From Thermoanaerobaculia bacterium (GTDB lineage Bacteria; Acidobacteriota; Thermoanaerobaculia; Multivoradales; UBA5704), in NCBI GenBank assembly GCA_044226625.1, contig JBGAGQ010000052.1, forward strand, positions 1 to 47,863: 47,863 bases of DNA, read 5' to 3'. The notes beneath the pieces are model-generated. The model searched no databases. It saw only the letters and a program-made list of their open reading frames with translations, and was not told where the DNA came from. The stretch's first letter is position 1; every line of letters begins with the position of its first letter. Position numbers and translations under genes: made by a program. Shown here one piece after another: positions 1-47,863 of the stretch.

Positions 1-1
1 G

Positions 2-3000
2 GCGCCGACGGTCGCCGCTCTCGCCTGGGCGGTCGAGGCCCGCTGGGTCGACCCGGCGGCGGCCGGCGCGCTCACCGCGCTGCCGGCGCTCGTGCCTGCG
101 CCCGAGCGGGCGGGCGAGCCGTTCCCGCTCACCGACCTCCAGCAGGCGTATTGGATCGGCCACACTACGGCGTACGAGCTGGCGGTCGCTTCGCCGCATT
201 CCTACCAGGAGATCGAATTCCCGGCGCTCGACGTCCGGCGCCTCGAAGCGGCCTGGGCGACGCTGGTCGCCCGCCATGGGGCGCTGCGGCTGCGCATCCT
301 GCCCGACGGACGGCAGCAGATCGAGCCCGAGTTGCCCGTAGAAATCGTCGTGCACGACCTCTCGGCGCTCGGCGAGGACGCGGCGGAGGAGCGGCTGCTC
401 GCCGTCCGGCAGCGGATGTCCGACCACGGACCGGACATCGAGAAGGGGCCGCTCTGGCGGCTCGAAGCGTCGCTCCTTCCGACCGGCGGCGTGAGGCTGC
501 ACGTCTCGCTCTCGCTGCTCGCCTGCGACGCGCGAAGCTTCAACGTCCTCGCCCGCGAGCTCGCCCGGCTCTATTTCGATCCCGAGGCTCAGCTGCCGCC
601 GCTCGAAATCGGCCTGCGCGACTACGTCTCGGCGCTCGCCGAGATCGAGTCGGGCGAGGCATACGCCCGATCGCTCGCCTATTGGCGCGAGCGCCTGCCG
701 AGCCTGCCGGGCGCGCCCGAGCTGCCGCTCGCGCAATCGCCCGCCTCGGTGCGGGTCTCGACATTCGTCCATCGCGAAGCGCGGTTGAAGCGGGCGAGCT
801 TCGAGCGGCTCAAGGAGCGGGCGCGCCGCGCCGGCTTGACGCCCACCGCGGTGCTCGCAAGCGCCTACGCCGAGGTGATCGCCGCCTGGAGCCGCAACCG
901 GCACTTCGTCCTCGACCTGCTCTACTTCAACGTCCTGCCGCTCCATCCGCAGGTGAGCGACCTGGTAGGCAACCTCAGCTCCACCCTGCTGCTCGAGGTC
1001 GACCGGAGTGGTAGCGCGCCGTTCGAAGAGGGGGCGCGCGGCTTGCAGCGGCAGATCTGGCGCGACATGGACCACGCGCTGGTCTCCGGCGTCCGCGTCC
1101 TCCGCGAGCTGTCGCGCGCGCAGGGAGCGGGGGGACGGGCGGCGGCGCCGATCGTCTTCGCGAGCACGCTCGGCACCCGTCCGGCTCCCGAGGCTTCCGA
1201 GATGCCCTCCGATGCGATCGCCACGCCGAGCGGCGAGCGGTCGGTCTTTGGCTACCTCCAGACGCCGCAGGTCTGGATCGACGCGCAGGTCCACGAGGCC
1301 GACGGCGATCTGGTCTCCAGCTGGTTCTCGGTCGACGAGCTGTTTCCCGCGGGCCTGGTCGACGCGATGTTCGCCGCCTACCAGCGCCTGATCGACCGCC
1401 TCGCCGGTGAGGAACAGGCGTGGGGCGAAGCGGTCGGCTCGCTCGCTTCCGAGGCCGAGCTGGCGCTTCGGGCTTCGGTCAACGCGACGGCGGCGGAGGT
1501 CCCCACCGGGGCGCTCCACGAGGAGTTCTGGCGGCGGGCGGAAGAGACCCCTGAGTCTCCGGCGGTGATCGCAGGCGGCAGCGGGGCCGGCTGGAGCGTC
1601 AGCTATGGCCAGCTCGCGGCGACCGTGGCCGCCCTCGCCGAGGAGATGCGCGCGGCGGGCGCCGTGCGGAACCGGTTGGTCGCGATCGTGATGGACAAAG
1701 GATGGGAGCAGGCCGCCGCCGCGCTCGCGATCGTCGAGTCGGGAGCCGCCTACCTGCCGATCGACCCACACGTGCCGGCCGAGCGGCTCGCCTATCTGCT
1801 GGAAAACGGCCGGGTCGAGATCGCCCTTACCCAGCCGGCGCTCGTCGACCCGCTCGCTTGGCCCGAGGGAGTACGGCGCATCGCGGTCACCGAGGTGCAG
1901 CCCGAGCTTCGAAAGAAACCATGGCGGCGGCCGGCGCCGGTGCCGCGGAGCGACGAAGATCTCGCTTACGTGATCTTCACCTCCGGCTCGACGGGGTTGC
2001 CCAAGGGGGTGATGATCGACCACCGGGGCGCCAAGAACACCGTGGTCGACGTGAACTCGCGGTTCGCGGTGAACGCGGACGATCGAACGTTCGCGATCTC
2101 GGCGCTCAACTTCGACCTTTCGGTCTGGGATCTGTTCGGCACGTTTGCCGCCGGAGGCGCGGTCGCGATCCCCGACGCCGCGGCGCTGCGCGAGCCGGCG
2201 CTCTGGCTCGATCTCGCGCGGCGGGCCCGGGTGACGATCTGGAACTCGGTTCCGGCGCTGGTCGAGATGCTCGTCGATCACTTGGAGAGCCGAAACGAGC
2301 GACTGCCGGACACACTGCGTCTCGTGCTGATGTCCGGCGACTGGATCCCGGTCGCGTTGCCGGACCGGCTGCGCCGGCTCGCGGCCAATCCGGAGCGGCT
2401 CGAAATCGTCAGCCTCGGCGGCGCCACGGAGGCCTCGATCTGGTCGATCCTCTATCCGATCGGCGCGGTCGATCCGGCCTGGACCAGCATTCCCTACGGC
2501 CGGCCGATGGTGAATCAGTCGTTCGCCGTGCTCGACGACGCGCTCTCCGACCGGCCGACCTGGGTGGCCGGAGACCTCTACATCGGCGGCGTGGGGGTCG
2601 CCCACGGCTATTGGGGCGACGAGGAGAAGACCCGGGCGGCTTTCGTCGTGACACCGACGGGCGAGCGGCTCTACCGCACCGGCGACGTCGGCCGCTATCT
2701 CCCCGGCGGCGACATCGAGTTCCTCGGTCGCGAGGACGCCCAGGTGAAGGTCCAGGGGTACCGCATCGAGCTGGGCGAGATCGAGGCGGCTCTCTCCGAG
2801 CTTGCCGGGATCAAGAGCGCCGTGGTCGCGGCGATCGGACCGCGGCGCGGCGCGAAGAGGCTCGCGGCCTACGTCGTTCCGACGGAGGGCTCGGCCGAGG
2901 CGATCGACGTCGCCGTGATTCGGGAGCGGCTCGCCGAGAAGCTGCCCGCCTACATGGTCCCCGCCTCGATCGTCGGCATCGACGCCCTGCCGCTCTCTGC

Positions 3001-4060
3001 CAACGGCAAGGTCGACCGCGCAGCGCTTCCCGATCCGGAGGCGCTCGCCGTCGCTCCCGAGAAGGTCGCGCCGCGCACGCCGACCGAAGCAGCGCTCGCC
3101 GTGCTGTTCGCCGAGCTGCTCGGCCTCGACGAGGTCTCGGTGCGGGACAGCTTCTTCGCGCTGGGCGGGCACTCGATGATCGCCGTGCGTCTGCTCGGGC
3201 GGATCCGCGCGGAGCTGGGGCGCGAGCTGCCGCTCGCAGCGTTGCTTTCCGACGGCACGGTCGAGGCGCTGGCCGCGCGGCTCGACGCCGGGCCGGCGGA
3301 GCGCTCTGGCGAACCCGACGGTCTCGTGCCGATCGAGCGGGCGCCGGGCTCGACGAAAGCGCCGCTCTTCTTCGTCCACGCGGTGGGCGGTGGAGTGTTT
3401 TCCTACGCCGGTCTGGCGCGCGCCCTGGGCACGGAGCGGCCCTTCTACGCGCTCGAAGCGCCCGCGGTCGAAGAGCTACCGAGCGCCTCGGTCGAGTCGC
3501 TCGCGGCGCGCTACGTCGCGGCGGTGCGCAAAGTTCAGGCACATGGCCCGTACCACCTCGGCGGTTGGTCGATGGGCGGCGCGGTCGCGTTCGAGATGGC
3601 GCGCCAGCTCGAGGCGGTTGGGGAGCCGGTGGCGACCGTGGCGATGCTCGACGTGGGCGAGCCGAAGGGCGCCTTGGCCGGTCGCACCGAGGCGATCGAT
3701 CCATCGCTGCTCGACGCGACGCTCGACGCCTGGTTCGATGGCGACCTCGCGGCGCTTCGGGGAGTCGAGACCTCGGATCTGCCTGAGGACGATCTCGCCC
3801 GGCGTCGCGCGATCTTCAAGCGCAACTACCGCGCGCTCCTTGCCTACGAGCCCGGTCCGTACCGCGGCGCGGTGACGCTCTACGCGGCGGATGCCGGCCT
3901 CGGCCGGTCGGGCGCTGAGTTCTGGCGCGCGCTCGCACCGGCGGCCGAGCTGCTCGCGGTGCCAGGCGACCACTACACGCTGCTGTTGCCTCCGAGTCTC
4001 TCGCTCCTCGCGGACGGGATCGCGTGCCGGCTCGCCGGCTCCGAAGGGAAGGGCGAGTGA
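2..4060 (+). CDS. NRPS, 5'-truncated; terminal module Cy(-like)-A(Cys)-T-TE
   Basis: Frame is open from base 2 (APTVAALA, end of a preceding T domain). Cy motifs FPLTDLQQAY, LPGAPELPL, QTPQVWID. A motifs YVIFTSGSTGLPKG, YRTGD, NGKVDR. Specificity code read by eye DLWNLSLIWK (Cys type). T motif GGHSM. TE motif GWSMGG. Confidence 0.95.
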   Translation, partial: APTVAALAWAVEARWVDPAAAGALTALPALVPAPERAGEPFPLTDLQQAYWIGHTTAYELAVASPHSYQEIEFPALDVRRLEAAWATLVARHGALRLRILPDGRQQIEPELPVEIVVHDLSALGEDAAEERLLAVRQRMSDHGPDIEKGPLWRLEASLLPTGGVRLHVSLSLLACDARSFNVLARELARLYFDPEAQLPPLEIGLRDYVSALAEIESGEAYARSLAYWRERLPSLPGAPELPLAQSPASVRVSTFVHREARLKRASFERLKERARRAGLTPTAVLASAYAEVIAAWSRNRHFVLDLLYFNVLPLHPQVSDLVGNLSSTLLLEVDRSGSAPFEEGARGLQRQIWRDMDHALVSGVRVLRELSRAQGAGGRAAAPIVFASTLGTRPAPEASEMPSDAIATPSGERSVFGYLQTPQVWIDAQVHEADGDLVSSWFSVDELFPAGLVDAMFAAYQRLIDRLAGEEQAWGEAVGSLASEAELALRASVNATAAEVPTGALHEEFWRRAEETPESPAVIAGGSGAGWSVSYGQLAATVAALAEEMRAAGAVRNRLVAIVMDKGWEQAAAALAIVESGAAYLPIDPHVPAERLAYLLENGRVEIALTQPALVDPLAWPEGVRRIAVTEVQPELRKKPWRRPAPVPRSDEDLAYVIFTSGSTGLPKGVMIDHRGAKNTVVDVNSRFAVNADDRTFAISALNFDLSVWDLFGTFAAGGAVAIPDAAALREPALWLDLARRARVTIWNSVPALVEMLVDHLESRNERLPDTLRLVLMSGDWIPVALPDRLRRLAANPERLEIVSLGGATEASIWSILYPIGAVDPAWTSIPYGRPMVNQSFAVLDDALSDRPTWVAGDLYIGGVGVAHGYWGDEEKTRAAFVVTPTGERLYRTGDVGRYLPGGDIEFLGREDAQVKVQGYRIELGEIEAALSELAGIKSAVVAAIGPRRGAKRLAAYVVPTEGSAEAIDVAVIRERLAEKLPAYMVPASIVGIDALPLSANGKVDRAALPDPEALAVAPEKVAPRTPTEAALAVLFAELLGLDEVSVRDSFFALGGHSMIAVRLLGRIRAELGRELPLAALLSDGTVEALAARLDAGPAERSGEPDGLVPIERAPGSTKAPLFFVHAVGGGVFSYAGLARALGTERPFYALEAPAVEELPSASVESLAARYVAAVRKVQAHGPYHLGGWSMGGAVAFEMARQLEAVGEPVATVAMLDVGEPKGALAGRTEAIDPSLLDATLDAWFDGDLAALRGVETSDLPEDDLARRRAIFKRNYRALLAYEPGPYRGAVTLYAADAGLGRSGAEFWRALAPAAELLAVPGDHYTLLLPPSLSLLADGIACRLAGSEGKGE

Positions 4061-4827
4061 AGCTCGACGAGGTCCGGGCGATAGTCACCGGCGCGGCACG
4101 CGGCCTGGGCAAGTGCTTCGCCCTGCAGCTCGTCGCGGCGGGCGCGCGAGTGCTCGGCGGCGACGTCGACCGCGCGGGGCTGCGCCAGCTCAAGGCCGAG
4201 AGCGAAGGCCTGCCCGGTGAGCTTGCCGTGGCGGGTCTCGACGTGGCGGACGAGGAGTCGGTCGCCCAGTTCTTCGCCGCCGCGGACGAGAAGCTCGACG
4301 GCGCGAACGTCCTCGTCAACAACGCCGGCATCCTGCGCGACGGCCGCCTCGCCGCGGGCGAAGGGACCGAGGTCGCCCGATACCCGACCGTCCAGTGGCG
4401 GAAGGTCTTCGACGTCAACCTGAACGGGCCGTTTCTGATGGCGCGCGAGTTCGTCGCCCGGGCGCTCGAGCGGCAGTTCCGCCCGGCGGTGATCGTCAAC
4501 ATCTCGTCGCTCGCCCGCGCGGGCAACGCCGGGCAGGGAAGCTACGCCGCCTCGAAAGCGGCGCTCGACGCCGCCACGCGGACCTGGGCGCTGGAGCTCG
4601 GTCCCGCGGGCATCCGCGTCGCGGCGGTGGCCCCCGGAGTGATCGACACGCCGATCCTCGAAGGGATCTCCGACGAGGCGATGGCGGCGCTCCGCGCCGC
4701 GATCCCACTCGGCCGGATCGGCCGGCCCGAAGAGGTTTGGCAGGCGGTGCGCTTCGTGCTCGAATGCGAATTTCTGACCGGCCGCATCGTCGAAGTCGAC
4801 GGCGGCGCCGCGATGGGCGGCGCCTGA
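4057..4827 (+). CDS. SDR family oxidoreductase (FabG-like)
   Basis: TGAARGLG, NNAG, YAASK. GTG start overlaps the NRPS stop (GTGA). Confidence 0.92.
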   Translation: MKLDEVRAIVTGAARGLGKCFALQLVAAGARVLGGDVDRAGLRQLKAESEGLPGELAVAGLDVADEESVAQFFAAADEKLDGANVLVNNAGILRDGRLAAGEGTEVARYPTVQWRKVFDVNLNGPFLMAREFVARALERQFRPAVIVNISSLARAGNAGQGSYAASKAALDAATRTWALELGPAGIRVAAVAPGVIDTPILEGISDEAMAALRAAIPLGRIGRPEEVWQAVRFVLECEFLTGRIVEVDGGAAMGGA

Positions 4828-4846
4828 GCCCCCCCAGGAGAACCCG

Positions 4847-7279
4847 ATGCTCCACGATCTCCGCATCGCTTATCGCCAGCTGGCGAGAAAGCCCGGACTC
4901 ACCGCGGCGCTCGTCGCGACGCTCGCGCTCGGCATCGGCGCGACCACCGCGATCTTCAGCCTGATCAACACGGTGCTGCTCCAACCGTTGCCGTATCCGA
5001 ATCCCGACCGGTTGGTGCGCATCTGGGGGAGCTTCAAGAAGCCCGACATCCCGCGCCTGATGGCGTCGGAAAAAGAGCTGCTCGATTACCAGAAAAACTT
5101 CAGCAAGTTCGCCGCGGTCGCCGGCTACGCCTGGCGCGACGGCAACCTCACCTCGGGCGACCAGCCGGAGCGAGTGCGCGTCTATTACCTGACCCACGAG
5201 TTCTGGGAGGTGATGGGCGTACCGGCGGCGGTCGGCCGGACGTTCGACGAGAAGGACGACCAGCCGGGAGCGCTGCCGGTGATCGTGATCTCGAACGGCC
5301 TCTGGCATCGCCGCTTCGGCGGCGACCGGGACGTCATCGGCAAAGAGGTGCAGCTGAACCTTGGGCCCCGAACCATCGTCGGCGTCATGCCGGAGGGCTT
5401 TTCCTACCCGTCCAAGGCGGAGGTCTGGGCGCCGTTCGGCCTCGATCCGGCGAACATGCCGCCGCGCCAGGAGCGCTACCTGGAGGTGATCGCCCGGATG
5501 ATCCCGGGCGTCACGCTCGAGCAGGCGAAGGCCGATCTCTTCGCCCAGACGAGCCAGTGGCCGAAGTGGTGGGGCGCCTATCCGCCGGACGGCGGCTTCT
5601 CGACCGAGCTGATCACGCTGCTCGAGCAGGAGGTGGGCGACGTCAAGCCGGCGCTGATGATCCTGCTCGGCGCGGTCGGGTTCGTGCTGCTGATCACCTG
5701 CGCGAACGTCGGCAGCATGCTGCTCGTGCGGGTCGAGGCGCGCTCGCGCGAGATCCTGGTTCGCTCCGCGCTCGGCGCGGGGCGTGGAGCCCTGATCCGC
5801 CAGTTCACGCTCGAAAGCCTGCTGCTCGCGCTCGCCGGGGGTACGGTCGGGCTGCTCTCGGCCTCGTGGGCGATCCGCGCCGTGGTCGACCGTTTCCCGG
5901 CCGCGATTCCGCGCTCGACCGACGTGGCGCTGGACGGACGGGTCGTCGCCTTCGCCTTCGGCGTGACCGTCCTCACGGCGTTGATCGTGAGCCTGGTGCC
6001 GGCCATTTACGGCGCGCGGCCGAACCTCTCCCAATCCCTCAAGGAGGTTTCGGCGAACACGATGGGCAGCTCGAAGCAGATCGGCCAGCGCCTGCTCGTG
6101 GTGCTGCAGATCGCCCTCGCGATCTCGCTCCTGATCGGCGCCGGCCTGCTCATCACGAGCTTCTTCCGGCTCCGTAGCGAGGCGGTCGGCTTCAACGCGA
6201 AAGACGTGCTGACGATGCAGATCTCTCTGCCTCGCGCCCGCTATCCCGACGGCGGTCCGGAGGTCCCGGCGTTCTTCGCCGAGCTCGACCGCCGGCTTGC
6301 GAGCGAGCGGGGGATCGTCGCCGCCGGAGTCGTGAGCCACCTGCCGCTCGGCGGCACCAACTTCACCTCGACCCTGGTTGCCGAGGGGCGCCCGACGACG
6401 ATCGGCGAATCGCAGCCGGCGCCGGGCCTCCGCTCGGTGACGCCCGGGTACTTCTCGGCGTTGCGTATCCCGATCGAGAAGGGGCGCGCTTTCACCTCCG
6501 CGGACGATGCTCGTGCCGGGCTGGTCGCGATCCTCGACCGCCGCCTCGCCGAGAACCTCTGGCCGGGCAAAGATCCCCTGGGCCGGCGCGTCCGCCTCGG
6601 ACCACCGGACGCGCCGGAGGGGATGTTCCCGTGGCGCACGGTCGTTGGGGTGGCGGGCAACGTGCGCGACGGCGGCCCGACGGAGCTTGCGAGCACGGAG
6701 GGCAACATCTATTTTCCCGAGGCGCAGCAGCCCGAGCGGACCGTCTTCCTCGCCGTCCGTTCCGCGACGGGCGATCCGCTCCAGCTCACCGGGACCGTAC
6801 GCGCGGCGATCCGGGCGATCGACCGCGACCAGCCGGTGGGGGACGTGGCGACGATGGAGCAGCGGCTCGGGGACGTGCTCGCGCGGCCGCGCCTTTCGGC
6901 GATCTTGCTGGCCGCGTTCGGCGGGCTCGCGCTGATCCTCGCGGCGGTGGGCATCTACTCCGTGGTGGCGCAGATGGTCGTGCGGCGGACCGGCGAGATC
7001 GGGCTTCGGATGGCCCTCGGCGCCGACCGCGGAACGATCCTGGGGCAGCTCGCCAAGAGCGGGCTCGCCCTCGTCGCGGTGGGTGTGATCCTCGGGCTCA
7101 CCCTCGCTTACGGCCTCACGCACCTGATCCAGAAGCTGCTCTACGGGGTGGCGGTCGGATCGACCCTCACCTACGTCTCGGTGGTCGGCCTGCTCGTCGC
7201 GGTCGCGGCGATCGCGATCGTCTGGCCCGCTCGCCGGGCGTCGCGTCTCGACCCGATCCTCGCGCTGCGCCAGGAATGA
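4847..7279 (+). CDS. ABC transporter permease, duplicated MacB/FtsX type (ADOP family)
   Basis: MLHDLRIAYRQLARKPG start, TLALGIGATTAIFS, LLITCANV, EIGLRMALGA, PARRASRLDP end; 810 aa; RBS AGGAG. Confidence 0.92.
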   Translation: MLHDLRIAYRQLARKPGLTAALVATLALGIGATTAIFSLINTVLLQPLPYPNPDRLVRIWGSFKKPDIPRLMASEKELLDYQKNFSKFAAVAGYAWRDGNLTSGDQPERVRVYYLTHEFWEVMGVPAAVGRTFDEKDDQPGALPVIVISNGLWHRRFGGDRDVIGKEVQLNLGPRTIVGVMPEGFSYPSKAEVWAPFGLDPANMPPRQERYLEVIARMIPGVTLEQAKADLFAQTSQWPKWWGAYPPDGGFSTELITLLEQEVGDVKPALMILLGAVGFVLLITCANVGSMLLVRVEARSREILVRSALGAGRGALIRQFTLESLLLALAGGTVGLLSASWAIRAVVDRFPAAIPRSTDVALDGRVVAFAFGVTVLTALIVSLVPAIYGARPNLSQSLKEVSANTMGSSKQIGQRLLVVLQIALAISLLIGAGLLITSFFRLRSEAVGFNAKDVLTMQISLPRARYPDGGPEVPAFFAELDRRLASERGIVAAGVVSHLPLGGTNFTSTLVAEGRPTTIGESQPAPGLRSVTPGYFSALRIPIEKGRAFTSADDARAGLVAILDRRLAENLWPGKDPLGRRVRLGPPDAPEGMFPWRTVVGVAGNVRDGGPTELASTEGNIYFPEAQQPERTVFLAVRSATGDPLQLTGTVRAAIRAIDRDQPVGDVATMEQRLGDVLARPRLSAILLAAFGGLALILAAVGIYSVVAQMVVRRTGEIGLRMALGADRGTILGQLAKSGLALVAVGVILGLTLAYGLTHLIQKLLYGVAVGSTLTYVSVVGLLVAVAAIAIVWPARRASRLDPILALRQE

Positions 7280-7331
7280 CCGCGCCCGGTCCCGGTTTCG
7301 TCCGATCTAGCCCCGTCGAAGTGGAGAGGCC

Positions 7332-9026
7332 ATGCTGCAGCTGTTTCGCGTCCTGAAGTTCACCCTCGCGCTCTCGCGGCAGGTGCGCGGCTCGCGTCCG
7401 ATGCTCTGGTTGGTGGTGATCACCGGCCTCCTGAGCGGCATGGCGACTACCGGGTTGATCGCGCTGATCAACGGGGCCCTGACCGGTTCGGGCGGCCTCT
7501 CTCGGGTGCTCGGCGGGCAGCGGGCGATCTACGCGTTCGTCGGCCTCTGCCTTGGGCTGCCGATCCTCCGCTTCGCCTCGACCGCCCTGCTGGTGAACCT
7601 CACCCAGAAGACGCTCTACCGGATGCGTCTCGCCTGGTGCCGTCACGTGCTCGCGGTGCCGATCCGCCAGCTCGAGCGGCTCGGCCCGGCGAAGATCTTC
7701 GCGAGCCTGACGAACGACCTCGGCGCGATCACGGAGGCGCTGCTCATGGTGCCGCAGATCGTGATGCACGTGGGGGTGCTCTCGACCTGCCTCGTCTATC
7801 TCGGCTGGCTCTCGCCGCGGATGCTCGGCTTCCTGCTCGGATTCATGGTCGTCGGCCTGGTGAGCTACCGGGTGCCGCTCGCCAAATCGTTCGCCATCGG
7901 CCGCCAGGCGCGAGAGCTGTGGGACGTCCTGCTGCAGCAGATCCGCGCGGTGACCGAAGGTGCCAAAGAGCTCAAGATGCACCGCAATCGGCGCCGCGCG
8001 ATGCTCGACCGACAGATCGAGCCGACCGCCGGCTCGCTACGTCGCCTGATCACCGTCGGCACCTACGTCTGGTCGGCCGCTTCGAGCTGGGGGCAGGTCC
8101 TCTTCTTCGTCGCGATCGGCCTGCTGCTCTTCGTGGTACCGCAGCGCTGGCCGACGCCGCTGCCGGTCCTCCTCGGCTACAGCGTGACCCTGATCGCGAT
8201 GATGACGCCGCTCGAAGGGATCCTCACCGCGATCCCGCGCCTCACCACGGCGAGCATCGCGATCCAGAAGATCGACGAGCTCGGCCTTTCGCTCGGCTCG
8301 GCCTCGCCCGAGAGAGAGGCGGACGACGTTCCGCCGGCCCCCTGGCGCACGCTCGAGCTGGTCGGCGTGGAGCACAGCTACCGGAGCGAAGCCTCGGGGG
8401 AGACGTTTTCCCTCGGGCCGATCGACCTCGCGTTCTCGCCCGGCGAGCTGGTCTTCCTGATCGGCGGCAACGGCAGCGGCAAGACGACGCTCGCCAAGGT
8501 GTTGCTCGGTCTCTATCCGCCGGAGCGCGGCGAGATCCGGGTCGATGGCGTGACCGTCGACGACGCCGGTCGCGACGCCTACCGGCAGCGCTTCGCCGTG
8601 GTTTTCTCCGACTTCTACCTGTTCGATACCCTGCTCGGGCTCGAAGTCGGGAGCGACGGGGCGCCGGATGCCGGTGCGCTGCGCTACCTGCGCGAGCTAC
8701 AGCTCGACCGCAAGGTGAAGATCGAGGGCGGAAAGCTCTCGACGCTCGACCTCTCCCAAGGGCAGAGGAAGCGCCTCGCGCTCCTCACCGCCTATCTGGA
8801 GGATCGGCCGATCTACCTGTTCGACGAATGGGCCGCGGACCAGGACCCGACCTTCAAGGAGGTCTTCTACCGCGAGATCCTGCCGGCGCTCAAGAAGCGG
8901 GGAAAGACCGTCTTCGTGATCAGTCACGACGACCACTATTACGACGCCGCCGACCGGATCGTGAAGCTCGACTACGGCAAGGTGGAAAGCGACCGGCGTC
9001 CGGAATCGGCGCGCGCCCTCGCCTAA
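7332..9026 (+). CDS. cyclic peptide export ABC transporter (SyrD/PvdE/YojI family)
   Basis: Fused TM and NBD domains; GGNGSGKTT, LSQGQRKRLAL, FDEWAADQDP, ISHDD. Confidence 0.93.
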   Translation: MLQLFRVLKFTLALSRQVRGSRPMLWLVVITGLLSGMATTGLIALINGALTGSGGLSRVLGGQRAIYAFVGLCLGLPILRFASTALLVNLTQKTLYRMRLAWCRHVLAVPIRQLERLGPAKIFASLTNDLGAITEALLMVPQIVMHVGVLSTCLVYLGWLSPRMLGFLLGFMVVGLVSYRVPLAKSFAIGRQARELWDVLLQQIRAVTEGAKELKMHRNRRRAMLDRQIEPTAGSLRRLITVGTYVWSAASSWGQVLFFVAIGLLLFVVPQRWPTPLPVLLGYSVTLIAMMTPLEGILTAIPRLTTASIAIQKIDELGLSLGSASPEREADDVPPAPWRTLELVGVEHSYRSEASGETFSLGPIDLAFSPGELVFLIGGNGSGKTTLAKVLLGLYPPERGEIRVDGVTVDDAGRDAYRQRFAVVFSDFYLFDTLLGLEVGSDGAPDAGALRYLRELQLDRKVKIEGGKLSTLDLSQGQRKRLALLTAYLEDRPIYLFDEWAADQDPTFKEVFYREILPALKKRGKTVFVISHDDHYYDAADRIVKLDYGKVESDRRPESARALA

Positions 9027-9063
9027 TTTCCCCCACCGCCTTCTTGGAAACTCGCCAACCTTT

Positions 9064-9090
9064 GTAGGGGCGGAGGCAAGCTCCGCCCCT
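9064..9090 (+). terminator. hairpin between convergent genes (GTAG-footed, REP-like)
   Basis: AGGGGCGGAG-GCAAG-CTCCGCCCCT, a perfect 10-bp stem starting within a GTAG tetranucleotide. Confidence 0.5.
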
Positions 9091-9110
9091 TCGTCGCCGG
9101 AAGCAGGCTC

Positions 9111-10868
9111 CTAGATGGACACCTTCTCGCCGTTGAAGCGGGTGAGCTGGAAGCCCTGGAGCGGCTCGGCCAGCGTCGGCTTCTGATCGGCGAGCACGCG
9201 TAGGGCGCACGCCTCGCCGAGCCGGTTGCCCGCCTCGCTGTCGCAGCGATAGTGGACGCCGATCGCGTTGCGGCCGAGGGTGATGTTGCTGCACAGTTTG
9301 TTGAGCTCGCCGCCGATCGTGAGCGGCGGGCCGTCCTTGCCCGGCACGTAGGGGATCAGCTCGGTACCGTCCGGGCTCGCCTGGACCGGATCGGGGAACG
9401 GTGCCGATTCGTCGTACCAGGCCTTCAGGAAGGTGATGCAAGCCCCGGCGATCGTCGCGTGGACCGAGACGTAGGACGGGTGAGTGGGGCAGCCGAACGG
9501 CAACGCCTGCGACAGCAGATAGGTTCCTTCGTCGGCCTGCTGACGGTCGCGGTTGCGCTTGTGGTTCGCCTCGAAGATCAGATCGAGCACCGGCGAGCTG
9601 AGCAGCGAGTCGTGGATCGGGTAGTCGCGCTTGCCGGTCTTGCGGAAGTGGACCAACCCGGCCCCCGCCTCCGGCCGCAGATAGCGATGGACGTTCCACT
9701 TCGCATGGAAGGCGTTGCGCGTCACGCGCGTGCCGCCGACCAGTTGCGCGAGGTGGGCGGTGCCGAGCGTCGCGAAGCCCCACTGGCGCTTGCTTCCCGT
9801 GTACGGGCTCGAGAACGCCGCCTTGGCGCCAGGCACCGCGCCGAGGACCATCCAGGCGCGCAGGTAGAGGGAGTAGATCTCGTCCTGGAGCGACAGTCGC
9901 GCGAGGTCGCGCCCGCAGCGGAGGAAGCGCGCGACCGGGTCGCGCGGCTCCTCGGTCGGCGGCGCCTGGTCGAAGCCGTTCTGGGCGTTCAGCCATTCCG
10001 AGACGCTGGTCTGGAAGTCCGATTCCGCGGGCCCCGTGCTGATCTTCGGCAGGATCGGGATGCCGTCGTAGCGGAACACCCGCATCAGGATCTGAGATAC
10101 CGGCGGGCCGTCGGCGACGCCCGGGTAGGGGGCGCGGAACAGCGTCTGCGGCGTCACCTTGTCGTTCACGCGCGCGCCGACGTTGCCGGTGAAGCGCGAC
10201 AGGTCCTCGCACGCCTGGCGAACTAGCGGATTCGAACCGTATTCGAGGAAGGGAACGTCGCGTAGGACCGCCATCCAGTAGAGCTCGGCGAGCTGGGCGG
10301 CGTAAGCGGCGCTCGCGATCGGCGGCGGCGGGGGCGTCACGATGGCTGCTGGATCCGGGCCGTCGAGGTTATAGGCCAGCCCACCCAGCGGATCCTGGTA
10401 TCCGGCGCGACCGCCTTTCGGCACCGCTTCGAGGGCGGCGAAGTCTCCCGCCGCGATCCCCTTGCGCAGGGCCTCGTAGGCGGCCGGGTCGACCTCGCCG
10501 AACTCGTTGTGGGGGAGGGTCTTCGTGAAATTGCCGATGCGGGTCGGGTAGAGCTCTTCGTCGCCGTTGGTCGGATGCTCGGGAATGCCGAGCTTGCGGT
10601 CCCGTTCCGCCGCCTCGACGCGAATCTTGTAGGCCGCCTCGGCGCGCTTCGAGCCCTTGGTCGGCGAGATCTCGTCGGCGCGTGCGGGTCGTCCGCCGAG
10701 CGCCGCGAGCCCGAGGCCCACCGTGCTCCCGGTCAATGCGCCCGACAGGCCCGCGGCGATCCCGCCCGCGCGGCCCAGAAACTGGCGGCGGTCGAGACCC
10801 GGCTCGATCGATGCTGCCGACTCCGACTCCGACTCCGCCTGCGGCTGTCGCGTCTCTTCGTTTACCAT
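9111..10868 (-). CDS. Tat-exported vanadium-dependent haloperoxidase-like protein (bromoperoxidase type, PAP2 superfamily)
   Basis: DRRQFL Tat motif and ARA cleavage site; HPTNGDEELY, AKWNVHRYLRPE, HPSYVSVHAT, GELNKL...GRNAIGVHY. Confidence 0.88.
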   Translation of the reverse strand: MVNEETRQPQAESESESAASIEPGLDRRQFLGRAGGIAAGLSGALTGSTVGLGLAALGGRPARADEISPTKGSKRAEAAYKIRVEAAERDRKLGIPEHPTNGDEELYPTRIGNFTKTLPHNEFGEVDPAAYEALRKGIAAGDFAALEAVPKGGRAGYQDPLGGLAYNLDGPDPAAIVTPPPPPIASAAYAAQLAELYWMAVLRDVPFLEYGSNPLVRQACEDLSRFTGNVGARVNDKVTPQTLFRAPYPGVADGPPVSQILMRVFRYDGIPILPKISTGPAESDFQTSVSEWLNAQNGFDQAPPTEEPRDPVARFLRCGRDLARLSLQDEIYSLYLRAWMVLGAVPGAKAAFSSPYTGSKRQWGFATLGTAHLAQLVGGTRVTRNAFHAKWNVHRYLRPEAGAGLVHFRKTGKRDYPIHDSLLSSPVLDLIFEANHKRNRDRQQADEGTYLLSQALPFGCPTHPSYVSVHATIAGACITFLKAWYDESAPFPDPVQASPDGTELIPYVPGKDGPPLTIGGELNKLCSNITLGRNAIGVHYRCDSEAGNRLGEACALRVLADQKPTLAEPLQGFQLTRFNGEKVSI

Positions 10869-10941
10869 TTCTTCCCTCCCTGGAGCCCGCGCCGAATCGA
10901 GGCTCAGGAGCCCGCTGCGGAGCGAGGGTTGCCGTACGTCT

Positions 10942-12708
10942 TCAGATCCCGGTGACCCGGACCACCTCTTCGAACGAGGTCGTACCCTCAGCGAGCTTGC
11001 GCAGGGCGGACTGACGGAGCGTGCGCATGCCGTTCTTCTGCGCCTCGCGCTTGATCTCCGGGGCGTCGGAGCCCTGGACGATCAGCGCCTTGACCGCCTC
11101 GTCGATGGGCAGGATCTCGAAGATGCCGGTACGGCCGAGATAACCGGTGCTCCGGCACTCGTGACAGCCGGCTCCCTCTTTCACCTTGACCCGTTTGCCG
11201 GCCGGGACGGTCAGTCGGAGGGTCGTCACCTCATCCGGAGATAGGTGCCTCTCGACTCCGCAATGAGGACAGATGCGCCTTAGCAGGCGCTGGGCCATCG
11301 TGCCGATCAGCGTCGAGCTGATCAGGAACCGCTCGACGCCCAGATCGATCAGGCGGCTGATCGAAGAGGCGGCGTCGTTGGTATGGAGGGTGGAGAAGAC
11401 CAGATGCCCGGTGAGCGCGGCCTGGATCGCGTACTGCGCGGTCTCGGCGTCGCGGATCTCGCCGACCATGATCACGTCGGGGTCCTGGCGCAGGATGTGG
11501 CGGAGCGCCGCGGCGAAGGTGATGCCGACCTTCGACTGGACCGCGGTCTGGTTGAAATCCTCGTAGACCATCTCGATCGGGTCTTCGATCGTCGTGATGT
11601 TGATCTCGCGGGTGGCGATCGTCCGCAACGCCGAATAGAGCGTGGTCGTCTTGCCGGAGCCGGTGGGGCCGGTCACCAGGATGATGCCGTGCGGCCGGGT
11701 GATGAAATCCTGGAACTGCTGGAGCTCTTCCGGGTAGAAGCCGAGCCCGGGAAGGTCCTGCATCAGGACCTCCGGGTCGAAGATACGCATCACGACCTTC
11801 TCGCCGAACGCGACCGGCAACGTCGAGACGCGCAGCTCCACGTCCTTGCCGCCGCGCGTGGTCTTCACCCGCCCGTCCTGCGGCCGGCGCTTCTCCGCGA
11901 TGTCGAGCCGCGACATGGTCTTGATCCGCGAGACCACGGCGTTATGGACGATCTTCGGCATCACCTGGATGTCGTGCAGCACACCGTCGATGCGGATGCG
12001 GATCAGGCTCTGGTCGCGGCGCGGCTCGATGTGGATGTCGCTCGCGCGGTTGTCGAAAGCGTGCTGGAGCATGAACTCGACGGCGTTGACGACGTGCTGG
12101 TCGCTCGACTCGATCTCGGCTTCGGACTTCATCCGAACCAGCTGCTCGAGGTTGCCGAGGTCGATGCCGGTGTTCAGGTCGCGCTCTGCGCGCTTGACCG
12201 AGTGGCGCAGGCCGTAGAACTCGGTGATCGCCTTCAGGATGTCCGGTTCGGAAGCTACCACCAGGTCGACCTCGCGCCCGGCGATCCGGCGTAGCGTGTC
12301 GATCCCCTCCATGTCGAAGGGGTTCGCGCACGCGACTTTCAAGCGGCCGCCGACCATCGAGAGGGGGATCATCCGGTGGCGGCGCGCGAACGGCCGCGAC
12401 ACCTTGGACTCGATCAGGTCGGCGTCGAGGGTGAGGGTGTCGATCCGTAAGTGGGGGAGCTTCGCGTCCGCGGCGATCGCCTTGGCGATCTCCTGCTCGC
12501 CGAGCGGGCCACCGCCGTTCTTGCGGTCGGGCAGGTTCAAACCGGTCACCAGGTCGTAGGCGACCGCCTTCTGCTCGAACGTCCGATGCGAGCGCATGCG
12601 GCTCGGCAGCTGTTGGCGTGCGTCTTTCTTGATCTGTTCGCCGTCGTCGGCGAGCAGATGCCCCTGGCGCACCAGGATGTCGGCGATCAGCTCCGGAGTG
12701 AGGTTCAC
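10942..12708 (-). CDS. GspE/PilB family secretion/pilus assembly ATPase
   Basis: ASDIHIEP, RRPQDGR, TGPTGSGKTTTLY, TIEDPIE, LRQDPDVIMVGEIRD, STLHTND, tetra-Cys Zn motif. Start moved to GTG 12708 to avoid overlap with the divergent gene. Confidence 0.93.
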   Translation of the reverse strand: MNLTPELIADILVRQGHLLADDGEQIKKDARQQLPSRMRSHRTFEQKAVAYDLVTGLNLPDRKNGGGPLGEQEIAKAIAADAKLPHLRIDTLTLDADLIESKVSRPFARRHRMIPLSMVGGRLKVACANPFDMEGIDTLRRIAGREVDLVVASEPDILKAITEFYGLRHSVKRAERDLNTGIDLGNLEQLVRMKSEAEIESSDQHVVNAVEFMLQHAFDNRASDIHIEPRRDQSLIRIRIDGVLHDIQVMPKIVHNAVVSRIKTMSRLDIAEKRRPQDGRVKTTRGGKDVELRVSTLPVAFGEKVVMRIFDPEVLMQDLPGLGFYPEELQQFQDFITRPHGIILVTGPTGSGKTTTLYSALRTIATREINITTIEDPIEMVYEDFNQTAVQSKVGITFAAALRHILRQDPDVIMVGEIRDAETAQYAIQAALTGHLVFSTLHTNDAASSISRLIDLGVERFLISSTLIGTMAQRLLRRICPHCGVERHLSPDEVTTLRLTVPAGKRVKVKEGAGCHECRSTGYLGRTGIFEILPIDEAVKALIVQGSDAPEIKREAQKNGMRTLRQSALRKLAEGTTSFEEVVRVTGI

Positions 12709-12781
12709 GAAGGGGTTCCTGGAGGGCGTCGGCTCCTTCCCAGAGTGTAGCAGCGGGCGCCCGTCGCATACACTCCCGCGG

Positions 12782-13717
12782 ATGCTGGCAACCCGGATCG
12801 GCGAGCTCGCGGCGCTCGGAACGGCGTCCTGTTGGACGGTGTCGGCGCTCTCCTTTGAGAGCGCGGGCAAGAGGATCGGCTCGCTGTCGACCAACCTGAT
12901 CCGGATGGCGCTCGCCTCGGTGATCCTCACCGCCCTCCACGCGATCCGAATGGGAGGCGTCCTGCCGCTCGACGCCGGAGCGCGCGCCTGGGGATGGCTC
13001 GCCGTCTCGGGGCTGATCGGCTTCACTTTCGGCGACCTCTGCCTGTTCAAGGCGTTCGTCCACATCGGGCCTCGCCTCGCCTCGGTAATGATGTGCCTTG
13101 CGCCTCCGTTCGCCGCCCTGCTCGGCTGGGCGTTCCTGGGCGAGACGCTCGGCGCGCGTGACCTTTTCGGCATGCTCCTGATCGGCTGCGGCGTGGCGGT
13201 CGCGATCGCCGCCAGGCCGAGCGCCTCGCCGTCCGCGCTCCCCAGTTCGGACATCGCCGACCCGACTCCCGATCCGGTACCAGGGCACCGCACCCGAGGT
13301 CTCTTGCTGGGCGCGGCAGGGGCTCTCGGTCAGGCCGGAGGGCTCGTCCTCTCGAAGATCGGCATGGGGGCCTTCGACCCTTTTTCGGCGACGCAGATCC
13401 GGGTGCTGGCCGGTTTCGCCGGGTTCGTCTTGGTCGCTTTGATCCTGCGCTGGGGAGGCAAGATGCGGACGGCCCTCGCCGACCGCGCGGCCGTCGGCTG
13501 GGCGGCGCTCGGCGCGGTCTTCGGGCCGTTCCTCGGCGTCGGTCTCTCGCTCGTCGCGGTCCAGCGGACCGAGGCGGGAGTCGCCGCGAGCCTTATGGCG
13601 ATCCAGCCGGTCTTGATCCTCCCGGTCGTCGTCCTCCTCGGACGCGAGCGGTTCAGCTTCGCGAGCCTTTGCGGCGCGCTCCTTGCTGTGGGCGGGGTGG
13701 CGATGCTGTTCGCGTGA
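12782..13717 (+). CDS. DMT/EamA family transporter
   Basis: About 10 hydrophobic helices in two EamA halves; SGLIGFTFGDLCLF. Confidence 0.88.
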   Translation: MLATRIGELAALGTASCWTVSALSFESAGKRIGSLSTNLIRMALASVILTALHAIRMGGVLPLDAGARAWGWLAVSGLIGFTFGDLCLFKAFVHIGPRLASVMMCLAPPFAALLGWAFLGETLGARDLFGMLLIGCGVAVAIAARPSASPSALPSSDIADPTPDPVPGHRTRGLLLGAAGALGQAGGLVLSKIGMGAFDPFSATQIRVLAGFAGFVLVALILRWGGKMRTALADRAAVGWAALGAVFGPFLGVGLSLVAVQRTEAGVAASLMAIQPVLILPVVVLLGRERFSFASLCGALLAVGGVAMLFA

Positions 13718-13769
13718 AGCCCCGGTAACCGCCGGACCGGTTCCGGCAAAGGATCGGGGAGGAGGACCG

Positions 13770-14471
13770 ATGGCGGAGAACGAGAAGCCGGCCGAGAAGA
13801 CCCCCGCCCCGGACGTGATCCGGCACCGCTGGCCCGCGCGCCTCACCCACTGGGCGAACGTCCTCCTGCTCGTCGGGATGGTCGGAAGCGGGCTCCAGAT
13901 TTACGGCGCCTTCCCCCGGTTTGGCCTGCGCGGCGCGCCGCCGCTCGGCCCCAATCCGTTCGAAGGGGTCCGCTTCCCGGCGGCGGTCCGGATCGGCGGC
14001 TGGCTCGCCGGAGGCCTCAACTGGCATTTCGCGCTCGCCTGGCCGTTCGTCCTCACGGGCCTGTTCTATCTCGCCTTTCTCGTCGTCTCGGGCGAGTGGA
14101 AGAGCCTCCTGTTCCGTCCCCGCGACGTGCCGAAAGCCTGGGCGATGCAGCTCTATTACCTTCGGCTCAAGAAGCAGCACCCGCCGCAGGGCAAGCACAA
14201 CGCGCTCCAGAAGGCGGCCTACACCTTTATCTTCCTGCTCGGCGCGCTCTCGGCGGCGACCGGGTTCGCGATCTACAAACCGGTGCAGCTCTCCTGGCTC
14301 ACCACCCTGTTCGGCGGCTACGAACGGGCGCGCTACTGGCACTTCCTCGCGGTCTGGATCTTCGTCGCCTTCACGTTCCTTCACGTGCTGCTCGTCTTCG
14401 TCGTCGATCCCGCCTCGCTGCGCGCCATGATCACCGGCCGGTACCGGGGGAGGTTCCCGAGCCATGACTGA
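13770..14471 (+). CDS. cytochrome b/b6 domain membrane protein (partner of the Mo enzyme)
   Basis: RLTHWAN, WHF, KHNALQKAAY, ARYWHF...LHV heme-ligand His pattern; RBS GGAGG. Confidence 0.85.
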   Translation: MAENEKPAEKTPAPDVIRHRWPARLTHWANVLLLVGMVGSGLQIYGAFPRFGLRGAPPLGPNPFEGVRFPAAVRIGGWLAGGLNWHFALAWPFVLTGLFYLAFLVVSGEWKSLLFRPRDVPKAWAMQLYYLRLKKQHPPQGKHNALQKAAYTFIFLLGALSAATGFAIYKPVQLSWLTTLFGGYERARYWHFLAVWIFVAFTFLHVLLVFVVDPASLRAMITGRYRGRFPSHD

Positions 14472-15243
14472 TCCCTCGAAACAGATCGAGATCGACGCCG
14501 GAATGGACGTTCCAACCGGCGACCCGAGCCGCTGGTCGCGCCGCGACCTCCTCCGCCTCGGCCTTACGGGCGCCGGGCTCGGCCTGCTCGCCGGCTGCGG
14601 CCGGAAGGGAGCCCAAATCGTCCGCCCCGCGCTCGCCGCCGTTTCGCGGGCGAACGACTGGGTGGGGGAGCACCTGCTCTTTTCCCGAGGCCAACCCGCA
14701 CCCACCTACGCCCTCTCCGAGCGGACCCCCGAACGGGCCTTTCCCGCCTACTACATCTCGCGTCCCGGCGCTCCTGTGCTCGAAGATCCCGCCGCCTGGG
14801 CGCTCGAGCTCGGCGGCCTGATCGCGAAACCGCAGCGCCTGACCCTCGCGATGATCGAGTCGCTGCCGCGGATCACCTACACGGTCAAGCACCACTGTGT
14901 CGAAGGGTGGTCCGCGATCGGCACCTGGACGGGCGTGCCGTTCTCGATGATCGCCGCGCTCGCCGAGCCGCTCCCCGCCGCCCGCTACCTCCGCTTCGAT
15001 TCCTTCGACCGTGGCTATTACAACGGCTTCGACCTCCCGAGCGCGATGCACCCGCAGACGATCCTCGCCTACGCGCTCAACGACCAACCCCTCACGGCCC
15101 CCCGCGGCGCGCCGCTACGGCTGTATTCCCCCGTCAAGCTCGGCTACAAGATGACCAAATACCTCACCAAGGTCACCTGGACCGCCGAACGCCCGGGCGG
15201 CTACTGGGAGGATCAGGGGTATCCCTGGTTCGGAGGGATCTGA
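14464..15243 (+). CDS. molybdopterin-dependent oxidoreductase (sulfite oxidase/MsrP-like), Tat-exported, possibly lipoprotein
   Basis: [55 protein letters not shown]; overlaps the upstream stop. Confidence 0.9.
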
Positions 15244-15330
15244 CGGGAGGGGGCGCTCGGGTCGTTCCCGCCTGGGCGCGGGACCCCTGGGAATGTTCGC
15301 ACCCCTCCCCGGGTTAGGATGCTCCGCTCT

Positions 15331-18189
15331 ATGGAATCGATCTCCGTCCGCGGCGCGCGCGAGCACAATCTCAAGAACATCGACGTCGAGATCCCGAGGA
15401 ACCGCCTGGTGGTGATCACCGGGGTGTCCGGCTCCGGGAAATCGTCCCTGGCCTTCGACACGCTGTTCGCCGAGGGGCAGCGGCGTTACGTCGAGTCGCT
15501 CTCTTCGTACGCCCGGCAGTTCTTGCAGCAGATGGAGAAGCCGGACGTCGATTCGATCGAGGGGCTGTCGCCCGCGATCTCGATCGAACAGAAATCGGTC
15601 TCCAAAAACCCGCGCTCGACGGTGGGCACGGTGACCGAGATCCACGACTACCTCCGTCTGATGTTCGCCTCGATCGGCACGCCGCATTGCCCGAGCTGCG
15701 GCGCGATCATCCGCCCGCAGACGGTGCAGCAGATGGTCGACCGGGCGCTCGAGCTGCCGGCAGGGACGCGGCTCGTCCTCTACTCACCGTTCGTCCGAGG
15801 CAAGAAGGGCGAGTACAAGAAGCAGCTCGCGCAGATGGCGCGCGAGGGGTTCCACCGGGTGCGCATCGACGGCGAGATGGTGGAGCTTTCGGGCGAGCCG
15901 CCGACGCTCGACAAGCAGAAGAAGCACTCGATCGACGTCGTGGTCGACCGGATCGTGATCAAGCCCGGGGTGGAGAAGCGCCTGGCCGATTCGATCGAGG
16001 TGGGCCTCAAGGTCTCGAGCGGCCTGATCGTGCTGGCGCCCGAGGGGCAACCGGAAGAGACGCTGTCGCAGAACTACTCCTGCTCGGAGTGCGGAACGGG
16101 TCTCACCGAGATCACGCCGCGGCTCTTCTCGTTCAACAGCCCGTATGGGGCGTGCCCCACCTGCTCGGGGCTCGGCACGCTGATGGGGGTCGATCCGGAC
16201 AAGGTGATCCCAGACCCGGAGCGCTCGATCGACGCCGGCGCCGTGGCCCCCTGGCCGGAGGGGTCGAAGTCCTGGCGCATGCGGATGATCGGCACGCTCG
16301 CCAAGGCGCTCAACTTCTCGATGGCGACCCCCTGGAATCGGCTGCCCAAGCTGGCCCAGGAGGCGATCCTCCAGGGCAACAGCGAGGAGCTGACCTTCAA
16401 GCTCGAGAGCAGCAAGTCGACGTACAAGTGGAAAGGATCGTGGGAGGGCGTGATCCCGCTGCTCGAGCGGCGCTACAAGGAGACCGAATCGCCGTCCGTG
16501 CGGGCGGAGATCGAGCGCTTCATGTCGGTGAACCCCTGCCCCGACTGCCAGGGGCGGCGCCTGCGGCCCGAGGCGCTCGCGGTCACCGTCGCCGGGCAGC
16601 CGATCGACACCCTGTCGTCGCGCTCGGTCGCCGACCTGCGCCGTTTCCTTTGGGCGCTCGACCTGTCCGAGCGCGAGCGGACGATCGTCGGTAAGGTCCT
16701 CCAGGAGATCTCCGACCGGCTCGCCTTCCTGGACGACGTAGGCGTCGGCTACCTCACGCTCGACCGCTCGTCGGCGACGCTCTCCGGCGGCGAGAGCCAG
16801 CGCATCCGCCTCGCGACCCAGATCGGTAGCAAGCTGATGGGCGTTCTCTACGTCCTCGACGAGCCGTCGATCGGCCTCCACCAGCGCGACAACGCGCGCT
16901 TGCTCGCCACGCTCCAGGGGATGCGCGACCTCGGCAACTCGGTGTTGGTCGTCGAGCACGACGAGGACACGATCCGCGCGGCCGACTGGGTGATCGACCT
17001 CGGCCCCGGCGCGGGGGTCCACGGCGGCGAGGTGGTGGCGGAGGGGACGGCGGAGGAGATCGCCGCGAACCCAAAGTCGCTCACCGGCCACTACCTCGCG
17101 GGGACCGCCGCGGTGCCGATCCCGGCCGAGCGTCGGCCCGGCAAGGGCAAGCCCCTGGTGATCGAAGGGGCGACCCAAAACAACCTGAAAGACCTCGACG
17201 TCGCGTTCCCGCTCGGCAAGCTCACCGTGGTGACCGGCGTCTCCGGCTCCGGCAAGAGCACGCTGGTCAACGACATCCTCTACAAGTCGCTCGCCCGGCA
17301 CTTCTACAAGGCGACGGACAAGCCGGGCGACCACGAGCGGATTGTCGGGCTCGAGCAGCTCGACAAGGTGATCGCGATCGACCAGAGTCCGATCGGCCGC
17401 ACGCCGCGCTCGAACCCGGCGACCTACACGAACGTCTTCAATCCCATCCGCAACCTGATGGCGATGATGCCGGAGGCGAAGGTCCGCGGCTTCAAGCCCG
17501 GGCGGTTCAGCTTCAACGTTCCCGGCGGGCGCTGCGAGGCATGCAAGGGCGACGGGCAGAACAAGATCGAGATGCACTTCCTGCCCGACATCTACGTCAC
17601 CTGCGAAGTCTGTGGCGGCAAGCGCTACGACCGCGAGACGCTCACGGTGCGTTACAAGGGGCTGAACATCGCCGAGCTGCTCGACCTCCCCGTCGAGCAG
17701 GCGCGCGAGCTGTTCCGCAACATCCCCGGCGTCGACCGCATCCTCGATACGCTCTGCGAAGTCGGGCTCGGCTACATCCGGCTCGGCCAGCCGGCGACCA
17801 CGCTGTCGGGGGGCGAGGCGCAGCGCGTCAAGCTTGCCCGCGAGCTGTGCAAGCGCTCGACGGGCAAGACCCTCTACCTCCTCGATGAGCCGACCACCGG
17901 CCTCCATTTCGACGACGTCGGCAAGCTCGTCGCCCTCCTCCAACGCCTGGTCGACCTCGGCAACACGGTGATCGTGATCGAGCACAACCTGGACGTGATC
18001 AAAGTCGCCGACTGGGTGATCGACCTCGGTCCGGAGGGAGGGGAGAAGGGGGGGCGCATCGTCGCCTCCGGAACGCCGGAGGAAGTGGCGGCGGTGGAAG
18101 AGAGCTTCACGGGGCAGTACCTGAAGCCGCTGCTCGGGCGCTCCGCCCCAGCCGCCGCGCCGAAGAAGAAACGGGCGACGAAAAAGTAA
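15331..18189 (+). CDS. uvrA: excinuclease ABC subunit A
   Basis: [25 protein letters not shown], two ABC cassettes ([16 protein letters not shown]), Zn fingers, [11 protein letters not shown]. Confidence 0.98.
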
Positions 18190-18203
18190 GAGTTCTCCGG
18201 ATC

Positions 18204-18276
18204 AACCAGGAAAATCGTCAGGCCCCCTGACGATTAACCAGGAAAATCGTCAGGCACTCTGACCGTTGACCTGGTT
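18204..18276. repeat. 20-bp direct repeat x2 with nested inverted repeats
   Basis: AACCAGGAAAATCGTCAGGC at 18204 and 18236 (period 32). CCTGACGATT 18226-18235 is the inverse of AATCGTCAGG. CCTGGTT at 18270 is the inverse of AACCAGG. Confidence 0.85.
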
Positions 18277-18279
18277 CAT

Positions 18280-18612
18280 CGCTCAGGCTACCCTGGCTCT
18301 GCGCTATCTGGTGGAAGCGTTCGTCCTCAAAACGCGGTCTTCAACGAGGTGGCCAAGCGCCTGGACCTTCTCATCGACATCCGTTTCTGGCGCTCGAAAA
18401 ACGGTGCCGAGGTCGATTTCGTGGTGTTGCGAGGGGAGCGGATGGTGGCGATCGAAGTCAAAGCCGCCGAGTTCTTCCGTCCGACGATCTCGCGAGGAAC
18501 GCACAGCTTCCTCGAAGCGTGTCGTCCCGCCTGCTTAGGCAACGCGTCGCTGCGGCAAGATAAGGTGGAGGACGGCGTTCCCGTTCGCTTCGTTCGGCCT
18601 TGGGAGCTGAAC
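18280..18612 (+). pseudogene. remnant of AAA+ ATPase/DUF4143 (PD-(D/E)xK-like C-terminal) gene
   Basis: RYLVEAFVL in one frame, then NAVFNEVAKR...RFWRSKNGAEVDFVV...AIEVKA in another. No ATPase part and no proper start. Confidence 0.7.
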
Positions 18613-18840
18613 CTGATCCATAGACCTGGACTGAGCGAGCCCCTATTCGGCCGCTTCGAGAAGCGCCCGCATTTCGGGGCTCTTCGCCGGTTCGAGAAGG
18701 TCCGCCTGTTCTGCGGCGGGCTGCCGAGTTTCGCGGCGGATAGCCGCTTTCCTCGGCGCATGAGCCTGTTGCGCGGCGCATCGCCCAATTCCACGGCGCA
18801 AAGCGCGTATCCGCGGCCGCTGCTCCGATCCTGGGCCCGC

Positions 18841-19060
18841 TTCTCCCAAGAGGGGACGGATATTCCCGTCCTGGGACGGATATTCCCGTCCTGGGACCGA
18901 TATTCCTATCCTGGGACGGATATTCCCATTCTAGGACCGTTATTCCCGTCCTGGGACGGCTGTTCCCATCCTGGGACGAATGTTCCCATCCTGGGACGGA
19001 TGTTCCCATCCTGGGACGGGAAGTGACTTCCTGGCGTGGGAAGTCACTTCCTGGAGCCGA
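18841..19060. repeat. 20-bp tandem array of palindromic units
   Basis: Eight units T(A/G)TTCCC(G/A)TCCTGGGACGGA at 18861-19020, a degenerate unit at 18841, and two in-phase units AAGT(G/C)ACTTCCTGG at 19021 and 19041. Confidence 0.95.
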
Positions 19061-19269
19061 CGCTCGCTTTCCGAGGCCGACAGCGCCGGTCCGGCGCGAT
19101 TCGGGGTATCTCCTCGCCCTTCCCCGTATTTCCCCTGAGTTTAGGACTTGCCGGGCTCGGGCCTCGAAACGATCCTCTGAACGGGGAAGGCGAATGAATA
19201 AGATCACGCCCTCTCGATCGGAGCTATGCAAACGGGATCCGGCGCTTTCGCTCCCGCCGTCCCAACCGC

Positions 19270-19320
19270 TTGGAGTGCGGCGACGAAGCGCCGCTTTTGG
19301 TAGCGCCGACGCGTCGGCGC
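19270..19320. repeat. REP-like hairpin plus perfect 18-bp palindrome
   Basis: TTGGAGTGCGGCG-ACGAAG-CGCCGCTTTT (19270-19298) and GCGCCGACGCGTCGGCGC (19303-19320). Confidence 0.5.
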
Positions 19321-19373
19321 CCGTATTCTTCAGCTCGACGACTACTTAACCGAAAAGCCGGCGTCTTTACCGG

Positions 19374-19568
19374 GGCCAGCCCGCGACCACGGTCTCCGGC
19401 GGTGAGGCCCAGCGCGTGAAGCTCGCCCGCGAGCTGTGTAAGCGTCGACAGGCAAGACCATCTACTACCTCCTCGAAGAGCCGACCACCGGCCTCCACTT
19501 CGACGACGTCGGTAAGCTCGTCGCCTCCTCCATCGCTTGGTCGACCTCGGCGACACGGTGATCGTGAT
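19374..19568 (+). pseudogene. uvrA: frameshifted second copy of a uvrA 3' segment
   Basis: Aligns codon by codon to 17785-17979 ([22 protein letters not shown]...[15 protein letters not shown]...LVDLG.TVIV), with two 1-bp deletions and one duplicated codon. Confidence 0.92.
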
Positions 19569-19659
19569 GGGCTCAGCAAGGACGGCTTAAACGAGTGGTG
19601 AGGTCCCTAGTTCTCACCGATCTTCTGGACGTCGCGCCGAAGGTCTGACCCCGTCGCCG

Positions 19660-20230
19660 CGCGCGCTTGAGGATGGTGGCGTGGCTCCGCAGATGCGCTC
19701 GCGGCAGGCTTCCCGTATCGTAGACGCGAGCGAAGCTTCGCTCGATCCGTTCGCCTCGACTCCTCATCAGGGCGCCGCCTCGAGCGCTCTTACTTCTCGC
19801 CGCTGTCGCGACGGACGATCGAGCGCAGCGCCGCGTTGGCTTCCAGCGTCGTGGCGTCGATGCCCAGCGTTTTGCCCGACAAGAGCCCTTCGCGTCCGAA
19901 CACGGTGACCGCTCAGGCACGAATCTCTTCGTGAACCTCGACCGTGCTCAGGCGCCGGTTGCGTGAAATCGTCGAATGATTGGGCGGCTGCTCGGACAGC
20001 TCGTAGCCCAGAAGATCCCGCAGCGTCAGTGAGTCGGCTACCCGCCACGCGATCCCCTGTTCCGAATCGATGCCCCCGCCCACCAAGAGCAAGCGAAAGG
20101 AAATCGCTGGCGGCAGCGACGGCTGTCCTCGCCGCTCAGCATAGAAAAGTCGGCACAAACGCTCGACCGCCTCGTCGAATCCCTGCTTCGACACCGGCCG
20201 ATTCAGTGCGTCATAGTACGGATGCCCGCA
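19660..20230 (-). mobile_element. IS1182/IS5-like transposase remnant, internally deleted
   Basis: N-terminal part GHPYYDALN...GQPSLPP...GIDSEQGIAWRVADSLTLR...PNHSTISR; C-terminal part RGERIERSFA...RAHLRSHATILKR in another frame; central DDE region missing. Confidence 0.8.
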
Positions 20231-20358
20231 GCAAATCATATCCTTCAATTCGACGAATACCTGGCCGAGAAGACGGAGTCCTGACCTCGCGATTCTTTAC
20301 CGTTCGGTCAGGTCTCATCCCGGCATTAGTTGTTGGGAATTATTGATCGATCACCAAG

Positions 20359-20766
20359 CTAAGAGGGCGTGAAAATGTCGTACCCAATTCCTGTTGATTC
20401 CCAAAGCGCAGTGTTCTGTGCGTTAGCCTGGTTCTCCTCAAGGAAAATGACTTCAATCTTTTTGACGGATCCGGTATTGGAGTACTGGCCAGTATAGCTC
20501 GTCACCGAAGGGCCCCAATTTTTCTGCGGAACAGGTGGCCAATAGGCTGTAAAGGCCACCGGTACGAAGCCCTGGGGGTTTTCAGTTGGATAGACGGACC
20601 CATAAACTTGAGCCGGAAAGTTTGGATCGTATTGCGTGCTTGTTAGAGTCCCCGTGATTGCCGCTGGATCGGACTCGGAACCGACTTGCAGAATGAGGGT
20701 CGATCCGACCATGCTTATCCATGTGCCAGTCAGTGGGTTTTGGGAAGCAGTCACGTTAGAAGGCAT
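20359..20766 (-). CDS. avidin/streptavidin-fold protein, divergent, no signal peptide
   Basis: LTGTW...GST, ITGTLTS, FTAYW, SVTSYTGQY, WESTGIGYDIFT match streptavidin ITGTW..GST/LTGTYES/WTVAW/SATTWSGQY/WKSTLVGHDTFT in order and spacing. RBS AAGGAG. Low GC. Confidence 0.85.
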   Translation of the reverse strand: MPSNVTASQNPLTGTWISMVGSTLILQVGSESDPAAITGTLTSTQYDPNFPAQVYGSVYPTENPQGFVPVAFTAYWPPVPQKNWGPSVTSYTGQYSNTGSVKKIEVIFLEENQANAQNTALWESTGIGYDIFTPS

Positions 20767-20823
20767 GCACTTCTCCTTGGCGTTGAATCCGTGCCGAGAT
20801 GGCGCCGTTCGATCACTGAGTAG

Positions 20824-20839
20824 TGCAGCGTTGATGCCA
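20824..20839 (-). promoter_or_regulatory. sigma-54 (-24/-12) promoter of the avidin-like gene
   Basis: Minus strand TGGCATC-AACG-CTGCA = GG-N10-GC, about 58 bp upstream of the ATG. Confidence 0.7.
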
Positions 20840-21025
20840 GATTCAACGCAGTACTACTCTTCCGATGCACACCACTTTGGCTGATGCACCGTGGGCCAGG
20901 TAGACAGTCACGGCCAAGAACTTTCCGGGACAGAGCTACCGTTGTCGAACCTAGCAGAAAGTCCATCGACTTCAAGGTCGTGCTCCGCGAGAGTTGAGAA
21001 AGGTGGTCGCCCTGGGCGTTTGCTA

Positions 21026-21060
21026 AACGTTCTTGAACGTCTCTGAACGTCCAGCAACGT
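21026..21060. promoter_or_regulatory. four AACGT boxes at exact 10-bp period (candidate enhancer)
   Basis: AACGT at 21026, 21036, 21046 and 21056 in the intergenic gap. Confidence 0.5.
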
Positions 21061-21085
21061 CAACCGAACTGCACAAATCGGCGAC

Positions 21086-22675
21086 CTACCCCAACCCAAC
21101 CTGCCGCAACCGCCGCCTCAACCCCTGCTCCGAGACCCCGAACTCCGCCGCCATGGCGGCCACGTCATCGCCGAAGCGCTCCTTCGCCGCTTGGAGGTCT
21201 TCGAGGCTCAGATCCGCGCCGGTGCGCAGGTTGGGGTTTTTGTTCATCAGGTGGTAGATCGAGGGCCGCGGGATGCCGAGCCTCTTTGCGGCGGCGTGGG
21301 GGCGGAAGCGGGTGGCTTTTAATGCGACGAGCAGCTCTTCTTCGGTGATATCCGCGGGTTTTCTGGGTTGGGTGTAGGCCGGTGTGGGCGTCGCGGGGGT
21401 CGGTGGCAGAGCCGGTGGCGGTACGTTGGCCGGTTCGCGAAGAGCCTCGGCGAGGGTTGCGTCGAGCTGGGCCTGGTCTCGGCCTCGGTTGGTGAGCACG
21501 AGTTGGCGGACGACGTTTCTCAGCTGGCGGACGTTGCCGGGCCACGAGTGGAGGGCGAGGCGCGCCACCAGGTCGGCGGGGAGCCAGGGGGGATCGCATT
21601 CGAGGAGCGCTTCGTCGCCGATTGCGGTGAGCTCTTGGCGAAGGAATTCGACGAGCAGGCGACCGAAGTCGTCGCGTCGTTCGCGGAGAGGGGGCAGGCG
21701 GATGCCGAAGCTTTCGAGCCGGTAGAGGAGTGGGGCGCGGAAGCGGCCTGCCGCGACCGCGCTTTCGAGGTCGGCGTCGGTGGCCGCGACGAGGCGCACG
21801 TCGACGCGGCGCGGGGGCTCGCCGACTGGTTGGATCTCGCCGGTTTCCAGGCAGCGCAGCAGGAGCGTCTGCACCTCGACGGACATCTCGCCGACTTCGT
21901 CCAGGAAGAGGGTTCCGCCGTGGGCACGGGTGAAGAATCCCTCGCGCTTCCGGTCGGCGCCGGTGTAGGCGCCTCGGGCTGCGCCGAACAGCTCGGCGGC
22001 GGCGAGGCTCGCGGGAACGGCCGCCATGTTGACGGCGACGAACGGGGCGTTGCGGCGCGGTCCGGCCTGGTGCAGCGCCTGGGCGATCAGCTCCTTGCCG
22101 GTGCCGCTCTCTCCACGGAGAAGGACGGGGACGGTGGCTTCGGCCGCTTGCTGAAGGCTGCGTCGGACGGCGATCAGAGAGGGGTGTTCGCCGATCAGTC
22201 CGAAGCGTGGAAGAGAAGAGTCGAAGTAGGGGTCGATTCGGTGGAGCAGGAGGACGACTCGCCCCCCGAGCAGCAGGACCACGCCCCGGTCGATCTCCTC
22301 CGCAGAAAAAAGCTGTTCGCCGTCGACAGGTTGGCCGTGGGCGAGGATCGGAGTGGGGTTCTCGGCCGAGCGTAGGAGGATGCCGTCGCTCCTGGGATCG
22401 AGGAGGAACGGCGTGCGACTCAACCGGCGATGGCCCAGTGCTTGGGATGTCGCCGAGGATGTTGGTGCCGCGAACCTTGGCTCCAGCCGCGAGAGGAGCT
22501 CGGGCCGTCCCGTCGCAAGCTCGGCGAGGAGCGCCCGTTCGCCAACTCGCCGGAGAGTCGGGTGGTAGAGCACGGTCAGTCCGGGCAAGCGGATGCCACC
22601 GGGCTCTCTCGCGAAGGTGCCTGAGTGCGATAGCTGAGTGCTGTCGCCGAATGAGCTGGCTGAGAGCTTCGACAT
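21086..22675 (-). CDS. sigma-54-dependent enhancer-binding protein, FHA-like N-terminus, two C-terminal HTH-like segments
   Basis: GESGTGKE, GAYTGA (GAFTGA loop), TLFLDEVGE, RFRAPLLYRL, WPGNVRQL. No receiver domain. Confidence 0.93.
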   Translation of the reverse strand: MSKLSASSFGDSTQLSHSGTFAREPGGIRLPGLTVLYHPTLRRVGERALLAELATGRPELLSRLEPRFAAPTSSATSQALGHRRLSRTPFLLDPRSDGILLRSAENPTPILAHGQPVDGEQLFSAEEIDRGVVLLLGGRVVLLLHRIDPYFDSSLPRFGLIGEHPSLIAVRRSLQQAAEATVPVLLRGESGTGKELIAQALHQAGPRRNAPFVAVNMAAVPASLAAAELFGAARGAYTGADRKREGFFTRAHGGTLFLDEVGEMSVEVQTLLLRCLETGEIQPVGEPPRRVDVRLVAATDADLESAVAAGRFRAPLLYRLESFGIRLPPLRERRDDFGRLLVEFLRQELTAIGDEALLECDPPWLPADLVARLALHSWPGNVRQLRNVVRQLVLTNRGRDQAQLDATLAEALREPANVPPPALPPTPATPTPAYTQPRKPADITEEELLVALKATRFRPHAAAKRLGIPRPSIYHLMNKNPNLRTGADLSLEDLQAAKERFGDDVAAMAAEFGVSEQGLRRRLRQVGLG

Positions 22676-22722
22676 ATTGTTGGGAATTCTATCCCGCAGG
22701 AGGAAGAAACGGCTTCGAGGGA

Positions 22723-22738
22723 TGGCGCGCTATTTGCT
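22723..22738 (+). promoter_or_regulatory. sigma-54 (-24/-12) promoter
   Basis: TGGCGCG-CTAT-TTGCT, near consensus TGGCACG-N4-TTGCW, 48 bp before ATG 22786. Confidence 0.85.
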
Positions 22739-22785
22739 CTCGTGCTAGTCGCGGCAACGCCAAAAACATGTTCAAGGAGAACGAC

Positions 22786-23280
22786 ATGAATAACTTCGTG
22801 CTGGAAGTGTTGGTTGATGAGCTTTGCAGTGCGGGTTCTGTAAACTTAGTCTGGGTGCCCACGGCGGGGAAGGGTTCTCCAGCCTGGTGGACTCAGGTTC
22901 AGGAAGGCGACCGGATCAGCTTTTTGGTGACGAATATTACTGTATCGCCAATAAATGCGCCGAATACCCTCGACTTGGATTTCAGCTTTATCGAAGCACC
23001 CTTGACCATCGCGAGTCCCTTCAGTGATCAACCCGCGCAGCTAAAGGGTCTTGGGCTTAAAGCAGGAGCCCTTAGTTATGTACTCCCCAGTAGGGGGTAT
23101 ACGACATACTGGGCGGGGATGCCGGGCTATATTAATTATGCCCCCACGTTTGAAAGCCAAACTCAACCTGCGAGATTCCAGCTAACTTTCACTGTCAAAG
23201 ATCAATCCGGAAATCCAATGTGCAGGCATGATCCCGAAATCTTTGTCGGAGCGGGTGGCCCCCCGCTGTTTTGCTCTTAA
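22786..23280 (+). CDS. small low-GC hypothetical beta-rich protein (164 aa) ending HDPEIFVG
   Basis: RBS AAGGAGA, ATG 22786, sigma-54 promoter upstream; fills the gap exactly up to the convergent kinase stop. Confidence 0.75.
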   Translation: MNNFVLEVLVDELCSAGSVNLVWVPTAGKGSPAWWTQVQEGDRISFLVTNITVSPINAPNTLDLDFSFIEAPLTIASPFSDQPAQLKGLGLKAGALSYVLPSRGYTTYWAGMPGYINYAPTFESQTQPARFQLTFTVKDQSGNPMCRHDPEIFVGAGGPPLFCS

Positions 23281-23281
23281 A

Positions 23282-25576
23282 CTAGCGAAAAGCTAGACTC
23301 AAGAGCCGTTGAAACCTGGTGTCACTCCGCAGGGCCAGCAAATCGGGCTCGCGCCCAACTTCGTCGCGCGAAAAACCCTGCTGCAATGCGCGCTGGAGAA
23401 ATTCGAGGGCCCGCACTCGGTCGCCGGCCAGCTCGCTGGCGATCGCCAGGCGGAAGAGCGTACGGCCCTCAGCGGTCTCGACTTGGGTGACTTCGCGAAG
23501 GGCCTCGTCTCTCTGTCCGGCTTTGGCCAGGTAGAGCGCCCACTGGCTCCGTAGCTTGGCGTTCTTGGGATCGCGGGCGATGTCGGGTTCGATCAGTCGG
23601 GCAGCGTTGCGAAAGGCTTCCGGGGCTTCGTTGCGACGGTGGGGGATCTGGCGCCAGGCGTCGCCCAGGTTGCCCCACATGTCGTGACGCTTGGCAGCCT
23701 CGGGGAAGCCGAGCGCCTTTTGATAGGCGTCGGCCGCCGCCGGGTAGAGGCCTTGATAAAAGTAGACCGTACCGAGGTTGCCGTAGAGCGTCGCTTCCGG
23801 ATGAACCTTAAGGGCGCGCTTCAGGAGTTCGGTGGCTTCCGGCAGGCGGTTGGTGGCGATCAAGGCGCCCGCAAGGTTGCGGAGGCCGTACACGCCGTCC
23901 GGTGCTAGGGCAACGCTTTTTCGGTACTCGGCCTCGGCCTCTTTTGTTCGGCCGCTTCGGAAGTAAAGGGTGCCGAGCAGGTCGTGGAACGTGCGGCTCG
24001 CGGGGTTCAGCGCGATCGCTCGCTGGAAGGCGGCTTCGGCTTGGGCGGTCTCCTCAGCGGCTTGGTGCATCTCTCCGAGCCCGCGATAGGCGTCGGCGTT
24101 CTTAGGATCGAGGGTGCGGGCTTTCTCGAGCTCGCTTCGAGCTTCGTCGCGCTTCCCTGATTTGAGCAGGATGAACCCGAGGCTCACCCGAGCGTCGGCG
24201 AGGTTGCCATCCAGCTCGACGGCGCGGCGCGCCACGGCGAGCGCCTGGTCGAGCCACATCGCGTCGCCCCCCTCTTCGCCGAGCTTTTGCCAGTAGGCAC
24301 GCGCGAGGCCCGCGTGGTCGAGGGCTGAGTTGAGATCGTCCTCGATCAGGCGGTGGAAGAGATCGACCGCACGGTCTAGGTTTCCGGGCAGGTCGTAGCG
24401 GTCGAGAGCCGCCCACGCCTTTTGGGTAAGCGCTTTTCGTTCCGTGACGGACAGCGGTCGGGCGACGGCGGGGAACGGCTGGGCGGCGTCGGAGCGCGCG
24501 GTGGAGGAGCGCTTGGCTAGGGGGGCTTGGAGCAGACCGAAATAGGCAGCGCCCAGCAGAAATGTGGCGATTGTCGCCGCCGCCGCGACGTGGCGGGGCG
24601 GGAAGCGCCGCAGGCCCGATGAACCCCGAGCGTTCGGGGCGATGGCGGGCTGGACGTGGAGCGTCTCGGTCACCGCCGTCGTCGAACCGTCCGAGCCCGG
24701 CTCCTCGATCGTTTCGCCCAGCTCGGCGAGGAGGCGACCGACCTTCCGTGCCACCTCCCCGGCGCTCGCCGGTCGGAGCTCCGGCGCCTTTTGGAGCAGC
24801 TGACCGATCAGCGCGGCGAAGCCGGCTGACAGCTCGGGAGGGAGTGGAGCGTACGGCTCGGCGACGATGCGGTGCAGCGTCTCGGCGGCGTTGGCGCCCT
24901 GGAAAGGGGAGCGGGCGGTGAGGATCTCGTAAAGCAGCACGCCGAGCGCGAAGAGGTCCGCCCGCGGTCCCACGGCGAGCCCCAAGACCTGCTCCGGCGC
25001 CACGGAGCGGAGGGTGCCGACCAGCACTCCCGCGCGGGTGAGCGGGTCGGTGCTGGGGTCGCCTTCCGCCGGCAGCTCGCGGACCAGGCCGAAGTCGAGG
25101 ATCTTCGCCGTCGGCGGGTCGGTTTTGGCGATCAGCACGTTCTCGGTCTTCAAGTCCCGATGGACGAAACCGAGCGCGTGCGCCGCCGCGAGCCCTTCGG
25201 CGATCTGGCGGCCATAAAGCAGGACGGCGCGAAGGGGGAGCGGTCCCTGGACCACCAGATCGGTGAGCCGCGGCCCCTCCACGTACTCCATGACGATCCA
25301 ATCGCCCGGCTCCGTCTCGATCAGGTCGTACACCTGGACGATCGACGCGTGGCTGAGCCGCGCGGCCGCCCGAGCTTCGCGGCGAAACCGCTCCCGCGCT
25401 GTGCCCCCGTCATGATCCAAGCGCAAGCGCTTAATCGCGACGTTTCGGCCGAGCCGGCGGTCGAAGGCGAGGAACACCTCGCCCATGCCGCCCCTCCCGA
25501 GTCGGCGAATGAAACGGTATGGTCCCAGGTCGCCTGGGACCTCGGCGCCCTCGTCCTGCCCCGGTTGTCCATTCAC
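23282..25576 (-). CDS. Hanks-type Ser/Thr kinase with TM helix and C-terminal TPR repeats
   Basis: LGRGGMGEV, VAIK, HRDLKTEN, DFGL, GTLRSVAPE, DLFALG; TM VAAAATIATFLLGAAYFGLL; many TPR-like repeats. Start uncertain (GTG 25576 chosen). Confidence 0.93.
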   Translation of the reverse strand: MNGQPGQDEGAEVPGDLGPYRFIRRLGRGGMGEVFLAFDRRLGRNVAIKRLRLDHDGGTARERFRREARAAARLSHASIVQVYDLIETEPGDWIVMEYVEGPRLTDLVVQGPLPLRAVLLYGRQIAEGLAAAHALGFVHRDLKTENVLIAKTDPPTAKILDFGLVRELPAEGDPSTDPLTRAGVLVGTLRSVAPEQVLGLAVGPRADLFALGVLLYEILTARSPFQGANAAETLHRIVAEPYAPLPPELSAGFAALIGQLLQKAPELRPASAGEVARKVGRLLAELGETIEEPGSDGSTTAVTETLHVQPAIAPNARGSSGLRRFPPRHVAAAATIATFLLGAAYFGLLQAPLAKRSSTARSDAAQPFPAVARPLSVTERKALTQKAWAALDRYDLPGNLDRAVDLFHRLIEDDLNSALDHAGLARAYWQKLGEEGGDAMWLDQALAVARRAVELDGNLADARVSLGFILLKSGKRDEARSELEKARTLDPKNADAYRGLGEMHQAAEETAQAEAAFQRAIALNPASRTFHDLLGTLYFRSGRTKEAEAEYRKSVALAPDGVYGLRNLAGALIATNRLPEATELLKRALKVHPEATLYGNLGTVYFYQGLYPAAADAYQKALGFPEAAKRHDMWGNLGDAWRQIPHRRNEAPEAFRNAARLIEPDIARDPKNAKLRSQWALYLAKAGQRDEALREVTQVETAEGRTLFRLAIASELAGDRVRALEFLQRALQQGFSRDEVGREPDLLALRSDTRFQRLLSLAFR

Positions 25577-25816
25577 GTGTTCGATACAGTAACGCTCTTC
25601 CTGAGGCTCTGCAAAGCTGTGCCTTGGTGCAGCCTCAATGCAGCCACTGGTTTGGCGCACCTTTTCTATCGACGCGGGCGTCACGCAGTCGTCGGTGGCT
25701 CTCGCCCGGCTGCTAGGAAGAGGAATCTGCGCAACTCTTCTCTGGACGCGGTCGGCCCGGATGCGGATAATCGACGGTCAAATCGTTGGTTTTGGCTGGC
25801 GAAGGGGCGGACGTTG

Positions 25817-27613
25817 ATGAGCGGAGCGCTACTCGCGAACGGGAAGGTGGGTCGTCGTGTGGGAGGGCTCGTGGCGTTGGCCCTGGTCCTGGGGTTCGGT
25901 CCGGCTCGGGCGAACATCTCCGGCTTCGTCCGGGTCGCCGGCAGCGGCTCGCCGGGTACGCCGGTCGCGGGAGCTCGGGTGCAGGTGCGCGCCGATCCCT
26001 CCGTCGTGGCGATCACGGCGGCAGACGGCAGCTTCACGCTCGCGGCCAATCCCGTGGGCGCCGTCGATCTCGCGGCCGCGGTGCCCTATAACCGGTCGGC
26101 GGCCACGAACTATCTGATCGCCGGGGTGGTCGCGAACAACGGCGACACCGGGCTCGACATCCGGCTTCCGGTCCTGCCGCCGGCGGGCAATCCGAGCTAC
26201 GCGCCTCCGTCGGCGACCTATTGCCAGAACTGCCACGATTCGGTCTATCCGCAGTGGGCGAGCTCCAACCACGCGAACACGGCGACCAATGAGTGGGTGC
26301 TCGACCTCTATTCGGGCTCGGGTACGGCGGGCGGCGGCGCGGGCTACGTCTTCCGCTCGACCCACGACGTGGGGGAGACGGGATTCTGCGCCACCTGCCA
26401 CGCGCCGATGGCCGACGTCTTCAATCCGGGGGGGACGTATCTCGACGAGGTGAGCGACGCGAACGCGCTCGAAGGCGTCAACTGCGTATCGTGCCACCAG
26501 ATGGATTCGGTCGACGAGAACAACCTCGACGCGCTGCATCTTCTCGGCAAGTCGACCTACCGGTTCCCCGACGGCTCCGCCTTCCCGACGCAGGACTACG
26601 TTTGGGGCCCTCTGCCCGACGTCACGTTCTCGCCGATGAAGACCTCGCTTTCGACGCTGCACGACTCGTCGTTGGTCTGCGCCTCGTGCCATCAGTACAA
26701 GAATCCGACCACCGGCTCGCCGGGGCAGAACACCTACCGCGAGTGGGCGGCCTCGTCGTTCGCCGCACCGGGTCCGGGGCACCGCGATTGCCAGAACTGC
26801 CACATGCCGGAGTCGACCGAGCCGGGCACGCTCTGCATCTTCTCGCCCACGGACCGGCCGGGTGACCAGCGGCGCCAGCACATCTTCATCGGCTCGACCC
26901 CGGACATGCTGCAAAACAACGTGTCGCTCACGGTCGGCGCGCAAGAGGTGGCCGCGGGGCGGATCCGCGTCACGGCCGACGTGACGAACTTCGGAGCCGG
27001 CCACTCGTTCCCCACCGGGGTCTCCATCCGCAACGCGATCCTGGTCGTCACCGCGCTCTGGAACGGCCAGCCGGTGCCGCAGGTCTCCGGACCGGTCGTG
27101 CCGTTCTGGGGTAGCGACGACGTGCCGGGCGACCAGCCTGGCGACCTCGCCGGCATGGCGGGCAAGGGGTTCGCGAAGGTCCTCGAGGGCCGGATCAACG
27201 GTCAAGGGGCGGTCGTACGCCCGGTGCTGTTCATCGACGCCGAGGGGGGCGCGTTCTCCGACACCCTGATCCCCTCGGGCGCCACCGATACCACGCAGGT
27301 CGAGTTCCAGCTTCCGGCCAACGCTCCGCCCGGCGCGGTGGTCGACATCGAGGCGCGCCTGGTTTATCGGCGCACGTTCCGGGCTCTCCAGGTGACCAAG
27401 GGCTGGACCCAAAGCGCGCATGGTGGTCCGATCGAGATCGAGGTGGGCCGGCAAGCCCTTTCGGTGACCGCGACCGGCGGCTCGGTCCTCGACGTTCCGG
27501 CGCTCGGTCCCTGGGGCATCGCGCTGTTCGCCCTGGCGCTCGCCGCCGCCGGCGTCTGGCTCGCGGCGCGGCGGCGCGACGGCTCGGCGCCGACGACGCC
27601 GACCTCGATCTAG
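25817..27613 (+). CDS. secreted 5-heme cytochrome c with N-terminal carboxypeptidase-regulatory-like domain and IPTL-CTERM-like anchor
   Basis: Signal peptide ending ARA; CQNCH, CATCH, CVSCH, CASCH, CQNCH; GHSFPTG; C-terminal VPALGPWGIALFALALAAAGVWLAARRR. Confidence 0.88.
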   Translation: MSGALLANGKVGRRVGGLVALALVLGFGPARANISGFVRVAGSGSPGTPVAGARVQVRADPSVVAITAADGSFTLAANPVGAVDLAAAVPYNRSAATNYLIAGVVANNGDTGLDIRLPVLPPAGNPSYAPPSATYCQNCHDSVYPQWASSNHANTATNEWVLDLYSGSGTAGGGAGYVFRSTHDVGETGFCATCHAPMADVFNPGGTYLDEVSDANALEGVNCVSCHQMDSVDENNLDALHLLGKSTYRFPDGSAFPTQDYVWGPLPDVTFSPMKTSLSTLHDSSLVCASCHQYKNPTTGSPGQNTYREWAASSFAAPGPGHRDCQNCHMPESTEPGTLCIFSPTDRPGDQRRQHIFIGSTPDMLQNNVSLTVGAQEVAAGRIRVTADVTNFGAGHSFPTGVSIRNAILVVTALWNGQPVPQVSGPVVPFWGSDDVPGDQPGDLAGMAGKGFAKVLEGRINGQGAVVRPVLFIDAEGGAFSDTLIPSGATDTTQVEFQLPANAPPGAVVDIEARLVYRRTFRALQVTKGWTQSAHGGPIEIEVGRQALSVTATGGSVLDVPALGPWGIALFALALAAAGVWLAARRRDGSAPTTPTSI

Positions 27614-27614
27614 G

Positions 27615-27635
27615 CCCCGCTCTAGCCGAGCGGGG
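27615..27635 (+). terminator. hairpin after the cytochrome gene
   Basis: CCCCGCTC-TAGCC-GAGCGGGG; no U-tract. Confidence 0.4.
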
Positions 27636-27723
27636 AGCGATGGGCCTACACTGGACGGCGAAATCGAAAAGGTACCGTTTACATCGACAGACGAAGCTTC
27701 ATTTCACGCGAAAGGAGCAGTCC

Positions 27724-28377
27724 ATGAGGTCGAAGGGTCTCACGGCTTTCATTCTCCTCTTGGGGTGGGCGGGGGCGGGTTACGCCGCTTCGGTACCCGC
27801 GCTCGAGAGCCGAGGGGGCGAGCCGCTTTCAGACTCCGATCGTTCCTCCTTGGCCGCCTGGGCGATCGCCCAGCCCGAGGTCAAGAGCCACGTTGGAGAG
27901 AGCCGGACGCGGTTCCTCCGGGGCGGAGCGGAGGTCGCCAAGAAGGACGACGGTCGAGAGTACCGGCGGGCGGTGCTGTACTACCGCAACTATGACAGCG
28001 GTGTGGTCAACGAGGTCGAGGTCGATCTCGATTCGGGCGCGATCACGGTCCGCGACCGGCGAGACCAGGTGCAGCCGAACCGGGAAGAGGTCCAAGAGGC
28101 GCTCGCCATCGTCGCGCGCGATCCGCAGCTCGGCTCCCTGGTCAAAGATCCCAACATCTACGCCGACGGCGGTTTCTACGCGCGCAGCCTGATCGAGCGA
28201 GATCCCTGCTCGAAAGACGTCTGCCTGCAGATCCACCTGATGAACTCCGGAGCTGGCGCCGGTTGGTCCCATCGCCTCATCGTCAATCTGAGCCAAGGGA
28301 CGGTCGCCAATCGGAACTACCAGAGTCCGACCGTCCAAGGGCAGATCGTCCCGATGACCGATTTAGGAGGCAACTAG
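27724..28377 (+). CDS. secreted protein resembling copper amine oxidase N-terminal (N2/N3) domains
   Basis: RBS AAGGAG, signal peptide; RRAVLYYRNY...EVEVDLDSG...VQP...EEVQEALAIVARDP pattern. Confidence 0.6.
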   Translation: MRSKGLTAFILLLGWAGAGYAASVPALESRGGEPLSDSDRSSLAAWAIAQPEVKSHVGESRTRFLRGGAEVAKKDDGREYRRAVLYYRNYDSGVVNEVEVDLDSGAITVRDRRDQVQPNREEVQEALAIVARDPQLGSLVKDPNIYADGGFYARSLIERDPCSKDVCLQIHLMNSGAGAGWSHRLIVNLSQGTVANRNYQSPTVQGQIVPMTDLGGN

Positions 28378-28381
28378 ATCC

Positions 28382-29476
28382 ATGCGCCGCCCCATCGCTC
28401 TCGCACTCTTCGCCATCGGCGTCGCGACCCTGGGCTCGTCTCAGCTCTCGGCGCAGTGCACCGGCGTGAACCACGTCACCTGGCCGGCGGTCAACCCGGT
28501 CTGGGACTTCTGCTGGGTCCGCCCGTCGCAAACGTTGCAGCCCAATGGCGAAGGCATCCGCATCACGGACGTCTTCTACAAGGGCCGCAAGATCTTCAAG
28601 GACGGCGGCATCCCGGTGCTGAACGTCAACTACAGTCCGGGCGGCTGCGGCTGCTTCCGTGACTGGTTCGACCAGGAGAGGGCGTTCTCGTGCGCGCCGT
28701 CCCCGTCGTCGGGCTATTGCACTGGCACCTCCACGCCGGTCACCACGGTGTGCAACCATCCGGGCTCGGACGCCGGCACGTTCTCCGGCGTCTCGGTGGT
28801 CGACAAGGGGACCAGCCTCAAGCTGACCTCCCAGGCCCAGGCCGGCTGGTATCGCTACATCTCCACCTGGGAGTTCTTCCCCGACGGGCGGATCCACCCC
28901 GGCATGGACATCACGGCGGTCAACAACTCCTGCGTCGCCTCGACGCACCGGCACCACGCCTATTTCCGGTTCGACTTCGACCTCGACGCCAACTCGAACA
29001 ACTTCGTCGACAAGATCGGCGCGGCCTCGAGCTCGCGGGTCGCGACCGAGACCACCTGGACGGACTCCTCCAGCGAGCGGTCCCAGTGGCGCCTCGGCCG
29101 CACGGGTTCCTCGACCCGCGTCTACGTCCGCCGCAACGCGGAGGACGGATTCGCCGCGGGCGATACGTTCGGCAAGATCGACGGCGCGGTGCTCGCGTAC
29201 AGCGCCTCGGAGCTGAACGACTCGTCGGGCGGTTGCGACATCAACCTCACCCCATACACCAACGGGCAGAACGTCAGCAACGCCGACCTCGTGATGTGGG
29301 TCCACTCGATGGTCGATCACATCGGCGAGCCCGGCGGTATCTCGGCCGAGTGCTTCATGTTCGGACCGTGGGTGCAGGTGCGGACGACTCCGACCCCGTC
29401 GGACTTCAACGGCAACGGAGTTTCGGACGTCAAGCTCTACATGAACGGTACCTGGGCCTCGTTCCCGGTTCCCTGA
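28382..29476 (+). CDS. secreted copper amine oxidase-like catalytic domain, short and Cys-rich
   Basis: EGIRITDVFY, LNVNY, AGWYRYISTWEFFPDGRI (TPQ segment), HRHHAYFRFDFDLD (HxH), DLVMWVHSMVDH (third His); C-terminal FG-GAP-like repeat. Confidence 0.75.
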   Translation: MRRPIALALFAIGVATLGSSQLSAQCTGVNHVTWPAVNPVWDFCWVRPSQTLQPNGEGIRITDVFYKGRKIFKDGGIPVLNVNYSPGGCGCFRDWFDQERAFSCAPSPSSGYCTGTSTPVTTVCNHPGSDAGTFSGVSVVDKGTSLKLTSQAQAGWYRYISTWEFFPDGRIHPGMDITAVNNSCVASTHRHHAYFRFDFDLDANSNNFVDKIGAASSSRVATETTWTDSSSERSQWRLGRTGSSTRVYVRRNAEDGFAAGDTFGKIDGAVLAYSASELNDSSGGCDINLTPYTNGQNVSNADLVMWVHSMVDHIGEPGGISAECFMFGPWVQVRTTPTPSDFNGNGVSDVKLYMNGTWASFPVP

Positions 29477-29532
29477 CGCCGACGATCGCGACAGACCTCG
29501 AGATGCGAACTCTGACTATGCAGGAGAAGAAC

Positions 29533-30336
29533 ATGTCCTACACGAAGAGCGCGCTCGCCTCCCTCGCGGTGGCCGGCGCTTTCTCGCTGCTCGTGAGCCT
29601 GCCGGCCGCCGCCCAGGTGGTGACCGGCAATCCCGGCGGCAACTGCATCCCGGCGGCCGCGGACTACGACGGCGACGGCGATACCGACTATTCCCAGCTG
29701 TGCGACGGCGCCTGGCACTTCTATAACGCCGACGGCAGCTACCTCAAAGGGATCTGGGTCGGCAACATCCCCGGGATCTACCCGGTGGCCGCCGACTACG
29801 ACGGCGACGGCGCGGACGATCCGGTGATCTTCAACAACGGCGCCTGGATCACCTTCAACTACCAGACCGGCGCGATCGCCTCGGCGCTTTGGACCGGCCC
29901 TCCGGGAGCGCTCGGCTTGGCGTTCGACGTCGACGGTGACGGCAAGGCCGATCGCTCGGCCTACCAGGCGGGTGCCTGGCACTTCTTCAACAACGACGGC
30001 ACCTACAGGAAGGGCATCTGGATCGGCGACATCCAGGGACTGATCCCGGTTCCCGGCGATTACGTCGGCAACGGCATCGAGTCTCCGGTGATGTGGAACG
30101 CGGGAGCGTGGGTGCGGTTCGACTTCACGACCGGCGCGATCGTCTCGGCGGTCTACACCGGTCCGCCGTCCGGCGTTCCGGCGCCGCTCGATTACGACGG
30201 CGACGGTGGCCTCGACTTCACCGCCTACGACAGCGGTCCCTGGCATTTTTTCAACGACGACGGCACGTACAAAGGGGGAGTCTTCACCGGCGGCGGGCCG
30301 AACGACAAGCCGATCTCGCGCCGCTCGCTGCACTAG
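29533..30336 (+). CDS. secreted FG-GAP/VCBS repeat protein (5 repeats)
   Basis: RBS AGGAG, signal peptide ending AAA; DYDGDG x3, DVDGDG, DYVGNG. Confidence 0.88.
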   Translation: MSYTKSALASLAVAGAFSLLVSLPAAAQVVTGNPGGNCIPAAADYDGDGDTDYSQLCDGAWHFYNADGSYLKGIWVGNIPGIYPVAADYDGDGADDPVIFNNGAWITFNYQTGAIASALWTGPPGALGLAFDVDGDGKADRSAYQAGAWHFFNNDGTYRKGIWIGDIQGLIPVPGDYVGNGIESPVMWNAGAWVRFDFTTGAIVSAVYTGPPSGVPAPLDYDGDGGLDFTAYDSGPWHFFNDDGTYKGGVFTGGGPNDKPISRRSLH

Positions 30337-30350
30337 GCGCGCCGGCTCGG

Positions 30351-30389
30351 CGGCTTCCGGGGAGCCTCTGCGGGTTCCACCGGAAGCCG
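30351..30389. terminator. long hairpin between convergent genes
   Basis: CGGCTTCCGG-GGAGCC...GGTTCC-A-CCGGAAGCCG. Confidence 0.55.
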
Positions 30390-30441
30390 GCCGACCGATC
30401 CTACCGGCCGCGCTCGCGGCCGAGCTTCGAAACGGAGTGGA

Positions 30442-30921
30442 TCACAGGGCGGCGAGGACTTGCTCCGCGCCGCTCTTTTCGAATTTCCCCGGCTCGTCGA
30501 GGAAGAGGGCGGAGAGCACGCCGTCCTCGAAGATCGCGGCGTAACGGCGCGAGCGCTTACCCATGCCGAAGCGGGTGCTGTCGTTTTCGAGCCCCATCGC
30601 CCGCGTGAAGTCCCCGTTGCCGTCGGCCAGCATGACGATCTTGTGGCCGACCCCGCGGCTCGCCCCCCAGGCGTCCATCACGTAGTGATCGTTGACCGCG
30701 ACACAGGCGATCACCTCGACCCCCTTGGCGTGCAGCTCGTCGGCGTGGTCGATGAAGCTTGGCAGGTGGTAGTCCGAGCAGGTGGGGGTAAACGCTCCCG
30801 GCACCGCGAACAGCACTACCTTGCGACCGCGGCAGAGCTCGCCGGTCGCGACCTGTCGCACCTCGCCGCGCTCCATCGTGAGTAGCTTGACGTCAGGGAT
30901 CTTTTGGCCGACTTCGAGCAT
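30442..30921 (-). CDS. peroxiredoxin (Prx5/type II)
   Basis: VPGAFTPTCS..HLP, VNDHYVMDAW, ADGNGDF, RSRRYA. Confidence 0.95.
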   Translation of the reverse strand: MLEVGQKIPDVKLLTMERGEVRQVATGELCRGRKVVLFAVPGAFTPTCSDYHLPSFIDHADELHAKGVEVIACVAVNDHYVMDAWGASRGVGHKIVMLADGNGDFTRAMGLENDSTRFGMGKRSRRYAAIFEDGVLSALFLDEPGKFEKSGAEQVLAAL

Positions 30922-31034
30922 TCAGGGTACTCCTCGTAGATGTTCCTTCAGAGCCGATGATCGTAATCCGTAGGACGCTTCACGACAACCGCGTGGCGTC
31001 GCCGCCGCGGGCGGCCGGAGTAGGATAGGGCATC

Positions 31035-31640
31035 GTGCGACCCGCTCGAACGCGCCTCCCGATTTGGATCGCGGCCGCCACTCTGCTGGCGGGCTCCGTG
31101 GCCGCTTGCTCGGGCGGCGGTCCGGGGGAGGAGCGTGCCCCGCAGACGGCACGGAGATCCGAAGCGCAGCGGCCCGCCGAGCGCGAGCGATCTTCACGGC
31201 CGGAGCGCGAGGTCCGAGCGCGCGGCGTAAGGGCTCGTTGGAGCGACACCGAACCGCCGATCAACCTCACGCACCTCTTCGAGGGGCAGGTCAACAAGCG
31301 GGGCAAGCCGGTCGGATTCCACGCCCGGCCCGGCGGTGTCGATCCCGAGGGCGCGCGCCTCGTCCGCGTCGTCGACGGCCCGGATCGCGCCGGGGTCTAT
31401 ATCGCGAACGTCGAGATCCGCGGCCAATCGGAGCGTTGGCTGGAGAAGACCTCGACCCTCTTTCCGGACGACTTCACGTCGGACGAGGTGCAGGCCGCGA
31501 TCCTCGCCGCGTTCGAGCGCTCCGGGGCGACCGAGAAATGGCGCGGCGACTCGGGGCGGGGTTTCACGATCGAAGGGTATTACCAGAACGGCCGGATCAA
31601 CACGGCGTATCCGATCTTTCGGGGATCGGGGAGGAGGTGA
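31035..31640 (+). CDS. EndoU (bacterial) nuclease-domain lipoprotein
   Basis: Lipobox VAAC; THLFEG, GFH, KTSTLFPDD, WRG, INTAYP match the bacterial EndoU pattern. Confidence 0.75.
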   Translation: MRPARTRLPIWIAAATLLAGSVAACSGGGPGEERAPQTARRSEAQRPAERERSSRPEREVRARGVRARWSDTEPPINLTHLFEGQVNKRGKPVGFHARPGGVDPEGARLVRVVDGPDRAGVYIANVEIRGQSERWLEKTSTLFPDDFTSDEVQAAILAAFERSGATEKWRGDSGRGFTIEGYYQNGRINTAYPIFRGSGRR

Positions 31641-31642
31641 GC

Positions 31643-32047
31643 ATGGCGATCCACCGGAACCCGTCTCGGTCGGAGGGCTCGTCCGAGCCGAGCTTGCTGC
31701 GAATCTTTCGCGACGAGGCCGGCGATCTGCGGGCCGAGGACCTCTCTCGACGGTCGCGGCGCGGTCTGTTGGTGGCGTTTCTCGAGAGCGAGGTGCAGGG
31801 GAGCGCGGCGGTCGGGCGCGAGATCCTGGAGCAGCTCGCCCAGGTGGTGGCCGGCGAGCGAGTACGCGCGAAATGGACCGGCAACGCCCACACGCTCGTC
31901 ATCGGCAAGAAGACCGCTCTGATCACCGACGAGATCGACCCGGAGTCGCCGAGTCTCCGGCTGCCGATCGGCGACCTCTACAGCGCGCTCGACGCCTGGC
32001 TTGACGTGGTCGAAGGCAACGGCAACGGCGCGAGCGCCGGAGAGTGA
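31643..32047 (+). CDS. small protein, YacL/UPF0231-like; possible EndoU partner
   Basis: RBS GGAGG, 2 nt after the EndoU stop; FLESEVQG...WTGNAHTL...LDAWLD. Confidence 0.5.
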   Translation: MAIHRNPSRSEGSSEPSLLRIFRDEAGDLRAEDLSRRSRRGLLVAFLESEVQGSAAVGREILEQLAQVVAGERVRAKWTGNAHTLVIGKKTALITDEIDPESPSLRLPIGDLYSALDAWLDVVEGNGNGASAGE

Positions 32048-32057
32048 CGGCAAGCCG

Positions 32058-32426
32058 ATGCCGCTGTCCCCCGACTACCGCGCGTATGCCCTCGAGCAGC
32101 TGGAGCGTGCCGCGCCGGTGACTGCCAAGACGATGTTCGGCGGCGCGGGGCTCTATCTCGACGGGTTGATCTTCGGACTGCTCGACGACGACCGGACGTT
32201 CTTCAAAGCGGACGAGACCAACGCCGTGTTGTTCGACGCCCACGGGACCGACTGGTTCCACCCGTACGGCGACGAGCGGACGATGCCCTATCGCGAAGTG
32301 CCGGTCGAAGTGCTCGAAGATCCCGACGAGCTGCGCGGCTGGATCGAGGCGGCCGTGGAGATCGCGAAGAGGAAGAAGGCGGCGAAGGGAGCGAAGGGGA
32401 AGGCCACGAAGCGCCCGAAAAGGTGA
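32058..32426 (+). CDS. TfoX/Sxy N-terminal domain protein
   Basis: KTMFGGAGLY.DG.IFGL, FFKAD, MPYREVP.EVLED. Confidence 0.9.
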   Translation: MPLSPDYRAYALEQLERAAPVTAKTMFGGAGLYLDGLIFGLLDDDRTFFKADETNAVLFDAHGTDWFHPYGDERTMPYREVPVEVLEDPDELRGWIEAAVEIAKRKKAAKGAKGKATKRPKR

Positions 32427-32434
32427 GGCAGTCG

Positions 32435-32714
32435 CCCCCACCTCGATCCTCCCCCGCAAGCGGGGGAGGAGGCCCGCCCGGCCTTCTCTTCGCCCTTACT
32501 TCTGCGCCCCGCCCGTTCCCGCCTCGCTCTCCCTGCGGAGGGTCCCTCCCCCCGCTTGCGGGGGGAGGCTAGGAGGGGGGCGTTGTACGCCGATCCGCGC
32601 ACCGACCCCCACCTCGATCCTCCCCCGCAAGCGGGGGAGGAAGATCCTGAAGTCGCCACTGCCTCTGAATGGAGCGTCCCTCTCCCCGCTTGCGGGGGGA
32701 GGCCAGGAGGGGGG
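32435..32714. repeat. REP/BIME-like cluster, four units in alternating orientation
   Basis: CCCCCACCTCGATCCTCCCCCGCAAGCGGGGGAGGA at 32435 and 32606; inverted relatives CCCTC..CCCGCTTGCGGGGGGAGGC.AGGAGGGGGG at 32543 and 32677. Confidence 0.85.
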
Positions 32715-32734
32715 CCTCAGCCGCCTGCCGAAGC

Positions 32735-34180
32735 CTAGAACCGGCCCCACAGGTACTGGTTCGTCACCTCGTGGTGGAACTGAACCTCGCTCGCTTTGAT
32801 CAGCGTGCCCAAAGCCTTCGGGCAGCGCTCGGCCTGGGCGAGCTTGATCTCGGCGTATTTGGCGTGGACTTCTTCGCCGAGCAGGTCGGCGGCGAAGCGG
32901 CTCCCCTTGAACAGGCGGATCGCGTCGTAGATGTTGTCGGGGAGGAAGCGGGTCCGCGGCCGCTTGCCTTCGGACTCCTCCTCCGCGATCGGCCCCTCGA
33001 GGCCGGTTCTGAGCAGCGAGTAGATCGCCATGTAGGGGTTCGAGTCGGGCGCGATCGAGCGGACCTCCACGCGCGCCGATTTTTCGTTGCCGAGGGGGAT
33101 GCGGACCATCGAGCCGCGGTCGATCGGCGAGGCCTTGATCTGGTTCGGCGCCTCGAAGTGCGGGTCGAGCCGGCGGTAGGAGTTGACGCTCGAGTTGAGG
33201 ATCAAGCAGACGTCCGAGGCGTTGGCGAGGATCCGCTGGATGTAGTCCCAGCCGGCGGGGGAGAGGCCGTCCTTGCCGTTCGGGTCGTAGAACAGGTTCT
33301 TGCCCGCCGCGGTGATCGACATGTTCGTGTGCATGCCGCTGCCGTTGATGCCGGTGACCGGCTTGGGCAGGAACGACGCCGTCATGTCCATCCGCGCCGC
33401 CACCTGGCGCGAGAGAAGCTTATAGAGCTGCACCTGATCGGCCGCGATGGTCGCCTCGGTGTAGCTGTAGTTCATCTCGAACTGGGAGGGGGCGACCTCC
33501 GGGTGGTCCTTCTCGTTCGCGAAGCCCATCGCGCGCTGCACCTCGGCCGCGCTGTCGATGAACTGGCGCAGGGCGTCGCCCGGCAGCGAGTGGTAGTAGC
33601 CGCCCGTGCTGATGAACTCGAACTGCTCCGTCTCGGGGAAGCGCCGCTCGGCGTCGCGCCCCTTGAACAGGAAGCCCTCGATCTCGTTCGCGACGTTCGC
33701 CACCTTGCCGCCGTCGGCGTAGAGCTGGTCGCAGTAGCTCTTGAGCCGCGCGCGGAGGTCGGCGCGGTAGGCCGCGCCGTCGCGCTCCCGGACCTCGCCG
33801 AAGACGAGCACCTTGCCCGGTCCGAACACGTCGGAGGGGAGCCAATAGAACGCGGGCCAGTCGATCGCGAGGCGCAGGTCGGATTCCTGCTGCGCCGAAA
33901 AGCCGCGGATCGACGAGCCGTCGAACGTCAGGTTGTCGGCCGACTTGAGCAGGAACTTCTTGTCGTAGTCCAACATGTGGAGCCGGCCTTCGAGGTCGGT
34001 GAAGCAGACCGTCACCGCCTTGATCCGCTTCTCGTCCTGGAGGTAGCGCATCCGCTCCTCCTGGATCTCCTCGGGGGACTTCCGGGCCAACCGGTCGGCC
34101 TTCGCCGCCAGGTTCATCTCCTCCAGGCGGTCGTAGGGAATCTCCAGAAAGTCGCGCAACGGCGGCGTAGACGTCGTCAT
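32735..34180 (-). CDS. glnA: glutamine synthetase family protein (type I)
   Basis: FDGSSIRGF, EIEGFL, HPEVAPSQFE, FLPKP..GINGSGMH, NSYRRL...EAP, RVEVRS..PDSNPY; RBS before ATG 34180. Confidence 0.88.
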   Translation of the reverse strand: MTTSTPPLRDFLEIPYDRLEEMNLAAKADRLARKSPEEIQEERMRYLQDEKRIKAVTVCFTDLEGRLHMLDYDKKFLLKSADNLTFDGSSIRGFSAQQESDLRLAIDWPAFYWLPSDVFGPGKVLVFGEVRERDGAAYRADLRARLKSYCDQLYADGGKVANVANEIEGFLFKGRDAERRFPETEQFEFISTGGYYHSLPGDALRQFIDSAAEVQRAMGFANEKDHPEVAPSQFEMNYSYTEATIAADQVQLYKLLSRQVAARMDMTASFLPKPVTGINGSGMHTNMSITAAGKNLFYDPNGKDGLSPAGWDYIQRILANASDVCLILNSSVNSYRRLDPHFEAPNQIKASPIDRGSMVRIPLGNEKSARVEVRSIAPDSNPYMAIYSLLRTGLEGPIAEEESEGKRPRTRFLPDNIYDAIRLFKGSRFAADLLGEEVHAKYAEIKLAQAERCPKALGTLIKASEVQFHHEVTNQYLWGRF

Positions 34181-34260
34181 GGGAATCTCCTCGGAAGAGG
34201 CATGCGCCTCAGGTTCAGTCGTCGGAGTCAAAATCTACCACGACTAACCTAAAAAAGAGG

Positions 34261-34277
34261 AGATTTAGCCTAAATCT
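34261..34277. promoter_or_regulatory. AT-rich palindrome upstream of glnA (candidate operator)
   Basis: AGATTTAG-C-CTAAATCT, a perfect 8-1-8 inverted repeat. Confidence 0.5.
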
Positions 34278-34303
34278 TTTGTTTCGAGATGGTCGCGACG
34301 GCG

Positions 34304-36127
34304 CTAGAGGCGGATCGCCTCCAGCTCGTCGATCCTCTCGCGCACCAGATCGAAGCCTCCCTGCCAGAACGCGGGATCGGTCGGATCGATCCCGAACTCG
34401 GCGAGGATCGCCATGGGGCGCGCGGCGCCGCCGTAGGAGAGGAGCTTCAGGTACCCCGGTTTGAACGCCTCTCCCTGCTCCTGGAACCGGCGGTACAGGG
34501 CGAGCACGAGGAGCTGGCCGAAGCTGTAGGCGTAGCAGTAGAACGGCGTCTGGTAGATGTGAGGGATCGACAGCCACTCGTAGCGGAACTCGTCGGACAC
34601 CTCGACCGAATCGCCGAACTGCTCCTTGAGCTTCTCGAGGTAGAGATCGGAGATCTCGTCGAGGGAGCGCCCGGCGAGGATTCCCTCATGCGCTTCGAGC
34701 TCGAACAGGACGAAGTAGGTCTGGCGCAGCACCGTCGCGTAGACGTCGTCGACCGCGGAGGCGAGGAGCTCCCGCCGAGCGAGCGGATCGGACTCCTCTT
34801 TGAGCAGGCGGTCGGTGATCAGCATCTCGCCGAACACCGAGGCGGTCTCGGCGAGGGGCAGCGAGGCGTGCTGGGTGAGCATCGAGTGGTGCTCGGACAG
34901 CATGCTGTGGATCGCGTGGCCGAGCTCGTGGGCGAGAGTCGCCACGTCGCGCACGCGCCCGGTGTAGTTGGTGAGGACGTACGGCGTGATGGCCGGCAGC
35001 ACCGTCATGCAGAAGGCGCCGCCGCGCTTGCCGCGACGGGTCTCGCTGTCGATGTGATGCTCACCGAACACGCGCTCGGCCTGGGACGCAAACTTCGGAT
35101 GGAACTCCCGGAAGGTGTCGAGCACCAGGTCGACCGCCTTGCCGTAGGGAACTTCCTTGTCCGAGGTAGCGAGCGGCGCGTACAGGTCGTAGCGGCGGAG
35201 CTTCGGTAGGCCGAGCCAGCCGGCTTTGAGGCGGAAGTAGCGCTGGAACAGAGGGGCGTTCGCGCGCACCGTCTGCAGCAAGGCCTGGACCGCCTCGTCG
35301 GGGATGTCGTTGTCGATGTTGCGCACCGCGATCGGCGAGGCGTAGCCGCGCAGCAGCACGTTCTCGTCGTGCCAGTCGCGCACCCGGTTGACGTAGATCT
35401 GGCCGAGGATGGTCGCCTCTTCGCCGTAGACCTTGTACAGCTCGCGATAGGCCGCCTGGCGGAGCTCCGGGTTGGGCGAGAACGCGTAGCTCATCAGGCC
35501 GTCGCGGGTGAGGCGCTTGGTCTCTCCGTCCACCTCGAGATGGAACTCGATCCGATTGGTGAGCATCGAATAGAGCGTGACGACGGCGCCGATCCCGTTG
35601 TCGTCCTTGAGGTTGATGATCTGTTCGGAGCGCTCGTCGAGGGTATGTGGCTTCAGACGGCGCAGATCGAGGAGGTAATGCAGCTCGTCCGGATGCTCCG
35701 CCGCGTCCGGCAGCAGGGCCGCCGCCTCGGTCTCGTTCAAGCTCTTCCACCAGAGGCCGAAGAAGAGGATCCGGTTGCCCCAACCGGTCATCATCTGATT
35801 CGTGCGGTTCCGGAAGTTCAGCGCGTCGCGGTCGCCGGTGTTCTCCGAGAACCAGAGCGAGGCATAGCCGGCCAGGCGGTTCATCAGTTCGCCGAGCCGC
35901 TCGTAGCGATGGAGGACGTCGAGGAACGCGGCGCGCCCCATCTGGGGCGAAAGCTCGGCCCGGCACGCCTCGAAGGCGGTCACCTGGGCGTCGAGATCCG
36001 CGAAGCGGGCGGTGATCGCCGGCTCGCTCCGGTCGGGCAGGAGATCTCGGAGATCCCAGCCGCGGATCTCATAGGAGGCACGGGGTGCCTTGGGCTCGGT
36101 CGTCGGTTCGGTCGATAGGGCGATCAT
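34304..36127 (-). CDS. pepF: M3 family oligoendopeptidase F
   Basis: WDL, KRGGAFC, TLAHELGHAIH, LAETASVF.E, IPHIY..PFYCYAYSFG. Confidence 0.92.
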   Translation of the reverse strand: MIALSTEPTTEPKAPRASYEIRGWDLRDLLPDRSEPAITARFADLDAQVTAFEACRAELSPQMGRAAFLDVLHRYERLGELMNRLAGYASLWFSENTGDRDALNFRNRTNQMMTGWGNRILFFGLWWKSLNETEAAALLPDAAEHPDELHYLLDLRRLKPHTLDERSEQIINLKDDNGIGAVVTLYSMLTNRIEFHLEVDGETKRLTRDGLMSYAFSPNPELRQAAYRELYKVYGEEATILGQIYVNRVRDWHDENVLLRGYASPIAVRNIDNDIPDEAVQALLQTVRANAPLFQRYFRLKAGWLGLPKLRRYDLYAPLATSDKEVPYGKAVDLVLDTFREFHPKFASQAERVFGEHHIDSETRRGKRGGAFCMTVLPAITPYVLTNYTGRVRDVATLAHELGHAIHSMLSEHHSMLTQHASLPLAETASVFGEMLITDRLLKEESDPLARRELLASAVDDVYATVLRQTYFVLFELEAHEGILAGRSLDEISDLYLEKLKEQFGDSVEVSDEFRYEWLSIPHIYQTPFYCYAYSFGQLLVLALYRRFQEQGEAFKPGYLKLLSYGGAARPMAILAEFGIDPTDPAFWQGGFDLVRERIDELEAIRL

Positions 36128-36359
36128 CTCGTCTCGAGCTCGAAAAGGGGGGAACGCGTTCCGGCCCGGCCATCCGCGGCCCGCCGGATTTCAGGAAGGT
36201 CGATTCTATTCGATCCGGCTCCCGGATCCCGCAACCGGCTCGATCGGAGCGCCTGGAGAGGGGAATCGGGGGGGCCGTGAGGAGGGACCGCCCCGTGCCC
36301 GGATGCGACCCGCCACGCGGACGGCCTGGAAGGCCCGCCCGCGTGGCGTCATGGAACGG

Positions 36360-39300
36360 TCAGTCGCCTGCGGCTTCCGCCTTCGCTCCCGGGGAGGGCT
36401 CGGCGCCCTCGGCCGGCGGCTCGGGGAGCTTGGTCGGCAGCAAGGTGACCCCCGCTTCTCGACCTTGCGCTTCGAACGCGGGGAGCCGCTTCTCGACGAT
36501 CTCGCGCAGCTTCGCGAGCTGGACGTCGATCGCCGCGACCAGCTCGTCGCGAACGGCGATCGCCGAGGCGGTCGGCGGATAGTTGCCGATCCCGGCCATC
36601 TGGGCCACCCCGGCGAGCTTGTCGTTCAAGCGGATCGGGAAGTTGAGGGGGTCCTGCCGGCTCTCCATCTTGGTCTGGTAGAGGGCCTCTTCGACCGCCG
36701 CGAGCTCTTTGCCCAGCGCCTCGGCCGCCTCGCGGACGGGTTTTCTCTCGTCCCCTTCGAGGCGCTCGGCGAGGGCGTCGATCGAGCCGCGGGTGTCGCG
36801 GATGAAGCCGACCGCGCGATGGACCTCGGAGAGCTTGTCGCGCACCGCGACCAGGAAGTCGAACTGGGCGGTGAGATCCGCCGCGCTCGCCGAGGAGCGG
36901 GGATCGGGCTTCACCTCGAACCCGACCGTCTCGACCGCGCCGTCGACCGTGAGGCGGACCTGGTAGGAGCCCGGCGGAACGCGCGGACCGGAAGGGATGC
37001 CGTTCCAGAGGATCATCCCGGGAAAGTCCGCCGCCGGCTCGAGCCGAAGATCCCAGACGAAATGGTTCAGGCCGACCTCGGCGGGCGCCTTGGTCTCCTT
37101 CTTGGCCTTGGCGTCCTTCTTGGCCTTCGTGCCTTTCTCGTCCTTCGGATCTTTGGTCTCCGCGGCGGCCTTCGGGTCCGGGACCGCGGCGGCGTCGGCG
37201 GTTTTCACGTCGTCCGTCGACTTGGCGCCGTCCTTCGATGGGACGTCGGCCTTCGCGGCGGTCTTCGCTCCGCTTTCGGTTCCGGCCGGCTTCGCCTCGG
37301 CCGAGGCGTCCTTCTTCGGTGCCTCGCCGGTGAACTTGCGCAGCACCTTGCCTCCGGCGTCGAGAAACGCGATCTCGATCGGTTTCTTCGGAGCTTCGTC
37401 GAGGCGGTAGTAGACGACGGCGCCGACCGCCGGATCGGTGCCCACGTCCGACGCGGCGGGACCGTCGTCGCCGCGGCGGCCGCCGCCGGGGAGGCGGAGG
37501 ACCGTGGCGGGGGCGTAGAGGCGCCGGGTCGGCTTTCCGGTCTCGGCCGTGACTTGGCGAATCAAGCCGAGATCGTCGAGCGCCCAGAAGGCGCGCCCCT
37601 GCGTGGCCGCGATCAGGACGCCGTCGCGGATCGCGAGGTCGGTGATCGGCACGATCGGCAGGTTCAATCGCAACGCCTGCCAGCTCTTGCCGTCGTCCGT
37701 GGAGGCGTAGACGCCCCGCTCGGTGCCGGCGAACAGGAGACCCTTGCGCTCCGGATCGGCGCGGATCACGCGGGTGAAGTGGCCGCGGTCGATCCCCGCG
37801 TCGATACGGGTCCAGGTGGCGCCCCAATCGTGGGTCGCGAACAGGTAGGGCGTGAAGTCGTCCGACTTGTAGCGGGTGGCGGCGAGGTAGAGCCCGCCCG
37901 GCTCGAACGGACTCGGCTCGAGGCTGTTGATCATCGCCCACTCCGGCAGTGCCTTCGGCGTCACGTCCTTCCAGGTGGCGCCGCCGTCGCGCGAGAGATG
38001 GACGAGGCCGTCGTCCGAGCCGGTCCAGAGCACGCCTTTTTGCAGCGGCGACTCGCCGGCGCAGAAGATCGTTCCGTAGTACTCGACGCTCGTGTTGTCC
38101 TGCGTGATCGGCCCGCCGGACGAGCCCTGCTTCGACTTGTCGTTGCGCGTCAGATCGGGCGAGATCGCCCGCCACGTGGCTCCCTCGTCGCGGGTCTCGA
38201 ACAGGACGTTCGCCCCGGCGTAGAGCACGCGCGGATCGTGGGGCGAGAAGAACAGCGGATAGTTCCACTGGAAGCGGTACTTGAGCTCGCCCGCGCCCCA
38301 GCCCATCGGGATGTCCGGCCAGACGTCCACCTGCCGGACCTCGTTGGTGCGGTGGTTGCGCCGCACCAGAAGGCCGTCGTACGAGCCGCCGTAGACGACG
38401 TCCGGGTCGCGCGGATCGGCGACGATGGTGCCGCTCTCGCCGCCCGAGGTGGCCTCCCAGTCGTCCTCGCCGATTCCGCCGCCGGCGAACGACCGGTAGC
38501 GGATGCGCAGAGCGCTGTTGTCCTGCTGTCCGGCGAGCAGGCGGAACGGAAATGCGTTGTCGGTCGACACCCGGTAGAGCTGCGCCGTCGGTTGGTTGTC
38601 GATCGAGCTCCAGGTCGCCCCGCCGTCGTTCGAAACCGCGGCGCCTCCGTCGTCGGCGAGGATCATCCTCGCCGGATCTTCGGGCGCGATCCAGAGGTCG
38701 TGGTGATCGCCGTGCTGCGACTCGATCTCGGAGAAGGTCTTGCCGCCATCCTTCGAGTGGTGGAAATTGACGTTCACCACGTAGACCGACTCGGCGTCCT
38801 TCGGGTCGGCGTAGATCCGCGAGTAGTACCAGGCGCGCTGGCGCAGCTCGCGGCTCGCGCTGGTGCGCTGCCACGTTTCGCCGCCGTCCCTCGAGCGGAA
38901 CACGCCGCCCTCGGCCGCCTCGACGATCGCGTAGACGTTCTGCGGGTCGGTGGGGGAGACCGTGACGCCGATGATGCCGAGCGGCGCCTTGGGCAGACCC
39001 TTCTTGCCCGACAGCTCTGTCCAGTGGTCGCCGCCGTCGGTCGACTTCCAGAGGCCGGAGCCGGGGCCGCCGCTGTCCAGGCTGTACGGCGTCCGCTTCA
39101 CCCGCCAGGTCGAGGCGTACAGGATGCGCGGGTTCGTCGGGTCGAGGACGAGATCGGCCGCGCCCACCTCCGGCGAAACGTAGAGGATCCGCTCCCAGGT
39201 GGCGCCGCCGTCCTTCGAGCGGTAGACGCCGCGCATCTCGTTCGGGCCGAACAGGTGGCCGAGCACCGCGGCGTAGACGAGATCGGGGTTCTTCGGATGG

Positions 39301-39800
39301 ATTCGCAGGCGCGGGATGTGGCGCGAGTCGTCGAGCCCCATGTGCTTCCAGGTGGCGCCCGCGTCGGTCGATTTCCAGACCCCGTCGCCGTGCGAGACGT
39401 TGCCGCGGACGGTTACCTCGCCGCCGCCCACGTAGACGACGTTCGGATCCCATTCCGAGACGGCGACGGCACCGATCGAGCCGCCGAAGAATCCGTCGGA
39501 GACGTTTTTCCAGGTGGCGCCGGCATCCTGCGTCTTCCAGACGCCGCCTCCCGTGCTGCCGAAGTAGTAGGTCTTCGAATCGCCCGGAAGGCCGACCACG
39601 GCGGCGGAGCGTCCGCCGCGGAACGGACCGACCAGACGCCAGCTCACCGCCTTGCCGAGAGCGGCTTCGAGCGCGCTCGGCGCGGGGGCCGCGGAGGGCG
39701 ACGCCGAGGCTGGGACCGGCGGGGTTCGACGAGTCGCGCCCGCGACGAGCGGCGCGAAAAGCAAGGCGACAGCGAGCGTGAAACGGAGCTGACGGACCAT
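36360..39800 (-). CDS. secreted Vps10/BNR (Asp-box) repeat glycosyl-hydrolase-like protein
   Basis: Signal peptide; WRLVGPFRGGR; many S.DGG.TW Asp-boxes; Lys/Ala-rich insert near 37080-37330. Confidence 0.88.
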   Translation of the reverse strand: MVRQLRFTLAVALLFAPLVAGATRRTPPVPASASPSAAPAPSALEAALGKAVSWRLVGPFRGGRSAAVVGLPGDSKTYYFGSTGGGVWKTQDAGATWKNVSDGFFGGSIGAVAVSEWDPNVVYVGGGEVTVRGNVSHGDGVWKSTDAGATWKHMGLDDSRHIPRLRIHPKNPDLVYAAVLGHLFGPNEMRGVYRSKDGGATWERILYVSPEVGAADLVLDPTNPRILYASTWRVKRTPYSLDSGGPGSGLWKSTDGGDHWTELSGKKGLPKAPLGIIGVTVSPTDPQNVYAIVEAAEGGVFRSRDGGETWQRTSASRELRQRAWYYSRIYADPKDAESVYVVNVNFHHSKDGGKTFSEIESQHGDHHDLWIAPEDPARMILADDGGAAVSNDGGATWSSIDNQPTAQLYRVSTDNAFPFRLLAGQQDNSALRIRYRSFAGGGIGEDDWEATSGGESGTIVADPRDPDVVYGGSYDGLLVRRNHRTNEVRQVDVWPDIPMGWGAGELKYRFQWNYPLFFSPHDPRVLYAGANVLFETRDEGATWRAISPDLTRNDKSKQGSSGGPITQDNTSVEYYGTIFCAGESPLQKGVLWTGSDDGLVHLSRDGGATWKDVTPKALPEWAMINSLEPSPFEPGGLYLAATRYKSDDFTPYLFATHDWGATWTRIDAGIDRGHFTRVIRADPERKGLLFAGTERGVYASTDDGKSWQALRLNLPIVPITDLAIRDGVLIAATQGRAFWALDDLGLIRQVTAETGKPTRRLYAPATVLRLPGGGRRGDDGPAASDVGTDPAVGAVVYYRLDEAPKKPIEIAFLDAGGKVLRKFTGEAPKKDASAEAKPAGTESGAKTAAKADVPSKDGAKSTDDVKTADAAAVPDPKAAAETKDPKDEKGTKAKKDAKAKKETKAPAEVGLNHFVWDLRLEPAADFPGMILWNGIPSGPRVPPGSYQVRLTVDGAVETVGFEVKPDPRSSASAADLTAQFDFLVAVRDKLSEVHRAVGFIRDTRGSIDALAERLEGDERKPVREAAEALGKELAAVEEALYQTKMESRQDPLNFPIRLNDKLAGVAQMAGIGNYPPTASAIAVRDELVAAIDVQLAKLREIVEKRLPAFEAQGREAGVTLLPTKLPEPPAEGAEPSPGAKAEAAGD

Positions 39801-39918
39801 GGCGCGAGCCTCCTCTGGGCCCGGGCCGTGCGGCCGGTGCCGGGGAAGTGGTGGGCTTCAGCTTACATCTTGCCGAAGCCCGGGCCGCACTTCTAGATCC
39901 GCTGGCGGATCCTCAGAA

Positions 39919-40386
39919 TCAGCGATAGTCCTCGACGGTCAGCTTGTCGAGCGGCAGGCCGAACGGATAGAAGAAATTGAACACCGGCAGCTCGACCACC
40001 TCTGCGAAGTTGAGCAGGCGCGGGCCCCAGGTCTCGATCTCGCTCTCGCCGGCCTCGATGCGCCGGTATTCGTCCGCCGAGATGCCGAGGCCCTCGGCCA
40101 TCTGATCGACCGACTTGTTGCGCCGCTCGCGATGACCGGTGATCAGGCGGCCGGCCTGGCCCGCTTTGCAGTCGGCCGATTTGCCGGACTCGGCAAGCAA
40201 ACGCGAGGTCGGCGTCTCGAGCTGGATCGCGATGTTGGCGAGCAAGGGACCCCACGTTTCGGCCGGGGTTTCGCCGGCTTCGAGAGCGCGGTATTCGTCG
40301 GGGGCAAGGCCGATTTTGGCGGCGGCGTCGTCGGGCGAGATCTTCCTTCGCTCTCGCTCTTTCTGAAGAACCTCTCCGAGCTTCAC
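39919..40386 (-). CDS. tandem XRE-type helix-turn-helix protein
   Basis: Two similar halves: RERR...IGLAPDEYRALEAGE...ETWGP and RERR...LGISADEYRRIEAGE...ETWGP; RBS GGAGG. Confidence 0.82.
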   Translation of the reverse strand: MKLGEVLQKERERRKISPDDAAAKIGLAPDEYRALEAGETPAETWGPLLANIAIQLETPTSRLLAESGKSADCKAGQAGRLITGHRERRNKSVDQMAEGLGISADEYRRIEAGESEIETWGPRLLNFAEVVELPVFNFFYPFGLPLDKLTVEDYR

Positions 40387-40668
40387 GTTGACTTCCTCCT
40401 CCGTTGATGGTCAGAAAATGCTAGCACATGGACTTTCGCGCGCCGCACGAAAAGTCTTGCCATTCGCTTGTTTCCCGAGCTGTCCCGGATTGGCGGATTC
40501 GGATCACTCTAAAGGGGCGAGGGGAGTGTTTCCACACTCCGAGCCGCGGCATTTCACGGCTTTGATTGGAATTTTCATCGGTCGACGTTCTTATCGAAAG
40601 AAGGACGCGCGGTTTCGCCTTGCCAGGCTGTCCGCGAGGCGATCTCGAAAAAAACAAGGGAGCTCAGG

Positions 40669-41694
40669 ATGGCGGATCGAGCGCCTCGGCGCGCGTCGGA
40701 CGAGGAAGACCTCGGCATTCTGGCCACCGTCGGCCACACGCCGCTGGTGCGCCTAAATCGGATATTGAGCGGCTTCGACTTCGCGCTCTACGCGAAGCTC
40801 GAGGGATTCAACCCCGGAGGAAGCGCGAAGGATCGGCCCGCGACGGCGATCCTCAAGAACTGCCTCGCGACGGGCAAGATCGACCGTCGCACGGTGATCA
40901 TCGAATCGAGCTCGGGCAACATGGGGATCGGCCTCGCGCAGGCCTGCCGCTATTTCGGCCTCCGGTTCATCTGCGTCGTCGATCCGAAGACCGCGCCGCA
41001 GAACCTCAAGATGCTCGCGGTCTACGGCGCCGAGATCAACCACGTGACCGAGCCCGATCCGGCGACGGGCGAGTTCCTCCAGGCGCGGCTCAACCGGGTC
41101 CAGGAGCTGCTCGGCTCGATCCCCGGCAGCTTCTGGCCGAACCAATACCAGACCGCGCTCAATCCGCAATCGCACTATCAGACGACGATGCACGAGATCG
41201 CGACCGAGCTCGGCAGCCTCGACTATCTGTTCGTCGCGACCTCGACCTGCGGCACGATCACCGGCTGCTCGTCCTATCTGCGCGACCACGGCATCCCCGC
41301 CAAGGTGATCGCGGTCGACGCGCGCGGCAGCCTGATCTTTTCCGACAAGAAAGAGAAGCGCTCGGTGCCGGGAATCGGCGCCGGCATTCGGCCGCCGCTC
41401 TGCAACCTCGATCTGATCGACCGCGTCGAGTGGGTGAGCGACGCCGACTGCGTCGCCGGATGCCGCCGGCTGGTACGATTCGAGTCGGTGCTCGCGGGCG
41501 GCTCCTCGGGCGGCGTGATCACCGCGGTCGAGCGGCTCGCGCCGGAGATCCCGGCCGGCTCGACCGTGGTCGCGATCCTCGCCGATCGCGGCGAGCGCTA
41601 CCTCGAAACGATCTACTCCGACCGCTGGGTGCAGGACAACGTGGGCGACATCTCGAGTCGCTGGGAAGGTGCGGGAAATTCTCCATGGCGTTAG
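40669..41694 (+). CDS. sbnA: 2,3-diaminopropionate biosynthesis protein SbnA (PLP)
   Basis: KLEGFNPGGSAKDR, IESSSGNMGIG, CVVDPK, ATSTCGT, GGSSG, DRGERYLETIY; adjacent to sbnB. Confidence 0.9.
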   Translation: MADRAPRRASDEEDLGILATVGHTPLVRLNRILSGFDFALYAKLEGFNPGGSAKDRPATAILKNCLATGKIDRRTVIIESSSGNMGIGLAQACRYFGLRFICVVDPKTAPQNLKMLAVYGAEINHVTEPDPATGEFLQARLNRVQELLGSIPGSFWPNQYQTALNPQSHYQTTMHEIATELGSLDYLFVATSTCGTITGCSSYLRDHGIPAKVIAVDARGSLIFSDKKEKRSVPGIGAGIRPPLCNLDLIDRVEWVSDADCVAGCRRLVRFESVLAGGSSGGVITAVERLAPEIPAGSTVVAILADRGERYLETIYSDRWVQDNVGDISSRWEGAGNSPWR

Positions 41695-42707
41695 ACGAAC
41701 GACAGAACGAGCTCCTGATCCTCGGCGCCGCCGAGGTCGAGGCGGCGTTGACCGGCCGCGAGCTCGAAGTGATCGATACGGTGCGGCGGGCCTACGAGGC
41801 CCATGCGGACGGCAAGAGCGCGTTGCCGCACTCGATGTTCCTCCGTTTCCCGGGCAACGACAGCGACCGGATCATCGCGCTGCCCGCCTACCTCGGTGAC
41901 GGGTTCGAGATCGCGGGTCTGAAATGGATCGCCTCGGTGCCGGGCAACGTCGCGCGCGGGATCGACCGCGCCTCGGCTGTGGTGATCGTCAACGACCGCG
42001 CGACCGGCCGGCCGCGGGCGATCCTCGAAGGCTCGATCATCAGCGCGCGGCGGACCGCGGCCTCGGCCGCGCTCGCCGGCAAGGTGCTGCACGGTGAGAC
42101 GCCGCCCGAGACGATCGGCGTCGTCGGCTGCGGTCCGATCGCGTTCGAGATCGTCCGTTCGCTGCGCGCCGTGTGGCCGGGAGCGACGAAGTTCCTGGTC
42201 TTCGACCTGAACGCCGAGCGCGCGGCGGAGTTCTGCGCGCGGTGCGCGGCGCTCCACGGCGGGACGACCTTCTCGGTCGCGGCGAGCCAGGGGGAGCTCT
42301 TGGCCGCGTGCCCGGTGGTCGCCTTCGCCACCACGGCGGGCACGCCGCACCTCGGCGATCTCTCGGTCTGTCCGGCGGGAGCGACGATCCTCCACATCTC
42401 GCTCCGCGACCTCACGCCGGAGGTGATCCTCGCCGCCGACAACGTGGTGGACGACGCGGACCACGTGAGCCGCGCGTCGACCTCGATCCACCTCGCCGAG
42501 CAGAAGGTGGGCCACCGCGACTTCATCCGCTGCGCGCTCGCCGACATCACGGCCGGCCGCCAGCCCGCGCGGGTCGATCGGACGCGGCCCGCGATCTTTT
42601 CTCCCTTCGGTCTGGGCGTGCTCGATCTCGCGCTCTCCCAGATGGTGCTCGACGACGCCGCGCGAAGCGGCGGCGGTGTCCGAATCTCGGGGTTCCTACC
42701 GTCATGA
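41685..42707 (+). CDS. sbnB: 2,3-diaminopropionate biosynthesis protein SbnB (ornithine cyclodeaminase-like)
   Basis: PHSMFLRFP, RIIALPAYLG, KWIAS.PGN, RTAASA, LHISLRD, FSPFGLGVLD. Confidence 0.92.
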   Translation: MALDERQNELLILGAAEVEAALTGRELEVIDTVRRAYEAHADGKSALPHSMFLRFPGNDSDRIIALPAYLGDGFEIAGLKWIASVPGNVARGIDRASAVVIVNDRATGRPRAILEGSIISARRTAASAALAGKVLHGETPPETIGVVGCGPIAFEIVRSLRAVWPGATKFLVFDLNAERAAEFCARCAALHGGTTFSVAASQGELLAACPVVAFATTAGTPHLGDLSVCPAGATILHISLRDLTPEVILAADNVVDDADHVSRASTSIHLAEQKVGHRDFIRCALADITAGRQPARVDRTRPAIFSPFGLGVLDLALSQMVLDDAARSGGGVRISGFLPS

Positions 42708-44287
42708 GCGGAGCTCGAATACTGGTTGCCGACCCACTGAGCCCGGCCGGGCTCGACATCCTGCGCGCCGGCGGGGCCGAGGTGGTCGACGTCTCGCGCG
42801 ACGGCCGCGAAGCGCTCGAAGGCGCGCTCGCCGACGCCACCGCCCTCCTGGTCCGCAGCCGGACCCAGGTCGACGGGAAACTCCTCGCGCTCGCACCGAA
42901 TTTGAAGGTGGTGGGCCGGGCCGGCGTGGGCGTCGACAACGTCGACGTCTTCGAGGCGACCCGGCGCGGCGTGCTGGTGTTGAACGCGCCGAACGCGAAC
43001 CTGGTCTCGGCCACCGAGCACACGTTCGCGCTCCTGCTCGCCCTCGCGCGGCAGCTGCCCGCGGCGGACGCCTCGCTCAAGCGCGGCGAGTGGGACCGCG
43101 GCCGCTTCCTCGGCGTCGAGCTCGCGGGAAAGACCTTGGGCATCGTCGGCTTCGGTCGCATCGGGCAGAAGGTGGCCGCGCGCGCGAAAGGCTTCGAGAT
43201 GAAAGTGGTCGCGTACGACCCCTGGCTCGACGAGGAGATCGCGAAGCGCCAGGGCGTACCGCTGCTGTCGATCGACGAGCTGATCGCGACCGCCGACGTC
43301 CTCACGCTCCACGTTCCGCTCTCGCCCGAGACGAGAAACCTGATCTCCGCCGAGCGGATCGCGCGAATGAAGCCGGGGGCGCTGCTGATCAACTGCGCCC
43401 GCGGCGGCGTGGTCGACGAGGCGGCGCTGCTCGCGGCGCTCGAGGAGGGACGGATCGCCGGCGCGGCGCTCGACGTCTTCGCCCAGGAGCCGCCGGCCGA
43501 TCCGCGCCTCGCGGCGCATTCCAGGGTGGTCGCCTCTCCGCACCTCGGGGCACAGACCGCGGAGGCGCAGGAGCGCGTTTCGACCGAGGTCGCGCGCATG
43601 GTGCTCGACGCGCTCGCGGGCTCGTACGCGGTCTCGGCGGTCAACCTGCCGTTCTCCGCCGACGCGAGCGGCGCCGGTCCGTTCCTGCTGCTCGGCGAGC
43701 AGCTCGGCCGGCTCGGCAACGCGCTCGCCGGGGGCAAGATCGAGGCGCTCTCGGTCGACCTGCGCGGCGTTCCGGAGGCGTTCGGCGCGGCGGTCTCGCT
43801 CTCGGTCGCCAAGGGCGCCCTCGACCGGGTGCTCGGCGAGACGGTCAACTACGTCAACGTCGAGCTGCTCGCGCGCGATCGCGGGATCGACGTGGAGCGG
43901 ACGCTCCATCCACGGCGGGGAGAGACCGGCGAGCAGGTCGGCCTGCGCATTCGCGGCAGCGAAGGGGAGTTCTCGATCGGCGGCATGCTTTACGGCGAGC
44001 GCCAGCCGCGGCTGATCCGGCTCGACACCCTGCCGCTCGAATGCCGGCTCGAAGGGCGGCTGCTGCTGTTCCGCACCTGGGATCGCCCGGGGGTGATCGG
44101 CAAGGTGGGCACCAAGCTCGGCGCGATGGGGATCAACATCGCCGACATCCACCTCGCGCGGAAAGACGGCGAAAAGGACGCCTGGACCGTCTACCGGGTC
44201 GATCAGGAGGTCACGCCGGAGATGCTCGCCGAGCTCGCGGCGCTGCCCGAGGTGCGGCGGGTCTTCGAGCTCGATCTCGCGCGCTGA
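42704..44287 (+). CDS. serA: D-3-phosphoglycerate dehydrogenase (long form with C-terminal ACT)
   Basis: GRAGVGVDNVD, GIVGFGRIG, NCARGG, DVF..EP, PHLGAQT.EAQ, DRPGVIG; ATGA overlap with sbnB. Confidence 0.9.
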   Translation: MSGARILVADPLSPAGLDILRAGGAEVVDVSRDGREALEGALADATALLVRSRTQVDGKLLALAPNLKVVGRAGVGVDNVDVFEATRRGVLVLNAPNANLVSATEHTFALLLALARQLPAADASLKRGEWDRGRFLGVELAGKTLGIVGFGRIGQKVAARAKGFEMKVVAYDPWLDEEIAKRQGVPLLSIDELIATADVLTLHVPLSPETRNLISAERIARMKPGALLINCARGGVVDEAALLAALEEGRIAGAALDVFAQEPPADPRLAAHSRVVASPHLGAQTAEAQERVSTEVARMVLDALAGSYAVSAVNLPFSADASGAGPFLLLGEQLGRLGNALAGGKIEALSVDLRGVPEAFGAAVSLSVAKGALDRVLGETVNYVNVELLARDRGIDVERTLHPRRGETGEQVGLRIRGSEGEFSIGGMLYGERQPRLIRLDTLPLECRLEGRLLLFRTWDRPGVIGKVGTKLGAMGINIADIHLARKDGEKDAWTVYRVDQEVTPEMLAELAALPEVRRVFELDLAR

Positions 44288-44501
44288 GCCGGCCGCGCGT
44301 CGGCGTCCGGCGAGCGTTTGCGCACAACCGCCCGCGCGGCTACGGAAGAGCGCCCGAGGGGGCGTTGCCTGTCCCCCTTTGGCGCCCAACCGTTACTTAT
44401 AGGGAGGCGGGCGCGTTGCCCGCCGGTTTCTTCCATTCCAGGTTCCCAGCGAACACAAGCGGGCGCGGCTTTCGAGGCGCCCGGCCGTCGGAGGGTGTCC
44501 C

Positions 44502-45815
44502 TTGATCGAGAACCGTCAGTACCGCTTGAGCAAATTCGACGTGATCGGCTCGCAGTCGATCGCTGAGGTGGTGGAGCAGTGGATCGGCCGCGAGGCCCTG
44601 CGCTGGTACATCTCGGAGGTCACCGAGAAGGAGATCGTCGTCGAGGCGACCTTCGCCGAGCTCGAAGACGACCGGGAGAGCGAGACCGGTTCCGGTACCC
44701 TCGCCGAGCGGGCGCATTTCCCGGGCAAGGCGGTCGCGGTGAGCGTGATTCCGACGGGCATCGGCTGCGACCTCGGCGGCTACGCGGGCGACGCGGCACC
44801 GGCCACCAACCTGCTCGCGGCGGCGACCGACTATCTGGTGACCAACCCCAACGCGGTCAACGCCTCGAACTTCATCAGCATGGCCGACAACGTCCTCTAC
44901 TCGGAGGGGATGTCGATCGACCTCCTGATGAAGGGCGCGGTCGATTTCCACGTTCCGTACGGCAACCGCATCGGCCTGGTGGTCGAGCACACGACGCCCG
45001 AGGCGCTCGACGTGGTGTTCAACGTCGTCAATACGGTGCGCGCGGTGTTCGGCATCGACATCGCGGGCGTCGAGGTGACGGAGCAGCGGATCGGCACCCA
45101 CTCGTTCGAGAACGGCTCGGGCGCCTATGTCGGCACGGTCGACCATCCGGAGGTCCTGTTCGCCGCCTGCGAGCGCCTGATCAAGAAGGGCGCCAACGCG
45201 ATCGCCATCACCACGAACATCCAGGACCTGCCGGAAGACAACTACGTCAAGCATTTTGCCGGGGAATACCCGAACCCGCTCGGCGGCGTCGAGGCGATCG
45301 TCTCGCACCTGGTCGTCCGCCGGTTCCGGATGCCCGCGGCCCACGCGCCGATGCTCAACTGCAAGGAGTTCGACCTTCGTGACGCGGTGGTCGACGCCCG
45401 CGGCGCCGGCGAGATGGCCTCGGCCTCCGGCCTCGCCTGCACGCTGATCGGTCTGCGCAAGGCGCCGCAGATCGGCGGCCCACACGCCGCCCGTTCCGCC
45501 GACGTGGTGAACCTCCACAACGTCTTCGCCGTGGTCTGCCCGGCGAGCTCGCTCGGCGGCATCCCGGCGATCTACGCCCATCGCCATGGCGTTCCGATCA
45601 TCGCCGTGCACGAGAACAAGACGATCTTCGGCGTCTCGGCGAGCCGGCTCGGGTTCCACAACGTGATCGAGGTCGACAACTACGCCGAAGCGGCGGGTTA
45701 CCTGCTCGCGCTGCGCAAGGGGATCGGCCTCGACACTTTCCGCCGGCCGATGACCACCCTGCGCCACGGGCAGGGCGCCGGAGCGAAGTCGAACGTCCAT
45801 CTGAAGTTCGCCTGA
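44502..45815 (+). CDS. DUF3326-family protein with N-terminal extension
   Basis: IPTGIG..LGGYAGDA, TNPNAVN, P.GGVEAIVSHL, AAHAP, AVHENKT, NYAEAAG.L.A.R.GI; TTG start after GGAGG. Confidence 0.75.
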   Translation: MIENRQYRLSKFDVIGSQSIAEVVEQWIGREALRWYISEVTEKEIVVEATFAELEDDRESETGSGTLAERAHFPGKAVAVSVIPTGIGCDLGGYAGDAAPATNLLAAATDYLVTNPNAVNASNFISMADNVLYSEGMSIDLLMKGAVDFHVPYGNRIGLVVEHTTPEALDVVFNVVNTVRAVFGIDIAGVEVTEQRIGTHSFENGSGAYVGTVDHPEVLFAACERLIKKGANAIAITTNIQDLPEDNYVKHFAGEYPNPLGGVEAIVSHLVVRRFRMPAAHAPMLNCKEFDLRDAVVDARGAGEMASASGLACTLIGLRKAPQIGGPHAARSADVVNLHNVFAVVCPASSLGGIPAIYAHRHGVPIIAVHENKTIFGVSASRLGFHNVIEVDNYAEAAGYLLALRKGIGLDTFRRPMTTLRHGQGAGAKSNVHLKFA

Positions 45816-45834
45816 GGCGCCCGGGCCCGCCTCC

Positions 45835-45968
45835 AGCAAGCTGCTGGAAAACTCCTTTGTCGCTGGAGATTCCCCGGGGGCGCCCCTCGCAACTCGCTTC
45901 GCTCACACAGACTCCGGGGTCGTCCTCGGGAACTCCGCGACGTGAAGTGAGTTTTTCAGCAGCCTGCT
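45835..45968. mobile_element. MITE-like non-coding element with terminal inverted repeats
   Basis: Left AGCAAGCTGCTGGAAACTC versus inverse of right end AGCAGGCTGCTGAAAAACTC; internal arms also complementary. Confidence 0.6.
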
Positions 45969-46201
45969 TCCAGCGGCCGCGGGAAATTTCCGCGGCCGCA
46001 ATTTTGCTATCCTCGAAGCAGCCGGGGCGAACCGCGGCCTCCGGCTCGTTGACGCGGGCGGACCCGGAACGTCCCTGCCTGCCGCGCCCGCGAGCGAGTC
46101 GCCGGCACCCGCCCCGGCGCTGCCGCGTCCACGGAGCGCGACGGTTCGGCTCGAGCGCGCCTCTTGGACCCATCGCCCGCGGTTGCCCTCCGAGGAGTGC
46201 C

Positions 46202-47863
46202 ATGATTTCGAGACGTCGCCTCGCCTCCCTCCTGATCCTCGGGTCGCTCGCCACGGTCGCCTTTCCCGCGCTCTCCGCGGCGGCAACCGACGAATTCGAT
46301 CCCCACAAGGCGAAGCTGATCCTGGAGGCCGATAGGACCTCCTACGCACCCGGCGAGAAGGTCCGTCTGATCGCGGCGATCGACGTCGAAGAGGGTTGGC
46401 ACGTCAACAGCAACCAGCCGACGCTCGAGTACCTGATCCCGACCCGGCTGGAGCTCGCGTTGCCGGCCGGTTGGGCGCCCGCCGTGGTGACCTATCCCAC
46501 CCCGAAGATGCAGAAGTTCTCGTTCCAGGAGGAGGCTCTGTCGGTTTTCGACGGGACGACCACGGCGAGAATCGACCTCACCGTCCCCTCCGGGGCGGTC
46601 GAAGGGCCGGCGACGGTTCGGGCGACTCTCTCCTATCAGTCGTGCAACGACCGCCAGTGTCTACCTCCCACCACGGCCGAGGCGACCCTCGACCTGCCGG
46701 TGGGGCCGGAGGGAACGCCCACCGCGGCGGCGGCGAAGCTCGACCCCGGCGCGAGCGGCGCGGCCGCCGGCAAGAAGGCAACGGCCGGCGCGCCCGGTCT
46801 GCTCGGCTTTCTCGCGCTCGGTCTGCTCGGCGGGCTGATCCTTAACGCGATGCCCTGCGTGCTGCCGATCCTCTCGCTCAAGATCTTCGGCCTGGTCCAG
46901 AGCGCCGCGGGGGGGCGGAGCGAGGTCGCGCGCGGCATGCTTGCGACGTCGGCCGGCATCCTGGTCTCGTTCTGGGCCCTCGCCGCGGCGGCGATCGCCG
47001 CCCGCTCGGCGGGCGCCGCCGTCGGCTGGGGGGTGCAGTTCCAGCAGCCGGGCTTCGTCGCCTTCCTCGCAGCGGTGGTCGTGCTCTTCTCCTTGAACCT
47101 CTGGGGCGTCTTCGAGATCCCGCTGCCGGAGCGCCTGGCGCGGCTGGGCGGCGCCGAGGGGCGCGAGGGGACCGCGGGGCACTTCCTCTCCGGCCTGTTC
47201 GCGACCTTGATGGCGACCCCCTGCTCGGCCCCGTTCCTGGGCTCGGCGCTCGGCTTCGCGCTCGCCCAGAGCGCGGGGACCATCGTGCTCACGTTCACCG
47301 CCGTGGCGCTCGGCATGGCGATCCCCTATCTCGCCGTCGCCGCCGTGCCGTCGCTCGCCCGCTTCCTTCCGAAGCCGGGCGCCTGGATGGAGACGCTCAA
47401 GGGCGTCATGGGCTTCCTGCTCGCGGCCTCCGCGGTCTGGCTGTTCTTCGTCCTCTCGTCCCAGGTCTCGCCGCAAGCGCTCTCCCTGGTGCAGCTCGCG
47501 CTGCTCGGGCTCGCGTTGATCGCCTGGCTCGGCAGCCGTGGGCGCCACGGCCGGCTCCGTCCGGCGGCCGGCGCCCTGCTCGTGCTGGCGATCGCCGGGA
47601 CGGTCTGGCTGGCCGGAAGCTCGCGGGGAACGGCGGTCGTCTCCACGGGGCAGCCGGCGCAGAAGCTGATCGCCTGGGTTCCGTTCGACCGCGCGAAGGC
47701 CGAGGCTCTCGCCCAGGACGGGAAGCTCGTGTTCGTCGACGTCACCGCGGACTGGTGCTTCACCTGCAAGGTGAACGAGCACGCGGTGCTCGAGACCGCC
47801 GCGGTCGCCGGGGCGTTCAAAGAGCACGCCGTCGTCGCCATGAAGGCGGACTGGACCAACCGG
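46202..47863 (+). CDS. dsbD: thiol:disulfide interchange protein DsbD family, 3'-truncated
   Basis: Not in the ORF track because no stop falls in the window. Translated by eye: signal peptide, GWHVNS, YQSCNDRQCLPP, LNAMPCVLPILSLK, ATPCSAPFLG, DVTADWCFTCKVNE. Confidence 0.9.
   Translation, partial: MISRRRLASLLILGSLATVAFPALSAAATDEFDPHKAKLILEADRTSYAPGEKVRLIAAIDVEEGWHVNSNQPTLEYLIPTRLELALPAGWAPAVVTYPTPKMQKFSFQEEALSVFDGTTTARIDLTVPSGAVEGPATVRATLSYQSCNDRQCLPPTTAEATLDLPVGPEGTPTAAAAKLDPGASGAAAGKKATAGAPGLLGFLALGLLGGLILNAMPCVLPILSLKIFGLVQSAAGGRSEVARGMLATSAGILVSFWALAAAAIAARSAGAAVGWGVQFQQPGFVAFLAAVVVLFSLNLWGVFEIPLPERLARLGGAEGREGTAGHFLSGLFATLMATPCSAPFLGSALGFALAQSAGTIVLTFTAVALGMAIPYLAVAAVPSLARFLPKPGAWMETLKGVMGFLLAASAVWLFFVLSSQVSPQALSLVQLALLGLALIAWLGSRGRHGRLRPAAGALLVLAIAGTVWLAGSSRGTAVVSTGQPAQKLIAWVPFDRAKAEALAQDGKLVFVDVTADWCFTCKVNEHAVLETAAVAGAFKEHAVVAMKADWTNR

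Follow-up and report, generated by a model that had tools for sequence, protein, structure and literature searches.

A secreted, two-subunit copper oxidase of the copper amine oxidase (CAO) superfamily, with non-canonical active-site residues, is probably encoded by two adjacent genes, ORF-A and ORF-B, in a 47,863-nt stretch of DNA from a Thermoanaerobaculia bacterium (contig JBGAGQ010000052.1; hereafter, the window). On the evidence of family placement and domain architecture, the two products are very likely halves of one CAO-superfamily protein, cut between domains D3 and D4, and we consider a secreted heterodimer of ORF-A and ORF-B likely. The pair is one of the forms taken by a large, widespread and uncharacterised branch of the CAO superfamily, which we call the WYRY clade.

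Gene layout, domain assignment and pairing

ORF-A (217 aa; 27724..28377, with a TAG stop at 28375-28377) and ORF-B (364 aa; 28382..29476) are separated by 4 nt and lie, like all the features located below, on the + strand. A Shine-Dalgarno-like AAGGAG (27712..27717) was recognized by sequence reading 6 nt from the ATG of ORF-A at 27724, and an AGGAGG within the 3' end of ORF-A (28365..28370) is located 11 nt from the ATG of ORF-B; as read from this layout, the two genes are translationally coupled. Both products begin with a signal-like segment, approximately aa 1-21 in ORF-A and aa 1-24 in ORF-B, in which a basic n-region, a hydrophobic stretch and a small-residue cleavage motif can be read, and the AF2 pLDDT is below 60 across both of these N-termini. 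The segment 28089-28543, including the A/B junction, is covered by a contig (X3; 471 nt, 4 mismatches) of an RNA library, a type of library that can contain DNA, and the window sequence across the junction is matched by DNA contigs from another run (X1, records 2 and 3). The RNA-library run covers only parts of the window, and the uncovered parts are no proof of absence. A scan for promoter and terminator consensus sequences over positions 27400-30800 found none.

ORF-B was identified by Pfam, fold and profile alignments as a shortened version of D4, the copper-binding catalytic domain of CAOs. PF01179 (Cu_amine_oxid) matches it with 43.3 bits (E 2.9e-11; gathering cut-off, 27 bits) and is its sole Pfam family at E<=1; the NCBIfam primary-amine oxidase models NF008559 and NF011285 yield 13.8 bits against a cut-off of 651 and 11.2 bits against 1278, respectively. 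The AF2 model (pLDDT 89.3, pTM 0.87) has the antiparallel beta-sandwich of D4, as it matches CAO D4 in Foldseek (1avk, E 1e-13) and superposes in VIA on residues 232-620 of AGAO with Z 26.6 and rmsd 3.1 over 280 residues, within the range of Z 25-27 found for the TPQ CAOs (EC 1.4.3.21/22) AGAO, ECAO/TynA and HPAO-1. The D4 core spans approximately aa 26-339 and, across the aligned part, is about 80 residues shorter than D4 of TPQ CAOs, from which ORF-B differs also in its 10 Cys (positions 26, 44, 89, 91, 104, 113, 124, 184, 285 and 324); this Cys count and the 364-aa length are as originally noted. The C-terminal tail (aa 341-364; 29402..29473; monomer-model pLDDT 55-67) carries one copy of a repeat, DFNGNG...GTW, that is found in the downstream gene product ORF-C. 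For ORF-B, the ESM Atlas returned leads below 0.9 only.

ORF-A has no match in Pfam or NCBIfam, and single-sequence searches of PDB sequences returned nothing meaningful for ORF-A and a single marginal match for ORF-B (3pgb, E 0.29), so that profiles and folds were needed for both. The AF2 model of ORF-A contains two repeats, each of an alpha + 4-strand type: a D2-like repeat (aa 37-112; 27832..28059), delineated from AF2 secondary structure, VIA ranges and hhalign, and a D3-like repeat (aa 120-196; 28081..28311), delineated from the AF2 model, VIA and hhalign and containing the family-invariant residues E122 and G149-G150-F151. These are the counterparts of the tandem D2-D3 alpha/beta domains of TPQ CAOs, approximately 100 residues each and N-terminal to D4, found here on a separate polypeptide. 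Foldseek yielded 48 matches at E<=1e-3 (best, 8.1e-6), all of them CAOs among the matches listed; VIA placed residues 30-200 of the model on D2+D3 of ECAO (94-281) and HPAO-1 (17-211) with Z 7.9, a middling value that unrelated folds can reach; and a 76-sequence ORF-A profile aligned in hhalign with residues 15-216 of canonical CAOs (prob 96.2%, E 2.8e-9). ORF-A has 10 close homologues; its relatives in databases are nameless or labelled 'hypothetical protein', and the ESM Atlas returned unnamed clusters together with stand-alone N2/N3-domain clusters at 0.79-0.83. E122 was considered as a clade-specific base acting in trans and rejected, given that the same column is conserved as acidic in canonical CAOs.

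The pairing of the two genes recurs widely. An ORF-A homologue is located directly upstream, on the same strand, of 75 of the 79 ORF-B copies in other genomes that have at least 650 nt of upstream sequence, and at least one A-B pair is present in 69 of 74 loci, the loci coming from Acidobacteriota, Rhodothermales, Burkholderiales, a cyanobacterium and Ca. Elarobacter. Complex prediction gave A+B a score of 0.91, against 0.00 for the best of three controls; the mark applied to this score is reached by 116 of 157 solved complexes and by 2 of 215 mismatched pairs, and the pass may reflect likeness to solved CAOs, in which D2-D3 is packed on D4 within one chain. TPQ CAOs themselves form homodimers clasped by two beta-hairpin arms. 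The complex runs share at least 86% of contacts, with partner pLDDT of at least 85. On the ORF-A side, the predicted interface consists of residues 112-120 and 148-154, with Q117-P118 and G149-F151 packing on the R93-D94-W95 loop and the A154-G155-W156 strand of ORF-B, and in the same model D94 and D280 lie at the interface near the strand that carries Y157.

The first-pass annotation had described two adjacent secreted ORFs corresponding to the N-terminal and catalytic parts of CAOs and forming a two-subunit enzyme, a proposal with which the PF01179, Foldseek, VIA and hhalign results, the pairing and the predicted complex all agree. Two further parts of it were not sustained. The enzyme had been called miniaturised, but mature ORF-A and ORF-B amount together to approximately 536 aa, compared with about 520-600 aa for single-chain members of the clade, and D4 alone is shortened. 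The active site had been thought exposed, but ORF-A is predicted to pack on the Tyr157 strand, as D3 does in CAOs. In the complex model, therefore, A+B is a near full-size CAO cut in two, with ORF-A covering the site.

The existence of single-chain relatives, which indicates that the A and B parts belong together, could also be taken to mean that the split is an artefact, in which a frameshift or a faulty assembly has interrupted a single gene. We regard this as extremely improbable. The stop-then-start split recurs in 73 ORF-B copies of other genomes (the 75 with an upstream ORF-A homologue minus two weak same-ORF cases, L054 and L063), ORF-B carries its own signal-like peptide and its own Shine-Dalgarno sequence, an N-terminal extension is present in 0 of 53 aligned ORF-B homologues, and over the junction the DNA contigs of the other run match the window sequence.

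Active-site residues

CAOs are treated as a uniform family, defined by one chain, an N-Y-D/E motif, an Asp base and the TPQ cofactor, and the WYRY clade breaks these rules. Active-site positions were mapped by aligning the ORF-B profile with PDB sequences and, in hhalign, with 14 canonical CAOs of Acidobacteriota (prob 98.3%, E 1.9e-14, 279 columns). In these alignments, H189 and H191 of the H189-R190-H191 segment (28946..28954), corresponding to the HxH copper ligands, and H313 (29318..29320) fall on all three copper His of CAOs, and RFDFDLD aligns with the CAO sequence RLDxDxD. The ECAO sequence VGNYDY pairs with AGWYRY of ORF-B, which places Y157 of the W156-Y157-R158-Y159 motif (28847..28858) at the position of the TPQ precursor. 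ORF-B accordingly shares with TPQ CAOs the three His ligands, the precursor Tyr, a Tyr at +2, the gate Tyr (Y84) and RxDxD after HxH, and the earlier claim that neither the copper His nor the Tyr at the TPQ position has been lost is borne out.

The residues that surround this site differ from those of TPQ CAOs. The Asn and the Asp/Glu of the CAO motif are replaced by W156 and R158 (Q-A-G-W-Y-R), so that N-Y-D/E becomes W-Y-R although the Tyr is kept. The catalytic-base Asp (Y-x-D) aligns, with high hhalign confidence, with P86, in a column that is variable among 140 members of the clade, and the Tyr that bonds O4 of TPQ (HPAO-1 Tyr305) aligns with K73, in an unconserved column; judging from these alignments, the lack of conservation of the base Asp and the O4-bonding Tyr is the strongest departure from CAOs, one that had escaped the first-pass annotation. 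The R93-D94-W95 loop (28658..28666), recognized by its conservation and its predicted contact with Q117/P118 of ORF-A, follows the position of the lost base.

A new set of invariant residues, R93, D94, D267 and D280, distinguishes the WYRY clade from TPQ CAOs. W156, Y157, R158 and Y159, the unusual motif reported at first pass, are invariant in 53 aligned ORF-B homologues. Among 140 diverse family members, P78, Y84, R93, D94 and D280 are present in all, W156, Y157, Y159, H191, R196 and D267 in 139, and R158 in 137; altogether, approximately 20 positions around the former catalytic site hardly vary across phyla, where the median identity is about 35-40%. As the alignments stand, the conservation of W/Y/R/Y is not due to chance. 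H189 is kept in 127 and H313 in 125 of the 140 members, and, because about 10 of them lack one or both of these residues, part of the clade may not bind copper. At position 85, 77 of 139 members have an acidic residue; ORF-B has Ser.

The CAO-defining features used here, and the effects of mutations at the respective residues, come from PMC3382800. According to this paper, TPQ formation still reaches 5-10% in HPAO-1 N404A and is 10-fold slower in E406Q; the base Asp of ECAO can be replaced by Glu alone, with kcat reduced 6.4e4-fold; Tyr407 of HPAO-1, the counterpart of Y159, belongs to the O2 pocket; and CAO biogenesis proceeds from the unmodified Tyr to Cu(II)-tyrosinate / Cu(I)-tyrosyl species. 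In view of the HPAO-1 mutants, the changed motif is compatible with TPQ.

Possible chemistry and the alternatives

Under the explanation that we favor, a non-canonical secreted copper oxidase of two subunits, each half would be exported through its own signal peptide, and ORF-A and ORF-B would assemble outside the cytoplasm into the heterodimer, with the packing of ORF-A on ORF-B creating a composite entrance beside Y157. Through copper and O2, Y157 would become a cofactor of the quinone type or some variant of it, and the enzyme would act as an oxidase. It would not be a canonical primary-amine oxidase, with replacements at the base Asp, at both neighbors of the precursor Tyr (Asn and Asp/Glu) and at the O4-bonding Tyr, and with R93, D94, W156, R158, D267 and D280 as the invariant replacement set. 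Because of the invariant Arg/Asp pair, we guess that the substrate is charged, perhaps carboxylate-bearing, and that D94 or D280 might serve as the acid/base. For the specific claim of a Tyr157-derived cofactor with non-canonical chemistry, we would put the chances at slightly below even. More tentatively, the WYRY clade could be a new class of copper enzymes on the CAO scaffold, in which Tyr157 would be self-processed by Cu/O2 to a non-canonical cofactor (another quinone, a cross-link or a Cu-tyrosyl center) within a two-subunit site made up of R93, D94, W156, R158 and D280 of ORF-B and Q117 and F151 of ORF-A; such enzymes might act on substrates that CAOs do not touch, and some lineages might pass electrons to a neighboring multihaem cytochrome and not to O2 only.

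It appears unlikely that the pair is an ordinary TPQ primary-amine oxidase that is merely split, with the base replaced by a relocated acid (D94, D280 or residue 85). In favor of this reading, ORF-B retains the copper ligands, the precursor Tyr and Y159, the latter matching Tyr407 of the O2 pocket (PMC3382800, where the flanking-residue mutants that still form some TPQ are also described); the invariant D94 and D280 are placed by the complex model at the interface, close to the Y157 strand; residue 85 is often acidic in the clade; and an M28 peptidase or a DAO-family FAD oxidoreductase is encoded near some copies (12 and 16 of 74 loci, respectively). Nevertheless, four strictly conserved CAO residues have changed together and are fixed otherwise across the clade, Glu alone replaces the ECAO base and at the severe cost in kcat given above, residue 85 is Ser in ORF-B itself, and the scores against both NCBIfam models are far below their cut-offs. 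A quinone-free copper oxidase is likewise doubtful. Here, Y157 would remain a Tyr, as a copper ligand or a tyrosyl radical like in radical copper oxidases, or else the three-His copper alone would activate O2 on a non-amine substrate. The loss of the residues guiding the formation and use of TPQ, with the copper site and the Tyr remaining, fits this possibility, as do the Cu(II)-tyrosinate / Cu(I)-tyrosyl species of CAO biogenesis and the invariant Trp beside the Tyr; however, W156 is a neighbor of Y157 in sequence, which does not imply stacking, and no galactose oxidase-type fold is found among the top Foldseek and VIA rows for ORF-B, all of which are CAOs. Still less probable is a non-catalytic CAO descendant, that is, a copper-binding, structural or surface protein working with the FG-GAP repeat protein. 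The canonical base is lost, two of the His are missing in some members, and relatives are fused to domains of the surface or adhesion type (FG-GAP, Big-like, FN3 and T9SS sorting domains), but the approximately 20 near-invariant residues around the former active site form a pattern typical of enzymes, and the copper ligands are present in about 90% of the members.

Of the protein-derived quinone enzymes compared, ORF-B shares the CAO fold with Pichia pastoris lysyl oxidase (PPLO; Z 23.9 for 1n9e), a full-length, single-chain TPQ enzyme that acts on peptidyl lysine and, as such, fits the macromolecular substrates suggested at first pass. Lysyl oxidase (LTQ) and LodA/GoxA (CTQ) are secreted oxidases with a Tyr- or Trp-derived protein quinone, and in these quinoproteins the kind of cofactor depends on which residue serves as nucleophile or partner. 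Their folds are unrelated to that of ORF-B, which has no match to the lysyl oxidase Pfam family at E<=1, and lysyl oxidase is described as not homologous to CAOs in PMC3382800. In the WYRY clade, the copper site and the precursor Tyr persist while all residues that use TPQ for amine oxidation are replaced, which recommends the clade to anyone seeking new protein-derived cofactors or copper-oxidase activities among soil and water bacteria, and the split pair is a natural experiment on the contribution of D2/D3 to catalysis.

The WYRY clade and its gene neighborhoods

Counted as 50%-identity clusters at E<=1e-30, the WYRY clade comprises 331 representatives; species-representative genomes contain at least 580 of its loci, including some from cultured Rubrivirga and Massilia. 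A scan of the genome to which the window belongs with PF01179 missed the ORF-B copy in the window itself, so that genome tallies based on this family undercount the clade. In databases, ORF-B relatives are labelled 'Copper amine oxidase, enzyme domain', 'Cu2+-containing amine oxidase' or 'hypothetical protein'; these labels are automatic, with no curated or experimental function behind them, and those such as 'Cu2+-containing amine oxidase' are probably misleading for this clade. A search of the available literature collection found no paper on the WYRY clade, on a split CAO or on a characterised family with such an organization; PMC12058724 covers animals and plants only.

In 65 of 151 representatives, an A-like domain is present in the same chain, the single chains being approximately 520-600 aa long. 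The genome that carries the split pair also encodes a single-chain paralogue of 570 aa, and the fused paralogue P0133 scores 38.9 bits against PF01179. Mapping the fused and split forms on a tree requires 17 changes, of which no fewer than 14 are forced, where the labels were derived from metagenome protein lengths and the tree from FastTree only, and where we claim neither a direction nor a number of fissions.

Downstream of the pair, the operon probably continues with a third gene, ORF-C (29533..30336), which encodes a secreted 267-aa protein with five 44-aa FG-GAP/VCBS-like repeats. Loci L001-L003 have it downstream as well, and in P0006 it forms a fusion with an ORF-B homologue (57% identity over 254 aa). 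The upstream context includes a multihaem c-type cytochrome with an IPTL-CTERM sorting signal (25817..27613); 7 of 74 loci have a homologue of it next to the A-B pair, and two arrangements occur. Clustering of the neighborhoods of these 74 loci revealed no universal third gene and no consistent partner or substrate clue. Beyond the DAO-family and M28 genes counted above, partial neighbors include GSDH in 6 loci, and rpoC and rpsL-rpsG-fusA flank the pair in 10-11 loci.

The split scaffold of ORF-A and ORF-B

The genes under study lie on the forward strand and, as the first-pass annotation had placed them, 4 nt apart: ORF-A (P0001, 217 aa, 27724-28377, with its TAG stop at 28375-28377) and ORF-B (P0002, 364 aa, 28382-29476). 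AAGGAG precedes ORF-A (27712-27717), and AGGAGG precedes ORF-B from within the 3' end of ORF-A (28365-28370), an arrangement typical of translational coupling; a promoter and terminator consensus scan over 27400-30800 found nothing. Read by eye, both N-termini run from a basic through a hydrophobic to a small-residue segment and are taken as putative Sec signal peptides, and the AF2 models of both proteins have low confidence over them.

The pair had been described as the N-terminal and catalytic parts of a copper amine oxidase (CAO), and both assignments held up. ORF-B matched Pfam PF01179, the Cu_amine_oxid HMM check proposed at the outset, with 43.3 bits (E 2.9e-11; cut-off 27), while falling well below the NCBIfam primary-amine oxidase cut-offs (13.8 vs 651 bits and 11.2 vs 1278 bits). 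Its AF2 model, built from 53 homologues (pLDDT 89.3, pTM 0.87), had CAOs throughout as its best PDB matches in Foldseek (1avk, E 1e-13) and superposed on residues 232-620 of AGAO, a reference CAO, corresponding to the catalytic domain D4 (VIA-align Z 26.6, rmsd 3.1 Å, 280 residues). As a comparison set we took 14 canonical CAOs encoded in Acidobacteriota genomes, all with NY[DE]Y and with open frames between 655 and 929 aa; the ORF-B family profile matched them in hhalign with 98.3% probability (E 1.9e-14, 279 aligned columns). In this alignment, ORF-B 28-317 pairs with CAO 261-631, which leaves D4 some 80 residues shorter over the aligned core. Thus, ORF-B represents the catalytic domain of a CAO in shortened form.

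ORF-A corresponds to D2-D3. Neither Pfam nor NCBIfam gave a match for it, and a word-based search found only 10 close homologues. Its model (pLDDT 79.3) consists of two repeats of a helix and four strands, fitting the description of CAO D2 and D3 in PMC3382800 as alpha/beta domains of about 100 residues ahead of D4. Among its 48 Foldseek matches at E<=1e-3, every listed row was a CAO (best 8.1e-6). The VIA scores were middling (Z 7.9 for ORF-A 30-200 vs 94-281 of the reference ECAO; Z 7.5 for 26-203 vs 17-211 of the reference HPAO-1), with single-domain matches to YpmB and monellin scoring alike, and the rmsd was high because two domains were aligned at once. A profile of 76 ORF-A sequences matched canonical CAO 15-216 with 96.2% probability (E 2.8e-9, 180 columns).

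The active site

We mapped the active site by aligning the family profile to PDB chains and, with hhalign, to the canonical CAOs. The two alignments agreed with the initial reading that the copper ligands and the precursor of the quinone cofactor TPQ are kept: the precursor Tyr (VGNYDY in ECAO) is Y157 (AGWYRY), the Tyr at +2 is Y159, the HxH ligands are H189 and H191, and the third His ligand is H313. Also kept are the RLDxDxD stretch (RFDFDLD) and the gate Tyr of the P-Y-G-D motif (Y84). The substitution of G-W-Y-R-Y for N-Y-D/E was likewise borne out, with W156 and R158 falling on the columns of the Asn before and the Asp/Glu after the precursor Tyr. Three more positions are replaced: the Thr of T-x-x-N-Y by Q153, the catalytic-base Asp by P86, and the Tyr hydrogen-bonded to TPQ O4 by K73.

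Across 140 representatives (80 single-chain, 59 split-type and the query), P78, Y84, R93, D94 and D280 occur in all 140, W156, Y157, Y159, H191, R196 and D267 in 139, and R158 in 137, so that WYRY is kept in 137-139. Position 86 is variable, and position 85 carries an acidic residue in 77 of 139 members but Ser in ORF-B itself. H189 is present in 127 members, with Arg instead in 11, and H313 in 125; in about 10 of the 140 (P0163, P0182, P0185, P0235 and others), no third-ligand His lies 3-15 residues past W306. Members lacking the third His or carrying Arg at H189 may form a copper-free sub-branch. The chain length of 364 aa and the ten Cys noted earlier for ORF-B were confirmed (26, 44, 89, 91, 104, 113, 124, 184, 285 and 324); C89 (137/140) and C184 (135/140) are conserved also in relatives without signal peptides.

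According to PMC3382800, CAOs strictly conserve the base Asp, and of the residues put in its place in ECAO, Glu alone left activity, at a 6.4e4-fold lower kcat. The same text reports for HPAO-1 that N404A leaves 5-10% TPQ, that E406Q slows biogenesis about 10-fold, that Y305F derails it, and that its +2 Tyr (Tyr407) lines the O2 pocket. By residue mapping and conservation, the copper and precursor-Tyr machinery is retained, and the residues using TPQ for amine oxidation are swapped for another fixed set across the clade.

The first-pass interpretation is supported in part, the observation underlying it being confirmed. As we read the sequences, the pair belongs to a widespread, uncharacterised clade of the CAO superfamily with a rewritten active site, here in two-gene form. 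Y157 would be processed in a Cu/O2-dependent way, giving oxidase activity with non-canonical chemistry, in which D94 or D280 could act as acid/base and R93/R158 might bind an anionic group. There are three rival readings: the pair could be a plain split TPQ amine oxidase, a quinone-less Cu-tyrosyl oxidase or a non-catalytic protein.

The conserved gene pair and its single-chain relatives

A pattern scan of species-representative genomes yielded at least 609 matching stretches, at least 580 of them confirmed, and 74 loci were kept. These come from Thermoanaerobaculia, Holophagae, Terriglobales, Rhodothermales/Rubricoccaceae (including cultured Rubrivirga), Massilia/Telluria, other Burkholderiales, a cyanobacterium and Ca. 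Elarobacter. Purpose-built HMMs found 85 ORF-B copies in them, 79 of which are preceded by 650 nt or more of sequence; in 75 of these 79, an ORF-A homologue comes immediately before ORF-B in the same orientation, although in two of the 75 (L054, L063) this is a weak match inside the same ORF as B; for the other four copies (L038, L044, L071, L074) the HMM detected none. At least one A-B pair is present in 69 of the 74 loci. Tandem A-B-A-B arrays, with three pairs in L035 and L067 and two in L029, L034, L041 and L062, suggest cassette diversification.

The proposed two-subunit organisation is supported by this pairing and by complex prediction: mature A + B gave a score of 0.91, against 0.00 for the best of 3 controls, and 116 of 157 solved complexes but only 2 of 215 mismatched pairs attained that mark (contact agreement at least 86% and partner pLDDT at least 85 across runs). 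This pass may partly reflect likeness, since solved CAOs hold the same interface within one chain. The predicted interface joins ORF-A 112-120 and 148-154 to ORF-B 92-95, 154-156, 181-184, 280-285 and 302, with Q117 of ORF-A contacting R93-W95 and A154, and F151 contacting F92 and G155. Among 76 ORF-A relatives (median identity 24%), E122, G150, F151 and V187 are present in 100% and G149 in 99%; in the model, therefore, the most conserved ORF-A residues would sit on the ORF-B strand leading into Y157. PMC3382800 gives D3 this role at the CAO substrate channel, although we infer the residue correspondence. An A-B heterodimer with a composite entrance is accordingly what the modelling predicts.

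A profile search of 1.84 billion representatives returned 1508 matches at E<=1e-3, 902 at E<=1e-10 and 331 at E<=1e-30. Among the best 150, [AGS][GSA]WYRY occurs in 141, and WYRY follows other residues in five more; database names are 'hypothetical protein' or automatic domain labels. A search of openly available papers found none on the WYRY clade. The genome itself encodes a single-chain paralogue, P0133 (570 aa, L075:268-1977, on contig C21), with the motifs EAGWYRY and HHHH..YWRLDFD (HxHH), sharing 31% identity with ORF-B across 300 aa (E 7e-41), its D3-like region matching the ORF-A profile with 92.9% probability. As P0133 has no signal-like start, this type of enzyme may exist here in a cytoplasmic version as well. 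A PF01179 scan of this genome listed the paralogue but not ORF-B, so surveys with PF01179 undercount the clade.

Counting P0133 with the best 150 matches, 65 of 151 proteins include an ORF-A-like domain within their own chain, 19 more have over 150 N-terminal residues unrecognised by the ORF-A HMM, and 51 are split-type. 'Miniaturised' describes the shortened D4 but not the clade, which includes single-chain members such as P0133. On a FastTree phylogeny of 140 members, with the 14 canonical CAOs as the root, 17 changes between fused and split forms are required and no fewer than 14 of these are forced, with labels too noisy for a direction to be drawn; ORF-B falls within a starred clade made up of seven split-type rows.

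ORF-C, expression and genomic neighbourhood

Downstream, ORF-C (29533-30336, forward strand, 267 aa) has a signal-like start and five 44-aa FG-GAP/VCBS-like repeats, and one extra repeat copy occupies the last 24 residues of ORF-B (29402-29473). The three closest loci likewise keep ORF-C downstream, and in P0006 its counterpart is fused to an ORF-B homologue (57% identity over 254 aa). The shared repeat and this fusion suggest that ORF-B and ORF-C associate. Other ORF-B relatives end in Big-like, FN3 or T9SS sorting domains, pointing to a probable cell-surface location.

Metatranscriptomic library X3 contained a 471-nt contig over 28089-28543 (4 mismatches), spanning the A/B junction, and further pieces within ORF-B and ORF-C; run X8, RNA by guess, gave a 235-nt contig at 28192-28426. 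As these are contigs only and RNA libraries can contain DNA, they are a mere hint of transcription.

Upstream of ORF-A lies a multihaem c-type cytochrome with an IPTL-CTERM signal (25817-27613) that resembles ExtKL (NF040886, E 1.1e-14, far under the cut-off). Such a cytochrome adjoins the A-B pair in L001 and also, encoded on the other strand, in six Holophagae loci (L021, L025, L026, L033, L037, L057), that is, in two Acidobacteriota classes and two arrangements, making a redox link with the pair possible. A Redoxin/AhpC-type peroxiredoxin gene (30442-30921, reverse strand) converges on the end of ORF-C; its presence would be in keeping with an oxidase that makes H2O2, but may be due to chance. 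None of the other neighbours is obviously linked to the pair: a Ser/Thr kinase with TPR repeats (23282-25684, reverse), a bacterial EndoU nuclease domain protein (31035-31640, forward), a TfoX_N protein (32001-32426, forward) and glutamine synthetase (32735-34231, reverse). The neighbourhoods of the 74 loci gave no universal partner or substrate clue. In 10-11 Thermoanaerobaculia loci of the 74 (within L004-L015), the pair is flanked by rpoC on one side and rpsL-rpsG-fusA on the other, an unusual setting for a cassette of secreted oxidase-like proteins.
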